Below, in pieces: positions 1 through 54,558 of a stretch of 54,558 nt of DNA (its first letter is position 1; each line of letters begins with the position of its first letter). This DNA is from a virus (taxonomy: Duplodnaviria; Caudoviricetes). The position numbers were made by a program, and so were the translations under genes. The DNA is taken from the IMG/VR virus record IMGVR_UViG_3300017991_000137, positions 1 through 54,558 of that record; one strand, 5' to 3'. The notes under the pieces were generated by a model. It searched no databases, was not told the origin of the DNA, and worked only from the letters and a program-made list of their open reading frames with translations.

Positions 1-681
1 ATTATCAAGCGTTTTGGGCGTGCCCGTGAATTGGCGAAGCGCCCAATCGGAGGCCGACATCGTCTCCCGAATAATCGGGAGGTGGTCGGAGTTCATATCC
101 TGGACTTCGTCGATAGCCACCTTGTCCGCGGAGATACCGCGGACGCGGTCAGCATTCAGGAAGGCAAAGCTGAACAGCATCTTTGACTGGTTCTTGAAGG
201 ATCGGTGGAGAACGCTGTTCACGGTATCGGTTCCTGTCCACAGGAATTGTACTGGGCTTTGGTCGATGAATGGCTGGACGAACATAGTACTGAAACGCCG
301 AACCTGCTCAAAAAGCGGCATTACATAGAGCGTGGTTAGGTTCGGGATCGATACAGACGTAAGCACGCCGTGCGCCGACAGGGAAGTGGACTTGGATACC
401 TGTCGCCCGGTCTTGTAGACTAGGGCAGATGGCATCCGCAGGCGGAACACTTCCTCAAACGGGAAGTGGTTCTGCAGGGTGTACGGTTTTCCTTTGAGAT
501 TGAGCAGGAGCGGCAGCGCCTGAGCCAGTGAGTCGATCAGTCCGGTCTTGATCAGCAGCCCGAAACGGGCCACGCGTTCAGCCGGAGTCAGGTCGGCAAC
601 CTCCTCAGGGTTCAGAGAGGCAGCGATCAGTTGCATCTTTGCAGCGGCCAATGCGTCCGGCCCATCGAGTGGATTTACCAT
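1..681 (-). CDS. terL: Terminase large subunit, N-terminal ATPase part (runs off the window edge)
   Basis: Not in the ORF track. Manual translation gives MVNPLDG...YKTGRQVSKST (Walker A)...ADRVRGISADKVAIDEVQD (Walker B)...FTGTPKTLDN (motif III). GGAGA RBS precedes the ATG at 681. Confidence 0.9.
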   Translation of the reverse strand, partial: MVNPLDGPDALAAAKMQLIAASLNPEEVADLTPAERVARFGLLIKTGLIDSLAQALPLLLNLKGKPYTLQNHFPFEEVFRLRMPSALVYKTGRQVSKSTSLSAHGVLTSVSIPNLTTLYVMPLFEQVRRFSTMFVQPFIDQSPVQFLWTGTDTVNSVLHRSFKNQSKMLFSFAFLNADRVRGISADKVAIDEVQDMNSDHLPIIRETMSASDWALRQFTGTPKTLDN

Positions 682-826
682 GATGTCTCCTGATGATAAG
701 CAGCGTGAGCTCGAAAAGTTCCGCGCTGTCGAAGAGTTTGCAGGGCACGCCTGGAAACAGACGCGTGTCATTTTCCTCGCACTGCTCACCTTATGGGTAT
801 TGTGGTGCTATCTTAGCTGGCTTTGA
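680..826 (+). CDS. Small putative membrane protein (48 aa)
   Basis: MMSPDDKQRELEKF...VIFLALLTLWVLWCYLSWL. The start overlaps the terL start codon back-to-back; RBS is weak. Confidence 0.35.
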   Translation: MMSPDDKQRELEKFRAVEEFAGHAWKQTRVIFLALLTLWVLWCYLSWL

Positions 827-896
827 TAGTATAGCTAGGAAAAACGGTTTACGAAAAGAGTGAAACCGTCTAACAAACAGCCGGGAGGGGCTGAAT

Positions 897-1118
897 ATGG
901 CAATTACCATGAGCGCGAAGTTGTTCCTCGAGCGTGCTGGTCTGCGGCCTACCTACCGCCGCCCAGTGCCGACCACTGTCCCGGAGAACAATCCGGTCCT
1001 CAGGTATCCGATGAGCCGGCCACTACCGCCGGCCTGGACCAAGACGGACGGATATCCTCCACCGGATAGAGGTTCAACTCAGGACGACCCGTGGCATCTT
1101 GGCCCACCGGAGGAATGA
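897..1118 (+). CDS. Hypothetical Pro-rich protein
   Basis: GGGAGG RBS; stop overlaps the next ATG. Confidence 0.6.
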   Translation: MAITMSAKLFLERAGLRPTYRRPVPTTVPENNPVLRYPMSRPLPPAWTKTDGYPPPDRGSTQDDPWHLGPPEE

Positions 1119-1291
1119 TGTTCGAATCATTCGCCAAGACCTCGTTCTTCATCGCCATAATCTGCGGTGCCTGCGCCTTCATCTCCGCTGAGGACGGACC
1201 GCTCTGCGGTATTCCGCTCCTCGCAGGTATTGGCGCCATCATTGCGGCATTCTATGCTGCAAAGGGTTTCACCCAAGGCGACCGCGGATAG
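1115..1291 (+). CDS. Small two-TM membrane protein
   Basis: ATGA coupling, GGAGG RBS, two hydrophobic segments. Confidence 0.65.
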   Translation: MMFESFAKTSFFIAIICGACAFISAEDGPLCGIPLLAGIGAIIAAFYAAKGFTQGDRG

Positions 1292-1299
1292 GAGTAGCC

Positions 1300-1710
1300 A
1301 TGACAATCCTGGAGTTCGTTGCTGTGTGCCTCGCCGCCGGCGCGCTTGTCGATGCCTGGCTACACGAGCCCGGGCTCTTCGACGAGGTCCGTGAGTGGAT
1401 CAGTGTCTGGGGGCAGCCGCGTCCGGACGAGGTCCGCGAAACCGGCCTAACGTGGCGCGCGTGGGGTCGTGGAAAGATAGCACAGCTAGCAGGGTGCCAC
1501 AAATGTATGACATACCATGCGGCATTCTGGCTCCTACTTTTGTTTTGGCTGCCAAGCCACTGGCTGAACCCGCCTTGGACCCAAATCTTGTTTTTCCCGA
1601 TTTGGGCCCTGGCGGCTACCCGTTTTTCCCTTCTTATGGCCGATCTCCACGATCGGCTGACTGAATTTAGTTCGCAGGAACAAAATGAGCGACAAGAAGA
1701 AATTCAATGA
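1300..1710 (+). CDS. DUF1360-like membrane protein
   Basis: Hydrophobic helices, LFDEVR and LAGCHKCMTYH (CxxC) pattern; AGGAG RBS. Confidence 0.6.
   Translation: MTILEFVAVCLAAGALVDAWLHEPGLFDEVREWISVWGQPRPDEVRETGLTWRAWGRGKIAQLAGCHKCMTYHAAFWLLLLFWLPSHWLNPPWTQILFFPIWALAATRFSLLMADLHDRLTEFSSQEQNERQEEIQ
1665..1686. promoter_or_regulatory. 22-bp palindrome copy 1 (ATTTAGTTC-GCAG-GAACAAAAT)
   Basis: Member of a 7-copy family; overlaps the RBS and the ATG at 1685. Confidence 0.75.
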
Positions 1711-2077
1711 GGTGGTCGTTGAATCCCTCCACGGACTCGCCGAGGACATGCTCGCCGACATCCCGGAGCTGGAAGGCCTCGTGATCGGCATCGTCTACAG
1801 CGATGGCCTCGAAGAGACCAAGCCCAACGTGCTGGTAGTCGGAGACGTCAACGACCCCTTCTTCATCGGAAAGGCCGGCCTCCAAGCCGCCCGCGTATCG
1901 CAGACGGTAATGGCTGCAACCAACAAGCATTTCCAGCTCGCTCTGCAGGTTCGCGAACAACTCCAAGAGGAGATCGATGGCAAACGACGTGAAGCGGAAG
2001 GCGCCAAAGAAGGCGAAGCCGCAGATCGAGGGGATAGCGACCCTGAAGGACCTGCTCGACCATCTAAAGATAACTGA
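1685..2077 (+). CDS. Hypothetical protein
   Basis: AGGA RBS; codon usage typical of the window. Confidence 0.7.
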   Translation: MSDKKKFNEVVVESLHGLAEDMLADIPELEGLVIGIVYSDGLEETKPNVLVVGDVNDPFFIGKAGLQAARVSQTVMAATNKHFQLALQVREQLQEEIDGKRREAEGAKEGEAADRGDSDPEGPARPSKDN

Positions 2078-2612
2078 GTGGGACACCCTAATCGTTGGCG
2101 ACGGCAGCGGCACCGGCTGGAAACAAGGCGCCGGATGGGCTGCCGTTCTTATCGATCGGCACAGTCGTGCCAGGAAGCTCTTCTACGGCGCCATGAACAC
2201 TGGCACCGTTACTCTTGGAGAGCTATTTCCGTATCTGCACGCCATGAGTTGGTATGCTGGCAGGGACGGACCGGGAAGGCAACGGCGGCATGAGCTACGC
2301 AAGGTAGGTCGTGCTATGCACGTGCATATCGTTACTGACTCCCAGGTGGTTGCCACGTGCGGCAACAACCCCGGCTCTCGCCGGGCACACCAGGAGCTTT
2401 GGAAGGCATTCGACGAGTACCAGAAGAACGGGTTCATCCTGCACTTCCACTTCATCGAACGCGATCGCGTCAATCTCAACGTGCTGGTCGACGAAGTCTC
2501 GCGGCAGGCCCGGAAAGACGTAGAGGATACATATGACAGAGCAATCGAAAAGCTCTGCAGTCGATACCCAGGTCTCCCTGGAGACGTGTCAGTGTACCAC
2601 TTCTCCAACTGA
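1977..2612 (+). CDS. Ribonuclease HI-like protein
   Basis: LIVGDGSG...GAGWAAV, LGEL, IVTDSQ and NVLVDEVSR match the D/E/D/D RNase H pattern. Confidence 0.8.
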   Translation: MANDVKRKAPKKAKPQIEGIATLKDLLDHLKITEWDTLIVGDGSGTGWKQGAGWAAVLIDRHSRARKLFYGAMNTGTVTLGELFPYLHAMSWYAGRDGPGRQRRHELRKVGRAMHVHIVTDSQVVATCGNNPGSRRAHQELWKAFDEYQKNGFILHFHFIERDRVNLNVLVDEVSRQARKDVEDTYDRAIEKLCSRYPGLPGDVSVYHFSN

Positions 2613-3051
2613 TGTACTACAGAAGATCCCGCCGGTGCCGCTGCACATTGATCTCTACGAGGACAACATGCCATTCGCTTTGGTCGTGTTCTTCCAGGGA
2701 GAGATTGAGCGAATGCTCGACGGGAGTTGGTACCACAAGAAGCAGAAATACCGCATCACATATGGAAACCACCTGACTGGCAGATCCTGGGAGGTCTGCG
2801 ACGAAGGTGTGATAACGTTCAGCGCTGGCGACTTTCCTCGCCTCGTGATCCAGCCAGATGCCCGGCGTAAGAGCGCCGTCATCCTCATGCTGGAGCACAT
2901 CGTAAAGATCGAGAAGATCCCAGAGGATAAGACAGTCTACCGGCACGAGTTTTTCCATCTGCCCGATGAGCCTGATCCCGTCCTACCCGACGAGTACAGC
3001 GAAGGCAGAAAACACCGAGGTATACGACTGAGAAGGCATGCCACAGAGTGA
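2533..3051 (+). CDS. Hypothetical protein (true start probably nearer 2635-2668)
   Basis: Fills the gap between the RNase H and GHKL genes. Confidence 0.55.
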   Translation: MTEQSKSSAVDTQVSLETCQCTTSPTDVLQKIPPVPLHIDLYEDNMPFALVVFFQGEIERMLDGSWYHKKQKYRITYGNHLTGRSWEVCDEGVITFSAGDFPRLVIQPDARRKSAVILMLEHIVKIEKIPEDKTVYRHEFFHLPDEPDPVLPDEYSEGRKHRGIRLRRHATE

Positions 3052-4885
3052 AACACGCCGTTTCAAAATGCATCAGCAGCTGCTGCTCGACATCATCCAG
3101 CGTCAAGCCGGCAGCCTATGGAAAGCAAGCGTCGAAGGGGTCCAGAACTCCGTCGACTCTGGGTCTACTAGATGTGACATCACTTGTACGCAAGGGATGC
3201 TCATCATATCCGATGACGGTAAAGGTTTCCGTTCCAAAGAAGAAATAGAAGAGTTCTTCGAGGTATTCGGACAGCCACACTCCGTCGAAGAGGAGAAGCA
3301 GTTCGGCCGATTCCGGATGGGCCGCGGACAGCTGTTCGCCTACGGGCGTAACACCTGGCGCAGCGGCGAGTTCGAGATGATCGTCGATATCCAGGAGGAC
3401 GGGCTGGACTACAGGCTCCGTACGGGCCTGGAGAACTATCCGGGCTGCACCGTAACCGTCGAGTTGTACAAGCATCTCACCCACGTCGAGCATGCTGACA
3501 TCATCGACCAAATCAAGAAGAACGTGAAGTTCGTCCGGATCCCCATCCATCTGAACGGTGAGGACAAGACGATCACGAAAGACCGCTCGAAAATTGAATG
3601 GGACATGGAGCTCAAGGAAGCGGACATCAAGTTCCGCGAGAACGGGCCCCTCGAAGTCTACAATCAAGGTGTGAAGGTGCTGACCATCAACAGGTATCGG
3701 TTCGGCACCGGAGGCGATGTGGTCACTAAGGTACCGATCAAGGTCAACTTCGCGCGGAACGACGTCATGTCGGACTGCCCGGTGTGGACCAAGATCTCGT
3801 CGAATATCCGCACACACGTAGCCAATACGAGTGTCGCTCGCGACAGTTCTGGCAACGTGGTCAATTCTAGTTCCAGACGACGCCCGCGTGCCCGCACGCA
3901 GAACGCGACGTCGCAGAACACGGCCAACAGACGGTCGCCAATCACCAACGACGCGGACCGCAAGCGGGTCGCGACGTCGATGAAGGACAAGGACATTTCG
4001 ACCCAGTACGCGCGTGCTGCCAAGCTGCACACGCTGCTACAGGACCAGCGACACGTTACGTTGCGGGTCCTACACGGTATTGGTCGCGGTGTCGTGACCC
4101 TCGCACCAGAGGGAACACGACACTGGTCGTACGAATGTCGTCGTATCCAAGACGCCAAGATTGCCGCTGTCCTCGACAGGGTGATGTTGGATCGCTGGAA
4201 CGCCAAGAACGGCCATCAGTTGGTGTGGATCATCAACAAATCCTACTACGATCTCGGCATCCACGGATACAACTTGCAGTACATCGACTACGACAAGACC
4301 GTTGAGGCGATGGGCAAAGAGCACCTGATCCTTGAAGAGAAGGAGCTCACCCGTGTCGAACGGATCGTCTTAGAGGTGCTGCGTGCGCAGATGCATGCGA
4401 TCCAGTATGCGGTGCGGAACTCCAAAGGCAGCCGGGAGTTGTTCATCGGCACCGGGCCGCTGGAGCACTGGACCGACGGCCAGACCTTCATCGCGCTGAA
4501 CCGCAAGGAGGTCAAGCAACTGGGAGCCAACTACCGGGTCTGGAACAAGTACATGATGATGATTCTCCACGAATATTGTCATGACAAGCCCAGCACCGGT
4601 AAGAAGCACCTACATACGAAGGCGTTCTACAGCACGATGGTCGACGCGTTGGACAGCTGGTACCTAGGCAACTTCCCGTACGAATGTTCGCATCGCATGC
4701 CCCGCATCGCTGCGGACGTCAAACGGAAGCTGACCAGGACCGAACTCCACGGCATCGATCTGCAGACGGACGCCAAAAAAGCAGTTGATGAGACATGCGA
4801 GGATCTCGGCATCCCAACGGAACCGCCCGAGATGCTGCCGCTTCCAGACCCGCTACGCGTAGCCACCAATCAGGAAGGAGAATGA
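3038..4885 (+). CDS. GHKL (Hsp90/MORC/rIIA-like) ATPase with C-terminal HExxH zincin-like motif
   Basis: EGVQNSVDS (N box), ISDDGKG (G1), GRFRMG (G2), GCTVTV; C-terminal ILHEYCH...HTKAF. Confidence 0.8.
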   Translation: MPQSETRRFKMHQQLLLDIIQRQAGSLWKASVEGVQNSVDSGSTRCDITCTQGMLIISDDGKGFRSKEEIEEFFEVFGQPHSVEEEKQFGRFRMGRGQLFAYGRNTWRSGEFEMIVDIQEDGLDYRLRTGLENYPGCTVTVELYKHLTHVEHADIIDQIKKNVKFVRIPIHLNGEDKTITKDRSKIEWDMELKEADIKFRENGPLEVYNQGVKVLTINRYRFGTGGDVVTKVPIKVNFARNDVMSDCPVWTKISSNIRTHVANTSVARDSSGNVVNSSSRRRPRARTQNATSQNTANRRSPITNDADRKRVATSMKDKDISTQYARAAKLHTLLQDQRHVTLRVLHGIGRGVVTLAPEGTRHWSYECRRIQDAKIAAVLDRVMLDRWNAKNGHQLVWIINKSYYDLGIHGYNLQYIDYDKTVEAMGKEHLILEEKELTRVERIVLEVLRAQMHAIQYAVRNSKGSRELFIGTGPLEHWTDGQTFIALNRKEVKQLGANYRVWNKYMMMILHEYCHDKPSTGKKHLHTKAFYSTMVDALDSWYLGNFPYECSHRMPRIAADVKRKLTRTELHGIDLQTDAKKAVDETCEDLGIPTEPPEMLPLPDPLRVATNQEGE

Positions 4886-4936
4886 TGTTATGAACACGCT
4901 GTTTCGACGGTACTTTCCTTGTCGTGAGGTGGTGCC

Positions 4937-5203
4937 GTGCATGAGAACCTAACCTGGGATATCAAGCAAGCATTGCACATCCGGATACTCGTCGGCGTCG
5001 ATGGCGTCGGCGAGTATTGGGATGACATGCAAAAGGGCCGCCGCAAATCCGCTGACGTATGGCTGTTATACAACAGACCCAGCCTCGCCAGCCCACCGTG
5101 TCCGCAGCGGATACGGTTCATCCGGCTCATCGACCAACTTTACCAAGAGCGAAGGGAGGCCAAACGTGCCAACAACAAAAAGGGAGGCAAGGGTTTGCGG
5201 TAA
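4937..5203 (+). CDS. Hypothetical protein
   Basis: GAGG RBS plus GTG start. Confidence 0.55.
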   Translation: MHENLTWDIKQALHIRILVGVDGVGEYWDDMQKGRRKSADVWLLYNRPSLASPPCPQRIRFIRLIDQLYQERREAKRANNKKGGKGLR

Positions 5204-5471
5204 GTGTAGCACGTCAACCACCGAATGGTATCCATTCACCGGCGGAGCCCAGTTGCCTGCAATCCGTTGCAACCACTGCTACGAGAACGAGGTGCAGCGA
5301 TGCATCCGAGAGCAGCTGGACTTCGACAAAGTAAAATCCATAGAGAAGAAGGAGATCAAACAGCTCAGTGGAGACGACGATGTACGAAGCGTTCGCCCAA
5401 ATGGGCGTGAAGCTCCACAACGACACAATCGAAATCGTGGAAACCTCCGTGTCTTTCCCGATCCACGTTGA
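5166..5471 (+). CDS. Small Zn-finger protein (CxxC...CxxC)
   Basis: Re-called start at GTG 5166 after AAGGGAGG; CGKC...CNHC. Confidence 0.55.
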   Translation: MPTTKREARVCGKCSTSTTEWYPFTGGAQLPAIRCNHCYENEVQRCIREQLDFDKVKSIEKKEIKQLSGDDDVRSVRPNGREAPQRHNRNRGNLRVFPDPR

Positions 5472-5703
5472 GCCCTACCCGGGCATGTTCATCTACTCGA
5501 GCAGGTGGAAGGGATTGCTGCCGATCGCCCATGTGTTCTATGACGCTGACCGCAAAGCGTACGTCATGGCCATCGGCGTCGGCGCCTACGATTACACCAT
5601 GACCCTCGAAGAGTGGCTGACCGAGCGGCCATATTGGAAAAAAGCGGAAAACCCGCTGATTGACATGATCCCGCGAGACGAAAAGCCGTCGGAACCGCCG
5701 TGA
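5380..5703 (+). CDS. Hypothetical protein
   Basis: GGAG RBS; typical codon usage. Confidence 0.6.
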   Translation: MYEAFAQMGVKLHNDTIEIVETSVSFPIHVEPYPGMFIYSSRWKGLLPIAHVFYDADRKAYVMAIGVGAYDYTMTLEEWLTERPYWKKAENPLIDMIPRDEKPSEPP

Positions 5704-5987
5704 GAGGCCTCCTGAGGCCCATACGCGGCCCGTAAAGCCGAAAAGGGCTCCCAGGAGCCCATTTGCGACCCGGGCCTTAGCGGCCCTCTGAGACGATCTG
5801 GAGGCTAGCATTGGTAGCAGCCATTGAAATCCCGTTTGCCCGCCTACCGCGAGACGTGTACATCGAAGGACCCCGCTATCGGGTGGAGATCCCTCGACTG
5901 GACTTCTACGCGTACGAAACGATCGGCGGGTGCATCGGGCACACCGGCGCCCTGGCAATGGCAGACTTTGATGAAAGGAGAATTACC

Positions 5988-6386
5988 TTGGAAATTGAAA
6001 TTCCCATCAAGAAAGAATTACTGCTTGAGACCCTACGGAAGAACCGCGAGGAACATCAGCAGATCTATGACGAGGCGCTCGCAGCATACTGCAAGCGTGC
6101 ACAAGAACACTGTGAGGCACTGGTTGCGAAGTTGAGGAAGGGCGAAGCCGCATACGTCGGCGTCAACTTCAACCCGCCGGAGAACCACGTCAAAGACTAC
6201 GACCTCGCGATTTCGATGGTGGAGATGGCGGAGACGCCACTCATCACGCTCAACGCTGAGGACTTCTCCATGCTGGTCCGCGACGACTGGGGATGGCAGA
6301 AACGCTGGCTGAAGACGAGCGGCTCGCTCATCGGCGGACACAGCAACTCGGCCTCGACAAAATGCCTGGCCATGTACAACGAGTAG
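5988..6386 (+). CDS. Conserved phage hypothetical protein
   Basis: AAAGGAG RBS plus TTG; LRKNREEH...PENHVKDYD...RDDWGW pattern. The frame is open upstream to 5811. Confidence 0.7.
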   Translation: MEIEIPIKKELLLETLRKNREEHQQIYDEALAAYCKRAQEHCEALVAKLRKGEAAYVGVNFNPPENHVKDYDLAISMVEMAETPLITLNAEDFSMLVRDDWGWQKRWLKTSGSLIGGHSNSASTKCLAMYNE

Positions 6387-6399
6387 GCCTTAACGCTGT

Positions 6400-6452
6400 G
6401 CCGTGGTGCGTCGGTAGCTAATCCCTTCTGGCGCACCGCGGCCGCGATTTTT
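6400..6452 (+). terminator. Intrinsic terminator between convergent genes
   Basis: 15-bp stem (6400-6414/6428-6442, with G-U pairs) followed shortly by a T-run. Confidence 0.6.
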
Positions 6453-6690
6453 ACTCTTTGGGCCCGGCAACGAGGTCGTTGCGGAACGCGCTCGCCGAGC
6501 AGTTCAGCCCGAAGGTCTGCTTGGCCCACTCGAAGAGTTCGCGTTGGGAGATGCCGTCGTAGCGGCCTTCTTGCCATCTGATGACGAACTCATTCCACAG
6601 TTCCTTCTGTTCGCCCTTGAGCGTCCTGGCTGTGATAACACGGCTTCGCGATTCGAGTTCGTCGAGTGGGGAGTTCTTCTTCTTCGCCAT
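6451..6690 (-). CDS. Small hypothetical protein, possibly HTH-like
   Basis: Last gene of a translationally coupled minus-strand operon. Confidence 0.65.
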   Translation of the reverse strand: MAKKKNSPLDELESRSRVITARTLKGEQKELWNEFVIRWQEGRYDGISQRELFEWAKQTFGLNCSASAFRNDLVAGPKE

Positions 6691-7265
6691 TACTCTGCTT
6701 CCTCGGTTTCTTCGTTCTGCGGCAACGGGATGATCTGCGTCGAGCCGATTACCCGGTGCATGTTGGTGAGATGGAAGTCGGACATGAATGCTACTTCCAC
6801 GTCGACGCCAAACGGTTCAAGGTCCTTTCGGATCTTGTTGGTGATCATATGGTTGATGCGTTGATGTCTCCGCACCAGGTCTTGCATCGTCTTACCGACG
6901 ATTGCTTGGATAACACCCTCTTGGGCTCGGTCACGTATCGTGGTCTCGAAGTCGTATGTTTCGACCATCGCTTTGATGATGTCTTTTATGCGGAAAACAA
7001 CGGTCACTGATATTGTGATGCCAAGTGGTAGTGTGCTATCATGCGGTAATGTCTGAGCCTCTAAGTTCAGAGTATCTCGGACAACAGGATGGACTATCGG
7101 TCTTTGGATGGGAGGCCAGTAGAGGTGGAAGCCAGGCCTGAGTCGCTTCGCTCTACCGAGGGTAAGCATCACACCTTCCTGAGTCTTGTCGACATGAAGA
7201 CCTCTCGGGAAGATTCTTGATGCCCACCGCAGTAAATCAGATAACCACCCAAGACCGATGTCCAT
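6690..7265 (-). CDS. SPFH/Band 7 domain protein
   Basis: EGVMLTLG...PGFHLYWP...QTL...FGVDVE pattern. Confidence 0.8.
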   Translation of the reverse strand: MDIGLGWLSDLLRWASRIFPRGLHVDKTQEGVMLTLGRAKRLRPGFHLYWPPIQRPIVHPVVRDTLNLEAQTLPHDSTLPLGITISVTVVFRIKDIIKAMVETYDFETTIRDRAQEGVIQAIVGKTMQDLVRRHQRINHMITNKIRKDLEPFGVDVEVAFMSDFHLTNMHRVIGSTQIIPLPQNEETEEAE

Positions 7266-7272
7266 GCTGTTG

Positions 7273-7779
7273 TTATCCTGGTCTGAGGATTCCGAGTACC
7301 TTCGCGAGCCGCGCGAGCTTCTGATATAACTCCGTCAGCGTCCCGTTGTTCGGGATGATCACATCGGCCACGTCAGAAGACATTTCTAGGGAAGGGTCCT
7401 CATCCACATCCCGCTCGATCCACACGACAAGGTCGATCATGCCGCGATCTAGCAATGCTTGCAATTCGCCGGCCCTCCGGATGCCGTTGAGCAGGTTGGA
7501 TTCCTTGAGCATATCCTCGTAGAGGGTGATTCCCAAGGGCTGATTATACTCCCAAATGATCTTGGCCCATAGGACCCGGTGATTATGCCGATCCTCCCAA
7601 CAATCGTGAGGGTCGACGTACCCAAAATCTCGGCCAATCCGGTCAAATACTAGCGGTGCTGCCGCCTCGCTAGTACTGCCAGCATTGACCAAAATCGTGT
7701 TGTCGGAGAGCCACTGCATGGCGGTGTCTTTGCCGCAGCGACCGGGTCCGCAGATCGCGAGATTCAGTCGTCGTTCCAT
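7273..7779 (-). CDS. Deoxynucleoside monophosphate kinase-like P-loop protein
   Basis: GPGRCGKDT P-loop, GIR..E and IPNNGTLTEL. Confidence 0.7.
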   Translation of the reverse strand: MERRLNLAICGPGRCGKDTAMQWLSDNTILVNAGSTSEAAAPLVFDRIGRDFGYVDPHDCWEDRHNHRVLWAKIIWEYNQPLGITLYEDMLKESNLLNGIRRAGELQALLDRGMIDLVVWIERDVDEDPSLEMSSDVADVIIPNNGTLTELYQKLARLAKVLGILRPG

Positions 7780-8081
7780 TGCCAGTCTCCATGGGCGTCC
7801 ATGTAATCGGTCCGCGGATGGGCTCCGTACAACAACATCGCCCGGCAGGCGATGGCTGCGACCTTACGCAGGGCCTGCAGCGTCTTCACTTCGTCGGCGC
7901 CGTGCACCCAAGCCTCTTCGGCCTTGCGGGCGTACACGGCAAGCGTGACGAGCTGGCCCACTACGCCGTGGTCCTTGCCGTCACTGCGATCGGTGTCAGC
8001 GAACGAGTTCTGATACTGGAGCTCGCTGTTGATCGCTTCGATCACTTCCGGAGTCAGCGCCGGATTCGGGATGGTCATCAT
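7764..8081 (-). CDS. MazG-like / all-alpha NTP pyrophosphatase-like phage protein
   Basis: SELQYQ...H...KAEEAW...ALRKVAAIA pattern; ATGA coupling. Confidence 0.45.
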   Translation of the reverse strand: MMTIPNPALTPEVIEAINSELQYQNSFADTDRSDGKDHGVVGQLVTLAVYARKAEEAWVHGADEVKTLQALRKVAAIACRAMLLYGAHPRTDYMDAHGDWQWNDD

Positions 8082-8650
8082 TCTTCTAGCAGTCCTTCGT
8101 ATTGCTCGTGGACGCAATCCATCGGTTCGTCCCACCGAGCACGGAAACGGTTGTAACACGCAGGGAACACGATCTGCCGCGCACCCCGCTCACGGAACTT
8201 CAACTCGTACCGCTCGTCGTCGTCGACGAGCAGCACGCCGGGCTTCGCCACGCTCTCTTTACGGCCGGTGAAGATGACGTCATGTTCGTCGATCTCCTGG
8301 CCGAAGTTGCGGCGGAGCCATGTCAATTTGCCACGTACGCAGTACGCGGTGTCTCGCCCGTTGAGCTCGGGCAGGCATATCGGCCGCGACAAGAATGTCA
8401 CCGGCCCGATCTGGCGGCAGAACTGGTACAACTCGATCGCCCACGGGAAGATCGGGATCTCGTCCCAGAAGTAATGCTTCTCGTCGACGATTGGTGCCCA
8501 GCACTCTTCCTGCGTGATGCCCAGCACCTCTTCGAGGCAGCGGGTTGTCAGATTGTGTGCCAGATCCATTCGCTTGTGGATATGCATGAAGGCGTGGACG
8601 AAATCAGCGATCACGCCATCCATATCCAGGTAGATTTCTTCGAAACGCAT
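8078..8650 (-). CDS. 5'(3')-deoxyribonucleotidase (NT5C, HAD family)
   Basis: IYLDMDGVIADF, K..WL, LLVDD, PACYN. Confidence 0.85.
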   Translation of the reverse strand: MRFEEIYLDMDGVIADFVHAFMHIHKRMDLAHNLTTRCLEEVLGITQEECWAPIVDEKHYFWDEIPIFPWAIELYQFCRQIGPVTFLSRPICLPELNGRDTAYCVRGKLTWLRRNFGQEIDEHDVIFTGRKESVAKPGVLLVDDDERYELKFRERGARQIVFPACYNRFRARWDEPMDCVHEQYEGLLEE

Positions 8651-8651
8651 G

Positions 8652-9749
8652 CTACCTCACCAGTGTGTCATCGCAGAAAATTGGCATGGACAGGATTTTC
8701 CCGTGCTCGTAGTCTATAACTATGAGCGTTTGGGTAGGCGGCTGAGCTTCCGCACCAATGTATTGGGCGTAAGCGTTGTAGCCGACGAGGCAACCGCACA
8801 GCACGTAATTCCAGTCTTCGGCATACTGGTGGAAGTGACCGAGCACATCTAACTCAGCTTGGCGCTCTTTGTTCCACTGGGCGATTTTCTTCCTCAGTGG
8901 AATGTGAACGCCGCCGATGCCGCCACCGCCTTTGATGGCGTCGCCGTGATGGAAGCGGACATCGTGGCCTTGAATGGGCATCCAGAGGTGGTAGCCCTTC
9001 GCGATCTTGAAGTTGACCTTCGAGTCGTTTTGGAAATGCAGTGCGACGTTGTTGTACGCCAACCACTCCCATGAGGTTTTCCAACCAGTGGAAATGGGCT
9101 TCTTCCGAGTCGTACGGCCGTGGTTGCCGTAGTTGCCAAGGAATGTGATTTGGTCGCATTTGACCTGGGACTTGATGAACTCGATGCCGGTGATAAGCTT
9201 TTCCTGCGTGTAGAGGATCGCCTCGGCAGGACCGGTAAAGTTTGACTCCATCAACTCCTCGTGGATGTAGCCATTGATCATGTCACCACCAGCCCAGACA
9301 ACGACCTCTTGGATGTCGCTGAAGCTTTTGATGGTATCCAGAAGGTACACCGCCTTCTGCCAGGTGTTCTCGATGCGACGATCAGCAATCTTCGGGTTGA
9401 ACTTGTTTGCGTTCCCGGTAACCTCCGGGTCGACGTTCTCCTCGCAGTGCCAATCATTCACACAGATGATCGCAGAGGCTTTGCCCCTGCCACGCCGCTT
9501 CTTGCTCATCTCGAGCTTCCGCAGCGTCTTCTCGTCCTGGGTCGCAAGAATCAACTCGGTGTTGTCCTCGGCCAGGAGTAAGTCCTTCTCGGACTGCTTG
9601 TACTTTGCCTCAGCTTCTTTCTTTGCCAACGTAGCAGCGGCCAACTTCCGTTCGAGATCGCGTATCTTGCGAATCTTCTCGTCGTCGTTAAGGGCGGCTA
9701 GTGCATCGAGCTGGGCGAGTTTGGAGGGGGTTTCTTTGGCGCGTGCCAT
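8652..9749 (-). CDS. Calcineurin-like metallophosphoesterase with N-terminal coiled coil
   Basis: DWH, GDMING, GNHGR, HHGD and GHFH motifs. Confidence 0.85.
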   Translation of the reverse strand: MARAKETPSKLAQLDALAALNDDEKIRKIRDLERKLAAATLAKKEAEAKYKQSEKDLLLAEDNTELILATQDEKTLRKLEMSKKRRGRGKASAIICVNDWHCEENVDPEVTGNANKFNPKIADRRIENTWQKAVYLLDTIKSFSDIQEVVVWAGGDMINGYIHEELMESNFTGPAEAILYTQEKLITGIEFIKSQVKCDQITFLGNYGNHGRTTRKKPISTGWKTSWEWLAYNNVALHFQNDSKVNFKIAKGYHLWMPIQGHDVRFHHGDAIKGGGGIGGVHIPLRKKIAQWNKERQAELDVLGHFHQYAEDWNYVLCGCLVGYNAYAQYIGAEAQPPTQTLIVIDYEHGKILSMPIFCDDTLVR

Positions 9750-9795
9750 GGATCCGTATCCTCGCTTGGGTGAGAAAAATAACCTTGCTACCTTC

Positions 9796-9824
9796 ATACT
9801 AACCGATCTGTGAGAAATCGTCAA
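9796..9824 (-). promoter_or_regulatory. Sigma70-type promoter of the nucleotide-metabolism operon
   Basis: TTGACG-17-TAGTAT on the minus strand. Confidence 0.65.
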
Positions 9825-9886
9825 CCTCTATTATCTGCAAATTTCAGCAAAAGTGCTTGCCTTGCAAGCATAAGGAGACTCCACCC

Positions 9887-10204
9887 ATGCCAAACACCAT
9901 TCCCGTAAACCATTGCCCTGACGTGGAGCTGACGAAGCTCCCGAGCAAGTCAGTGGTCACGTACGACGGTAAGCAGGTAAAATTGGGTATGGCAGTGTAC
10001 TTTCGCTTGTCCCCGGGACACGCGGTCAACGAGTACGTGGTGGTTTCTGATCGAGCGATAAAGCGGAAGGATGGCTACTACATCATGGTAGCTGGCGGAC
10101 GCAGCGTCGCGGCAGCAATGCCGGCACTAGACTTCGTGGTGTGCAAAAAGCTATGGTGGGAGTTCTACCAGAAACGCCACGGGAAACGGAGGACCGATGG
10201 ATAG
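9887..10204 (+). CDS. Hypothetical protein
   Basis: TAAGGAG RBS. Confidence 0.7.
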   Translation: MPNTIPVNHCPDVELTKLPSKSVVTYDGKQVKLGMAVYFRLSPGHAVNEYVVVSDRAIKRKDGYYIMVAGGRSVAAAMPALDFVVCKKLWWEFYQKRHGKRRTDG

Positions 10205-10562
10205 CCGTATGTGGCCAAAGTGTCCGAAAGGAACGCAGGCCAAAATTGAAAAGAACGCGAAGCTCCACATGGAGTATTTCCACGCGTTCGCGGAAGTGTT
10301 TGACCGGAATCTCGACGAATTCTGGATCAACAGTGTTAGAGGTTTTGACCATGAGGGCTTCGCCCGGGCAATGATTCGAAAGCAGACACGCGGAAAGCTG
10401 GTCGATGCCGTTCGCGCCGAACACGGCGACGAGGCCGCTCAGCTGCTCCGCAAGCTCGTTCCGTCAGGGTGCACATTCAACCGACGGAAGGGCATACCTT
10501 CTAGAAAGCCCAGGCAACGCCGTCGTACGACCTACAAGAGCGTGGCAAAAAGGCGTCGCTGA
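10197..10562 (+). CDS. Hypothetical protein with basic tail
   Basis: GGAGG RBS; overlaps the upstream stop. Confidence 0.7.
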   Translation: MDSRMWPKCPKGTQAKIEKNAKLHMEYFHAFAEVFDRNLDEFWINSVRGFDHEGFARAMIRKQTRGKLVDAVRAEHGDEAAQLLRKLVPSGCTFNRRKGIPSRKPRQRRRTTYKSVAKRRR

Positions 10563-10739
10563 GTGTCGTCGCTTGGCCCGCCGCCCGTCAATTGTGCCGG
10601 TTCGCGATCAGTCACACAGTGCAAATGACACCTGACTCGCGACCACATGATGGGTCTCACGCGGAGGTCGTTACGCGGTGCCTCCCTGAGCTGGACGGGG
10701 CGACCCACACGGGCGCCCCGTCCACGCAACCATTTTCCT

Positions 10740-11516
10740 ATGGAGGACGTAATTTTGTTTCCAGGAACAAAAAGTGCAATGCTGGACGATAGCGAGTGGA
10801 TGTCGCGCATATGTCAGCAGGTGGGCGTTTTGCCCAGAAAAGATCTCGACGCTGCAGCCGCCGCCGGTAAGGAGGACACCGGGCCGTGGAAGCAGGCGAT
10901 CGAGAGCGTCGTAAGGTACACGTGGGGGCTGGCAATCAAGCTGCATAACGAGAGCGTCCCCGCCGTCGACCTATTTCAAGAGGGGATCCTGGGCGCCATG
11001 CACGCCATCGACGCGTGGGATCCCAATCACGAGTCCCGGGCCGGCTTCCAGACATATGCCGGCTGGGCGTCGCGACAGTACATGCTGAAGTACCGCGCGG
11101 AAGACCGCCTGATTCGCCTGCCGATCGCATGGTTCCAAGGAATCCCGCGACCGGAGTGGATTGAGAGGTTCCCCGAGGCAACCAAGCCAGCGTTGTCGAC
11201 GAACACGGAATGTCGTGGCGAAGGCAAGCGCGCATTGAAGCTCGGCGACGTGCTTCCCGACAAGAAGATAAAGCAGCCATACGAGAACGCCGACCTCGAC
11301 GAGCTGTTCGATCGCTTCCACCTCATCGTGAGTCGTATGGAAGCCCGTCGGCGAGAAGTCCTGATTCGTCGCTTCCACGGCGAGACACTCGAGCAGGTTG
11401 CCAACGTCATGGGCGTCTGCAAGGAGCGTGTTCGCCAGTTGCAGATGGACGCGATGCAAGACATAAACGTATTCAGATCAACTCCCATTGTTTACACGGA
11501 GAACGTTATCGTATGA
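10740..11516 (+). CDS. RNA polymerase sigma-70 family factor (start 10740 or 10779)
   Basis: Region 2: DLFQEGILG..HAIDAWDP...FQTYA...IRLP. Region 4: ETLEQVANVMGVCKERVRQL. Confidence 0.9.
   Translation: MEDVILFPGTKSAMLDDSEWMSRICQQVGVLPRKDLDAAAAAGKEDTGPWKQAIESVVRYTWGLAIKLHNESVPAVDLFQEGILGAMHAIDAWDPNHESRAGFQTYAGWASRQYMLKYRAEDRLIRLPIAWFQGIPRPEWIERFPEATKPALSTNTECRGEGKRALKLGDVLPDKKIKQPYENADLDELFDRFHLIVSRMEARRREVLIRRFHGETLEQVANVMGVCKERVRQLQMDAMQDINVFRSTPIVYTENVIV
10752..10773. promoter_or_regulatory. 22-bp palindrome copy 2 (ATTTTGTTT-CCAG-GAACAAAAA)
   Basis: Two mismatches to consensus; lies at the sigma gene start. Confidence 0.65.
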
Positions 11517-11941
11517 GCGAGACACTGATCATCCTCAAGCCCGACTGCATCAGGCGAGGTCTCATGGGTGAGGTCCTCAAACGCTTGGAGCGGAAGGGCG
11601 TCCGATTCCTTCGGATGCGAGCACTGCAGATGACCGACAAGCACATCGAAGGCTTGTACGGCAAGTTCAAGGACGAAGATTTCTACAAACGCATCTCAGA
11701 GTTCATGGCCGGAGGCCTGTCGGTGGCCGGCGTTGCATATGTGCCGCACGCCATCGAAACCAGCATAACCACAGTCCGCACTCTCATGGGCAGCTTCACG
11801 GCTCCTCAGGCGGGCACCATCCGCGGCGACCTCGCCAAGTCACCGCATCACAACATCATCCACGCCAGCGACTCGCCAGAGAACGCCAAGCGTGAGATCG
11901 AAATCTTCTTCCCAGGCTACCCCGGCGACGTCGCCATGTAA
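11513..11941 (+). CDS. ndk: Nucleoside diphosphate kinase
   Basis: TLIILKPD, GTIRGD, NIIHASDS (catalytic His), REIEIFF. Confidence 0.95.
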   Translation: MSETLIILKPDCIRRGLMGEVLKRLERKGVRFLRMRALQMTDKHIEGLYGKFKDEDFYKRISEFMAGGLSVAGVAYVPHAIETSITTVRTLMGSFTAPQAGTIRGDLAKSPHHNIIHASDSPENAKREIEIFFPGYPGDVAM

Positions 11942-12326
11942 GTGGCGCGTCTGCTGGCGTATGCTTCGGGATCGCAACGGCGTGCCTGCCACCCTCTTCC
12001 ACGGTGTGCAGGGTTCACGCGTACTGCCTCTCGATGAGTGGATCGAGGCAGATCAAAAGACTGCATGGGACGGGGATCGCCGGACGGCTACCAAGTACCG
12101 CTCTGGCTTCCACGTCATGCAGCATGCAAACGATATCGTTCGATTCTCCAATCGTTTCCGCAACATCTCCGACCTAGTGATATGCAAGGTTTGGGTCCGC
12201 GGGGACATCTGGGAGAAAGAACATAGCCCGTCACCAATACTATTGGCGGCAGAAATGCAAATCCCATCGAGTGCGTGGGACGCGCGACTTACACTTACCT
12301 ATATCAGGAGTAACTACGGAGGGTGA
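11892..12326 (+). CDS. Hypothetical protein (start uncertain, possibly 11961)
   Basis: Fills the gap; TLFHG...YRSGFH. Confidence 0.55.
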   Translation: MRSKSSSQATPATSPCKWRVCWRMLRDRNGVPATLFHGVQGSRVLPLDEWIEADQKTAWDGDRRTATKYRSGFHVMQHANDIVRFSNRFRNISDLVICKVWVRGDIWEKEHSPSPILLAAEMQIPSSAWDARLTLTYIRSNYGG

Positions 12327-12327
12327 C

Positions 12328-12567
12328 ATGGCAAACGTTATCGCCGTTTGTGTTCTAATTGGCATCCCAGCCACAGCTATTGTCTTCTTCCTCGGTTGGT
12401 GGTCTGGCGTGGCGAGTGCAATGCACCGCGCCCAGCAATTTCAGGCAGCCCGGAAGCGAGTCACTACGCACGGCATTACGGTATTCGAATGGCGTGGGGA
12501 GTACGGCTGGGAGTTTGATCGCTTCTACAGCGACGGCGTCGAAACGCCAGGGAAGGAGACGGGATAA
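12328..12567 (+). CDS. Small membrane protein
   Basis: GGAGG RBS; N-terminal TM helix. Confidence 0.65.
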   Translation: MANVIAVCVLIGIPATAIVFFLGWWSGVASAMHRAQQFQAARKRVTTHGITVFEWRGEYGWEFDRFYSDGVETPGKETG

Positions 12568-12869
12568 TGGGCTGGTTCACCTTGGGTGCGTTATGCGGCA
12601 TTATAATAGGAGGCGCCATTATGGGTTGCCTCGGAATGCTGCATGGCCAGCGCGTCATTCAACAAGCAGCCATCTGGGCCGGCGTGGCCGAGTGGCGTAC
12701 CGACAAGTCGACCTACGATCCTGTCTTCGTGTGGATGTCTCGAGAGGACACCTACACGCTGAATGGGGACTTCGTGGATGACGTAATGCTAACCAACAAG
12801 GAGAAAGACCTTGCAAAGGGAAGATCAACCGGAGGACAGGCAGATGACGAGCCTGGAGAGAGCAGTTGA
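12567..12869 (+). CDS. Small membrane protein
   Basis: TAATG coupling; N-terminal TM helix. Confidence 0.65.
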   Translation: MGWFTLGALCGIIIGGAIMGCLGMLHGQRVIQQAAIWAGVAEWRTDKSTYDPVFVWMSREDTYTLNGDFVDDVMLTNKEKDLAKGRSTGGQADDEPGESS

Positions 12870-12990
12870 AGAGGAACTGATTGCACAGGCACGTACCCGG
12901 CGAAGGCAGGGCATGGTGGCTGCTGCTGCGCTCGTCTGCGCCTTCGCTGCGATCATCGTCCTTGTCCTCGGCAAAGTATTTGGATTCTGA
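12844..12990 (+). CDS. Small membrane protein (48 aa, not in ORF track)
   Basis: GGAGG RBS; MTSLERAVEEELIAQARTRRRQGMVAAAALVCAFAAIIVLVLGKVFGF. Confidence 0.55.
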   Translation: MTSLERAVEEELIAQARTRRRQGMVAAAALVCAFAAIIVLVLGKVFGF

Positions 12991-12991
12991 C

Positions 12992-13105
12992 ATGAGTGAC
13001 TTCAACGACGGCTGTCTGTGCGGCGCCGCAATAATCTTCGCGATCATCGGACTGGTGTGCCACATCATCTGCTTGGTCGCCTACCTGATGGGAGCCCATC
13101 CATGA
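12992..13105 (+). CDS. Small membrane protein (37 aa)
   Basis: MSDFNDGCLCGAAIIFAIIGLVCHIICLVAYLMGAHP; coupled to the next gene. Confidence 0.5.
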   Translation: MSDFNDGCLCGAAIIFAIIGLVCHIICLVAYLMGAHP

Positions 13106-13674
13106 GTGAAGGAAGCAGCAAGAGTAGCATGGCCCTTATCGTCCTCTTCATGGCGGTAGGTGTCGTCCTGCTCTCGAAGGCTTGTGTCCGAGACGCCGAC
13201 GGTGCAAATCGATGCCGCGGCGGCACGTGCAGTGTTACGGCACAAGTCAAGATCGTCAACAAGGACGACGAACCAGTCAAGGCGGAGATCACCGCTTGGT
13301 CGAACGACACTTGGCTACCGGAAGAGTGGATGGAGAGTCCCAAGGAGATCCCTCAGGACGACCGTCCCATTCCGACCTGGGCCGAAGCCACCCAGAACAA
13401 AGCGACCACGTTCATCGACCTCTGTACCAAGTACAAAGAACACCGCGCGAACGTGATGCAAAACTATCGTAAGATGAGCGTCCATTACGGACTGCTTCCG
13501 ATCGATCATCCCGACAAGGACAAGATGTATCGACGGTTGCTACTTCAGTGGATGATCATCAACGGAAAACTCAACCTCGACGACGTGAGGCTTTATCCTG
13601 GGAGCGCCGACAAAGAAGCGCGCGCCAAGATGAAGAACTTCAGACATGAGGATAAAGGTATCGGCATCGACTGA
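13102..13674 (+). CDS. Secreted or membrane-anchored hypothetical protein
   Basis: ATGA coupling; hydrophobic N-terminus followed by CRGGTC. Confidence 0.65.
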   Translation: MSEGSSKSSMALIVLFMAVGVVLLSKACVRDADGANRCRGGTCSVTAQVKIVNKDDEPVKAEITAWSNDTWLPEEWMESPKEIPQDDRPIPTWAEATQNKATTFIDLCTKYKEHRANVMQNYRKMSVHYGLLPIDHPDKDKMYRRLLLQWMIINGKLNLDDVRLYPGSADKEARAKMKNFRHEDKGIGID

Positions 13675-13754
13675 TACTGGAACGGTCGACGGAGCTGGTG
13701 GTGTCTTTGTGCCAATATGGGCTAAGCCAGCTCGTCGACCTGTTATCCTTTTTT
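13648..13754 (+). terminator. Branched stem-loop ending in a T-run (probable terminator)
   Basis: GGTCGAC-G-GAGCTGG / CCAGCTC-GTCGACC stem, closed by AGGATAA/TTATCCT, then T6. Confidence 0.5.
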
Positions 13755-13760
13755 CTGTAT

Positions 13761-13857
13761 GGGCTTTAGTTAGAGCCGCCCACCGAACGGGTGCGGCGGC
13801 GTTCGTTTACGCTAGAGTGACGATAGGAACTCTAGCGTAAACGAACAACTAAAGTTC
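13761..13857 (+). repeat. Three-way structure with a perfect 18-bp inverted repeat
   Basis: GTTCGTTTACGCTAGAGT (13801-13818) / ACTCTAGCGTAAACGAAC (13829-13846); second hairpin 13775-13800; outer stem 13761-13771/13847-13857. Confidence 0.8.
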
Positions 13858-13998
13858 AAAAACGATTTAGTTGTTAATTACTAGTTCCCGTGCGTTACTT
13901 TCGACCCTACCTGTTAAGATAGGTAACCTTGAGTTCTACCAGGGACGCAGTGGTTGCGACCCGATTTTTTATGACCTCTGATTAGGAGGAGCCTGCCA

Positions 13999-14601
13999 AT
14001 GGCAGCAAAGCAGAAGCCGCGTAAGGGGCCAAACGGAGCCCCTAACTACACCGAGATTGCCATCCGTTTGATCAAGAAACATGGCAACATCCCTGCTGGG
14101 GAGATCGTCGAGAAGAACCAAGACGAGTTCCCCGACTTGCGTGAGCACCACATTTATAGTGGTACCACCAAGCTCTGCAAGCAGTACGGTGTTTCGACAC
14201 GGAAGGAAGCCCTGGACGCCTGGAAGAAAGAGAAGTCTATCAACCGGAAACGGAAGAAGAGTCTCAAGAAAGCCAGGGAAGCCAAGGCACAAAAGGCTGA
14301 GGCCCGCAAAAATGGCAACCACGAGGACAAGCCCGTCGAGGCTGTCGAGATCGTGGACGCGACGGACGCACCTGCGGGCGCAACGATGTTGGAAATCCCG
14401 TCCGACTTCGATGCCGTCACCGAATTGATGGCGGCTGCGAAGCTTACTACCGATCCGCTCATGCGGCTCGGGCTTGTGGCGCAGGCGACTGCGCTCATCA
14501 AGCGAGAGTTCACCTTCGCCATGTCGCAGGTGTCGGTAGACGAGTTCGTCGATGCGGCTGCCAAGGCCGCGCAGACGATGGTGGCGGGAGCGACTGAGTA
14601 A
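13999..14601 (+). CDS. Hypothetical Lys-rich protein, possibly DNA-binding
   Basis: AGGAGGAG RBS; extended -10 TGTTAAGAT at 13912-13920. Confidence 0.75.
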   Translation: MAAKQKPRKGPNGAPNYTEIAIRLIKKHGNIPAGEIVEKNQDEFPDLREHHIYSGTTKLCKQYGVSTRKEALDAWKKEKSINRKRKKSLKKAREAKAQKAEARKNGNHEDKPVEAVEIVDATDAPAGATMLEIPSDFDAVTELMAAAKLTTDPLMRLGLVAQATALIKREFTFAMSQVSVDEFVDAAAKAAQTMVAGATE

Positions 14602-14704
14602 GGCTGGAAAGCCCGACCGGACAGGGTTGCCTGCGGAAAGAGCGCTGTGGTGAGACGCCCCCCAATTTCATTACAGCATGCTCATTCGCAGGCACCCTGT
14701 GCCG
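14602..14704 (+). ncRNA. Candidate structured RNA (long irregular hairpin)
   Basis: Nested helices ACAGGGT/ACCCTGT, GCCTGCGGA/TTCGCAGGC, GAGC/GCTC and GCTGTGGTGAGA/TTTCATTACAGC with G-U pairs. Confidence 0.5.
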
Positions 14705-14726
14705 ATTTAGTTCCGGAGAACAAAAT
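14705..14726. promoter_or_regulatory. 22-bp palindrome copy 3 (ATTTAGTTC-CGGA-GAACAAAAT)
   Basis: Overlaps the RBS and the ATG at 14725. Confidence 0.75.
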
Positions 14727-14943
14727 GGAAAAGAAAATTTGCGACATCTGCGAAGCACACATTAAGCCCGGCAAAGAGACGTATACGATCGTCAGGATCA
14801 CACCTGTCGGTACCGACGGGCCCAATAACGAAAGCAAGGCCTTCGACATTTGCAACGAATGCCTGGCGATGCCCATACATCAGAGCTCGCTTCGAGAGTT
14901 CCTCAGCAAGCTCGGCAAGGCCATCGCGGACCAGTTCCGCTGA
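14725..14943 (+). CDS. Small Zn-finger protein
   Basis: CDIC...CNEC; GGAG RBS. Confidence 0.7.
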   Translation: MEKKICDICEAHIKPGKETYTIVRITPVGTDGPNNESKAFDICNECLAMPIHQSSLREFLSKLGKAIADQFR

Positions 14944-15785
14944 TGCCCATACCCTTTCGCTACGAACGTGTGCCGCTATCGCCGGCTGGCGTGGCCGCAT
15001 ACTACGCGACGGTATATCCGTTGTGCGGGAAGACCAACACCAGATCCGATGAGCTGTTGTCGGCATTACGATTCATCCGTGGGCGGTGGGTTCTCAGGAG
15101 TAAGGAGCTGCGTGAGGTTGGTTGGGCGGCATGCACCGAGGACAAACTCGAGTATGCGCGCAATTGTCCACCCGTGCCGGTGCAAGTTATGCCCCGAACG
15201 CGGCCCTGCTCCTTGAGGATCTGTCCATTCTGCCATGCTCGTCAGGTGATGTCCGTCTTCCGCGCCGTGCGGGACTTCATCCAGGAGGAGCTGAATGGCG
15301 CCCCCGTCCGTGTAATAGCCCGGTCATACGCCCTGGGTCATAAAAGCGTCCGTGAGCCGATCTTTACGGATCTGGACGGTAGCATAGGCACCTCGTTGTA
15401 CGAGGTCCTGGATCGCCACATACCGCTGCGTCGCATCTTTCGTCAAGAGCTGAAGCAGACGCATGGCGGCATCTACTGGCATACGATAACGCCGGTGACC
15501 AGCGAGGGGGAGCTGCCTGACGGCTCCTTCGGCAACTGGCTGATCCGACACGCCTGTGTCGCAGTCGCGCCGCCCATGTGGGACTGGTCCTTCCTGAAGG
15601 AACGGGCCGTGCTGCGTGAGAGTCCGGACGATTACACATTAGCCTGGATGATCGGAAAGGCCTTCCGATATCCGGAACCATGGCTGTCAGCGGAAGCCCC
15701 GATGATGGCAGACTTTCTCAATCACCTTGCCAATACGCGGCTACGTGCCACGTTTGGGAGTCTACGCGGACATGAACGACCTTAG
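14943..15785 (+). CDS. Degenerate HUH/Rep_1-like protein with Zn finger
   Basis: C..RICPFC, GGIYWHTIT...WLIRH and C-terminal L..TRL..TFGSL resemble rolling-circle Rep motifs. Confidence 0.45.
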   Translation: MPIPFRYERVPLSPAGVAAYYATVYPLCGKTNTRSDELLSALRFIRGRWVLRSKELREVGWAACTEDKLEYARNCPPVPVQVMPRTRPCSLRICPFCHARQVMSVFRAVRDFIQEELNGAPVRVIARSYALGHKSVREPIFTDLDGSIGTSLYEVLDRHIPLRRIFRQELKQTHGGIYWHTITPVTSEGELPDGSFGNWLIRHACVAVAPPMWDWSFLKERAVLRESPDDYTLAWMIGKAFRYPEPWLSAEAPMMADFLNHLANTRLRATFGSLRGHERP

Positions 15786-16500
15786 TGAGACGTTTCGACG
15801 TCTTGTCATACGCCACAAGCTGTCGTCGGCCGACCAGCTGGGCATCTTGCAGACCTACTTTGAGGACCGCAAGGAGCCGACGGTCGACGACATGATTGCC
15901 TTCTTCGGTGTGCTCGATCAAGCATACGTTGAGCAAGCACAGAAGGCGTACAGCGCACCAGAGAGTATGGTGCCAGAGCAACCAGAGGAGCTGACGCTGC
16001 AAACGTACATCACCCGGCAGTTCGACCGCGACCTCATGGACAAGCTGCAGCAGGTTCCTGCTGAAGTTGGGCACATGACGATTGCCGAGACGAAAGACGG
16101 AGACAAGGAGGGCCGGACCATTATTTTGGATGTGCCCGACCAGATCCTCGCGTCGATGCAAGCAGCACTGGCAAACGAGCAAGCGGATCGTCCCGGCGTG
16201 ATCTCTGCCGGACTTTACGCACAGCTACCACACGATTCTGCTACCGTCGCTATCGCAGTGACGGAGGCTACCCACGAAAACGGCGGTCCATATCTCGATG
16301 CTTGGATCTCCTTGCCGCCCGAAACTCCGGATTATCCCAACGCCCCGAATCCTTCGCTGCCGCCCATACGGATCTTGCAGAGAGACTATGTCTTCCGCTA
16401 TCCTGACGGCACGTATCGAACGATTCGATTACGAGCGACGGAGCCGCAAGGATGCCCATTCGAGACGACCGACGAAGCGAGAAACAACGAAAGTGCCTAA
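15772..16500 (+). CDS. Hypothetical protein
   Basis: Long ORF overlapping the upstream stop; GGGAG RBS. Confidence 0.7.
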   Translation: MNDLSETFRRLVIRHKLSSADQLGILQTYFEDRKEPTVDDMIAFFGVLDQAYVEQAQKAYSAPESMVPEQPEELTLQTYITRQFDRDLMDKLQQVPAEVGHMTIAETKDGDKEGRTIILDVPDQILASMQAALANEQADRPGVISAGLYAQLPHDSATVAIAVTEATHENGGPYLDAWISLPPETPDYPNAPNPSLPPIRILQRDYVFRYPDGTYRTIRLRATEPQGCPFETTDEARNNESA

Positions 16501-16661
16501 GGTGCCAGACGATGTTTCTCTCTAAACATGCGGGCAATCGGATTTGCCCGGAATGTACGGCTCGTCCGCCGCAAACCAGCGGACTCCGACATATCTCGTT
16601 CGATATCGATACGTACCAAAGAAGGAGGGAAGTGGATGACAAATTCAACGGAAGCGGCTGA
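16452..16661 (+). CDS. Small Zn-ribbon protein
   Basis: RKCLRCQTMFLS...NRICPEC. Confidence 0.6.
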   Translation: MPIRDDRRSEKQRKCLRCQTMFLSKHAGNRICPECTARPPQTSGLRHISFDIDTYQRRREVDDKFNGSG

Positions 16662-18156
16662 GAAGCAACAGGTGGCTCTCGTCATCGGGCCCACGATGTT
16701 CGACATCGCGGAACAGGGTGAGGTCACCCGAACTGATCAAACTGCCCCGGTTCCGATCCTCGATGTCCACCACACCAATCTACTGTTCGGCGGCGGCGCC
16801 CACGCGTTCATGTCTGTGCTGGAGTTGCAGTGCCCTGCGGTGTTTATCACGATGCTCGGCACCGACAAGCACAGCGTGAAGTTCCGCCCAACTCTCGAGG
16901 CGGCGGGTATGAATCCGTCGTTCCTCATGGAGATCGTTGACCCGAACTACGATCCGCAGACCAACGTACGCCAGTACGCGGGTACGCGGCTCATGTCTCG
17001 GCAGTGTATCGGCGGCAAAAACCTGCCGAACGCGGACAACACGATCATGCACGAGTTCCACCGGGCGCTCCAGCTGTTCGACGTACAAGTGATCCTGCTG
17101 TCCGACTACGACAGGGGTGTCTGTACACCCCATGTGGTCACAGAGGTCATTGCGTACGCCAATCAGGTCGATATCCCGGTTGTTGTCGATCCGGTGCCCC
17201 ACCGATTCGGGGAGTACCGTGGCGCAACGATCATCACGCCGAACAAGCAAGAGCTCTTCGAAGGCGTCAAGACGGAGCACGAGACCACCGTCGAGCTGGC
17301 TAGTGCCTACGTCGTCGACCACATGGGGATCAAGAACTGTATCACCACATGTGGCGAGGACGGCATTGTGCTGGCGAGAGAGGGCCTCAAGAAGATCAAG
17401 GTCGTCGACGCAATGACCGCCGACGAGATTGATACCTGCGGCTGCGGCGATGCTGTGGCCGCGGCAGCGACAATGGCTCTGTTCACGGGAGAAGGTGCTG
17501 AGTGTGCCGCCCGATATGCACTCGCCGCCGGAGCCTGTCAGGCTGAGCGGATCTGTGCCTATCCTGTATCCATGATGGACGTGCACCTGAAACTGGCCTG
17601 TGAGCTTGACGAGATCAAGAACATGAACGTCAGGGGTGCCGGTACGCTCTGCAAGTCCGCGCGCGAGAACGGGCAGATCGTCGGAGTAGCCAATGGCGTG
17701 TTCGATATGCTGCATCCTGGCCATGTCCACCTGCTGGAGCAGGCTGCGGAGGAATGCGACGTGCTGGTCGTGTTAATGAACACGGACGAGTCGGCCGAGC
17801 GGATCAAGCGGAAGCCGACAATGTCCTATGACATGCGAGCTCGCATGATACAAGTTCTCAATGGTGTGGATATCATCGTCCCGTTCGACGGGGATACACC
17901 CACGCCGGAGATCATCATGCTGCGGCCCAACTTGCTGTTCAAGGGTCCCGAATTCAAGGACCTGGAGGATGACGTCCCTGGCGTCGCCGAAATGGCAGCA
18001 TGGGGTGGCAGGTTCATCGCCGTGGAGCCCGCTCTCGATATGAGCACCACGAAGATCATCGATCGCATTCGAGGCGTAGATGCAGAAATCTCGGAAGCTG
18101 CTCCGGCAGGAGAAGCTGCAAAGAGCCCTGAGGGGGCTGGAGACGTTGCGGAATGA
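16636..18156 (+). CDS. hldE: Bifunctional heptose-7-phosphate kinase / heptose-1-phosphate adenylyltransferase (HldE/RfaE-like)
   Basis: PfkB part: LLSDYDRGV, VVVDP, YRGATIITPN..E, DTCGCGD. Nucleotidyltransferase part: NGVFDMLHPGH, NTDES, STTKII. AAGGAGG RBS. Confidence 0.88.
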   Translation: MTNSTEAAEKQQVALVIGPTMFDIAEQGEVTRTDQTAPVPILDVHHTNLLFGGGAHAFMSVLELQCPAVFITMLGTDKHSVKFRPTLEAAGMNPSFLMEIVDPNYDPQTNVRQYAGTRLMSRQCIGGKNLPNADNTIMHEFHRALQLFDVQVILLSDYDRGVCTPHVVTEVIAYANQVDIPVVVDPVPHRFGEYRGATIITPNKQELFEGVKTEHETTVELASAYVVDHMGIKNCITTCGEDGIVLAREGLKKIKVVDAMTADEIDTCGCGDAVAAAATMALFTGEGAECAARYALAAGACQAERICAYPVSMMDVHLKLACELDEIKNMNVRGAGTLCKSARENGQIVGVANGVFDMLHPGHVHLLEQAAEECDVLVVLMNTDESAERIKRKPTMSYDMRARMIQVLNGVDIIVPFDGDTPTPEIIMLRPNLLFKGPEFKDLEDDVPGVAEMAAWGGRFIAVEPALDMSTTKIIDRIRGVDAEISEAAPAGEAAKSPEGAGDVAE

Positions 18157-18409
18157 GCTCGCATTCGAGCAGATCCGCATCGTCGTGAGTGACGAAGATC
18201 GTCACTGGCAGTTCTTCTACGGAGGCAGTCACATAGCAGATTACTGGCCAGCTTCTGGGCGCGGACATATCGTAGGTACGGAGAAATCCGTAGTCTGCGC
18301 TAGTGTCTCTCAGGCCCAGAAGCTGGCAGAGTCTGCTAAGAAGCAGATGTTCAAGAGGATCCAGCAGGCAATGGCGTTGCCGATTGAAGCTCCTCCCGGA
18401 GAATCTTGA
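18080..18409 (+). CDS. Hypothetical protein
   Basis: GAGG RBS; overlaps the hldE end and the csrA end. Confidence 0.6.
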   Translation: MQKSRKLLRQEKLQRALRGLETLRNELAFEQIRIVVSDEDRHWQFFYGGSHIADYWPASGRGHIVGTEKSVVCASVSQAQKLAESAKKQMFKRIQQAMALPIEAPPGES

Positions 18410-18524
18410 TCTCCTTGGGAGCGTCGATACCGATGCGCACTTCCTTGCCTGCCCGTACGACGGTGATGACAACGTCGTCACCGACGCGGATACGTTCACC
18501 TTCTTTGCGGGATAATACGAGCAT
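18351..18524 (-). CDS. csrA: Carbon storage regulator CsrA/RsmA (57 aa, missed by ORF track)
   Basis: MLVLSRKEGERIRVGDDVVITVVRAGKEVRIGIDAPKEIKILREEL...; AAGGAGG RBS. Confidence 0.95.
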   Translation of the reverse strand: MLVLSRKEGERIRVGDDVVITVVRAGKEVRIGIDAPKEIKILREELQSATPLPAGSS

Positions 18525-18553
18525 GGTAACCTCCTTGCAGTAGTGTTGTCCCC

Positions 18554-18582
18554 AATATACACGGTAATTACCACCAAATCAA
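18554..18582 (-). promoter_or_regulatory. Sigma70-type promoter of csrA
   Basis: TTGATT-17-TATATT; palindrome GGTAATTACC in the spacer. Confidence 0.65.
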
Positions 18583-18594
18583 CTGGAGGGAAAG

Positions 18595-18966
18595 GTGCCT
18601 TCACGTTACTACCAACGCCTGTATGCCGACGCCTTCGAAAGGGATCGGGTGGCGTTGGCAACACTCATTCGCATGTTAGGCATGACGGAAGTCGATAAGC
18701 TGGTCTGGGATAAGGGCTTTTGGGAGCACGAACCTATCGACCAGGCAATGGAACACGCACGCGGTCTCACAGATATGAAGGACTGGTTTTACGACCGGCT
18801 AAAGAATATGCTAGTAGAGAACCGCGTGACCGTTCTGGGCGTCACCCCAGACAACACAGTGGAGCCGATACGCGATCCAGCGGTCATCGACTTCGACGAC
18901 GAGGTGTTCCATACCGAGGAAGCATTCTTCAACATTTTGGAGAAGATACGCACCCTCGACGACTGA
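18595..18966 (+). CDS. Hypothetical protein
   Basis: GGAGG RBS plus GTG start. Confidence 0.7.
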   Translation: MPSRYYQRLYADAFERDRVALATLIRMLGMTEVDKLVWDKGFWEHEPIDQAMEHARGLTDMKDWFYDRLKNMLVENRVTVLGVTPDNTVEPIRDPAVIDFDDEVFHTEEAFFNILEKIRTLDD

Positions 18967-18988
18967 ATTTTGTTCCGGAGAACAAGAT
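18967..18988. promoter_or_regulatory. 22-bp palindrome copy 4 (ATTTTGTTC-CGGA-GAACAAGAT)
   Basis: Fills the intergenic gap and overlaps the Mre11 ATG at 18987. Confidence 0.75.
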
Positions 18989-20165
18989 GCCGAGAAAGCC
19001 ACTTGCGATTATCACTGCCGATTGGCATATCCGACGTCAGGACCGTGTATGGTACCGCCGGGAGACTCTGTCCGGCGATACCAGCTACGGTATCCAACAG
19101 GTTGTCAATCTGGCCGAACACTACCGCCCGGAGGCCGTATTTCTCCTGGGCGACCTATTTGATCAGCGACTACAACAGTCCGATGCCCTGATGACAATGC
19201 GGCGTGCCATGAAGCAGTTTGAGTTCATGCATGTCGAAGTACCATTTGTCCAGGGGCAGCACGAACTGTCGTACCCACCGCTGATGTGCGCTATCCATGG
19301 GTGGCCTGACCACCGGCATTCTGAGACGTTCGAGGTGGGTAACGCCGTCGCGTATGGACTCGATTATCAGAGACCACGCGACGTTGAATCCGCCCTGAAT
19401 GATGTCCCGGAAGTTGACCTTCTTCTTACCCATCAGGTCTGGAAGGACTTCATGGGCGACGACCGCGGTGATGCCTGGTTCAGCTCGGCAACACCGTCGA
19501 TCATTGCAACGGGCGACTACCACAAGACGGTGGTCGCCGATTACGGAACCAAACGAGTGATTTCGCCCGGCCCGCTGTGTATGCAGAACATCGGGGAGGA
19601 GCCAGCCAAGAGCGTCGTGCTGCTTTACGACGATCTGACGACGGCAATCATCCCCCTCAAGAGCCGCGGAGTGTTTCACTGTCGGATACACACGGAAGAG
19701 GAGCTCCAGAGCTTCATCGACACCTGGAAAGACAACCCGGCACGCGTGCCGCAAGAGATGGTGCATACTAGCGTACGTACCAACATCCTGCGGGTATGGT
19801 ATCGGGCCGACATTCCAGAAGCACGTCCTCGGATTGAGGGCTGCGTCGGTAGCTCGGTGCATCTTTTCCTACAAGTGATGCCCGTTGAGGACCCACAGAT
19901 AACCCTCGATGCGGAACGGCGCGTGACCGCCGTGCTGCAAGGTGGGTTGGTAGGTTGCATCAACGAGCTATACAGCGAGAACCCGGCCGTCAGAGACGAC
20001 GCCATCAGGCTGGCTCGCACCAAAGACTTCAAATCTGAACTTCAACACTTGTATACCGAAAGACTTAAAGATGGCATTGACAGTGACGGAAAAGGAGTAC
20101 TTCCGACAAAGGCTCCGACAGATCCACGAACGGGAGAAACAGCGAATCGCGGCTGCGAACCCTGA
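18987..20165 (+). CDS. Mre11/SbcD-like nuclease
   Basis: ITADWH, LGDLFD, GQHE, LTHQ, GDYH, SPG motifs; Rad50 gene downstream. Confidence 0.85.
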   Translation: MPRKPLAIITADWHIRRQDRVWYRRETLSGDTSYGIQQVVNLAEHYRPEAVFLLGDLFDQRLQQSDALMTMRRAMKQFEFMHVEVPFVQGQHELSYPPLMCAIHGWPDHRHSETFEVGNAVAYGLDYQRPRDVESALNDVPEVDLLLTHQVWKDFMGDDRGDAWFSSATPSIIATGDYHKTVVADYGTKRVISPGPLCMQNIGEEPAKSVVLLYDDLTTAIIPLKSRGVFHCRIHTEEELQSFIDTWKDNPARVPQEMVHTSVRTNILRVWYRADIPEARPRIEGCVGSSVHLFLQVMPVEDPQITLDAERRVTAVLQGGLVGCINELYSENPAVRDDAIRLARTKDFKSELQHLYTERLKDGIDSDGKGVLPTKAPTDPRTGETANRGCEP

Positions 20166-20751
20166 CTGGGACAAGGAACTTGCGGCGATGGCGCACGAAG
20201 CCGTAGCCGACAAGACTAATTGCGACGATCTCTTCGAGAAGATCCGCAAGTGCGACGAGAAGCTTTCCAAGCTCCACGACGAGGGAGAGAAGGCAAAGAA
20301 AGCGCACGCGGCCAAAGTCGAAGCCGTTGAGCAGCTCAAAGAATCTTTCCAGCGGGATATTGTCAGCCGCGCAACCGGCATCCCGCCGAACGACTGTCAT
20401 CTTGGGTCGTACCAATACGGGCACAACCCGGAGTCAGTCCCGTTCGGAAAGTTCCCACAAGCAGCGGCGCAGGCGTTACGCAGCCAAGTAAAAGACGCGG
20501 AACGAGCGGTCCGCTTTACGCATCCCGTCGGTGCTCAGCTGGAAGCATTGAAAGATCGTGTCGCATACTACGAGGACCAGTTACTGGCCTGCAATCAACA
20601 TACAGCACTCCAAGCCATCTGGGATGAGCTCACCGAGGAACTCGGCGACTTCGACCCCGATGCACTCACCAAACGCCAACCACGAAGGGTGCGAACCGAT
20701 CGTAATGGCAAAAAGCAAGGCGCGGAAGCAGAAGGTGTCGCCACTGGGTAA
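20071..20751 (+). CDS. Coiled-coil hypothetical protein
   Basis: Long helical ORF with typical codon usage. Confidence 0.7.
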   Translation: MALTVTEKEYFRQRLRQIHEREKQRIAAANPDWDKELAAMAHEAVADKTNCDDLFEKIRKCDEKLSKLHDEGEKAKKAHAAKVEAVEQLKESFQRDIVSRATGIPPNDCHLGSYQYGHNPESVPFGKFPQAAAQALRSQVKDAERAVRFTHPVGAQLEALKDRVAYYEDQLLACNQHTALQAIWDELTEELGDFDPDALTKRQPRRVRTDRNGKKQGAEAEGVATG

Positions 20752-21583
20752 GATCCACGGCGGCAAAGCCTATCTCGCTCGGAGGATCATTGCTCTGCAT
20801 CCTCCCGCAATTCAGTATAAGAAACACGTGGAAGCCTACGGCGGTCTGGCCTCGGTCAAGTTGAACTTGCCCGAGCCAACCCGCCAGTGGCCCCGCATTG
20901 ACGTATACAACGACACGAACACTCGGCTCACGCACATGTTCACCATGCTGCGTGACGAGCCGGAGGTCATGAAGATTCTGCTTCAAACGACGCTGTATTC
21001 CGAAGCTGAATTTGAAACCGCTAAGGATCCGGCAGCATACGCCGCCGCCAACGATGCGGAGAAAGCGCGTCTGACCTACATTCTGCATCAGATGTCGTTC
21101 GGCGGGCGGAAGAAGGACTTTTCCCGGTCCAAGAGCCGCACACGCCGTGGCATATCCGATGTGGTGTCTGGGCATCTCGGGAGCATACACGATATGCTGC
21201 CCACCATCCTGGACACGGTCCAGTGCTGGCAGATAGAGAACCAGCCAGCCATCGCCTGTATGACGTATCACGACGCTGCTACGACGATGTTCTATCTGGA
21301 CCCGCCGTATCTCCCGTCGACACGCGCCAAAGGCAGCCGTAAGGCGTACGGCGAGAACGAGATGACGTATGAGCAGCACGAGGAGCTGTTGGCCGCTATA
21401 CGCAAGCTGAAGGGCAAAGTGCTCATCAGCGGGTACTCGTCGGACCTGTACATTACAGAGCTGGAGGAGAACGGCTGGATTCGGCACGAGTTCGAAATCG
21501 CGAACCATGCTGCCGGTCCCGGTAAACAGAAGCGGCGCATGGTAGAATGCGCCTGGTCTAACTACGAGGTGAAGGATGCTTAA
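20705..21583 (+). CDS. Dam-like (D12 class) DNA adenine methyltransferase
   Basis: GGKAYL, EAYGG, VYND, FYLDPPY, LISGY. Confidence 0.9.
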   Translation: MAKSKARKQKVSPLGKIHGGKAYLARRIIALHPPAIQYKKHVEAYGGLASVKLNLPEPTRQWPRIDVYNDTNTRLTHMFTMLRDEPEVMKILLQTTLYSEAEFETAKDPAAYAAANDAEKARLTYILHQMSFGGRKKDFSRSKSRTRRGISDVVSGHLGSIHDMLPTILDTVQCWQIENQPAIACMTYHDAATTMFYLDPPYLPSTRAKGSRKAYGENEMTYEQHEELLAAIRKLKGKVLISGYSSDLYITELEENGWIRHEFEIANHAAGPGKQKRRMVECAWSNYEVKDA

Positions 21584-21902
21584 TTCACTGTATCAATCAC
21601 ACCATACACCCATTGTCCCTCGATTCATCCGCAATCTGCGGTGGTGCTGCGAGGCATATGGGCATGTTAAAATCAACCTTTCACACGTGTGTAAAGGTGA
21701 GGATCCGGCGCAGTATGCCCGTAAAGGACGTCGCTCGCACGGACTAACTCTTCCACAGGCAGTGCGGCTGTTCGCGCCGGAGTTGCTTCGCGAAGGGCTC
21801 GTCTCCTTCTTTGACGACCCGGAGAAGCATCGGCTCGATCCGCCAATAGCACCTGTAGGCATCATTCAACAAGGAGAACCTAGTGGCCAAGAAAGTGGAT
21901 GA
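21576..21902 (+). CDS. Hypothetical protein
   Basis: Coupled to neighbouring genes. Confidence 0.55.
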   Translation: MLNSLYQSHHTPIVPRFIRNLRWCCEAYGHVKINLSHVCKGEDPAQYARKGRRSHGLTLPQAVRLFAPELLREGLVSFFDDPEKHRLDPPIAPVGIIQQGEPSGQESG

Positions 21903-22254
21903 CGCTCTGATGTACAGGGCTATCGAGAGTTTTTGTTCGTTCCGCCGTCTGCTCGAGGCTGCCATCCGGCACGCCAAGGAATGCGGCGACGCGCTCAACG
22001 AGATCATGGATGTCGTCGCACCAAAGACCAGCCAAGCCAGTAAGTGGGCCGCCTTCTGTACAGAGAAGTTGCCCATGGACTGCGACATGGCTGACAGGCT
22101 GCTGGACTTTTCCCTGCTGCCTAGCGTGACCCGCGACGATTTCCTTCCAGGCACAGCGAGAGAAGTATCGCTCCTCATGGAGCTCTTCGAATATCTCCTG
22201 CCAGAACAAGACGAGGACGAAGACGACGATGCTGATTCGCCGGATTCAACTTGA
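21883..22254 (+). CDS. Hypothetical protein with acidic tail
   Basis: AAGGAG RBS plus GTG start. Confidence 0.65.
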   Translation: MAKKVDDALMYRAIESFCSFRRLLEAAIRHAKECGDALNEIMDVVAPKTSQASKWAAFCTEKLPMDCDMADRLLDFSLLPSVTRDDFLPGTAREVSLLMELFEYLLPEQDEDEDDDADSPDST

Positions 22255-24352
22255 GAACTTTTGCCAGCACCGGCGCCAAGACATACGATTGGTGCCTGGA
22301 CTCAACATGATTGTTGGGTCCAACGGTGCTGGAAAAACGAACCTGCTGCGTGCCATCCAGTTTGCCATGATCGGAGATTCCGGCGGCGAACGGGAGAAGG
22401 CTGCAGACATCTACCAGGGCTGTGGCCCGAAAGACCGCTCATTCGTGCAGATGGAGTTCTCGCACGGCGAGCACGAGATGACCGTGACCCGAAGCCTGCA
22501 GCCGTCGTCCAACGAGTTGGTGATCGGCGAGGCGTCCTGGAGCACGGTCAACACGATCAACGAGGAGATCGGCCGACGGCTGGGTGCCAGCAAGCGGCAG
22601 ATCAGCGACTACGTGTTCGTGAAACAGCGAGGCGTCGACAGCATGTTCGACCAGAAGCCGGCGGAGCGAGCATCATCGCTTGCATCGCTATTTGGCCTGG
22701 AGAACGCCGAGAAGATCTGGCGGTACGTTGGCGAGTTCACCAAAGACATCGAGGTCCCTACCACATTGATGGGCGAGGCCGCGATCATGAACGAGCTCAC
22801 CGCCGCCCAGACAGCTGCCGACGACATCGTAGAGGAAATGGAGTCAATCGACATCCCGGAGGACGTCGAGGAGTACTCTGCCGATCAGAACCGGATCATT
22901 ACCGGCTTCGATACCAGACTGCGCCTTGCCAACGACCGCGATATCGTACAGAAGCGAATCGACGGTAAGCTTGGTGAGCTCGGCGAGCTTGCGGAAGAAA
23001 CGAAGGTCATCCAAGTCGACATCGACGCTTTGGCAGATGCCCTCGTGCACATCGCTGGCGATGTTGCCACGGCGAAGAAGAATCTGTCCCAGTGGCAGAC
23101 CTACCATGCGACCCAGGCAGCTCGCGAGCAACTTGCCAAGGACGAGGCCGACTACCAGAAACAGCGGGCCGACTTCGGCGAGATCCCGGACGAGCCCATC
23201 ATGGACGACGAGCAGCGAGAGCGGCTTACCAAGCTGCGTGCTACTTGTGCCACTCTGCGGCAGCGCATCAAGGACCTGGACAGCATGGCGACGATATGTC
23301 CCACGTGCAACCAGGAACTGCCCGATGCCCATACCGTGGGCGAACAGCTGGTCAATCTGCGAGAGACGCTACAGATTGCGGAGCATGACAAGCTGCCACT
23401 GGAAATGCTCGCCGAAGAGGTCGAGGAGTTCAAGAAGTGGCGGGAAGAATGTCAGGCGTTCGCCGACTGGAAGGCATCTCTTCAAGAACGGGCAGCGGCA
23501 TTGTCGACGCTAACCGCGCCGAACATGCCGGAGTCCGACTGCAAAGAGATCCTTGAAGAGCAGGAGTCGTTCTCCACCGCACTTGTTGATCTGCAGAAGG
23601 CGAAGACCGAGATTGAACAGGAACAGGCCAAAGTCGGTGGTGCTCTCGAGCAACTCCGCGAACGACTGGCCAACGTAACCAAGCAGTTGCAAGACATTCC
23701 TGTCGTGCTAGCAGAGGAAGCAGATACCGCACGGAGCAATCTTGGGTCTCTCCGTAACAAGCTCGGACAGCGCAATGAGCTCAGCCGCAACCTGGCTGTA
23801 GCACAAGCGACTATCCAACGCTGGGAGGATCTCCTCGGCGACGTACGCGCCACGCTGGAATCTGCGGGGCGAATACGCGAGGTCGTTGCCCACCTCGAAG
23901 AGGTGCGAAACGTCTTTCATCGCAATGAGGCTCCCCGTGTGGTAAGCTATACGTATATCGAGCAAATGCTCGAGGACGTGAACAGGACCCTCGAAATCTT
24001 CGAGGCGCCGTTCCGTGTCGAAATGGACGAGTATCTGGGTTTCACGGCACGCTTCTTAGATGGTGTGCGTGTGCAACCCGATCGACGACTGTCAGTTGGC
24101 GAACGAATCGTGTTGGCTATGGCGTTCCGGATCACCGTGAATGCTACATTCGCCGGCCAAGTGGGCTTGCTCATCATGGATGAGCCAACCGCAGGGCTGG
24201 ATGAACACAATCTTGGCTGCTTGCCGCGGGCCCTTGAGCGCCTACGTGAGCTGTCGCATGAGCGTGGCCTGCAAGTCCTGTTCGTCACCCATGAACCGAG
24301 GATTGGCCATCTCTTCGACCACCAGATCACACTCAACAATGAAGGCAGTTGA
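22229..24352 (+). CDS. Rad50/SbcC-like ATPase
   Basis: GSNGAGKT, coiled coils, CPTC Zn hook, LSVGE signature, MDEPT, VTH. Confidence 0.92.
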   Translation: MLIRRIQLENFCQHRRQDIRLVPGLNMIVGSNGAGKTNLLRAIQFAMIGDSGGEREKAADIYQGCGPKDRSFVQMEFSHGEHEMTVTRSLQPSSNELVIGEASWSTVNTINEEIGRRLGASKRQISDYVFVKQRGVDSMFDQKPAERASSLASLFGLENAEKIWRYVGEFTKDIEVPTTLMGEAAIMNELTAAQTAADDIVEEMESIDIPEDVEEYSADQNRIITGFDTRLRLANDRDIVQKRIDGKLGELGELAEETKVIQVDIDALADALVHIAGDVATAKKNLSQWQTYHATQAAREQLAKDEADYQKQRADFGEIPDEPIMDDEQRERLTKLRATCATLRQRIKDLDSMATICPTCNQELPDAHTVGEQLVNLRETLQIAEHDKLPLEMLAEEVEEFKKWREECQAFADWKASLQERAAALSTLTAPNMPESDCKEILEEQESFSTALVDLQKAKTEIEQEQAKVGGALEQLRERLANVTKQLQDIPVVLAEEADTARSNLGSLRNKLGQRNELSRNLAVAQATIQRWEDLLGDVRATLESAGRIREVVAHLEEVRNVFHRNEAPRVVSYTYIEQMLEDVNRTLEIFEAPFRVEMDEYLGFTARFLDGVRVQPDRRLSVGERIVLAMAFRITVNATFAGQVGLLIMDEPTAGLDEHNLGCLPRALERLRELSHERGLQVLFVTHEPRIGHLFDHQITLNNEGS

Positions 24353-25358
24353 TCGAAAAGCGTTGAAATTGCACGTATCGGACGGCAAGGTTTGGTACAT
24401 TCGCGGCGCCGGTATGCCGGAGCCATCGCATGTCTCTGTGGACGAGTTCTTGGAAGGGCCAGTTGCCCGATCCGCGGACCACTTCCGCCTTGTCGGCTCG
24501 CACAGCAACGCTGTGTTGATCACTAAATTGTTCCACCTCAAACAGAAGGATCTCATTTCCAGCGTAGAGGTAGCGACGCCGCTCGTCTGTGTTACAGAGG
24601 CAGAGCGACGTAACCCAGAGGCCATGTTGGCCCGCATGCGGTTGTGCTCCCAGCCTCCCAGCAAGGGCGGCTTCCACGAAGTGACAGAGAACGACTACAG
24701 ATCGTATGCGTTGTCCGTCGAAGTGCTAAAAGCCGCAAAACACGGAGCAGCAACCAGCAAGCAGGCCCTCCGGCTGTTGAACAGCCATCCCGCGTGGAAG
24801 GCACTATCGTTCATCACCTCTCTCGACCCGGCACACGTAGCCGGACTCATCTCGTATATCCGCGATCCACGGTGGTTCATCGACCCGTGCTATCCAGATC
24901 GGCTTGGCAAGCTTGAGGCTTCTTTGGGACTAAATCCGAAGACCCAAGCCGGTGTGGCTGGCGTAGCGCCCAAGTGGCGGCACCATCAGCGGTGCTCACT
25001 TGTGCTTCGCTGCTGGAAGAATGACGCCAAGATCCCGGAGGTTAAAGAGAACTTCGAATTGGTGACGCCATTACCCGTTCCGAGCTGTCATCAGATCGGT
25101 TTAGCGCCATACGATTTCGCATGGCGTGTATGGGGCAATCGTATGGGCATCGGTTTGCCCAACGTAGAGCCCAACCCCGTGCTCGCCGATCTGCGTGCGT
25201 CGCAACGTCTAATCGCGTTCCTTCGACACACATGGTTAAGCGAGCTTTATCTGGACTCTCAGGCTGTGCCTGAGATGCAAGCCCCGCTATTCCGTCCGCG
25301 AGACTTCTTCCACTACGAAACGGAAGTCGCAGCGTACGAAGAGCATTGCCTTATGTAA
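24339..25358 (+). CDS. Divergent IS110/Nop-domain (Tas-like) protein, apparently lacking DEDD catalytic residues
   Basis: HPAWKALSFITSLDPAHVAGLISYIRDPRWF...KLEASLGLNP and RASQRLIAFLRHTW resemble the Transposase_20/Nop domain; N-terminus has RNase H-like strand/helix order. Confidence 0.55.
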   Translation: MKAVDRKALKLHVSDGKVWYIRGAGMPEPSHVSVDEFLEGPVARSADHFRLVGSHSNAVLITKLFHLKQKDLISSVEVATPLVCVTEAERRNPEAMLARMRLCSQPPSKGGFHEVTENDYRSYALSVEVLKAAKHGAATSKQALRLLNSHPAWKALSFITSLDPAHVAGLISYIRDPRWFIDPCYPDRLGKLEASLGLNPKTQAGVAGVAPKWRHHQRCSLVLRCWKNDAKIPEVKENFELVTPLPVPSCHQIGLAPYDFAWRVWGNRMGIGLPNVEPNPVLADLRASQRLIAFLRHTWLSELYLDSQAVPEMQAPLFRPRDFFHYETEVAAYEEHCLM

Positions 25359-25367
25359 AGGATAACC

Positions 25368-25742
25368 ATGTTAAATCCAAGTGACGTTCAAGAAGCCGTA
25401 CGCGCCAAACTCGCAGCCGAGATCGTCGAGCGATTGACGCCCGACGAGATCACGGCGTTGTTGACCAACACGCTTACTGCGCTGTTGGAGGAGTGGACGT
25501 TCAAGACCGAACTCCGTGATGCGCTGGCCAAGCGGGCGAGGAAGATAGCGAAGGAGATCCTCAAGAGTGAAGAGTGGGAAGGCAAGATCCGTCAAGCTGT
25601 GATGGACGGATTCGATGACTATCTCGAAAACCTTAGTCCTGCTTTGGAGGACACGCTGAACGACACCTTCATCGGCAGCAGTGGCCAGTTCGGGCATCAG
25701 TCCCGACTGGGCTATTTTCTGGAAAAGCGGACAGGTAGTTGA
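25368..25742 (+). CDS. Hypothetical helical protein
   Basis: AAGGA RBS. Confidence 0.7.
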   Translation: MLNPSDVQEAVRAKLAAEIVERLTPDEITALLTNTLTALLEEWTFKTELRDALAKRARKIAKEILKSEEWEGKIRQAVMDGFDDYLENLSPALEDTLNDTFIGSSGQFGHQSRLGYFLEKRTGS

Positions 25743-25815
25743 CCACTAAATATGGGACACGTCTCCCATATGGATACAAAATATGGGATACTACCCAGCA
25801 CGTCAGTTTTGCCCG

Positions 25816-25844
25816 TTGACAGGATCGGCGGGGCTGGGTAGTAT
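25816..25844 (+). promoter_or_regulatory. Sigma70-type promoter of the RAMP-like gene
   Basis: TTGACA-17-TAGTAT, inside a 13-bp inverted repeat (25787-25799/25833-25845). Confidence 0.75.
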
Positions 25845-25875
25845 CGGGAGAGTCGATGGGTAAAAGGATGGACCC

Positions 25876-26310
25876 GTGACCGAGATTGAAGTAACGTTGC
25901 AGTTCAACCAGCACTCGCTGGGCGACTGCCGACATAAGAAGATCAGCAGGATGCTGCGGGACCCAAACGGCCGCGTAATGTTCCTGCCCACTTGGTGGCA
26001 GGCTCTCATGCGTTACGCGGCTAAAGTCGTCAATAGGCATCACGATGATGTCAATGACATCGATTGGGCACCTGTTGTGGACGGCGAAACGACGGAGTTC
26101 AAACGGTATTATGCGCAAGGGAGGTACACCGTCCACGAAGCGTTCTTTCCCGGCGACAAGATCGTCGTGCATGCAGTCCTACCACACACCATTCCGGTGG
26201 AGGACTTCCGGGAACTTCTAAGTACCGCGGGCAAGTACCGCGGCATCAGTCCGTACAAGCCGGACCGATATGGAACATTTGAGGTAATCGACGTCAGGAA
26301 AACACGATGA
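25876..26310 (+). CDS. Stand-alone minimal RAMP (Cas7/Csm3-like) protein
   Basis: N-terminal strand IEVTLQF..HSLG; RDPNGRVMFLPTWWQALMRYAA (cf. PxIPGSSxKGxxR); HEAFFPG; G-loop LLSTAGKYRGISP...YGTFEV. Confidence 0.6.
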   Translation: MTEIEVTLQFNQHSLGDCRHKKISRMLRDPNGRVMFLPTWWQALMRYAAKVVNRHHDDVNDIDWAPVVDGETTEFKRYYAQGRYTVHEAFFPGDKIVVHAVLPHTIPVEDFRELLSTAGKYRGISPYKPDRYGTFEVIDVRKTR

Positions 26311-26438
26311 AAGACACAAGCAAAGAGTGCCGGAACTTCAAGTACTACAAGGGCAAGCATAAGCCCCGGTGCAACGGCGGCAAGCCATGTGAGGCATGCC
26401 AGAAGAAGTTCGAAGAAGAGCAACGCAAGCGCGGATAA
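26307..26438 (+). CDS. 43-aa Cys-rich Zn micro-protein (not in ORF track)
   Basis: MKDTSKECRNFKYYKGKHKPRCNGGKPCEACQKKFEEEQRKRG; ATGA-coupled to the RAMP gene; AGGA RBS. Confidence 0.65.
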   Translation: MKDTSKECRNFKYYKGKHKPRCNGGKPCEACQKKFEEEQRKRG

Positions 26439-26444
26439 CGACAT

Positions 26445-26474
26445 AAAAAAGGCCCGACGGGTCAGGTCGGGCCT
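26445..26474 (-). terminator. Intrinsic terminator oriented on the minus strand
   Basis: AGGCCCGAC/GTCGGGCCT stem followed by U6 on the minus strand. Confidence 0.7.
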
Positions 26475-26550
26475 AAAATTCATGACCTTGTAGGACGCGG
26501 TCATTCGGGCGGTATTACTGCCAATGATAGCTGATCCTGCGCAGTCGGTC
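26445..26550 (-). ncRNA. Candidate ~105-nt small RNA convergent on the RAMP operon
   Basis: Minus-strand TTGACA-16-CATAGT promoter (26583-26556), internal hairpins, and a minus-strand intrinsic terminator; no credible ORF. Confidence 0.55.
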
Positions 26551-26582
26551 AACCCACTATGGGAAGACCTTGTGGATTGTCA

Positions 26583-28118
26583 ATGGCAAATAAGGCGGTA
26601 ATTCGTAAGGGCGGGCCTCTCATCGAGATAGCCGACGAACACGGTAATCCCCTCCCGCCACACGTGTATCGAGAGCTCGAAAGGCCTCTATATTACACGC
26701 ATATCACGATGAACTTCGGTGCTCGGGCGTACAACGCCAACACGGGCAACCGGCAGGATCGTGTTACCCAGCGACGTCGGCTGTTCCAGTACGACAACGC
26801 CGGGCGGCTCTGCTGCCAGAAGGGTTTCTACCCCAAACTTCGCAAGATTTTGCTTGGGCTGGGCTACGAGATCATCTACATCGACAAGGATCCGCCGAAA
26901 GATCCACGCATCTATACCCCCGACTGGGACCGACTCTTCGAGCGGTTCACACTCCGTCCAAAACAGGAGGATTGTCTCGCCCAGATCGACATGCACGAGT
27001 ACGGCATCATCGACGCACCACCTGCGTTCGGTAAGACGTACATCATGGCGATGATCGCGTCCATCTACAAGCACGCGAAGATCGATATCGTCACCAAGAG
27101 GAAGGACGTCGTGCTGACCATCAAAGACCTGCTGACGCGCTGGATCCCCAGTGTAGGCCAGGTCGGTGGCGGAAAGCGACGAGATGCGAGGGTGACGGTG
27201 TACACTGCCGACAGCCTGCATCACTCCAACTTCAATGCTGACATCCTGCTGGCTGACGAAGGTCATGAGCTCATGACCGACCGGCTGGCCAAGCAGCTCG
27301 GCAACTATCATCACAGTCGGAACTTCACGTTCACGGCGACGTCCGATATGCGGCTCGACAACGCCCACTACCGTATGGAGGGCATCTTCGGGCCGAAGAT
27401 CTTCAAGATGACGCAGCAGGAGGCTGAGAGCTACAATCTGGTGGCGCCGATCACGGTACAGTGGTTGGACGTCCATATCGATCCCAATCCGGTTGCACAT
27501 CTGCAGTCGTTGGTAGCACAGAAGCGTAACGGCCTCTGGCGTAACCAGCACCGCAACGCCGTGATAGCGCAGGCGGCCAGAGAGTTCGTGCAGCGAGAGC
27601 AGCAGGTGCTGATCCTCGTCGACACTATCGACCATGCGTTGCACCTGCGGAAGCTGCTACCAGAGGCAGAGCTGTGCTACTCGGAAGGAGCACTCCAAGA
27701 TCCCGAGAAGCGTCAGCGATACATCAATGCGGACCTTCTCGCGCCGCACGAAGAGATGACGACCGAGCGACGACTCTCGCTGCGACAGCGGTTCGAGCGT
27801 CGGGACATCATGTGCTGCATCGCCACTGGCGTGTGGGCTGTGGGTGTCAGCTTCGACTCGCTCAACGTATTGATCCGTGCAGATGCGGGTGCCAGTGAAA
27901 CGGCAAACGTGCAGCTGCCCGGACGTGTGTGTCGTGTTGACCCGGGCTCCGGGAAGCAGTGCGGCATCATGGTAGACTTCATGGATCTCTGGGACGGCAA
28001 GTTCAAGGGACGGTCCATGGCACGTCGTAGAGACTATGACAAGCGAGGCTGGACACAGCTCCGGCCAAACGGTGAAGTTTGGGCCCCAGGAACGAGGTAC
28101 AAACGTGTCGGTACATAA
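26583..28118 (+). CDS. Superfamily 2 (UvsW/XPB-like) DExH helicase
   Basis: LRPKQ, PPAFGKT, DEGH, TAT, ATGVWAVGVSF, QLPGRVCR. Confidence 0.88.
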   Translation: MANKAVIRKGGPLIEIADEHGNPLPPHVYRELERPLYYTHITMNFGARAYNANTGNRQDRVTQRRRLFQYDNAGRLCCQKGFYPKLRKILLGLGYEIIYIDKDPPKDPRIYTPDWDRLFERFTLRPKQEDCLAQIDMHEYGIIDAPPAFGKTYIMAMIASIYKHAKIDIVTKRKDVVLTIKDLLTRWIPSVGQVGGGKRRDARVTVYTADSLHHSNFNADILLADEGHELMTDRLAKQLGNYHHSRNFTFTATSDMRLDNAHYRMEGIFGPKIFKMTQQEAESYNLVAPITVQWLDVHIDPNPVAHLQSLVAQKRNGLWRNQHRNAVIAQAAREFVQREQQVLILVDTIDHALHLRKLLPEAELCYSEGALQDPEKRQRYINADLLAPHEEMTTERRLSLRQRFERRDIMCCIATGVWAVGVSFDSLNVLIRADAGASETANVQLPGRVCRVDPGSGKQCGIMVDFMDLWDGKFKGRSMARRRDYDKRGWTQLRPNGEVWAPGTRYKRVGT

Positions 28119-28125
28119 CGCAGGC

Positions 28126-28803
28126 ATGATGCAACAACCGCCCGATGACGAGGCAGAAGAGTTCGTACGGCCCGTAAAGCCGCAGGACACTACGTCTAAG
28201 ATGGCGCGGCGGTTGCTCGCTGCGTACCATCGCGAGAATGACCTCCGAAAGTTTCGTGTGGGCCAAATCCGTCCGCGTCATACGCGAGATCCGGAGCTCC
28301 GAGAGCTCTGGTTCAAGCTGGCGAGGAAGCTGCTCCTGATCGGCGTCAAAGACCCGGAGAGATATATGCATGCCCAGTTCAAGTATTCGTCCCCAATCAG
28401 CGAATCGTTGATGGAGGGCCCGCTGCTGAACATGCTCATCTCCGACGACGCACTCGAGCGGTACCACAACTACGCCGACAGGGCACATTCGTACCTTGGG
28501 CAGGCGATGGAATCAGATAAACGACAATTCAAGCTAGCGATGGTGCAGGCCCATCGGCGACACCCTGAGTACAGCAGTGAAGAGCTGTGGGATTTTGTTC
28601 TCCAGAACAAAATTGGCAAGATGTCGCCGTTGTTCAGATACTGTCTGGCTGTCAGCGAGAACATGTCCGGCCTGGCGGAGTCCTTGAAGGCCGCTGCTAT
28701 AGAGCAAGCGTTGACGGACCCGCCCGGTTACCTCCGGTCGTGGAAGGATATCATTCCGCGACCACTTACAGAAGAAGTGGAACAGATCCTAGAAACCATT
28801 TAG
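28126..28803 (+). CDS. Hypothetical protein (possible replication accessory factor)
   Basis: Lies between the two helicase genes. Confidence 0.7.
   Translation: MMQQPPDDEAEEFVRPVKPQDTTSKMARRLLAAYHRENDLRKFRVGQIRPRHTRDPELRELWFKLARKLLLIGVKDPERYMHAQFKYSSPISESLMEGPLLNMLISDDALERYHNYADRAHSYLGQAMESDKRQFKLAMVQAHRRHPEYSSEELWDFVLQNKIGKMSPLFRYCLAVSENMSGLAESLKAAAIEQALTDPPGYLRSWKDIIPRPLTEEVEQILETI
28592..28613. promoter_or_regulatory. 22-bp palindrome copy 5 (ATTTTGTTC-TCCA-GAACAAAAT, perfect arms)
   Basis: Intragenic, about 200 bp upstream of the DnaB-like gene. Confidence 0.75.
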
Positions 28804-28811
28804 GCGGTACA

Positions 28812-30425
28812 ATGGAAGTACAACCGAATCGATCAGTCGACGAACACGACCTCGATTTCCTCTTTGCACATTTCGTTCACTGCGAGGAGGTCTTTCAGGC
28901 GGCCAAGAGTTGGCTCAAACCAGAGCACTTCTCCAAAGCCGGCGAACAGGCCTATCGCGCTATGTGGCGGGCGATCTCGGAATACTACGACAAGTTCCAG
29001 ATGCTGCCCGCGTACCCTGCCCTGTCGAAGGACACCATCACCAACATGGAAAAGATGCCGGTGATGACTGAGGAGGCCATCGACATGGCTGACGGTTTCT
29101 GTCAGCAGATCTTCGACGAGAAGCTCTGGCCACCAACCAGCATGCATCCCGACGCTGCCATGGAGATCCTGCGTGAGGTCCTCGTCGATCGAGGTCCTGG
29201 CGCTGCGATCCGTTCAGCTATCGAGGATGCCCGTGGGAACGCCGTGTACGATCTCCCCAAGATCGTGGCGGAAGCCCGCGAGAAGATCGACGTCATCCAG
29301 TCGATCGGCCGGATTAAGCAGGATAACAAGATCCCCGAGAGCTTTGCTCAGGTCGGTGGCGAACAATGGCCCACCGGCGTGAAGTTCATCGACGACATGA
29401 TGGACGGCGGCTCTGAGCCGGGTGACTGCAACGTCATCATCGGCGGCACCGGAGGGGGTAAAACTACATTGTCCATGCAGATGGCGGTCGAGATCGCGAG
29501 GCTGCAGGACATGTATGCTACCACAGGCGACCGCGAACCAGGCTTGGTCGTGTTCTTCAGCTACGAGGATGGCCTTCGGATGATGCAAATCCGGGCCATG
29601 TCCTATGCAGCGGAAGTGGACAAGGATACTCTGCGGTTCCTACGCAGCGACGACGAGCTGTCGACCACCGGCGATCTGAAGCTGTATGAGCAGCGGATGT
29701 ACCAGGGGTCGAACAAGGAGCGTCTCGGCGAGAGGGAACGACTGGCAGAGGTTCGCCCATGGATCAACCAATACGTCGAGTTCGTTGACTTCAACGAGGG
29801 CGGCGAAGGTGGCAGCGGCGGTATCCCTGAGGTCCGACAGCGACTGATGGCCATTCAGCGTAAGCGTAAGATGCCCATCCGGGCGGTGTTCATCGACTGG
29901 GCGGGGCAAATGGTGCGTAACCAGCTGCTGGCCGAGCGTGGCGCCGTAGAGGGCTCTAACATGGCACTCGAGCTTGGCGGGCTTCTCGGCATGGCCAAGC
30001 GGGAGATTGCAACGCCGCTGAACTGCGTTGTATGGGTCCCGCACCAGCTGAAGGGTAATTTGACCAAGCGATCGCCAGGAACCACGCCGCATCACTCAGA
30101 GGCGGAATGGTGTGCATCATTCGCTAACAATGCATGGTATGCGTTCTGCATCGGCAAGAAGGACGAGCAACACAGTGTCTGCCAGGTAGCCGCTACCAAG
30201 ACACGACACGCTGAGTCCGTCCCGCCTGTGATCTGCAAGATCAAGGGCGAGATCTGCCGTATGGAAGACGTAGACGAAGATTTCATGTTCGACCCGGCAA
30301 CCGGTGGGCTTTCCCTCCGCGAGGAAGGTGAGCGTGTCGCACGTAAGGTCGATACCAGCCGTGCACAGAAGCGTAAGTCAGACAAGCAGCGACAGATCGA
30401 GAACACGGTGCCAAGAAATGAGTGA
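28812..30425 (+). CDS. DnaB-like replicative helicase
   Basis: LKPEHF N-terminal domain; PTGVKFID; GGTGGGKTT; FFSYE; FIDW; HQL; KTRH. Confidence 0.85.
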   Translation: MEVQPNRSVDEHDLDFLFAHFVHCEEVFQAAKSWLKPEHFSKAGEQAYRAMWRAISEYYDKFQMLPAYPALSKDTITNMEKMPVMTEEAIDMADGFCQQIFDEKLWPPTSMHPDAAMEILREVLVDRGPGAAIRSAIEDARGNAVYDLPKIVAEAREKIDVIQSIGRIKQDNKIPESFAQVGGEQWPTGVKFIDDMMDGGSEPGDCNVIIGGTGGGKTTLSMQMAVEIARLQDMYATTGDREPGLVVFFSYEDGLRMMQIRAMSYAAEVDKDTLRFLRSDDELSTTGDLKLYEQRMYQGSNKERLGERERLAEVRPWINQYVEFVDFNEGGEGGSGGIPEVRQRLMAIQRKRKMPIRAVFIDWAGQMVRNQLLAERGAVEGSNMALELGGLLGMAKREIATPLNCVVWVPHQLKGNLTKRSPGTTPHHSEAEWCASFANNAWYAFCIGKKDEQHSVCQVAATKTRHAESVPPVICKIKGEICRMEDVDEDFMFDPATGGLSLREEGERVARKVDTSRAQKRKSDKQRQIENTVPRNE

Positions 30426-31524
30426 CGGACAAGCAACTAGACCTGTCAACGATTTCAAAAGCGTGCTCCCAGGGATGCCTGTGCTGAACGAGGTGCTCTA
30501 CAACAGGCTATGCAAACGCTTCGGCGAGGTAAGAATTGCCAAGCAAGGTGAGCGGATGTCTGGCGAATACACGTTCGACAACCGATACGAGATGATCGAA
30601 GGCGGCGAATACTACCGTATTTGCTGTCCCTTCTGCGCTCGGCAGAACACGACGGATACACGATTTCGTCTGTGGATCAATCATCGGTGGGGTGTTGGAT
30701 TGGATAAGCAGGAGCCTGGTCGTCAGGACAACTTCTGGTGGGCGTGGGTGTGCTACAACGAACATTGTGAGCAGCACCCGGAGAACACCCATCAGCTACG
30801 TACCTGGTTGTACTCGGCCATCGGACGCGAGCGGGAGGAAGTGCGGGTCCAGATCGGTGAAGGCGTCGCCTCCGCGTCGCTCGGCCTTGTCGAGTGGCCA
30901 GGACGATGCATCCGCCTCGATCAGCTGCAATCCGACCATCTCGCCTGCCAATACCTGCACAGCCGCGGATTCAATGCCGCGGATGTGGGCCGACAGTGGG
31001 GCGTATCCTACTGCGAAGGCGGAGATCCGAAGTACGGCATGGCCCAAGGCCGCCTGATCATTCCTATCCGTATGGACGGCGAGATGGTCGGTTGGCAGGC
31101 ACGTACGCCGTACGATATGGACTGGAAGGCGTCTCGCGTCCCGAAATACTACAACTCGCCCGGCATCAACAAACGGCTGATGCTGTACGGGCACGATCGT
31201 GCGGTGCATGAAAACTTCTGCATCATAACTGAAGGCGTGACGGACGTTTGGGCTGTTGGTCCTGGCGCGGTCTGCCTGCTCGGCAAGGACATCTCCATGC
31301 ACCAAGCCGAGATGATAAAGATGAAATGGAAGGCCGCGGCGATCGCACTCGATGCGGATGCCGGCGACCGTATCGCCAAAATCGAGAACATGCTGGACAA
31401 ACTTCCGACCGTGGTGGTCAACATGCCGCCCGATACCGACCCAGCAGACCTCTCCCAGGCTCGTTTCTGGGACCTTTTACTGTCGAGTTCGATTGAACAA
31501 GGTGTGGACCTGTCACAACTATGA
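30418..31524 (+). CDS. DNA primase (Zn finger + TOPRIM)
   Basis: CPFC...CYNEHC, YLHSRG, GRLIIPI, GWQAR, KYYN, ITEGVTD, LDAD, DPAD. Confidence 0.9.
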   Translation: MSDGQATRPVNDFKSVLPGMPVLNEVLYNRLCKRFGEVRIAKQGERMSGEYTFDNRYEMIEGGEYYRICCPFCARQNTTDTRFRLWINHRWGVGLDKQEPGRQDNFWWAWVCYNEHCEQHPENTHQLRTWLYSAIGREREEVRVQIGEGVASASLGLVEWPGRCIRLDQLQSDHLACQYLHSRGFNAADVGRQWGVSYCEGGDPKYGMAQGRLIIPIRMDGEMVGWQARTPYDMDWKASRVPKYYNSPGINKRLMLYGHDRAVHENFCIITEGVTDVWAVGPGAVCLLGKDISMHQAEMIKMKWKAAAIALDADAGDRIAKIENMLDKLPTVVVNMPPDTDPADLSQARFWDLLLSSSIEQGVDLSQL

Positions 31525-34500
31525 TTCCTGAAAACATCCCGATCCCCGATCTAGAGGCTATCTTCAAAGGGGATATGGACAACGCGCGGGCAAGGGAGTT
31601 TCCCTTCTACCCGCTTAACTCTCCCGGAATGCCGCACGCTGGGCCTGACTTCATTGCCCACGCGACGGCGATCGGCGACAACGTGGCCTTCAAGACGAAG
31701 GGCTCTGGCGCCGCTAAAGAGGTCACACACATTGGCTGGAACCTGCAATGTCTGTACCTGAAATGCTTGTACTCGAACGACTTCTACTTCCCTGTGAAGA
31801 TCAAGGGTCGTACCGAGGTAGCACGTGTCATCCCCGGACACTACTGGGGATGGGACGCAGGCGGACCTTGCGACATACGTGAACACCTTGACGGTAAGCC
31901 CCTCGTCATGGTCGTCGGCAAAATGCCCGGCAACGACGAGATCAAAGAGGGCCGGAACCTAGTTGGTCCGACAGGTGACGAGCTTCGGCGCGTCGCCATG
32001 CATGTCGGCATCGACGAATTTGAGATGGACAACTGGTATGTTTGTAACATTTGCCGGTGGACAAACCTCAATCCTCAGTCTTCATCCCTCCCACAGGCAT
32101 GGATTAAAGATTGTCTCCCACTACTGCATCAAGAGCTGCGGCTCCTCAAGCCAGATTATGTACTGTGCCTCGGTGCAGAAGCTACCAAAGCAGTCTGCGG
32201 GGCGGGACACACGGTAAACAACATGGTCGGACGGTACGTCGAAGTCGAGGTGCCGATCCACGAACACGGTGAAGATCCTGTTATCCACAAGATGAAGGTC
32301 ATGTCGTCGGTCCATCCGGCGGCCGTCCTGCGGACGACCGAGCTCTACCCAGCGTTCGAGGCGACCATGAAGAACTTCTCCCGACTGATCAAGGGGCAAC
32401 CCTTCACGAAGTCGTCGGAGGAGGACATCACTATCCAGTGCATCTACAAGGAACGAGAACTGAAGGACCTGGTTGACCATATCATCTCGCTGCCTGGACT
32501 GAAGAAGATCGCAGTCGACGGCGAGTGGCACGGTCAGCATCCGGGCGATCCAGGCTCGTACTTGCGGACGATACAGATCAGTCACCACGAGCACTACGCC
32601 GCGGTGATTGTGTTGCGATACAAGGGTGGCGCGCCTGCATTTGCTCCGTCAGCGAGTGCGGCCATTGCCGAGCTGAACAGGCTCTTGGATCGTGACGATG
32701 TGCAGATCGGAGGTAGTTTCTTCTCAGCCGACTTGCCATGGCTGGAATACAACGGTCTGCACATCGCGCATAGGTTTGCTGTACCGCCAACTGTCGAGCA
32801 GATCCGTGGCGGCAACTACGCCGGCGGATTCGACGTGGCACTGGCACAGCACGCATACGCCGAGACAGGTGACTTCAAGTTGGAGGTCATGGCGTCTCGG
32901 TACTGCGGTGCCCCTCGTTGGGACGTAAAGCTACAGGAGTGGAAGAAGAGCTACCTCTCCATCTGCAAGATGAAGGACGAGGAGTTGGATGGATACGGAG
33001 AGTGTCCGGACGAGGTTCTTCTACCATATGGCGGCTATGATGCGGCGTACACGCGTCAGCTCATGGACGTCCATTGCAAGCTTCTGGACGCTGACCCGTG
33101 GGGCAATGACTGCTGGCTGCCGTTCCATATCTCCATGATGGCCTTCCCGGCCTTCAACGAGATGGGCACAGTCGGCGTCAAGATCGACCGGCAGAGGGTA
33201 AATGACCTGACCGACCTCTTTCAGGAGGTACGGGCGGCCAAGCTCGAGCAACTGCAGAAGGACATCAACTGGCCGGGGTTCAACCCGCGAAGTTACTACC
33301 ACGCTACGGAGTTTCTGTTTGGTGAGAAGTATTCTCCCAAGCGCGACAAGACCACCGGCGAACGCATCAGCGTACGGCCGAAGGGTGCGATGTCGTTGTA
33401 CTTAAACCCTGTAAAATCCACGGGCAAGGGCAAGCCTTGGGGCTGGGTCTGCGCCCGTGGAGAACAAGACAAATACTCGCCATCTACCGACAAGGAGGTG
33501 TGCGGGATTTTAGGGCTGCAGCACCCATTGGCGTTGCAGTTCCGTGACGTAAAGCTGATTGACCAAGTGTTGAAGTCGGTATTCCGTCCTCCAAAGATGG
33601 AGGGGACTGAGCTGGCTTTGGACAAAGAAGGTCAACGGATTTACGGTGGCGGCATAGCAAAATATGTCGGCATCGATTCAAGAGTTCGCAGCAGCTTCCA
33701 GCAGGTGAAGGAAACCGGCCGTGCGTCGTCAGCTCGCCCACCATTACAGAATATCTCGAAACGTCGCGAAGACGACTATCGACGAATTCTGGGCGACAAG
33801 TACAAGTGGCCGATTCGTTCCTTCATCGTGTCTAACACGGACCCCGCTTATGGTGAACCCAGTGTCCTAGTCGAATCAGACTACAAAGGCGCTGAACTCA
33901 TGGGGATGGCTGTTCAGGCACGCGACGACACCATGTTGGACCATTGCTTGCGAGCGAATCTACCCGATGGTGATCCAAACCAATATGACATCCACTCGAA
34001 CATAGCCTGCTTGGCGTTCAATCTAGACTGCGAGCCGTCAAAGGCCGGGCTAGAGGCAATCGGCAAAAAGGGCATGCGGGTGGCTGCCAAGAATATCATC
34101 TTCGGAGTGGGCTATGGGCGAACGGCAGAAGCCTGCGCCCGACAGTGCCAAGAAGAAGGCTGCCCGATCACCACATCAGAGGCCGAGCAAATTATCCAGA
34201 CCATTTTCCAGACGTATCCAGGTATCCCTCGACTCCAAGAGGCACTTCGAGCAAGGGTTACGGAACCGGGATGGCTTAGGAATTGCTTCGGAAGGTATCG
34301 CCGTTTCATCAAAACGAGCGACCAGGCCGCGATGGGTGAATTGGAGCGCCAGGCACTTAATTTCCCGTTTCAGTCCATGGTGGCTGATGCGGTCAGCATC
34401 GCCTTGTATTGGTTGAAGAACCATCCACGCAAGGCGGAGTTAGGATTCAAAATCGTCCTCCAGATCCACGACGCGATCGTGCTGGAGGTTCCTACCAGAA

Positions 34501-34721
34501 GCCTCGACATCGTATGCGACGAGATCCTCCCAGAATGCATGGTGGACCGCGTATCTTTTAGAGCTTGTGATCTGGATGGTGTCCCGTACCCGGACAGCCC
34601 AGAGTACCGATTTGGCCTCGATACCGATGTAGCAACTCGGTGGGGCGTGAAGTTGACGTGGGAGGAATGCGATGCATTGGGAATCGACAGAAAATACGGA
34701 AAAAAGCCCAAAAATGCTTGA
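31521..34721 (+). CDS. Family A DNA polymerase with N-terminal uracil-DNA-glycosylase-like domain
   Basis: UDG-like: VVGKMPG..E...LVGPTG, HPAAVLR. Exonuclease: AVDGE, YGGYD. Polymerase: TGRASS..PPLQNI, DYKGAEL, R..AKNIIFG..YG, QIHDAI. Confidence 0.93.
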   Translation: MIPENIPIPDLEAIFKGDMDNARAREFPFYPLNSPGMPHAGPDFIAHATAIGDNVAFKTKGSGAAKEVTHIGWNLQCLYLKCLYSNDFYFPVKIKGRTEVARVIPGHYWGWDAGGPCDIREHLDGKPLVMVVGKMPGNDEIKEGRNLVGPTGDELRRVAMHVGIDEFEMDNWYVCNICRWTNLNPQSSSLPQAWIKDCLPLLHQELRLLKPDYVLCLGAEATKAVCGAGHTVNNMVGRYVEVEVPIHEHGEDPVIHKMKVMSSVHPAAVLRTTELYPAFEATMKNFSRLIKGQPFTKSSEEDITIQCIYKERELKDLVDHIISLPGLKKIAVDGEWHGQHPGDPGSYLRTIQISHHEHYAAVIVLRYKGGAPAFAPSASAAIAELNRLLDRDDVQIGGSFFSADLPWLEYNGLHIAHRFAVPPTVEQIRGGNYAGGFDVALAQHAYAETGDFKLEVMASRYCGAPRWDVKLQEWKKSYLSICKMKDEELDGYGECPDEVLLPYGGYDAAYTRQLMDVHCKLLDADPWGNDCWLPFHISMMAFPAFNEMGTVGVKIDRQRVNDLTDLFQEVRAAKLEQLQKDINWPGFNPRSYYHATEFLFGEKYSPKRDKTTGERISVRPKGAMSLYLNPVKSTGKGKPWGWVCARGEQDKYSPSTDKEVCGILGLQHPLALQFRDVKLIDQVLKSVFRPPKMEGTELALDKEGQRIYGGGIAKYVGIDSRVRSSFQQVKETGRASSARPPLQNISKRREDDYRRILGDKYKWPIRSFIVSNTDPAYGEPSVLVESDYKGAELMGMAVQARDDTMLDHCLRANLPDGDPNQYDIHSNIACLAFNLDCEPSKAGLEAIGKKGMRVAAKNIIFGVGYGRTAEACARQCQEEGCPITTSEAEQIIQTIFQTYPGIPRLQEALRARVTEPGWLRNCFGRYRRFIKTSDQAAMGELERQALNFPFQSMVADAVSIALYWLKNHPRKAELGFKIVLQIHDAIVLEVPTRSLDIVCDEILPECMVDRVSFRACDLDGVPYPDSPEYRFGLDTDVATRWGVKLTWEECDALGIDRKYGKKPKNA

Positions 34722-34746
34722 AATGAGGGCTCCCGTATGCCATACT
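34718..34746 (+). promoter_or_regulatory. Sigma70-type promoter
   Basis: TTGAAA-17-CATACT with extended -10 TG. Confidence 0.6.
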
Positions 34747-34811
34747 GAGGATTCAACTTTCAACCGTTGACTTACAACTTTCAATCCTAACTTTCTATTG
34801 GAGGAACCATC

Positions 34812-36140
34812 ATGGTTCGTCAAGGTGGTGCGGCGGCAGGCCGCTATCGCATGAAGACTGAGGGCCAAAGCTCTCAACGTGGGCTTCAGGGCATGTACGT
34901 CCTGAACGACAACGCCGGTTGCCAAATCTATCGGCCAACCTGGCAGGGAACCCGGACGATCTTCCGGCCATTCCCAGGCAAGGATCCCGAAGACCCTGAA
35001 CAATGGGATCCGTTCCGCCTCAGCGACGAGGAGGGAGACTACGGAGATTGGATCCGTCGGTACACGATGGCATTCAGCTTCGGAAATCCGGGTATCACCT
35101 TCATTCTGAAGGATCCTCGCGACAAGACCGTCGACGATCAACAGAATCCCGTGTGGATGCTGTATCGCGCGATCACCCAAGCCGTCAAAAGTGGCCAGGG
35201 CCACCCGAGCTGGAATCCGCTCGTGTTCGGCGGCGCGGGACGTGGAGCGCCAGTCAGCGCTCCGAAGGACGGGTACATCATGCAGGGCATTCTGATGGAG
35301 CACAAGTCTGTTCCTCAGCAACCGCCTCGTGGATGTGCTATGGAGCATCAGCCCGTCGTGTTGCTGATGAGCCAGTCAGCTGGTAAGGCTCTCATCGACA
35401 AGCTCGCTGAGAAGCGCGAGAACGGCGAATACTGCTATCCAGACGTTACCGATCTGAATAGCGGACTGTTCGTGCAGTTTCACCAAGCAGGCACCCAGCA
35501 CGCTCCCGGCGGGCAAGGTGTCAGCATGACTGCGGGAGTTGGCGGCGGACCGGCCGAAAACAACCGCTACGAGGTAGAGTTACTGGAGACTTACGGCAAC
35601 GGCATTCTTCCCTCCTTCCCGGCGATCCACGAGGTAGCTCGTGCGCACGTGAAGCCATGGGACGAAATTGTCCGTATCCCGACCATCGAAGAGCAGGTCC
35701 GGCTGCTGTGCAATGCCGGCATCCCTGCAACAGCGATCGTGTACGCTCTGGGTGACGTGTATCGGGAGTACATCCCGCAGCACGTGTACGACCAAGCGAA
35801 CGCGCAACGCACGACTGACGCCATCCCGTTTGGCGGCAGCGACAATCCGATGGGAGGAGATCAAAATCCTATGGAACCAACAGGCGGCAACCCAATGGGT
35901 GGCGGCCAAACAGCCACCGCGCCGGATCCCGGAATGCCGACACAAACACAGCCTGTGTCGACAAACGAATCCGCGCCGGCACAGGCTGGTGCAGACATGA
36001 CTTCTGCGGCGGGACCTCCCGCCGAGCCCGCAGAGGGGTTTGATCCGCAGCCGACGCACGCGTCGACCGAGCGGAGCCAGGCCACGCAAGATGCTCTGGC
36101 GGCAGCACGGCAACGTGCTTCCGAAGCAGGGCAGGGCTAA
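34812..36140 (+). CDS. Putative single-stranded DNA-binding protein
   Basis: Position between polymerase and recA; TIFRPFPG motif; disordered tail; own promoter and terminator. Function is inferred. Confidence 0.45.
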   Translation: MVRQGGAAAGRYRMKTEGQSSQRGLQGMYVLNDNAGCQIYRPTWQGTRTIFRPFPGKDPEDPEQWDPFRLSDEEGDYGDWIRRYTMAFSFGNPGITFILKDPRDKTVDDQQNPVWMLYRAITQAVKSGQGHPSWNPLVFGGAGRGAPVSAPKDGYIMQGILMEHKSVPQQPPRGCAMEHQPVVLLMSQSAGKALIDKLAEKRENGEYCYPDVTDLNSGLFVQFHQAGTQHAPGGQGVSMTAGVGGGPAENNRYEVELLETYGNGILPSFPAIHEVARAHVKPWDEIVRIPTIEEQVRLLCNAGIPATAIVYALGDVYREYIPQHVYDQANAQRTTDAIPFGGSDNPMGGDQNPMEPTGGNPMGGGQTATAPDPGMPTQTQPVSTNESAPAQAGADMTSAAGPPAEPAEGFDPQPTHASTERSQATQDALAAARQRASEAGQG

Positions 36141-36162
36141 CGTTCTAGCTGTTTCTCTAACA

Positions 36163-36194
36163 CCCTCGTCGCCTTCGGGCGGCGAGGGCTTTTT
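36163..36194 (+). terminator. Intrinsic terminator
   Basis: CCCTCGTCGCC-TTCG-GGCGGCGAGGG then CTTTTT. Confidence 0.85.
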
Positions 36195-36211
36195 CATGCA
36201 GGAGAACCATA

Positions 36212-37504
36212 ATGGCTAAGAAACGTACGAAGAAGTCTGACGCACCAGAACCAGTGGTGGATATGTTTCCGGCCGACGATCTGTTTGCAGACGTCGTGTC
36301 GAAAGTAGAGACGCAGATGCAGAAGAAGGGCATGCTTGTGGGGCACGATGAAGTGCTGCAAGTCTTGCCGGTGCCTGCATTCAGTATGCGTTATCTGCTG
36401 CAAAACGAGGGCCTTCCGCTCTCGTGCATCTATCAAGTCGTGGGCCCACAGGCGTCGTACAAATCGACGTTGGCCGCGGAGATCATCCGTTGGCATCGTA
36501 TCTGTGGTGGCGCCGGCTTGTTGTGCGAAGCAGAGACCAAGGCGACGCCACAGCTGCGTAATGCTGTGCTGAACTACGATCCCAAGGCTGTCCGTGTTGA
36601 GGACTGCCTTACGTTCGAGGATTGGCAGAAGAAGACGATCATGTACACGAACCAGCTCCAGAAGAACATGGATGCTGCGAACGGTCCTGGTCGTGTCGTA
36701 CCTTGGTGCGCTGTCGTTGACTCGTTGACGGGCAAGGCTTCGGAGCATACGCTCAAGAACATCGCGAAGAAGGGTCACGCCGACCTGCACTTCCCGGTGG
36801 AAGCTCGCCAGATGGCCGACTTCATGCGGGCGTACCCGCAGATGCTGCTGGGCTGGCCGTTCACCTTTGTGGGTGTCAATCACCTCAAGGTGCAACGGAA
36901 TCCCGACGGCTCCGTCGACATGGCCATCCCGGGCGGCTGGGCGCTGAAGTTCCAGTGTGCGGCCATCATCGAGATGGAACGCATCGGCTCGATCAAAGAG
37001 TTCTCGACGTACAAAGCAGCGACCGTCCGTATGAGTATGATCAAAAACTCCTACGGTCCGGAAGATGCTCGCATACAGGTCAGGTTCAAGACCTGGCTGC
37101 AGGAGGACGCACCTGAGGTATTCAGGCTCCACGCTCGATTCGAGTGGTGGGAGGCATCCATCCTATTTCTGGCTACCGGTGCCGGTCTGCCGAAGGCGAA
37201 AGCCGAGCGGATCGTACCACGTATGAAGGAAGCCTGTGACATTCACGAGAAGGCCGGAGGTTCCGCCGGCAAACTGTACTGGTCGAAGGCTCTCGGTGTG
37301 CCATCCAGCGATGCAATGTCTGCCCACGACCTGGGTGTGATGCTGGAGACGCGTCCCGACGTGCTCGGCGATCTGTACGACGTATGCGGAATTGCCCGGC
37401 GACAGTTCTTCCAGCCAGGCATCGACTATCTGAAGCAGCAAGACGAATACGCCCACATCGTGGCGCAAGCGGACGCTGCCGACGACAAGCTGCGTCGTGC
37501 GTAA
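36212..37504 (+). CDS. RecA/UvsX-like recombinase
   Basis: GPQASYKST Walker A variant, VVDSL, VNHL, PGGWALKF, IKNSYGP. Confidence 0.85.
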   Translation: MAKKRTKKSDAPEPVVDMFPADDLFADVVSKVETQMQKKGMLVGHDEVLQVLPVPAFSMRYLLQNEGLPLSCIYQVVGPQASYKSTLAAEIIRWHRICGGAGLLCEAETKATPQLRNAVLNYDPKAVRVEDCLTFEDWQKKTIMYTNQLQKNMDAANGPGRVVPWCAVVDSLTGKASEHTLKNIAKKGHADLHFPVEARQMADFMRAYPQMLLGWPFTFVGVNHLKVQRNPDGSVDMAIPGGWALKFQCAAIIEMERIGSIKEFSTYKAATVRMSMIKNSYGPEDARIQVRFKTWLQEDAPEVFRLHARFEWWEASILFLATGAGLPKAKAERIVPRMKEACDIHEKAGGSAGKLYWSKALGVPSSDAMSAHDLGVMLETRPDVLGDLYDVCGIARRQFFQPGIDYLKQQDEYAHIVAQADAADDKLRRA

Positions 37505-37578
37505 GCACTGGCGGAGCAGATGCCCGGCGAGGTTGACGTGTATCCGCAAATGGCCGACTGGCCAAGTGAGGAACAGTA

Positions 37579-38103
37579 ATGGTTGAGGCGATGGATCTGT
37601 TTCCCGAGATGAACGACTCGGATGTGCAGTCGCTGGCTCAGTACGAGCATAGTGCTGTCAAACGAGTCATCAGCAAGATCAAGGTTGGCGAGGCTGAGCT
37701 GATGGCTTATCAGCAGGAAGCACTTTCCTCCGTGATGGAAGACAACGACGGCTTGTTGACCTTCCGCATGCTGAGCGAGTTCGGGTTTCCCATTCAACTG
37801 CACGCGATCAAGATGAGGCAGCGGCAGTTCGAGGAGTTCGATCGCGACTTGGAGATGAGACCTCTGCGTACTCCCATCTTTGCCGAGATGGAAGTACGGC
37901 GGGAGGACTTCAAGCAGGGCGAGATCAGCTACCAAGGCATTGTCTTCCCTTGGAAGGGCCGCGGTCGCTATCACGTCCTACACGACTTCCGCATGTCCGA
38001 GCTGGGTAAGACCCTCCGGCTGTGGAAGCTGCACGGTGTTTACTACTATCTGGAAACCTTGGATCACCTCGTCGAGCGGCTCGGTCCGCGAAACGAATGG
38101 TAA
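37579..38103 (+). CDS. Hypothetical protein
   Basis: GAGGA RBS. Confidence 0.7.
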   Translation: MVEAMDLFPEMNDSDVQSLAQYEHSAVKRVISKIKVGEAELMAYQQEALSSVMEDNDGLLTFRMLSEFGFPIQLHAIKMRQRQFEEFDRDLEMRPLRTPIFAEMEVRREDFKQGEISYQGIVFPWKGRGRYHVLHDFRMSELGKTLRLWKLHGVYYYLETLDHLVERLGPRNEW

Positions 38104-38124
38104 TTTTGTTCTCATGAACAAAGA
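38103..38124. promoter_or_regulatory. 22-bp palindrome copy 6 (ATTTTGTTC-TCAT-GAACAAAGA)
   Basis: The ATG at 38114 sits at its centre. Confidence 0.7.
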
Positions 38125-39229
38125 GTTCCTGGCGAATCCGAAACTGAAGACATACTCCAAGCAAGAGCTTGATGAGTTCCTCTCACTGCTGGAACAAGCT
38201 GACGCGCATACAGTGCAAGTCCCTATCCAGATGCCCGAAGACATAGCGATCGACGCTAAGGGACGGCTGAAGGATAACGGGTTTGCACTGTCGCCGTTGG
38301 CGTTCCAACAGGTGTGTCGGTACGTGGCCCGCGGTTTGTGGCCACTGGTTTCCGACCTGAGCGGCGCAGTACTGAGCTCACGCTCTTACGATGCTGTGGT
38401 CTCTATACCGCTGGCAATCCGCATCCTCAACGACTGTGTCAACCTCCGGTTCCGTGTACGGGACGGGTTGTGTGGCCGCATGATGATTCAGAATCATCTG
38501 ACCAAGTGCGTCGACGGGGTTGTGGGTCCGCGTTACAAGTATCTGGCCAACTACCAGCTCCTCGAGGGTGCCAGGGAGTTGCTCGCTTCGCACGAGCAGC
38601 CGCTGGAGTTCTACGAGGGTGCGTTGATCGGTCGCCGTATGACTGCTGTGTTCCTTGCCGAAGACCCACTTGGGTGCACCCCGGACGGCTGCGTGCTGCG
38701 CGGTGGTTGCTACTTCACCAACAGTGAGGCAGGAGAATGCGGCGTGCGATGTGCGCCCGTGCTGCAGGTCGACAACGATTTTCGTTGCCTCGGCCCGCTG
38801 CGCGGCATCGCACATGCTGGGCGATCCTTCATGAAGCGAATGGGTACGATGCTTGTCGGAGTGCTTGGGGAATGGACGAAGCTACAGAAGATAGCGACGG
38901 ACACTGAGCACCTATCACAGTCCCTCCGAATGGTCAAGAATGACAGGCCGGACAAGGGACAACGACGCAGACTGGTTAGTCGCCTGACCGAGTATACCGA
39001 GAAAGGTCTTGCGACAGCCGTAGTTCGTCGCGCTCTGTTACGTGGGCGTATTGAGGATGATACTGGATTCCTCCTCTCGCATTCGCCGACGATTGAAGAG
39101 ATGAAGCAGCGAACTATCAATGACCTGTTCATCACGTTGATGGACGTAGCCAACGGTCACTATCCTGAGACACGTGAAGGACTCGAGCGGGCAGCGTTCG
39201 ACGTCCTCGCACAGAAATTCAAACCGTAG
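38114..39229 (+). CDS. DUF932-like protein
   Basis: LSPLAFQQVC, GVVGPRYKYLAN, FTNSEAG pattern. Confidence 0.55.
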   Translation: MNKEFLANPKLKTYSKQELDEFLSLLEQADAHTVQVPIQMPEDIAIDAKGRLKDNGFALSPLAFQQVCRYVARGLWPLVSDLSGAVLSSRSYDAVVSIPLAIRILNDCVNLRFRVRDGLCGRMMIQNHLTKCVDGVVGPRYKYLANYQLLEGARELLASHEQPLEFYEGALIGRRMTAVFLAEDPLGCTPDGCVLRGGCYFTNSEAGECGVRCAPVLQVDNDFRCLGPLRGIAHAGRSFMKRMGTMLVGVLGEWTKLQKIATDTEHLSQSLRMVKNDRPDKGQRRRLVSRLTEYTEKGLATAVVRRALLRGRIEDDTGFLLSHSPTIEEMKQRTINDLFITLMDVANGHYPETREGLERAAFDVLAQKFKP

Positions 39230-39237
39230 GAGCCAAA

Positions 39238-40347
39238 ATGGCCAAAACAACTTTGCCTGCGAAGGTAGAGCAGTGGACTGCGTTGCAGGCGCAGTCTTCG
39301 TTTACAGCGGCGGAAAAGGCCGCGTACAAGGATCTCCGGACCCGCGTCGATCAGATCGAAAAGGATACGATCTGGTGGTACTGGGAGCTCGGAAAGAAGA
39401 TTCAAGAGATCTACAAAGACGCCCAGAGCGATCAAGAGCTGTATGGTGCCAATCTGTTGGACCGGCTCGGCATCGCCCTCGGTTTCAGCAACGGACGTCC
39501 TCTGCGGGAGTCCATGCAGGTTGTCGACACGTTCGGCACCAAGAAGCTCTTCATGACGTACGTCAAGCTGAAGGGCGAAGCGGGCAACAGCCTCAGCTGG
39601 TCGCACTTGAAGCACCTGGCGAAGATTGGCGATGACGATCGGCGTATGCAGCTGGCCTCTACGGCTGTCGCCAAGAATCAAACTGCCGATGTTCTCCGTC
39701 AGCGTGTCCAGGAGTACTGTGACAGCAAGAAGCGGGGCTCCGGCCGCAAGCCAAAGACCAAGATCCCGACGACGGCCCGCAGCATGCTCACGCATGTCAC
39801 CTCGCAGTCCAACAAGTTCATCGAGAACTTCGACAAGGCATGGACCGGCGACGCGTTCAGCATCACCGACCAAGTCCACGAGATCCCCTCGGACAAGTTG
39901 GATGACAAGCTCACCGGCGCTTTGGCAGCGACGAAGGTGTCGTTGGAGGATATGCGGGATCGCGCCGACGAGCTGATCGACCAGCTCATGGCGGCGGAAG
40001 AGGACGTCGAGAAACGCATGAAGGCGCAGGCAGAAGCCGATGAGGCTGCTGCAGAGGAAGCGGAGCTCGAAGAGGAAGAGTACGAAGACGACGAACTCGA
40101 AGAGGAAGAGTACGAGGAAGTCGAATACGAAGAGGACGACGAGGAAGAAGAGGAAGAGGATGAAGACGTCGTCGCTGAAGTCGAGGAAGACGAAGAAGAG
40201 GAAGAAGAGGAAGACGATGACGAAGTCGTCAGCCTCAGCGAAGAACGCAATCGCAAGGAGCGAGCGAAGCGGGCTGCCGAGCGGGCCAAGAAGCGTAAGC
40301 GGACTGGCAAGCAGGGCCCGACACGCCGCGGACGCGTCGGCATATGA
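39238..40347 (+). CDS. DUF1016 N-terminal (YhcG-like) domain protein with long acidic tract and basic tail
   Basis: YWELGKKI...YGANLLDRL...LSWSHL..L; E/D run; K/R-rich end. Confidence 0.65.
   Translation: MAKTTLPAKVEQWTALQAQSSFTAAEKAAYKDLRTRVDQIEKDTIWWYWELGKKIQEIYKDAQSDQELYGANLLDRLGIALGFSNGRPLRESMQVVDTFGTKKLFMTYVKLKGEAGNSLSWSHLKHLAKIGDDDRRMQLASTAVAKNQTADVLRQRVQEYCDSKKRGSGRKPKTKIPTTARSMLTHVTSQSNKFIENFDKAWTGDAFSITDQVHEIPSDKLDDKLTGALAATKVSLEDMRDRADELIDQLMAAEEDVEKRMKAQAEADEAAAEEAELEEEEYEDDELEEEEYEEVEYEEDDEEEEEEDEDVVAEVEEDEEEEEEEDDDEVVSLSEERNRKERAKRAAERAKKRKRTGKQGPTRRGRVGI
40066..40115 (+). repeat. 20-bp direct repeat inside the acidic tract
   Basis: CTCGAAGAGGAAGAGTACGA at 40066 and 40096. Confidence 0.8.
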
Positions 40348-41105
40348 TCAAACCATACACGGTTTGTGTCCTTCTATACGGGGACTATCCGGACCTGGCC
40401 GAGAGGGTATTGTCCTCTCTGGCCAGGCCGGTTTTCTACCGTTCCTTCTTTCTGCGGATAGGCTGGCAGAATCTCTCACCAGCATCTGAGTCGGTGCTCT
40501 TGAAGTACGTCGACATCTTCATGGAGAAGAACGACAACCCCATTCTTGCTGGACCTCTCGAGGTCTGCATGAAGGGACAAGAGCCCTACCACAAGTATCC
40601 GCTGATGCGTCGGTTGTTCTACACACATCCGATCCAGTCGCCATATGTCATGTGGTTCGACGACGACAGCCTGATCAGGGCCGACGCGCCGGACGAGTTC
40701 TTCATGGACGTGGGGCAATGCATGGCCCACTGTGACATGTGCGGCCACATCTGGACGATGAAAGTACGAGGAGGACAGCGAGCCTATATTGAGGATCAGC
40801 CGTGGTATAACGGCAAAGCGATCCCGAAAGCACTGAGGTTCGCGACCGGTGGGTGGTGGACCATACGAACGGAGATCCTTCAGCAGCATAACTGGCCGCC
40901 TGAGGATCTCGAACACAACGGCGGCGACATGATGCTCGGCGAGCTCTGCCGTCAGCAGGGCTACCGGCTTCGTAACTACACGCAAGGCCTAGGTATCAAC
41001 TGCGACGATTCGCTTGTTGGCTCTTCCGCTGAGCGGAGGGGTTTTTCTCAGCCTCCGATTGGTGTACGCTATAAACGTAACACGTTTCGAAAGGAAGAGA
41101 AATGA
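40344..41105 (+). CDS. GT-A fold (GT2-like) glycosyltransferase
   Basis: YVMWFDDDS (DxD), FATGGWW, GGDMMLG. Confidence 0.65.
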   Translation: MIKPYTVCVLLYGDYPDLAERVLSSLARPVFYRSFFLRIGWQNLSPASESVLLKYVDIFMEKNDNPILAGPLEVCMKGQEPYHKYPLMRRLFYTHPIQSPYVMWFDDDSLIRADAPDEFFMDVGQCMAHCDMCGHIWTMKVRGGQRAYIEDQPWYNGKAIPKALRFATGGWWTIRTEILQQHNWPPEDLEHNGGDMMLGELCRQQGYRLRNYTQGLGINCDDSLVGSSAERRGFSQPPIGVRYKRNTFRKEEK

Positions 41106-41488
41106 AACGACAACACACAGCTGAAATCGTCGACATCGAGCAGCATCTGATCGCCCAAGAGCGGGCGGAACGATTGCTGCCGAGGAATGGCACGGACATG
41201 TGGAAAGTCCGTGCGGAACCCATCGACTTTACTCGTCCTGACGGCCCTACAGCATGGTCGGTCATCAAGGACGGCGAGTTGGTGCGTATCCCGCTGATCC
41301 CCTATCGGAGTGCCATGGAGCCTGTTGAGGCTATGCTGGGCTCCATGGACATCATCCAGCGGTACGTCGAGGCGGTGCCCAATGCCGTCCGGACGCATAT
41401 CATTCTAGGCAAACCCATTGAAGACCTGTCCTCGGAGGGGGAAAACGTATTCCGCTTCTGGGTAGGCTTCGCCGCTAAGATTCACTGA
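41102..41488 (+). CDS. Hypothetical protein
   Basis: ATGA coupling; AAGGA RBS. Confidence 0.7.
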   Translation: MKRQHTAEIVDIEQHLIAQERAERLLPRNGTDMWKVRAEPIDFTRPDGPTAWSVIKDGELVRIPLIPYRSAMEPVEAMLGSMDIIQRYVEAVPNAVRTHIILGKPIEDLSSEGENVFRFWVGFAAKIH

Positions 41489-41494
41489 GGAAAA

Positions 41495-41983
41495 ATGGAC
41501 GACCCACAAAATCCGATGATGCCATCACCGATGGCACCCGCACCAGGGCCGATTGAGGTTCCGGTGCAGCAAACCGTGGAGACGGCAACGCCAGCTCCAC
41601 AGACGCCCGTACAGCAGCCCACGCTCGCAGAATACGCCTCCGGGCTTCAGCAGGTCCACACAGACCTCCAGCGGCAAACGGATGCGTATGGGTTCTTCAG
41701 GGCCGCTCTCGCGGCTCTCAACCAGATCGCCGCAGATCCCGACGCTGAACGGCCCAGATTGCCGTTTGTCAAGGTGATGTTCCCCTCCGATGGGAAGCCC
41801 ATTGATGCCTCATTGGACCTGAACCAGATGACGCCTGCCGATTTGGCACAAATGCGTCCCATTTTTGCCATGTTGGCAGACAGGTCCGGCAGGGAGCTGT
41901 TGGATGCGTGGTCGAAAGTCCACAAGGTCGCAGATGAAACGCGTCCGATTGTCGAAGCAACCAGAACCGCCCAAGGTCGGTAA
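41495..41983 (+). CDS. Hypothetical protein
   Basis: GAGGA RBS. Confidence 0.7.
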   Translation: MDDPQNPMMPSPMAPAPGPIEVPVQQTVETATPAPQTPVQQPTLAEYASGLQQVHTDLQRQTDAYGFFRAALAALNQIAADPDAERPRLPFVKVMFPSDGKPIDASLDLNQMTPADLAQMRPIFAMLADRSGRELLDAWSKVHKVADETRPIVEATRTAQGR

Positions 41984-42542
41984 GCTCTTCACCCTCGACG
42001 ACCCGTACAGCCTGGCCACCGACGGCTACCGGCTGGAGGTCACGAGGAATGAGGGGCATATCGAAGCCAGGGTGCTTTGGACCAAAGGGGCGGTCACCGT
42101 ATCGGTGCTGCCCTACATTATTGACACGGATGCGACAACGCCATCCCGTGCTGAGGCAACTCGATCAATTCCGCTCGTCAGCGCCATGCTCGACTACCTG
42201 AATGCGATGGGACATCCCGATCGTATCTTGGAACTGGCGGCAATGGTGGCGAGCTGCGAGCCGATAGAGCATCCGGGTTACGAGTTCTTTGCCGTGACGG
42301 AGCAGGTGCACCGCTTCGTATACTTCACCGACGACGAAGGCACATCATACGAGGTCGTACCAGACTACTGGGTCGAGCCTGTGGAGTGGCTGAACGTCCC
42401 AGACATATACGAACGGTACGCTGATCCTTTGGAGGTAGAAGACCTTGAGCAACCCGGAGATACTGCTACCGGACAAACCGAGATATGTACTCTCCCGTAT
42501 CTACCAGCTCCGGGAGAGGATGATGCAGGACACGCTGACTGA
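41934..42542 (+). CDS. Hypothetical protein (start uncertain)
   Basis: Long ORF in the operon. Confidence 0.6.
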   Translation: MKRVRLSKQPEPPKVGKLFTLDDPYSLATDGYRLEVTRNEGHIEARVLWTKGAVTVSVLPYIIDTDATTPSRAEATRSIPLVSAMLDYLNAMGHPDRILELAAMVASCEPIEHPGYEFFAVTEQVHRFVYFTDDEGTSYEVVPDYWVEPVEWLNVPDIYERYADPLEVEDLEQPGDTATGQTEICTLPYLPAPGEDDAGHAD

Positions 42543-43263
42543 GTACTACGGGTACGCGCCAACGGGCGAGCACTTTGAGGACTTGGTTGATGCTATCTGT
42601 GTCTCATTGCCAGGCGTCAAGCGTCACGCCGTGTTCGATTCCGTTAGACACCTTGCCGGCAGCCTGCTGACAGAGGACCTAATGAACGACACGGTCTGGC
42701 GCCTCGCCGGGAATCTAGACCTACTCAAGAGCGGGATAGCAGTCCCGCCGTGGACGGTGCAGACAGACCTCGAATGGATGCCTGCCCATATTCTCGATAG
42801 GGAATTCGCACAGGCGTCGACAGGCGCGCCCGGCGGTATGTTTCGGGTGCGAGTGTTGGCGGGTACAGCATGCCCGGCGATCATCAAGACCTTCTGGTCG
42901 AATCGCGTGTGTGCATTGTTTGCCAGAGAGTGTGGATACACTAATCGCTACCGCAAGCGTCCGTACAGTCATCCGAAAGAGCTGTGCAATCTCCGCACGT
43001 GGATTCTGGTCGACCCGGAGTACTGCAGGCAGGGCAAGCCCGGCTTCCGAAAGATTGAATGTACACAGACGTTTAAGAAATGGAACCACGAGATCATCGA
43101 TATGAGGTTCCGACGCGGGTTCTTGTGCCCGCATGACTACAAGCACCATTGCTACCAATGCCCAATCGGCTACCTCGATTGCCCAGCGGGTACCCATCCG
43201 TTCACGATTTACGCAGAGGACGAAGATGGCGAAGACGACACTGAGTCTGGAAGTGAGGATTAA
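42445..43263 (+). CDS. Hypothetical protein with C-terminal Cys/His cluster
   Basis: GGAGG RBS plus TTG; CPHDYKHHCYQCPIGYLDCPAGTH. Confidence 0.7.
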   Translation: MSNPEILLPDKPRYVLSRIYQLRERMMQDTLTEYYGYAPTGEHFEDLVDAICVSLPGVKRHAVFDSVRHLAGSLLTEDLMNDTVWRLAGNLDLLKSGIAVPPWTVQTDLEWMPAHILDREFAQASTGAPGGMFRVRVLAGTACPAIIKTFWSNRVCALFARECGYTNRYRKRPYSHPKELCNLRTWILVDPEYCRQGKPGFRKIECTQTFKKWNHEIIDMRFRRGFLCPHDYKHHCYQCPIGYLDCPAGTHPFTIYAEDEDGEDDTESGSED

Positions 43264-43265
43264 AA

Positions 43266-43682
43266 ATGGCCCTGACAGAGAGCGAAGTCAAGAGGCTGAA
43301 GAATAATACCGCAGTAATCGCTGCGTCGCTTGCCGCGTTGAAGGTAGTCGAAACCGACCTCACCAACGTGGAGCGACTGGTGGCACAGCTCGATAATAAC
43401 AACCAGGTTGATTTACAGCTGTGTCCGAAGGCCGGTTCGCCGCCGCTGACGGTCACATGGCCTGGGCGCGGAGCACTCAGCTTGAAGCATAAGACACTCG
43501 CAGACGAGCTGGAGCCGAAGATCCGCGGATTGATCCGGGAGCATGCGGCGGAGCGCGTCAAGGAGTGGACGGCAAAGCGGGATAACCTGCTCTGCGAGAT
43601 TAACGGCCTCACAGTTGAGGAGGAAGACGAATCCGATAACAGAAAGCCGCGTAAAGTGCGGCCTAGGAGGAGTGATGAATAA
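43266..43682 (+). CDS. Helix-beta-helix hypothetical protein (paralog group)
   Basis: GAGGA RBS; ends DNRKPRKVRPRR. Confidence 0.7.
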   Translation: MALTESEVKRLKNNTAVIAASLAALKVVETDLTNVERLVAQLDNNNQVDLQLCPKAGSPPLTVTWPGRGALSLKHKTLADELEPKIRGLIREHAAERVKEWTAKRDNLLCEINGLTVEEEDESDNRKPRKVRPRRSDE

Positions 43683-44226
43683 GATCGAAAGAGATCAGGC
43701 CAGTCGTGCCGTACAGATCATGGAGGGCAACCTGAAGGAACTGAAGGAATGCCGCCGTGGGCGGGAATTTTGCGACGACCTGCTGAAGGATTTGGAGCTG
43801 GAGGCGGATGAAGAGGGCGATCGCCCGGAGGTTACCATCCACTTCGACGATGACGGCGAGTTCCGCGTCACAGGGACTATGGCTGGTGATTGTGGCGACA
43901 GCGGTCATGCATATGCCGGCCTAGCAGCGCGTATGCGGGTCGTCATCTATACTGCACTCACGGAATTCCTCCGTGATCAATCTAAAGCCTACCACACGCG
44001 GATTGACAATCTGCTGGATTTGCTGTCTTCGACACCTGCTGTCGAGCAGACACCACAACCTGTAGGGTTAAACACTTTGGAGGTTACCGATGCCGCCAGG
44101 ACGAACGATGACGACGGAGCAGCTGATTCGCGAGCTGCGCGCAAGGTCAATGTTAAGAGGAGAACGGCAAAGAAGCGAGCGCCGAAGAAGAAGTTCGTCA
44201 AGAAGAAAGCAGCCAGGCCTAGTTGA
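43675..44226 (+). CDS. Helix-beta-helix hypothetical protein (paralog group)
   Basis: GGAGGAG RBS; DSRAARKVNVKRR near the end. Confidence 0.7.
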   Translation: MNKIERDQASRAVQIMEGNLKELKECRRGREFCDDLLKDLELEADEEGDRPEVTIHFDDDGEFRVTGTMAGDCGDSGHAYAGLAARMRVVIYTALTEFLRDQSKAYHTRIDNLLDLLSSTPAVEQTPQPVGLNTLEVTDAARTNDDDGAADSRAARKVNVKRRTAKKRAPKKKFVKKKAARPS

Positions 44227-44227
44227 C

Positions 44228-44695
44228 ATGCCAAGCGAACAAGACAACCAACAGATCCACGAGATCAACCGTGCTGCTCAAACGCTGACCGACGCTACCA
44301 AGGCGGTAGAGCAAGAGCAGAAGATCGCTAACGAGATCATCAATGGGCTGAACTCGTTGGAGGAGTACGGCTTCTTGCAGATCCAAATAAGCAGGGCTAT
44401 CACGCGTCCTGGTGCGTGGGTGAAGCTCCGCAGACAGTCAGGCACCAGTTCGACGTCGTTTCAGACGACGTCGAGCGCAGACCTCCACAGGAGGCTCGAG
44501 GAGAAGCTGCTGCCTGTCATAAAACAAAAGCTCACGGAAATCATTCAAGAATCCATGGAAGAGCAACGACGCGTCATGAGCGAGGCAGCAGCCGCGATCT
44601 CATTCGACGCTACCGACAATAGAACCCCTCGTGGTGTGAAGATCCGAAAGGACAATGCGACTGAAGAAAAAGCCAGCGGAACAGGCGATCGATGA
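44228..44695 (+). CDS. Helix-beta-helix hypothetical protein (paralog group)
   Basis: DNRTPRGVKIRK near the end. Confidence 0.65.
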   Translation: MPSEQDNQQIHEINRAAQTLTDATKAVEQEQKIANEIINGLNSLEEYGFLQIQISRAITRPGAWVKLRRQSGTSSTSFQTTSSADLHRRLEEKLLPVIKQKLTEIIQESMEEQRRVMSEAAAAISFDATDNRTPRGVKIRKDNATEEKASGTGDR

Positions 44696-45365
44696 GCTGG
44701 ATCCGCAAAAGATCAAGCAGTATGCGAAATACTGGCATGCGATAACCCCGCACACCGACGAAGAGCGTTGGAAGCGGTGGATATTTGCACTCTGCTCTGC
44801 CCAGCTAAACTGGCAGCAGAATGTGGAAGCATACCAGGCAATAATGACGATGCCATGGGCGACGAAAGACGAGCTCGTGGAGGTACTCGTAGGCAGCCGC
44901 AGCGGTATGTATAATTCCAATGCGAAATGCGTATGTAAATTTGATGCGTTGCATAAGGCACAGCTGAAAAAGCTGGGATACAATCGTCTGCTGGGCCACA
45001 TCAACAATGCTGGCTATGACAATTGGACCCGCTGGCGCGACAACTTCGTGGAGAAGGGACTCGTTTTCGGCGCTGGCCCCAAAGTCGCATCATTCGGAAT
45101 GGAGTTATGCCACCCTGACGACTGCCGTGTTATTGCCGCAGATGTGCACCTCCTACGGCTGTACGGCGTACCCAAAGACGAAGGTGGTAAGCTAGCCACC
45201 TACAAGCGCGTGGAAGATCACTGGGTGTCGCGATGTGACATCTACGGATATTCTCCCATTATGGCTCGCCACGTCTGGTGGGACAGCCTACACGACGAGG
45301 ACAGTACACGATACTGGTCCCACATATTCGAGCCCGCGGGGCTTGAACCCGCAAAGATCGTATAG
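44655..45365 (+). CDS. HhH DNA glycosylase, 8-oxoguanine glycosylase (Ogg)-like
   Basis: FALCSAQ, GAGPKVASF (catalytic Lys position), AADVHLLR (catalytic Asp position), Y..VE. Confidence 0.7.
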   Translation: MRLKKKPAEQAIDELDPQKIKQYAKYWHAITPHTDEERWKRWIFALCSAQLNWQQNVEAYQAIMTMPWATKDELVEVLVGSRSGMYNSNAKCVCKFDALHKAQLKKLGYNRLLGHINNAGYDNWTRWRDNFVEKGLVFGAGPKVASFGMELCHPDDCRVIAADVHLLRLYGVPKDEGGKLATYKRVEDHWVSRCDIYGYSPIMARHVWWDSLHDEDSTRYWSHIFEPAGLEPAKIV

Positions 45366-45377
45366 TAAGCTTGGTAT

Positions 45378-45896
45378 ATGAGCAAAAAGAAGAAACACCT
45401 GTTCCAAATCCGAAGGAAGACATCTCGCGGCAAGGAGCGAGATCCTTTCTACAGTCCCGAGCGAGACATTGCCCACATCGGGCCGAGCCTCGCTTATGGC
45501 GCCATGGTTGCCCTCGAAGAAGAGCATTGGGAACCGTGGCTACGTGAGTTCTTGGAGGACAACGGAGTCACTTATGAGGACCTCGTCGTCACTGAGGCAC
45601 CAAAGCAATTTGCCTCGGCCTTGAACCAAATCATCAAACTGGAGAATCCAGTTGTGGCGATGGAGAAGGCTGGCTTCGACCAGCTAGCTCCCGCCATCCA
45701 AATGCTGTTTTACGCACGGCTCGGCCAGGTATGCCTGGCGGCTATTTGGGCCGGCGTAAAAGATGTCAGTCAAGCGGATGATGAACCCCCAGCCACGATC
45801 CGTGAGCTGCTGGAGGATGTAGAACACGCCATGGATGGTATCTTGCGAGTGCCAGAGGACGACGATGAGGAGCAGGACGATGATGCCGCAGTTTAA
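45378..45896 (+). CDS. Hypothetical protein
   Basis: Long ORF; TTGAAC-17-TAAGCT promoter just upstream. Confidence 0.7.
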   Translation: MSKKKKHLFQIRRKTSRGKERDPFYSPERDIAHIGPSLAYGAMVALEEEHWEPWLREFLEDNGVTYEDLVVTEAPKQFASALNQIIKLENPVVAMEKAGFDQLAPAIQMLFYARLGQVCLAAIWAGVKDVSQADDEPPATIRELLEDVEHAMDGILRVPEDDDEEQDDDAAV

Positions 45897-46740
45897 GACG
45901 GCAGTCCGGCTTGCCCTTGCACGCCCTAATCAACTTGTAGCACTCATGTCCAGGACTTGGTTCAAAGAGTTTGCCCAACGGTTCAATTTCCCCGCAAACT
46001 ACACCACCGTCGACTTGGAGACGACCGGCGTCAGCCCGGAAGAGCATATGATTTGCTCGATCGGGCACACGCGGGTCCGTAACCACGAGATTGTGGAAAC
46101 CAAGGAGGTCTATCTCAACTGGCCTGAATACCCTGGTATCGACCATGAGAAAATGCAGCAGGATCTCTACAACGTGGAGAAGGCCATGCTTCGGCGTGGT
46201 AAGTCCTTCTTCCACTCGTGGGACACCCTGCGGTGCGAAGGCGAAGAGCCTATCGCGACACTCCAGCACTACCTCGAAATGTTCGAGGACATGGAGCAAC
46301 GCAAAGAAGTGCTGATCGCCCATAACGGGTGGCGCTTCGACTGCGAGTTCTTCCAATCCCACTTCCACAACTTCCTGCGGATCCCGTTCACCTTCCACCC
46401 GGATCTGGTGTACGACACAGGCATCTGCGAGAAGGCATCCCAGCTCGACGACATCGACGACCCGCTGCCGGCTCCAGGAGAGACGATGCAGCAATGGGCG
46501 TGGCGGATCGGGGAGTTGCGGCGACGTGGCGTTCTGTGGGCGCTGGACAAGCATTGCGACGAAACGTACGGACTGTTCAAGAAGGCTGGACTCGATACGA
46601 GTGCTGCCCACGCCGCTGGCGCTGACAGTCTGGTACTGCACTATCTTTTCCAAGAGCACCGTCGCCTGGCTGGTCTCGCTGACCAGCTGGATGGTGTCAC
46701 AGACACACCTCAAATCGTCGAGGAAGATGCCCAAGGTTGA
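45880..46740 (+). CDS. DEDDh 3'-5' exonuclease (DnaQ-like)
   Basis: VDLETTG, AHNGWRFD, YDT, AHAAGAD. Confidence 0.85.
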   Translation: MMPQFKTAVRLALARPNQLVALMSRTWFKEFAQRFNFPANYTTVDLETTGVSPEEHMICSIGHTRVRNHEIVETKEVYLNWPEYPGIDHEKMQQDLYNVEKAMLRRGKSFFHSWDTLRCEGEEPIATLQHYLEMFEDMEQRKEVLIAHNGWRFDCEFFQSHFHNFLRIPFTFHPDLVYDTGICEKASQLDDIDDPLPAPGETMQQWAWRIGELRRRGVLWALDKHCDETYGLFKKAGLDTSAAHAAGADSLVLHYLFQEHRRLAGLADQLDGVTDTPQIVEEDAQG

Positions 46741-47353
46741 ACGCTACCGCGAGCCGGAGGAACTCTCCGAGAAGCTCAGCGGACTGAAGAAGGGGCACGT
46801 TCGTGCGTTAGGTGTCGACCTCGGGAACAACTGCGGAGTTGCGTACTGCGACTTCGATCCCCGTAAACCCATCGACTGGGACAAGATCCAGATGGTGGGC
46901 GGGCAGTTGGACCTGAAGGTTGCACCATATGAGACTGGGCCGCTGCGACACGTGCGGCTCAAACACTTCCTTTTCGTCCTGAGCCCGAGCATCATCGGGT
47001 TCGAAGACGTCAAGAATACACCGTCCGAGGCTATGTACGGCGGAAAGAAGCTTGGTATCATCGTGGCGCGTATCGCCAATGCTGCTGAGCTGCTGGGTGG
47101 CCTCAAAATCACCATGACTACCTGGGCTGAAGAACAAGGTGTACCAGCTGTGAGCTGGTCCATTTCTGAGATCAAGAAGTGGGCGACCGGCAAAGGCAAT
47201 GCCGGGAAGCCAGCCATGATCAAAGCCGCCAACAAGAAATTTCGGGTCGAGCTCGATCCGGAGAATTTCCAGACCAGCGGTACCGACAACATCGCCGATG
47301 CGATGCATGCCTGTGCCATGACGGTCGAGACCTATGCCAAGGGTCTAAAATAG
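46727..47353 (+). CDS. ruvC: RuvC-like Holliday junction resolvase
   Basis: LGVDLG, GFED, IKKWATGKGNAGK, DNIADA. Confidence 0.85.
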   Translation: MPKVERYREPEELSEKLSGLKKGHVRALGVDLGNNCGVAYCDFDPRKPIDWDKIQMVGGQLDLKVAPYETGPLRHVRLKHFLFVLSPSIIGFEDVKNTPSEAMYGGKKLGIIVARIANAAELLGGLKITMTTWAEEQGVPAVSWSISEIKKWATGKGNAGKPAMIKAANKKFRVELDPENFQTSGTDNIADAMHACAMTVETYAKGLK

Positions 47354-47369
47354 TTCTCAGGAACAAAAT
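47348..47369. promoter_or_regulatory. 22-bp palindrome copy 7 (AAATAGTTC-TCAG-GAACAAAAT)
   Basis: At the ruvC stop, directly before the TTGACTT tandem repeats. Confidence 0.7.
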
Positions 47370-47403
47370 TGACTTTTTGACTTTTGACTTTTGACTTTAA
47401 CTT
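47369..47403 (+). repeat. Tandem TTGACTT(T) x4 plus one degenerate unit
   Basis: TTGACTTTTTGACTTTTGACTTTTGACTTTAACTT before the GGAGG RBS. Confidence 0.8.
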
Positions 47404-47413
47404 GGAGGGAAAG

Positions 47414-48136
47414 ATGGCAAAACCATCGACGATCTTTGTAGGCGCCACCATCGGTGTCGCCACTGACTGGGCACAGTTCGTGTCCGACGTGAAAATCTCG
47501 AAGTCGGTGACTCGGGAGAAGACCAAGGAGGAGCACCGTGAGCGTGGCGTCAAGCTTCGTCACGAGCAAGCGGCAGCCCTTCCAGCGGCCTACCCCGATT
47601 CCACCATCCCAAACATCACGGCCTTCGAGGACAACCAGCTGTACTATCCCGGTACCGCTGTGTTGGCGTCCGCCTATGTGATGGACAACGACGGAAACGT
47701 CCTCTACTCCCAAGCCGCGCCGGCTCCGCACGAGCGAGGCAAGGTGGCTCTGCCGCTCTTGCGCTTCCTCATGGAGACGTTCCCGCGGCAGTTCGGCAAT
47801 TCGCTGCGTCACAGCGATGCAGAGCCCGATAGCATCATCTTCGGGTTCAACATCCGCGAAGTGCTGCGGATCGCCGCGGTCGAGGTCCTCAAGCGTAATG
47901 CCGAGGATCCCGATCACGCTACGGTCGTCCCGGTACGCCTGTGGCACAACCCGATCGGGTGTTACGACCCGCTCGACGTGGTGCTGCCGACCAACTGCCG
48001 GAAGAGTTTTGACTTGTACAGCCTGTTCAAGTATCTTGGTATCGAGGTGGACGACAAGTTCATCACGAATGCCGAGCAACTGGCTAAGAAGGCACAAGCA
48101 ATCGCCATCAAGGCGCAGCTGTTCGTGCCGGAGTAA
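47414..48136 (+). CDS. Hypothetical protein, possibly an inactive PolB-type exonuclease fold
   Basis: GGAGG RBS; IIFGFNI...YDPLDV...LFKYLG is only a weak resemblance. Confidence 0.6.
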   Translation: MAKPSTIFVGATIGVATDWAQFVSDVKISKSVTREKTKEEHRERGVKLRHEQAAALPAAYPDSTIPNITAFEDNQLYYPGTAVLASAYVMDNDGNVLYSQAAPAPHERGKVALPLLRFLMETFPRQFGNSLRHSDAEPDSIIFGFNIREVLRIAAVEVLKRNAEDPDHATVVPVRLWHNPIGCYDPLDVVLPTNCRKSFDLYSLFKYLGIEVDDKFITNAEQLAKKAQAIAIKAQLFVPE

Positions 48137-48168
48137 AACACACTCTCGCGACGGTCGTCAAACCATTG

Positions 48169-48266
48169 ATCATCGGTAGCGACGGTAGCTCGAGGGCTCA
48201 TAACCCTCGGTTCTCCGGTTTTTATGGTGTTGTCCGGAGATCGGGTTCGATTCCCTAGGATGACCA
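48169..48266 (+). tRNA. Aberrant tRNA-Met(CAT)-like element with a very large variable arm
   Basis: Anticodon arm GAGGG-CTCATAA-CCCTC; T arm GGG-TTCGATT-CCC; D arm AGC-GACGGTA-GCT; imperfect acceptor TCATC/GATGA followed by CCA. Confidence 0.6.
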
Positions 48267-48293
48267 ATGACCATGACCGATGCCATGGGGTCC

Positions 48294-48323
48294 AGGCAGG
48301 CCGCGGGCACCCGCGGCCTGCCT
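48294..48323. repeat. Perfect GC-rich inverted repeat
   Basis: AGGCAGGCCGCGGG-CA-CCCGCGGCCTGCCT. Confidence 0.75.
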
Positions 48324-48342
48324 CCCTTAGCAGGAGAAAACA

Positions 48343-49077
48343 ATGGAACTATTCAACCCGGGTAAAGACTGGACGGAAAAGATTGAGACTTCGGCGATGT
48401 CGACGATCTCGACCCGCTTCGCCCTGTCTGAAATGGCAGAGGAGTGGCACTTCTTCAATCATGGTGCCATCTTCACGTATACCAATATGCAGCATGACCC
48501 GGTCGCCGAATGGTACGCACAGCAGCGTCCCGGCACCAAGTTGATGCGGCAGCCATTTAAGAAGCCCGTCTTCCAAGGGTTGGATAAGGAGACGCTGCGG
48601 GGCTTGCCCTGGAACAATGTGGTCTGCGCCGTCGGTCATGACGCGTGGCCATCGTTGTCAGAGCATCTCGGTGGCGTAGCCATCCTCGACCACAAGGCCG
48701 AGGAGTACTTTCAGGTCTTCTCCGGAGACCTCGAAATCTTGGATCCGGTGCTGGCCGAGAGGTACAGCGTATTCCATCCGGACATCCCGAAGATTACAAT
48801 CACAGTGTTCTGCGTCGATGGCAGCAAAAACCGCTGGGAGGTCGTGGACATGGGCATTCCGACTCCGCCCAGGTTCATACGGCGTCCACCTCGACAGGAG
48901 GTCATCGATATGGGGAAGGTTGTCCTCAAGGGCGACCTCCAACAGCTGCAGCACAAGGATAGTCCAAGTTTCAAACCGCTTCTGGAGAAATACGATGCGC
49001 ACAAACTTGAAGCTCCCAACAGTCATGGAGGGCCACTGGACCTTACAGGACGAAAAGGGAAACAGCATCGCGACTAG
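48343..49077 (+). CDS. Hypothetical protein
   Basis: AGGAG RBS. Confidence 0.75.
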   Translation: MELFNPGKDWTEKIETSAMSTISTRFALSEMAEEWHFFNHGAIFTYTNMQHDPVAEWYAQQRPGTKLMRQPFKKPVFQGLDKETLRGLPWNNVVCAVGHDAWPSLSEHLGGVAILDHKAEEYFQVFSGDLEILDPVLAERYSVFHPDIPKITITVFCVDGSKNRWEVVDMGIPTPPRFIRRPPRQEVIDMGKVVLKGDLQQLQHKDSPSFKPLLEKYDAHKLEAPNSHGGPLDLTGRKGKQHRD

Positions 49078-49303
49078 CAAGGAGTTCCAAAACGCCGTGC
49101 TGGTCATCGAGCCGTTCTTTTACTCTGGGCAGGGCACGCAGATTGCCGCCCAGGTCGAGACCAAAGGCAAAGGCGGCAGGAAGGTCAAACAGGTGGTACG
49201 CATCTCGTCGAGCACCGGCAAGATGACTGCAGAGAACTTCGACAAGAAGCCGAAGCGGATCGACCCGTCTTTTGACCGCCCCGCCCCGCAACCCAAGGAG
49301 TAA
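49025..49303 (+). CDS. Small hypothetical protein (start uncertain: ATG 49025 or ATC 49067)
   Basis: The 3' part has typical codon usage and fills the gap. Confidence 0.55.
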   Translation: MEGHWTLQDEKGNSIATSKEFQNAVLVIEPFFYSGQGTQIAAQVETKGKGGRKVKQVVRISSSTGKMTAENFDKKPKRIDPSFDRPAPQPKE

Positions 49304-49306
49304 TAG

Positions 49307-49918
49307 ATGTCCGACGAACCCCCGATCCCGGCACCCGATCCTGCACTGATGGAGGCATCTATGGAGGCGTTCCGCAACGGCGAGACCAGGACCGCCAACG
49401 AGATCCTCACGGAGATCCGGGAGCAAAACAAGGAGAAGCCTGTCGAGCTCTCGCAAGATGCCCTACTCGCCATTCTTCGGCGTATGAGTCAGGCATTCAA
49501 ACTCGTCGAGAACACGATCACCGGCGACTTCGTCGGCACCATCTATATCGTGTACGGCAAGACCAACTGCGACGAGCTACCCGTCACACGCAAGTTTGAC
49601 GACGAATCGGAAGCCGCCGCGTTTGTCAACGAATGCCGAGCAGCGCAAGCAGGCGATCCTGACCACAAGCATTTCATCCAAATCTTCTACGGGCAACGAT
49701 GGCTGATCCAGAAAGGTCAACATTGGCATCTCTGGACAGGTAAGAAGGCCATTCCTATCGAGGGCGGCGACATCCTGCCGTTTGTCGACAGTAGTGGCAC
49801 ACTTACCGACGAAGCCAACGCCGCACCAAGCGAACGATATCCCGACAATGGCGAGGTCGAGATCGTGCCCGACGTCAGCGACACACGAGTCGTGGGAGAA
49901 GAGTCCGAAGAGGACTAA
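49307..49918 (+). CDS. Hypothetical protein
   Basis: AAGGAG RBS. Confidence 0.75.
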   Translation: MSDEPPIPAPDPALMEASMEAFRNGETRTANEILTEIREQNKEKPVELSQDALLAILRRMSQAFKLVENTITGDFVGTIYIVYGKTNCDELPVTRKFDDESEAAAFVNECRAAQAGDPDHKHFIQIFYGQRWLIQKGQHWHLWTGKKAIPIEGGDILPFVDSSGTLTDEANAAPSERYPDNGEVEIVPDVSDTRVVGEESEED

Positions 49919-49948
49919 TCGAACACGCGTCCAAAACGAGGCATTATA

Positions 49949-49979
49949 AGGTACCAGCTTAACACCTGGTACCTTTTTT
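49949..49979 (+). terminator. Intrinsic terminator
   Basis: AAGGTACCAG-N8-CTGGTACCTT then TTT; the stem can extend via CAAAACGA/TCGTTTTG. Confidence 0.7.
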
Positions 49980-50018
49980 CGTTTTGTGTTCCTGACCCTT
50001 TAGATAAGGAGGTGTCAT

Positions 50019-50267
50019 GTGAGTGTAGCTTCAGCGGAAGTTCGCAAACTTCCCAGGAACCACCCGCGTCCCAAGTACAAGAAAACCTATACGAAGAAAG
50101 GCAATTTGGGAACTGTGCGGGTGGTAGTATACGCGGTGCATTTTCCGGGATCCGAGATACTGCCTACTACCGTGGCAGGCGGACTCCCAAAAGAGGAAAT
50201 GCCAGAAGAGTTGTTCGAGGAGCTTTGGCCACGCATTGCCCCTAGTAATAGGGTTCGTGCCGGCTGA
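50019..50267 (+). CDS. Small hypothetical protein
   Basis: TAAGGAGG RBS plus GTG start. Confidence 0.6.
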   Translation: MSVASAEVRKLPRNHPRPKYKKTYTKKGNLGTVRVVVYAVHFPGSEILPTTVAGGLPKEEMPEELFEELWPRIAPSNRVRAG

Positions 50268-50284
50268 CCTCCGACACCGATGAG

Positions 50285-51829
50285 GTGAAAGTGTCAATGG
50301 ATGAAGTTAGACGACTTCAAATTGGCGGCGCTCAAGCCGCCGTAAATGTACGCGAAACTGTCGACGAGGCTCCGGAGACGACTGATGTCGCTGCGGAGAT
50401 GGCCGAACAAATGTTCGCTGCATATACCAAAGGCTCCACCTGGCCCAAAGAACTGATGGCTGGGAAGAATGGAGTCGACATCGTTCAGTCAATTAGGCTA
50501 TTCGCGCAGAAAGTTCAAGCGAAGAAGAACGCCGACGGCAAGCCGCTTCTGAATCCACTGGAATTGGAAGACGTAGTTGCACGATCGAGTGCTTCTCTTA
50601 CGCTGCCGCTGCAGCATCTCTGCCGATGGACCGTTCTGGTTCGCATCGGTGTCAGGAAGCATCAGCGGGACATTCTGGGTTTCGTGGCTATGGTGCCCAT
50701 GCCGCCGTGTGGATCGGTCAAGCTCAGCCGACCCGCGGACCATCTCGGCAAGACGCACTATGTCTTAACCCATGTATACGGAGATAGGCTTGTTTGCCGG
50801 GGCTATTCTATGCGGGTCACCAATCAAGGTGAGTGCATCCTCGGCGGGCAGGAAGGAAACAAGTGGCTTAAAGACCTCTGGCTCGCGCCAGGTCTTCAGT
50901 CCGTCTCTTCGCTGGTAGCGGCCAAACGTAGAAAGATGGTGCCCAGCGGAGACTCGAAACTGTGTCCACGGGAAGAGCAGAGCGTCCAGGCGATCTGCGA
51001 CGTACAGCGTCGTAAGATCGAGAAAAAGCGTAAAGCTGCCGGGCTGCAGTCCGACAACTTTGGTGGCGCTCATGGAGCTCGACTCGACCTAGAGAACAAG
51101 GCCATCATGACCTCAGCACTATCCTGCGTGCGCGCCTTGCTGGCACAGGCGATCGCGTACAAGGAAGATCAACTCCTTGACGAGATCGCCGGCCGCAACG
51201 GCTGCCTGAAGCACGAGGTTATCGAAAACCCGTCGCTTGCTGGGCAAGAGGAGGAGGCATTCAAGCTGCACCTGCAAAGGCGTAAGCATGCATACACCTC
51301 CTTCTCGCAATGTGGGTCGTTCGCCATCCCGAGCGCCTACATGGTATTCTCGCCATCGACGTGCCCCAAGCACATTCCAGACGAGGAGAAGATCGAGTTG
51401 ACCGGTATTACCGGCGTCGCGGTCAGCTTCAAGTTCTTGGCCACGCGTTACGATGTGGAGAACCTCCGTAAGAGTCCTGCTGCGTTGCCTGAGGTAGAAG
51501 ATCTCTCGCCTCTGGTCGACGCCTGTGGCGTCTCGACAATCAATGGCAAACGTGTCATGGATTACGAGCTGGTGCAGAAGGGCGACGGAGCCAGTGCCGC
51601 TGACTACATGCGGTACACACTGAATGGGGTCCAGGAACCCAGAGAGATGCCCCATGCCGACTTCCTACGTCGCACATCGGTTAGGTTCATTCCGATGGTC
51701 GTAGACTTCCAGAGACGACGATTATATCCGGAGGACTTGCAAGGCACCGACGACGGTGTCCGGTTCGAGTTATCCCATGAAGACGTCAATCCGAGGTTTA
51801 CCCGATGTCAGAAGGCGAAATCACAGTAG
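50285..51829 (+). CDS. Large hypothetical protein (514 aa)
   Basis: Long ORF with no recognised motif; start may be ATG 50297. Confidence 0.75.
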   Translation: MKVSMDEVRRLQIGGAQAAVNVRETVDEAPETTDVAAEMAEQMFAAYTKGSTWPKELMAGKNGVDIVQSIRLFAQKVQAKKNADGKPLLNPLELEDVVARSSASLTLPLQHLCRWTVLVRIGVRKHQRDILGFVAMVPMPPCGSVKLSRPADHLGKTHYVLTHVYGDRLVCRGYSMRVTNQGECILGGQEGNKWLKDLWLAPGLQSVSSLVAAKRRKMVPSGDSKLCPREEQSVQAICDVQRRKIEKKRKAAGLQSDNFGGAHGARLDLENKAIMTSALSCVRALLAQAIAYKEDQLLDEIAGRNGCLKHEVIENPSLAGQEEEAFKLHLQRRKHAYTSFSQCGSFAIPSAYMVFSPSTCPKHIPDEEKIELTGITGVAVSFKFLATRYDVENLRKSPAALPEVEDLSPLVDACGVSTINGKRVMDYELVQKGDGASAADYMRYTLNGVQEPREMPHADFLRRTSVRFIPMVVDFQRRRLYPEDLQGTDDGVRFELSHEDVNPRFTRCQKAKSQ

Positions 51830-52074
51830 TAAATTACCGCGGCGGCGGTGACGCTGCTGTGTGGCTGGACAAAGTATGCGAGCTCGAGCCCGTGCTCTTG
51901 CCGCTCTGGCCAGCTGATTACCCGGAGTTCCTGTGCGTCTATATGTCGCCCAGCGGGGAACTCGGTGTCCCCTCTACACGTTCAGCGATGATGTCGGTTA
52001 TCGGACCGGATCATCTCTGGTTCTGTCGCGTGCCTAGGGCCGAATTTGCGGCCCAGACAGACCTTGAGGAGTAA
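51805..52074 (+). CDS. Hypothetical protein
   Basis: GAGG RBS. Confidence 0.6.
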   Translation: MSEGEITVVNYRGGGDAAVWLDKVCELEPVLLPLWPADYPEFLCVYMSPSGELGVPSTRSAMMSVIGPDHLWFCRVPRAEFAAQTDLEE

Positions 52075-52077
52075 CCT

Positions 52078-52239
52078 ATGAGTATGGAAATTGGCATCCA
52101 AGAGGCTATTGCCACCCTTCGCGCTTCGGAGAATCCTAACCCATTACACGAGGCCGAAGTTGAATGGATGATCCATCAGCATGGCTTCGAGGAAGAAGAT
52201 CTCCCTGGCGCTCTGGAAACGGAAGCCTCAGAGGAGTAA
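52078..52239 (+). CDS. Small acidic protein (53 aa, not in ORF track)
   Basis: GAGGAG RBS; MSMEIGIQEAIATLRASENPNPLHEAEVEWMIHQHGFEEEDLPGALETEASEE. Confidence 0.6.
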   Translation: MSMEIGIQEAIATLRASENPNPLHEAEVEWMIHQHGFEEEDLPGALETEASEE

Positions 52240-52243
52240 ACTC

Positions 52244-52282
52244 AATCCCAGGGCAGTTTCGTCGCTGCCCTGGGATTTTTTT
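52244..52282 (+). terminator. Intrinsic terminator closing the replication region
   Basis: AATCCCAGGGCAG-N8-CTGCCCTGGGATT then TTTTT. Confidence 0.88.
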
Positions 52283-52339
52283 AGCTATTGTTGCTAGCAG
52301 CCTCATGGAGTAGGCTGGTGTTGACAGGAAAGGAAGCCA

Positions 52340-53446
52340 ATGCCTCTCACAGCAATAGAACTCTCTCGTGGTGATGTTGCCGAGCACAAGTCAAGGCTGA
52401 CACCCGATGAGTATCACGACCCAACGGAGGAGAATCTCCCGCTGACTGGACGAAGCATGGCGAGTGCCCTACCGCCCGGTATTCAGGGTGCCCACGGCAC
52501 GATCGTCAAGAAGTCCACCATCGACGGAGCTCCGATCGGATATGACCCTTATGCTGTAGCCACGCGGATCAACGTCGATCCCGATATCCAGGGCTACGGT
52601 TTCGTCATGGACCCGTCTGCATTGACCGACGCAGGGCTGCAACAAGCAGTCAACGAGTTCGGCATTCGACAGGCCACCGACGAGAAAGACCAACGTGAGC
52701 GTGCTGCGGATCTGCTGGCCCAGTATGCCATTACGAATAGGCTAGACAGGCCGGCACAAGCAGCAGAGCGTCGTCGGGAAGCACCAGTTCCGCTTCCAGG
52801 CTCGTACGTCGTGCCCAAAGCCACCGAAGGAGGAGGCCAGGTAAAGATGGCAGAGCAGCAACCTGCAGCGGCAGCCCCGCAAGGTGTGCCGACAACACGT
52901 CGGCCCGAGACAGTCATCCCAGATCCGGGATTCACACAGCCACCAAACTATCAGAGTCCGCCGCAGCCTGCGTCGTTCTCCACACAAGGCCGGTCGCAGC
53001 CGCCCGCGCCGCAACAGACTGCACCGCAGCCGCAACAGCCACCACCCACGTCGATGTTCGAGCAGGCATCTGGTGTACCCCCAGCGCCGGTAGCCTCGAC
53101 ACATCCAGCGCCGCCTCTCGCCAACGACGCACCGACGTACAAGGTCGAGTTCGAGATCGAGAACGGCGATGGCGCCATCGAGTCGTGGTATCATGAAGTG
53201 GTCCGTGACGGCCACATCCTGGTCCTCTGCTACGACATCCGTGTCCGCGGCTATCCGCGGATCAAGCTGCGATCGACGTCGAAGGACATCGCCATCCACA
53301 TCGATGGAAGCGACGTCTTCTACATCGCCACCGACCCGGAGATCAAGTTCGTCCATGAGGCGAGCGGCATGGAGTATCAGATCTTCCTGATCAAACAAGA
53401 GCATCCGTACAACGTAGCTGGCGGTGCTATCACTCAGGAAGGATAG
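52340..53446 (+). CDS. Hypothetical protein with Pro/Gln-rich linker
   Basis: AAGGA RBS; first gene of the portal-containing unit. Confidence 0.75.
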   Translation: MPLTAIELSRGDVAEHKSRLTPDEYHDPTEENLPLTGRSMASALPPGIQGAHGTIVKKSTIDGAPIGYDPYAVATRINVDPDIQGYGFVMDPSALTDAGLQQAVNEFGIRQATDEKDQRERAADLLAQYAITNRLDRPAQAAERRREAPVPLPGSYVVPKATEGGGQVKMAEQQPAAAAPQGVPTTRRPETVIPDPGFTQPPNYQSPPQPASFSTQGRSQPPAPQQTAPQPQQPPPTSMFEQASGVPPAPVASTHPAPPLANDAPTYKVEFEIENGDGAIESWYHEVVRDGHILVLCYDIRVRGYPRIKLRSTSKDIAIHIDGSDVFYIATDPEIKFVHEASGMEYQIFLIKQEHPYNVAGGAITQEG

Positions 53447-53472
53447 GCTACCCGTATGCGTCGAGAAGGTGT

Positions 53473-53739
53473 ATGATGAAGCCTAAATCGGTGAAATCAA
53501 AGGCAAAACGCTGCGCGCCCTCGCTAGACGAGATGGAACGCATCGACACTCTCGATTGGGAGCACGACATGATGGAAAAACAAGGCGTAGTCCGCCCGGG
53601 CGTAACACCCGAGGTCAAGGACGAGAAGAAGAAGGAAAAGACGGCAGCCGACGCAGCAGCAAGCTGCATCAAGGAAGTCACTCGCCAGCTGGAGGACGAT
53701 CCTGTGAAGCGGTTGTCCGATCAAGCCTCGCGCGACTAA
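53473..53739 (+). CDS. Small charged hypothetical protein
   Basis: Upstream of the portal gene; start may be the later MMEK (GGGAG RBS). Confidence 0.55.
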   Translation: MMKPKSVKSKAKRCAPSLDEMERIDTLDWEHDMMEKQGVVRPGVTPEVKDEKKKEKTAADAAASCIKEVTRQLEDDPVKRLSDQASRD

Positions 53740-53754
53740 CCACAGGATGATCCC

Positions 53755-54558
53755 ATGTCCTTTCTGATTCCTCCCTTCTCGGGCGGCTACAATCGTGGCG
53801 GCGAGAACATCGAACCGTTCCCGGATCCCTTCTGCGATTATGCCTCCCTGGCGATGCCCTCGTCACTGCAGAATGCTCTGCGGTGGTGCGAGTACATCAT
53901 GCTTGCCAACGGTGTGTACCGCTCGGCTGTCGACCGTATCGTCTCGTACTTCATCACGGAGATCGAGATCGACGGAACCGACAGAGACACGAAGGAGCGG
54001 TACCTCGACTTCCTGAACGACACCCTCGGGATCATGGATATCCTGCGGCTGATCGCGATGGACTACATCACCTACGGCAACTTCTTCGCCTCGGTCGTGA
54101 CGCCATTCCGGCGACACCTCTCGTGTCCGCAGTGCGGCTTCGAGGCGCCACTCAAGCAGATCTACGACAACGCCAAGTTCGGTATGACATGGGCCGGGCA
54201 CGAGTTCAAGGCGACTTGTCCGTTCTGCCAGTACAGTGGCAAGTGGAAGCACATCGACAGACGATCGACTGAGGAGGACGAGCTGATCGTCAAGCGGTGG
54301 AATCCGCATGAGATGGAGCTGGTCTGGGATCCGTACACCGACACGGTCGGACAGGTATGGCGAATCCCGCAGCACTACAAGCAATTCATCAACAAAGGTA
54401 CGCTTTACCACCTGGAACGAGCGCCTTGGGAAGTAATCCAGGCGATCAAGCACAATACCCACATCCAGTTCAACAAGGACGTCGTGTATCACGGCAAGGA
54501 GGATACACTTGCCGGAGTCCTGAACAAGGGATGGGGTATCAGTCGCATCCTGACGAAC
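53755..54558 (+). CDS. Portal protein, N-terminal part with Zn-ribbon insert (runs off the window edge)
   Basis: Not in the ORF track. MSFLIPP...FPDPFCDYAS..MP...LRWCEY...DYITYGNFFAS..PFRR.LSCPQC...CPFC...RWNPHE...GWGISRIL; YGNxF and GWG are portal-like. Confidence 0.7.
   Translation, partial: MSFLIPPFSGGYNRGGENIEPFPDPFCDYASLAMPSSLQNALRWCEYIMLANGVYRSAVDRIVSYFITEIEIDGTDRDTKERYLDFLNDTLGIMDILRLIAMDYITYGNFFASVVTPFRRHLSCPQCGFEAPLKQIYDNAKFGMTWAGHEFKATCPFCQYSGKWKHIDRRSTEEDELIVKRWNPHEMELVWDPYTDTVGQVWRIPQHYKQFINKGTLYHLERAPWEVIQAIKHNTHIQFNKDVVYHGKEDTLAGVLNKGWGISRILTN

Follow-up and report, generated by a model that had tools for sequence, protein, structure and literature searches.

The window analyzed here, a 54,558-nt stretch of viral DNA that covers only ~25% of a roughly 200-kb genome, carries a compact run of genes and regulatory features between a rad50/SbcC-like ATPase gene and the gene for an SF2 DNA helicase (Table 1). 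The ATPase is recognized through matches to Pfam AAA_23 (3e-17) and SMC_N (1e-16) and to PHROG 77 (SbcC-like, 8e-39). Beyond the generic ResIII and Helicase_C domains, the helicase has only weak RecG/RecQ-like matches, and the N-termini of its relatives suggest that the ATG at 26583 may be the true start. Every feature that an earlier note on this DNA had named was recovered in place; gpB, which lies between gpA and gpC, is an extra gene absent from that note. When a cultured-phage collection was searched by tblastn and blastn, the region, gpA, gpC and the helicase were all without a match. GC skew across the window does not turn near 26 kb, hence there is no skew-based origin signal.

Table 1. 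Features of the gpA/gpC locus and its flanking genes, with positions given in the window.
Feature	Position	Strand	Remarks
rad50/SbcC-like ATPase	22229..24352	+	context gene; stop overlaps gpA start
gpA	24339..25358	+	339 aa; RuvC-like + Nop domains; divergent, predicted nuclease-dead Tas-family protein
gpB	25368..25742	+	124-aa acidic helical protein; lineage-specific insert in the gpA/gpC interval
operator-like cluster	25745..25788	.	three ATATGGGA copies: two direct, one inverted
sigma-70-like promoter	25816..25844	+	TTGACA-N17-TAGTAT; precedes gpC
gpC	25876..26310	+	144-aa minimal RAMP; GTG start
gpD	26307..26438	+	43-aa basic ORF, 4 Cys; ATG overlaps gpC stop as ATGA; orphan
small RNA	26441..26517	-	~75 nt; ends inferred
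intrinsic terminator hairpin	26450..26474	-	9 bp, 7 GC; T-run on minus strand only
sigma-70-like promoter	26524..26552	-	TTGACC-N17-TATCAT; would drive small RNA
SF2 DNA helicase	26559..28118	+	ResIII 6.5e-8, Helicase_C 2e-7; PHROG 16 3e-38

The gene order mre11-rad50-gpA-gpC-SF2 helicase-dnaB-primase is colinear in all 68 of the distinct related viral contigs, with a rad50 match upstream of gpA in 67 and an SF2 helicase downstream of gpC/gpA likewise in 67. Both genes of the pair are present in 56/68, separated by an intergenic gap of 15 nt or less in 40 of these 56, and the evolutionary linkage of gpA, gpC and the helicase that had been proposed is thereby borne out. In most relatives the gaps flanking the pair measure 1-10 nt, and in most gpC lacks a separate promoter, being coupled to gpA instead. 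The two genes need not occur together, since some relatives carry one gene alone: gpC is absent in 10 of the 67 gpA-bearing relatives, and gpA is absent in one that bears gpC. Across this conserved replication operon of very divergent phages, gpA identity falls to 24%.

gpA is composed of an RuvC-like domain (~residues 1-110) followed by a Nop domain (~119-337), and in fold comparison it matches TasR and IS621, the nearest fold being Tas. The family is large, with 967 cluster representatives that are almost wholly viral. Against NCBIfam NF052498 (TasR), gpA reaches 14.6-15.3 bits where the curated cut-off is 100 bits, which leaves it outside the curated family; sub-threshold matches recur in 26/32 and 64/144 family members (best E 3.7e-10), and the same profile is weakly matched in 7/14 control genomes. 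Tas is the only sequence family that recurs for gpA, the matching part of the Nop domain spanning residues 129-200, where HPAW and DPRW are among the most conserved motifs of the family. Sequence comparison indicates that gpA is a distant relative of Tas and not a curated TasR member. A Pfam scan of the window gpA gave no family, Transposase_20 was seen in 1/32 and 2/143 family members, all below cut-off, a six-frame search for DEDD_Tnp_IS110 and Transposase_20 gave no match, and sequence searches of solved structures with family profiles returned nothing relevant. In the ESM Atlas, the nearest named clusters score 0.90 and contain Transposase_20 in 14-28% of their members, which serves as a lead only.

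In analyzing conservation over 181 gpA sequences, neither a DEDD set nor a serine at the predicted motif position is conserved; the catalytic positions were mapped by secondary-structure order and conservation and not by residue-level superposition, and the serine was located through the IS110 motif L-G-L-x-P-x-x-x-S-G, making the mapping approximate. His113 (94% conserved) and Asp119 (81%) could still contribute to an active site. The fold and the apparent lack of catalytic residues together support the assignment of gpA as an RuvC+Nop protein related to Tas/IS110 whose catalytic site is degenerate and which is predicted to be nuclease-dead, in agreement with the dead IS110/Nop-like fold guessed earlier. 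The longest helices in the gpA model are 18 and 24 residues, and no long coiled-coil hairpin is evident in it. A recent preprint describes a divergent branch of compact TasR proteins without the coiled-coil in densely packed viral genomes, and leaves an arrayless viral TasR branch as an open question (Xu et al. 2026, 10.64898/2026.09.09.750476); the gpA family may be this arrayless, divergent clade. As reported in the same preprint, dead TasR and TasA are RNA-guided repressors, and stem-loop tigRNAs, for which the maturation enzyme is not known, can occupy flexible or intragenic positions.

gpC is built on a Cas7/Csm3/Cmr4-like RRM core and carries a G-rich loop in its C-terminal part, and fold comparison matches it to Cas7-type RAMPs, which supports its assignment as a solo Cas7-type RAMP, as had been guessed for it. 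At the sequence level, profile searches gave no significant Cas7/Csm3/Cmr match and Pfam yielded no family apart from weak matches below cut-off; among 51 members of the gpC family, PADLOC matched Cmr6 in two and Cas7b in one, all at E>=0.037. Arg77, His87, Glu88 and Tyr121 are invariant, and residue types such as these are found in RAMP RNases that work without metal. In Csm3 the catalytic Asp sits in the loop after strand 1, which in gpC is not conserved. Only unnamed viral clusters were found for gpC in the ESM Atlas, and a BFVD fold search gave three matches at E<=1e-3, one of them a named RAMP protein and none of similar size. Joint structure prediction of gpA and gpC with our own alignments scored 0.00 in both runs, and no verdict was drawn from it.

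Two such folds side by side raise the question of a guide. To our knowledge, all characterized Tas, IS110 and Cas7 proteins use a guide RNA; this favours a truly guided mechanism and counts against the explanation preferred below. gpA and gpC would then form an RNA-guided DNA binder, gpA acting in the manner of the dead TasR/TasA repressors on a tigRNA-like guide from another part of the genome or from within a gene, and gpC either serving as the missing guide-processing endoribonuclease or coating the guide; together they would silence genes or open up a particular site, such as an origin at which DnaB is loaded. The Tas fold and Tas profile matches of gpA, the invariant gpC residues and the precedents in the preprint, namely dead repressors, flexible or intragenic guides and an arrayless branch, all point this way, and an array or guide could lie in the part of the genome outside the window. 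Within the 54.5-kb window, however, no tandem or interspaced array was detected save an acidic coding repeat near 40.0-40.2 kb, and Cas1 was not found, which upholds the earlier statement that no cas1 and no CRISPR or TIGR array is visible. A scan for stem-loop tigRNA units of the PateTasR type (CUU-N8-12-UG-N3-12-CUU-N8-12-UG flanked by a stem of at least 5 bp) gave none in the window and one in total across 20 shuffles, though the motif of this clade may differ. Synonymous sites in 35 main-clade sequences of gpA, gpC and the helicase show a sole peak at the gpC/helicase overlap; gpA has none (maximum 0.52, mean 0.415), and the 1-10 nt gaps around the pair likewise speak against a nearby guide. 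Conserved non-coding gaps in relatives were considered as a component of the pair and rejected, as they are tRNAs and another RNA, an element of ~170 nt next to a tRNA, 5-7 kb upstream. Nor do targeting or defence modules usually keep a constant place behind rad50 within a core operon, and guidance of this kind is considered a doubtful, though serious, alternative.

The earlier note placed the guide closer by, proposing that the minus-strand small RNA serves a gpA/gpC particle. The unit itself holds up as real, with promoter, hairpin and terminator: a 5' single strand is followed by a UGACC/GGUCA hairpin (5-6 bp stem, C/U-rich loop of 11-14 nt) and then the terminator, with a fold z of -2.8. 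In a seven-sequence alignment the -35 and -10 elements are conserved, TTGAC and TA..AT being invariant, and the promoter is one of only two matches to its consensus within the window. There are 11 consensus pairs, four with compensatory changes, and the G-U pairs are valid on the minus strand alone; the terminator part of the RNA's alignment is inconsistent. Conserved as it is and abutting gpC, the RNA nonetheless makes a highly improbable guide: it is found in only 6/68 relatives, two of which (L007 and L013) have no gpC, its loop is too small for two 8-12-nt spacers, and no complementarity of at least 12 nt exists elsewhere in the window. It bears no resemblance to a tigRNA or bridge RNA, and Rfam and tRNA scans of the window gave no family, for this RNA or otherwise, and no tRNA. 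Its simplest reading is as a cis-encoded regulatory RNA where gpC meets the helicase gene.

Other parts of the locus are similarly restricted. gpB (pI 4.9) belongs to no family found and has a homolog in 1/68 relatives (L007). gpD (pI 9.65) has no Pfam family and no counterpart in the 68 relatives; the overlap of its start with the gpC stop stands, but the suggestion that this 43-aa Cys protein is part of a conserved module is not supported. An origin of gpD as a split-off gpC tail was rejected, as the tails of gpC homologs lack the Cys motif. The ATATGGGA copies of the operator-like cluster are the only ones in the window; in L002, L007, L010 and L013 the promoter is likewise preceded by analogous dyads, and the gpC promoter consensus recurs at the equivalent position in these four and in L011. 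gpD and gpB, together with the convergent promoters and the small RNA read from the minus strand, are additions specific to the sub-lineage of the window. The strong sigma-70-like promoter and operator-like dyad that gpC has here resemble the arrangement of early anti-defence operons, and would fit a role in counter-defence in which gpC as a Cas7 mimic and gpA as a Tas/IS110 mimic sequester host crRNAs, tigRNAs or bridge RNAs as anti-CRISPR-like decoys. Such a role is very unlikely, as in most relatives gpC is promoterless and coupled to gpA, PADLOC gave no family match beyond E 0.05, and the operon is conserved across very divergent phages, unlike the patchy spread expected of anti-defence genes.

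From the observed folds, the sub-threshold kinship of gpA with Tas and its apparent lack of catalytic residues, together with the conserved, coupled gene order and an array-free window, gpA and gpC are best explained as a nuclease-dead, probably RNA-containing nucleic-acid-binding accessory of phage replication/recombination, a reading to which a probability of roughly 45% is given. Both would derive from RNA-guided systems and would have become core components of the operon, whose genes would be transcribed together and mostly translationally coupled across a very large group of uncultured jumbo phages. The accessory may act on phage DNA alongside Mre11-Rad50 and the SF2 helicase, candidate roles being recombination-dependent replication and the handling of branched DNA or RNA:DNA hybrids. 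We infer RNA binding and joint action of the two proteins; it is gene order alone that points to replication/recombination, the fixed position after rad50 favouring these options over the phage-phage competition also raised in the earlier note. The RNA-guided ribonucleoprotein proposed there agrees with both folds and with the linkage, but no guide RNA was found for it, and it remains a matter of inference; we do not think that the pair is an array-programmed targeting or defence system.

RNA binding could also have been lost altogether. Within the Mre11-Rad50/helicase machinery, gpA and gpC would in that case act as scaffolds or as structure-specific DNA binders, playing a part comparable to that of NurA and HerA, the partners found in archaeal mre11-rad50 operons. 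Such exaptation as protein only appears improbable, as two independent RNA-binding lineages side by side are hard to explain without RNA, and the Tas-profile region of the Nop domain keeps its highly conserved HPAW and DPRW. Tas/IS110/Nop proteins and Cas7 RAMPs form the protein backbones of two separate RNA-guided families, and a bolder proposal, unlikely on present evidence, is that here a Nop-type and a RAMP-type subunit share one RNA in a nuclease-free core replication/recombination particle, a third RNA-guided architecture. At a defined site, this particle could open up both strands of the DNA, similar to the dual spacers of tigRNAs, so that the SF2 or DnaB helicase is loaded, or alternatively could stabilize R-loops for recombination-dependent replication. 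If true, it would for the first time unite the box C/D-TIGR-IS110 lineage functionally with the RAMP lineage of CRISPR, and would explain the RNA source of arrayless TasR proteins.

Returning to the accessory reading, a predicted nuclease-dead, arrayless pair with a set place in the replication/recombination operon across a very large clade of uncultured phages provides a partner protein and a fixed context as a handle on the function of arrayless viral TasR. Should RNA be involved, RNA-guided or RNA-scaffolded chemistry would have been recruited into core phage DNA metabolism, and compact dead binders of this type are of interest to tool builders. No prior description of a conserved, co-translated Tas-like and Cas7-like pair was found in a full-text literature search, and neither "Cas7" nor "RAMP" occurs in the accessible text of Faure et al. 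2025 (PMC12045711) or of the preprint (10.64898/2026.09.09.750476).

In comparing the pair to known systems, type IV CRISPR with its DinG helicase differs in that the locus has no Csf1, Csf3, Cas6 or array and its context is phage replication. Relative to Cas7-type RAMPs of types III, VII and IV (Csm3, Cmr4/6, Cas7, Csf2), gpC is 144 aa in comparison to ~200-300, lacks the large insertions, and is not accompanied by cas genes or a CRISPR array in the window. Unlike the IS110 recombinases (IS621, ISCro4), gpA has no conserved DEDD or serine, does not reach the Pfam thresholds, and is without transposon ends or a bridge RNA, showing stable synteny (67/68 after rad50) and not mobility. By structure and profile gpA is nearer to Tas than to IS110, and TIGR-Tas, with dead TasR as its closest member, is matched in the fold of the Nop domain; gpA differs from it in scoring far below the family cut-off, in having no dual-repeat or stem-loop array nearby, and in sitting fixed within a replication/recombination operon, paired with a RAMP.

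The window, an IMG/VR viral record of 54,558 bp, is estimated by CheckV to be about 25% complete, and the cultured-phage collection holds nothing matching the region, gpA, gpC or the helicase. The genes flanking gpA (339 aa, Tas-like) and gpC (144 aa, Cas7-type RAMP) all lie on the plus strand. Gene calls and inspection of the spacers recovered every feature listed in the earlier note where it had been placed; its gene inventory stands, with the omission of gpB, a 124-aa protein encoded between gpA and gpC.

Features of the gpA/gpC region and its surroundings, in window coordinates
Feature	Position	Strand	Remark
mre11-labelled large ORF	18720-20165	+	putative; label from position and sequence reading
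rad50/SbcC-like	22229-24352	+	
gpA	24339-25358	+	
gpB	25368-25742	+	
ATATGGGA cluster	25745-25788		three copies, the window's only ones; dyad and direct repeat
gpC	25876-26310	+	
gpD	26307-26438	+	
Hairpin in 120-nt spacer ahead of helicase	26474-26450	-	9 bp; T-run on minus strand alone
Promoter in same spacer	26552-26524	-	TTGACC-N17-TATCAT
SF2 helicase	26559-28118	+	
255-aa protein	after SF2 helicase	+	
DnaB-like helicase, primase, DNA polymerase ORFs (large)	after 255-aa protein	+	putative; labels read from translations
Long Glu/Asp-rich coding repeat in an ORF	39997-40239	+	GAAGAG-type, 16 overlapping copies

Alignment-based scans of IMG/VR returned 44 gpA loci and 68 gpC loci, which gave 68 distinct relatives once duplicates were dropped by protein sequence, on source contigs reaching about 230 kb. 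The earlier note had looked to synteny in related phages, and this is borne out: in all 68 the genes keep one order on a single strand, and 56 hold both gpA and gpC, with a gap of at most 15 nt in 40 of these. Across the 68, gpA, rad50 and the SF2 helicase are each present in 67, the dnaB-like gene in 65, the mre11-labelled gene in 64, primase in 63 and gpC in 57. True gpA-only loci number ten and gpC-only loci one (L100); at one additional locus (L023) the sequence stops within gpC. Small genes are often found inserted at the gpA/gpC junction, with different ones in L018, L026, L037, L073, L080 and L110. One database protein (P0251, 477 aa; one 3.2-kb contig) looks like gpA continued in frame into gpC, its C-terminal end being divergent; it may be a true fusion or a sequencing/frameshift artefact. 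Among 185,579 species genomes there was a single match, a gpA relative at 27% identity (L115) on a 6.9-kb contig of a Planctomycetota MAG; this hints weakly at the host phylum, unless the contig is from a phage and was co-binned with the MAG.

No Pfam family matched gpA, and PHROG 4285 'transposase' (E 5e-4) was the sole sequence hint for the window protein. Its homologs number 41 in a set of 5.8 billion proteins, and its profile found 967 matches at E<=1e-3 among 1.84 billion representatives (812 at <=1e-10, 526 at <=1e-30); the 150 matches listed all measure about 280-355 aa. The AlphaFold2 model, built on 32 sequences, is confident (pLDDT 93.6, pTM 0.91), and in Foldseek the IS621 recombinase and TIGR-TasR rank first, weakly (E ~1e-2, probability 0.98). 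The sole family recurring over the gpA family is NCBIfam TIGR_Tas_endo, which matches 26 of 32 members (best 5.5e-7) and, at E<=0.01, 64 of 144 diverse representatives (best 3.7e-10); its match to the window protein is weak (residues 129-200, 14.6 bits where the cut-off is 100, E 0.024), and 7 of 14 control genomes likewise give weak matches to this model. IS110 models are sporadic (NF033542 in 2/32; Transposase_20 in 1/32 and 2/143). The IS110/Nop-like protein of the earlier note is upheld: gpA, which has a RuvC-like domain at its N-terminus, is a distant member of the Tas (Nop-domain) family.

Mapped over 181 sequences by secondary-structure order and conservation, the strand-1 position holds His in 69%, the strand-4 position is Glu or Gln (63%/28%), and the conserved residues close to where the third and fourth sites normally lie are H113 (94%) and D119 (81%) alone. 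The position that an IS110 motif would equate with the serine nucleophile is A, R or S in 28, 23 and 9%. On this pattern, gpA is very probably neither nuclease nor recombinase.

Among gpC homologs (66, of about 100-218 aa), G119, Y121, G123, G133 and F135 are invariant and make up a C-terminal glycine-rich loop, the hallmark of RAMP proteins. Neither gpC nor these homologs match a Pfam family, and the sequence profiles searched gave no backing to RAMP/Cas7 membership. The structure model has very high confidence (pLDDT 96.2), and Foldseek returned 115 PDB matches at E<=1e-3, with Cmr-beta, Csm3 and type VII Cas7 at the top; gpC is a minimal RAMP core of about two-thirds the length of Csm3, in line with the solo RAMP claimed earlier.

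The neighbouring small genes are far less conserved. The acidic, helical gpB (pI 4.9) matched no family and recurs in one of the 68 relatives (L007). The start of gpD, a 43-aa ORF with four Cys, overlaps the gpC stop as ATGA, in keeping with the coupling described earlier; it has no counterpart in the 68 relatives, and the proposal that this micro-protein belongs to the module finds no support. Its origin as a detached gpC tail was rejected on comparison with relatives.

The pattern TTGAC[ACT]-N16-18-TAnnAT has two matches in the window, the gpC plus-strand promoter and that of the minus-strand unit; as simple arithmetic gives about one by chance, weight is placed on conservation in relatives. 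The ATATGGGA copies lie 30-70 nt ahead of the gpC promoter and look like the operator of a putative regulator, and relatives carry at the same place their own dyads and a common ACAAAAT[AG]T[AG]GG-like motif.

The minus-strand unit, claimed earlier as non-coding with its own promoter and terminator, recurs in six relatives (L002, L003, L007, L010, L011, L013), with invariant -35/-10 elements, a variable spacer, and a hairpin of 5-6 bp whose loop, 11-14 nt long, is C/U-rich; the terminator comes next. Four of its 11 consensus pairs show compensatory changes, and its G-U pairs become C-A mismatches if read on the plus strand. The kept promoter, hairpin and terminator, together with these changes, indicate at the level of sequence that the window's sub-lineage has a genuine small transcription unit here. 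That this RNA is the guide is the least probable reading weighed here: it also occurs in L007 and L013, which lack gpC, its size falls short of a dual-spacer guide, and no complementary stretch of at least 12 nt turns up elsewhere in the window. These two close relatives retain the plus-strand promoter (L013:8036-8225, L007:8439-8600) only about 60-110 nt ahead of the shared hairpin, where two short transcripts running towards each other may meet. The helicase could start at 26559 or at an ATG at 26583; in relatives the N-terminus (M-x-x-x-A-[VI]-[VI]-[RK]-K-G-G) lines up with 26583 and not 26559, and with that start the helicase gene and the minus-strand promoter would stand back to back.

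Searches of the window found no Cas1 and no tandem or interspaced array, in agreement with the earlier note, nor any tRNA, Rfam family or tigRNA-like stem-loop unit. Across 35 main-clade sequences, synonymous-site constraint is absent within gpA, the sole peak being the gpC/helicase overlap. A truly programmable, guide-directed binder ranks second and is a tentative possibility. In 14 related loci (L070:1376-1560, L079:479-656, L081:659-839 and 11 more), a conserved element of about 170 nt lies just before a tRNA gene, at 5-7 kb upstream of gpA. Of the 41 pairs in its consensus fold, 7 show compensatory changes; it has no Rfam match and is missing from the window.

Both basic, gpA and gpC would represent two distinct RNA-binding lineages, co-translated between rad50 and an SF2 helicase in a huge, deeply diverged viral clade. 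Such a conserved, co-translated pair speaks for a core function that the two proteins share in phage DNA metabolism and, probably, for an RNA component; a protein-only exaptation, which would dispense with the latter, ranks third and is unlikely, and counter-defence decoys are more improbable still. An RNA-containing accessory of recombination/replication is rated most likely, at a probability of roughly 0.45.

The TIGR-Tas paper of 2025 (PMC12045711) defines TasA, TasH and TasR, inactivated RuvC forms included, and connects Tas both with IS110 and with box C/D Nop proteins, and a 2026 preprint (10.64898/2026.09.09.750476) shows dead TasR and TasA to be RNA-guided repressors. One long branch in the latter, to which gpA may belong, comprises compact TasR without coiled-coil or arrays, in densely packed viral genomes, whose RNA source the preprint leaves open; 'Cas7' and 'RAMP' occur in neither text. 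The gpA-gpC pairing is real and conserved, no Tas/Nop-RAMP pairing being reported in the literature searched in full text, and it is a variant of the Tas kind.
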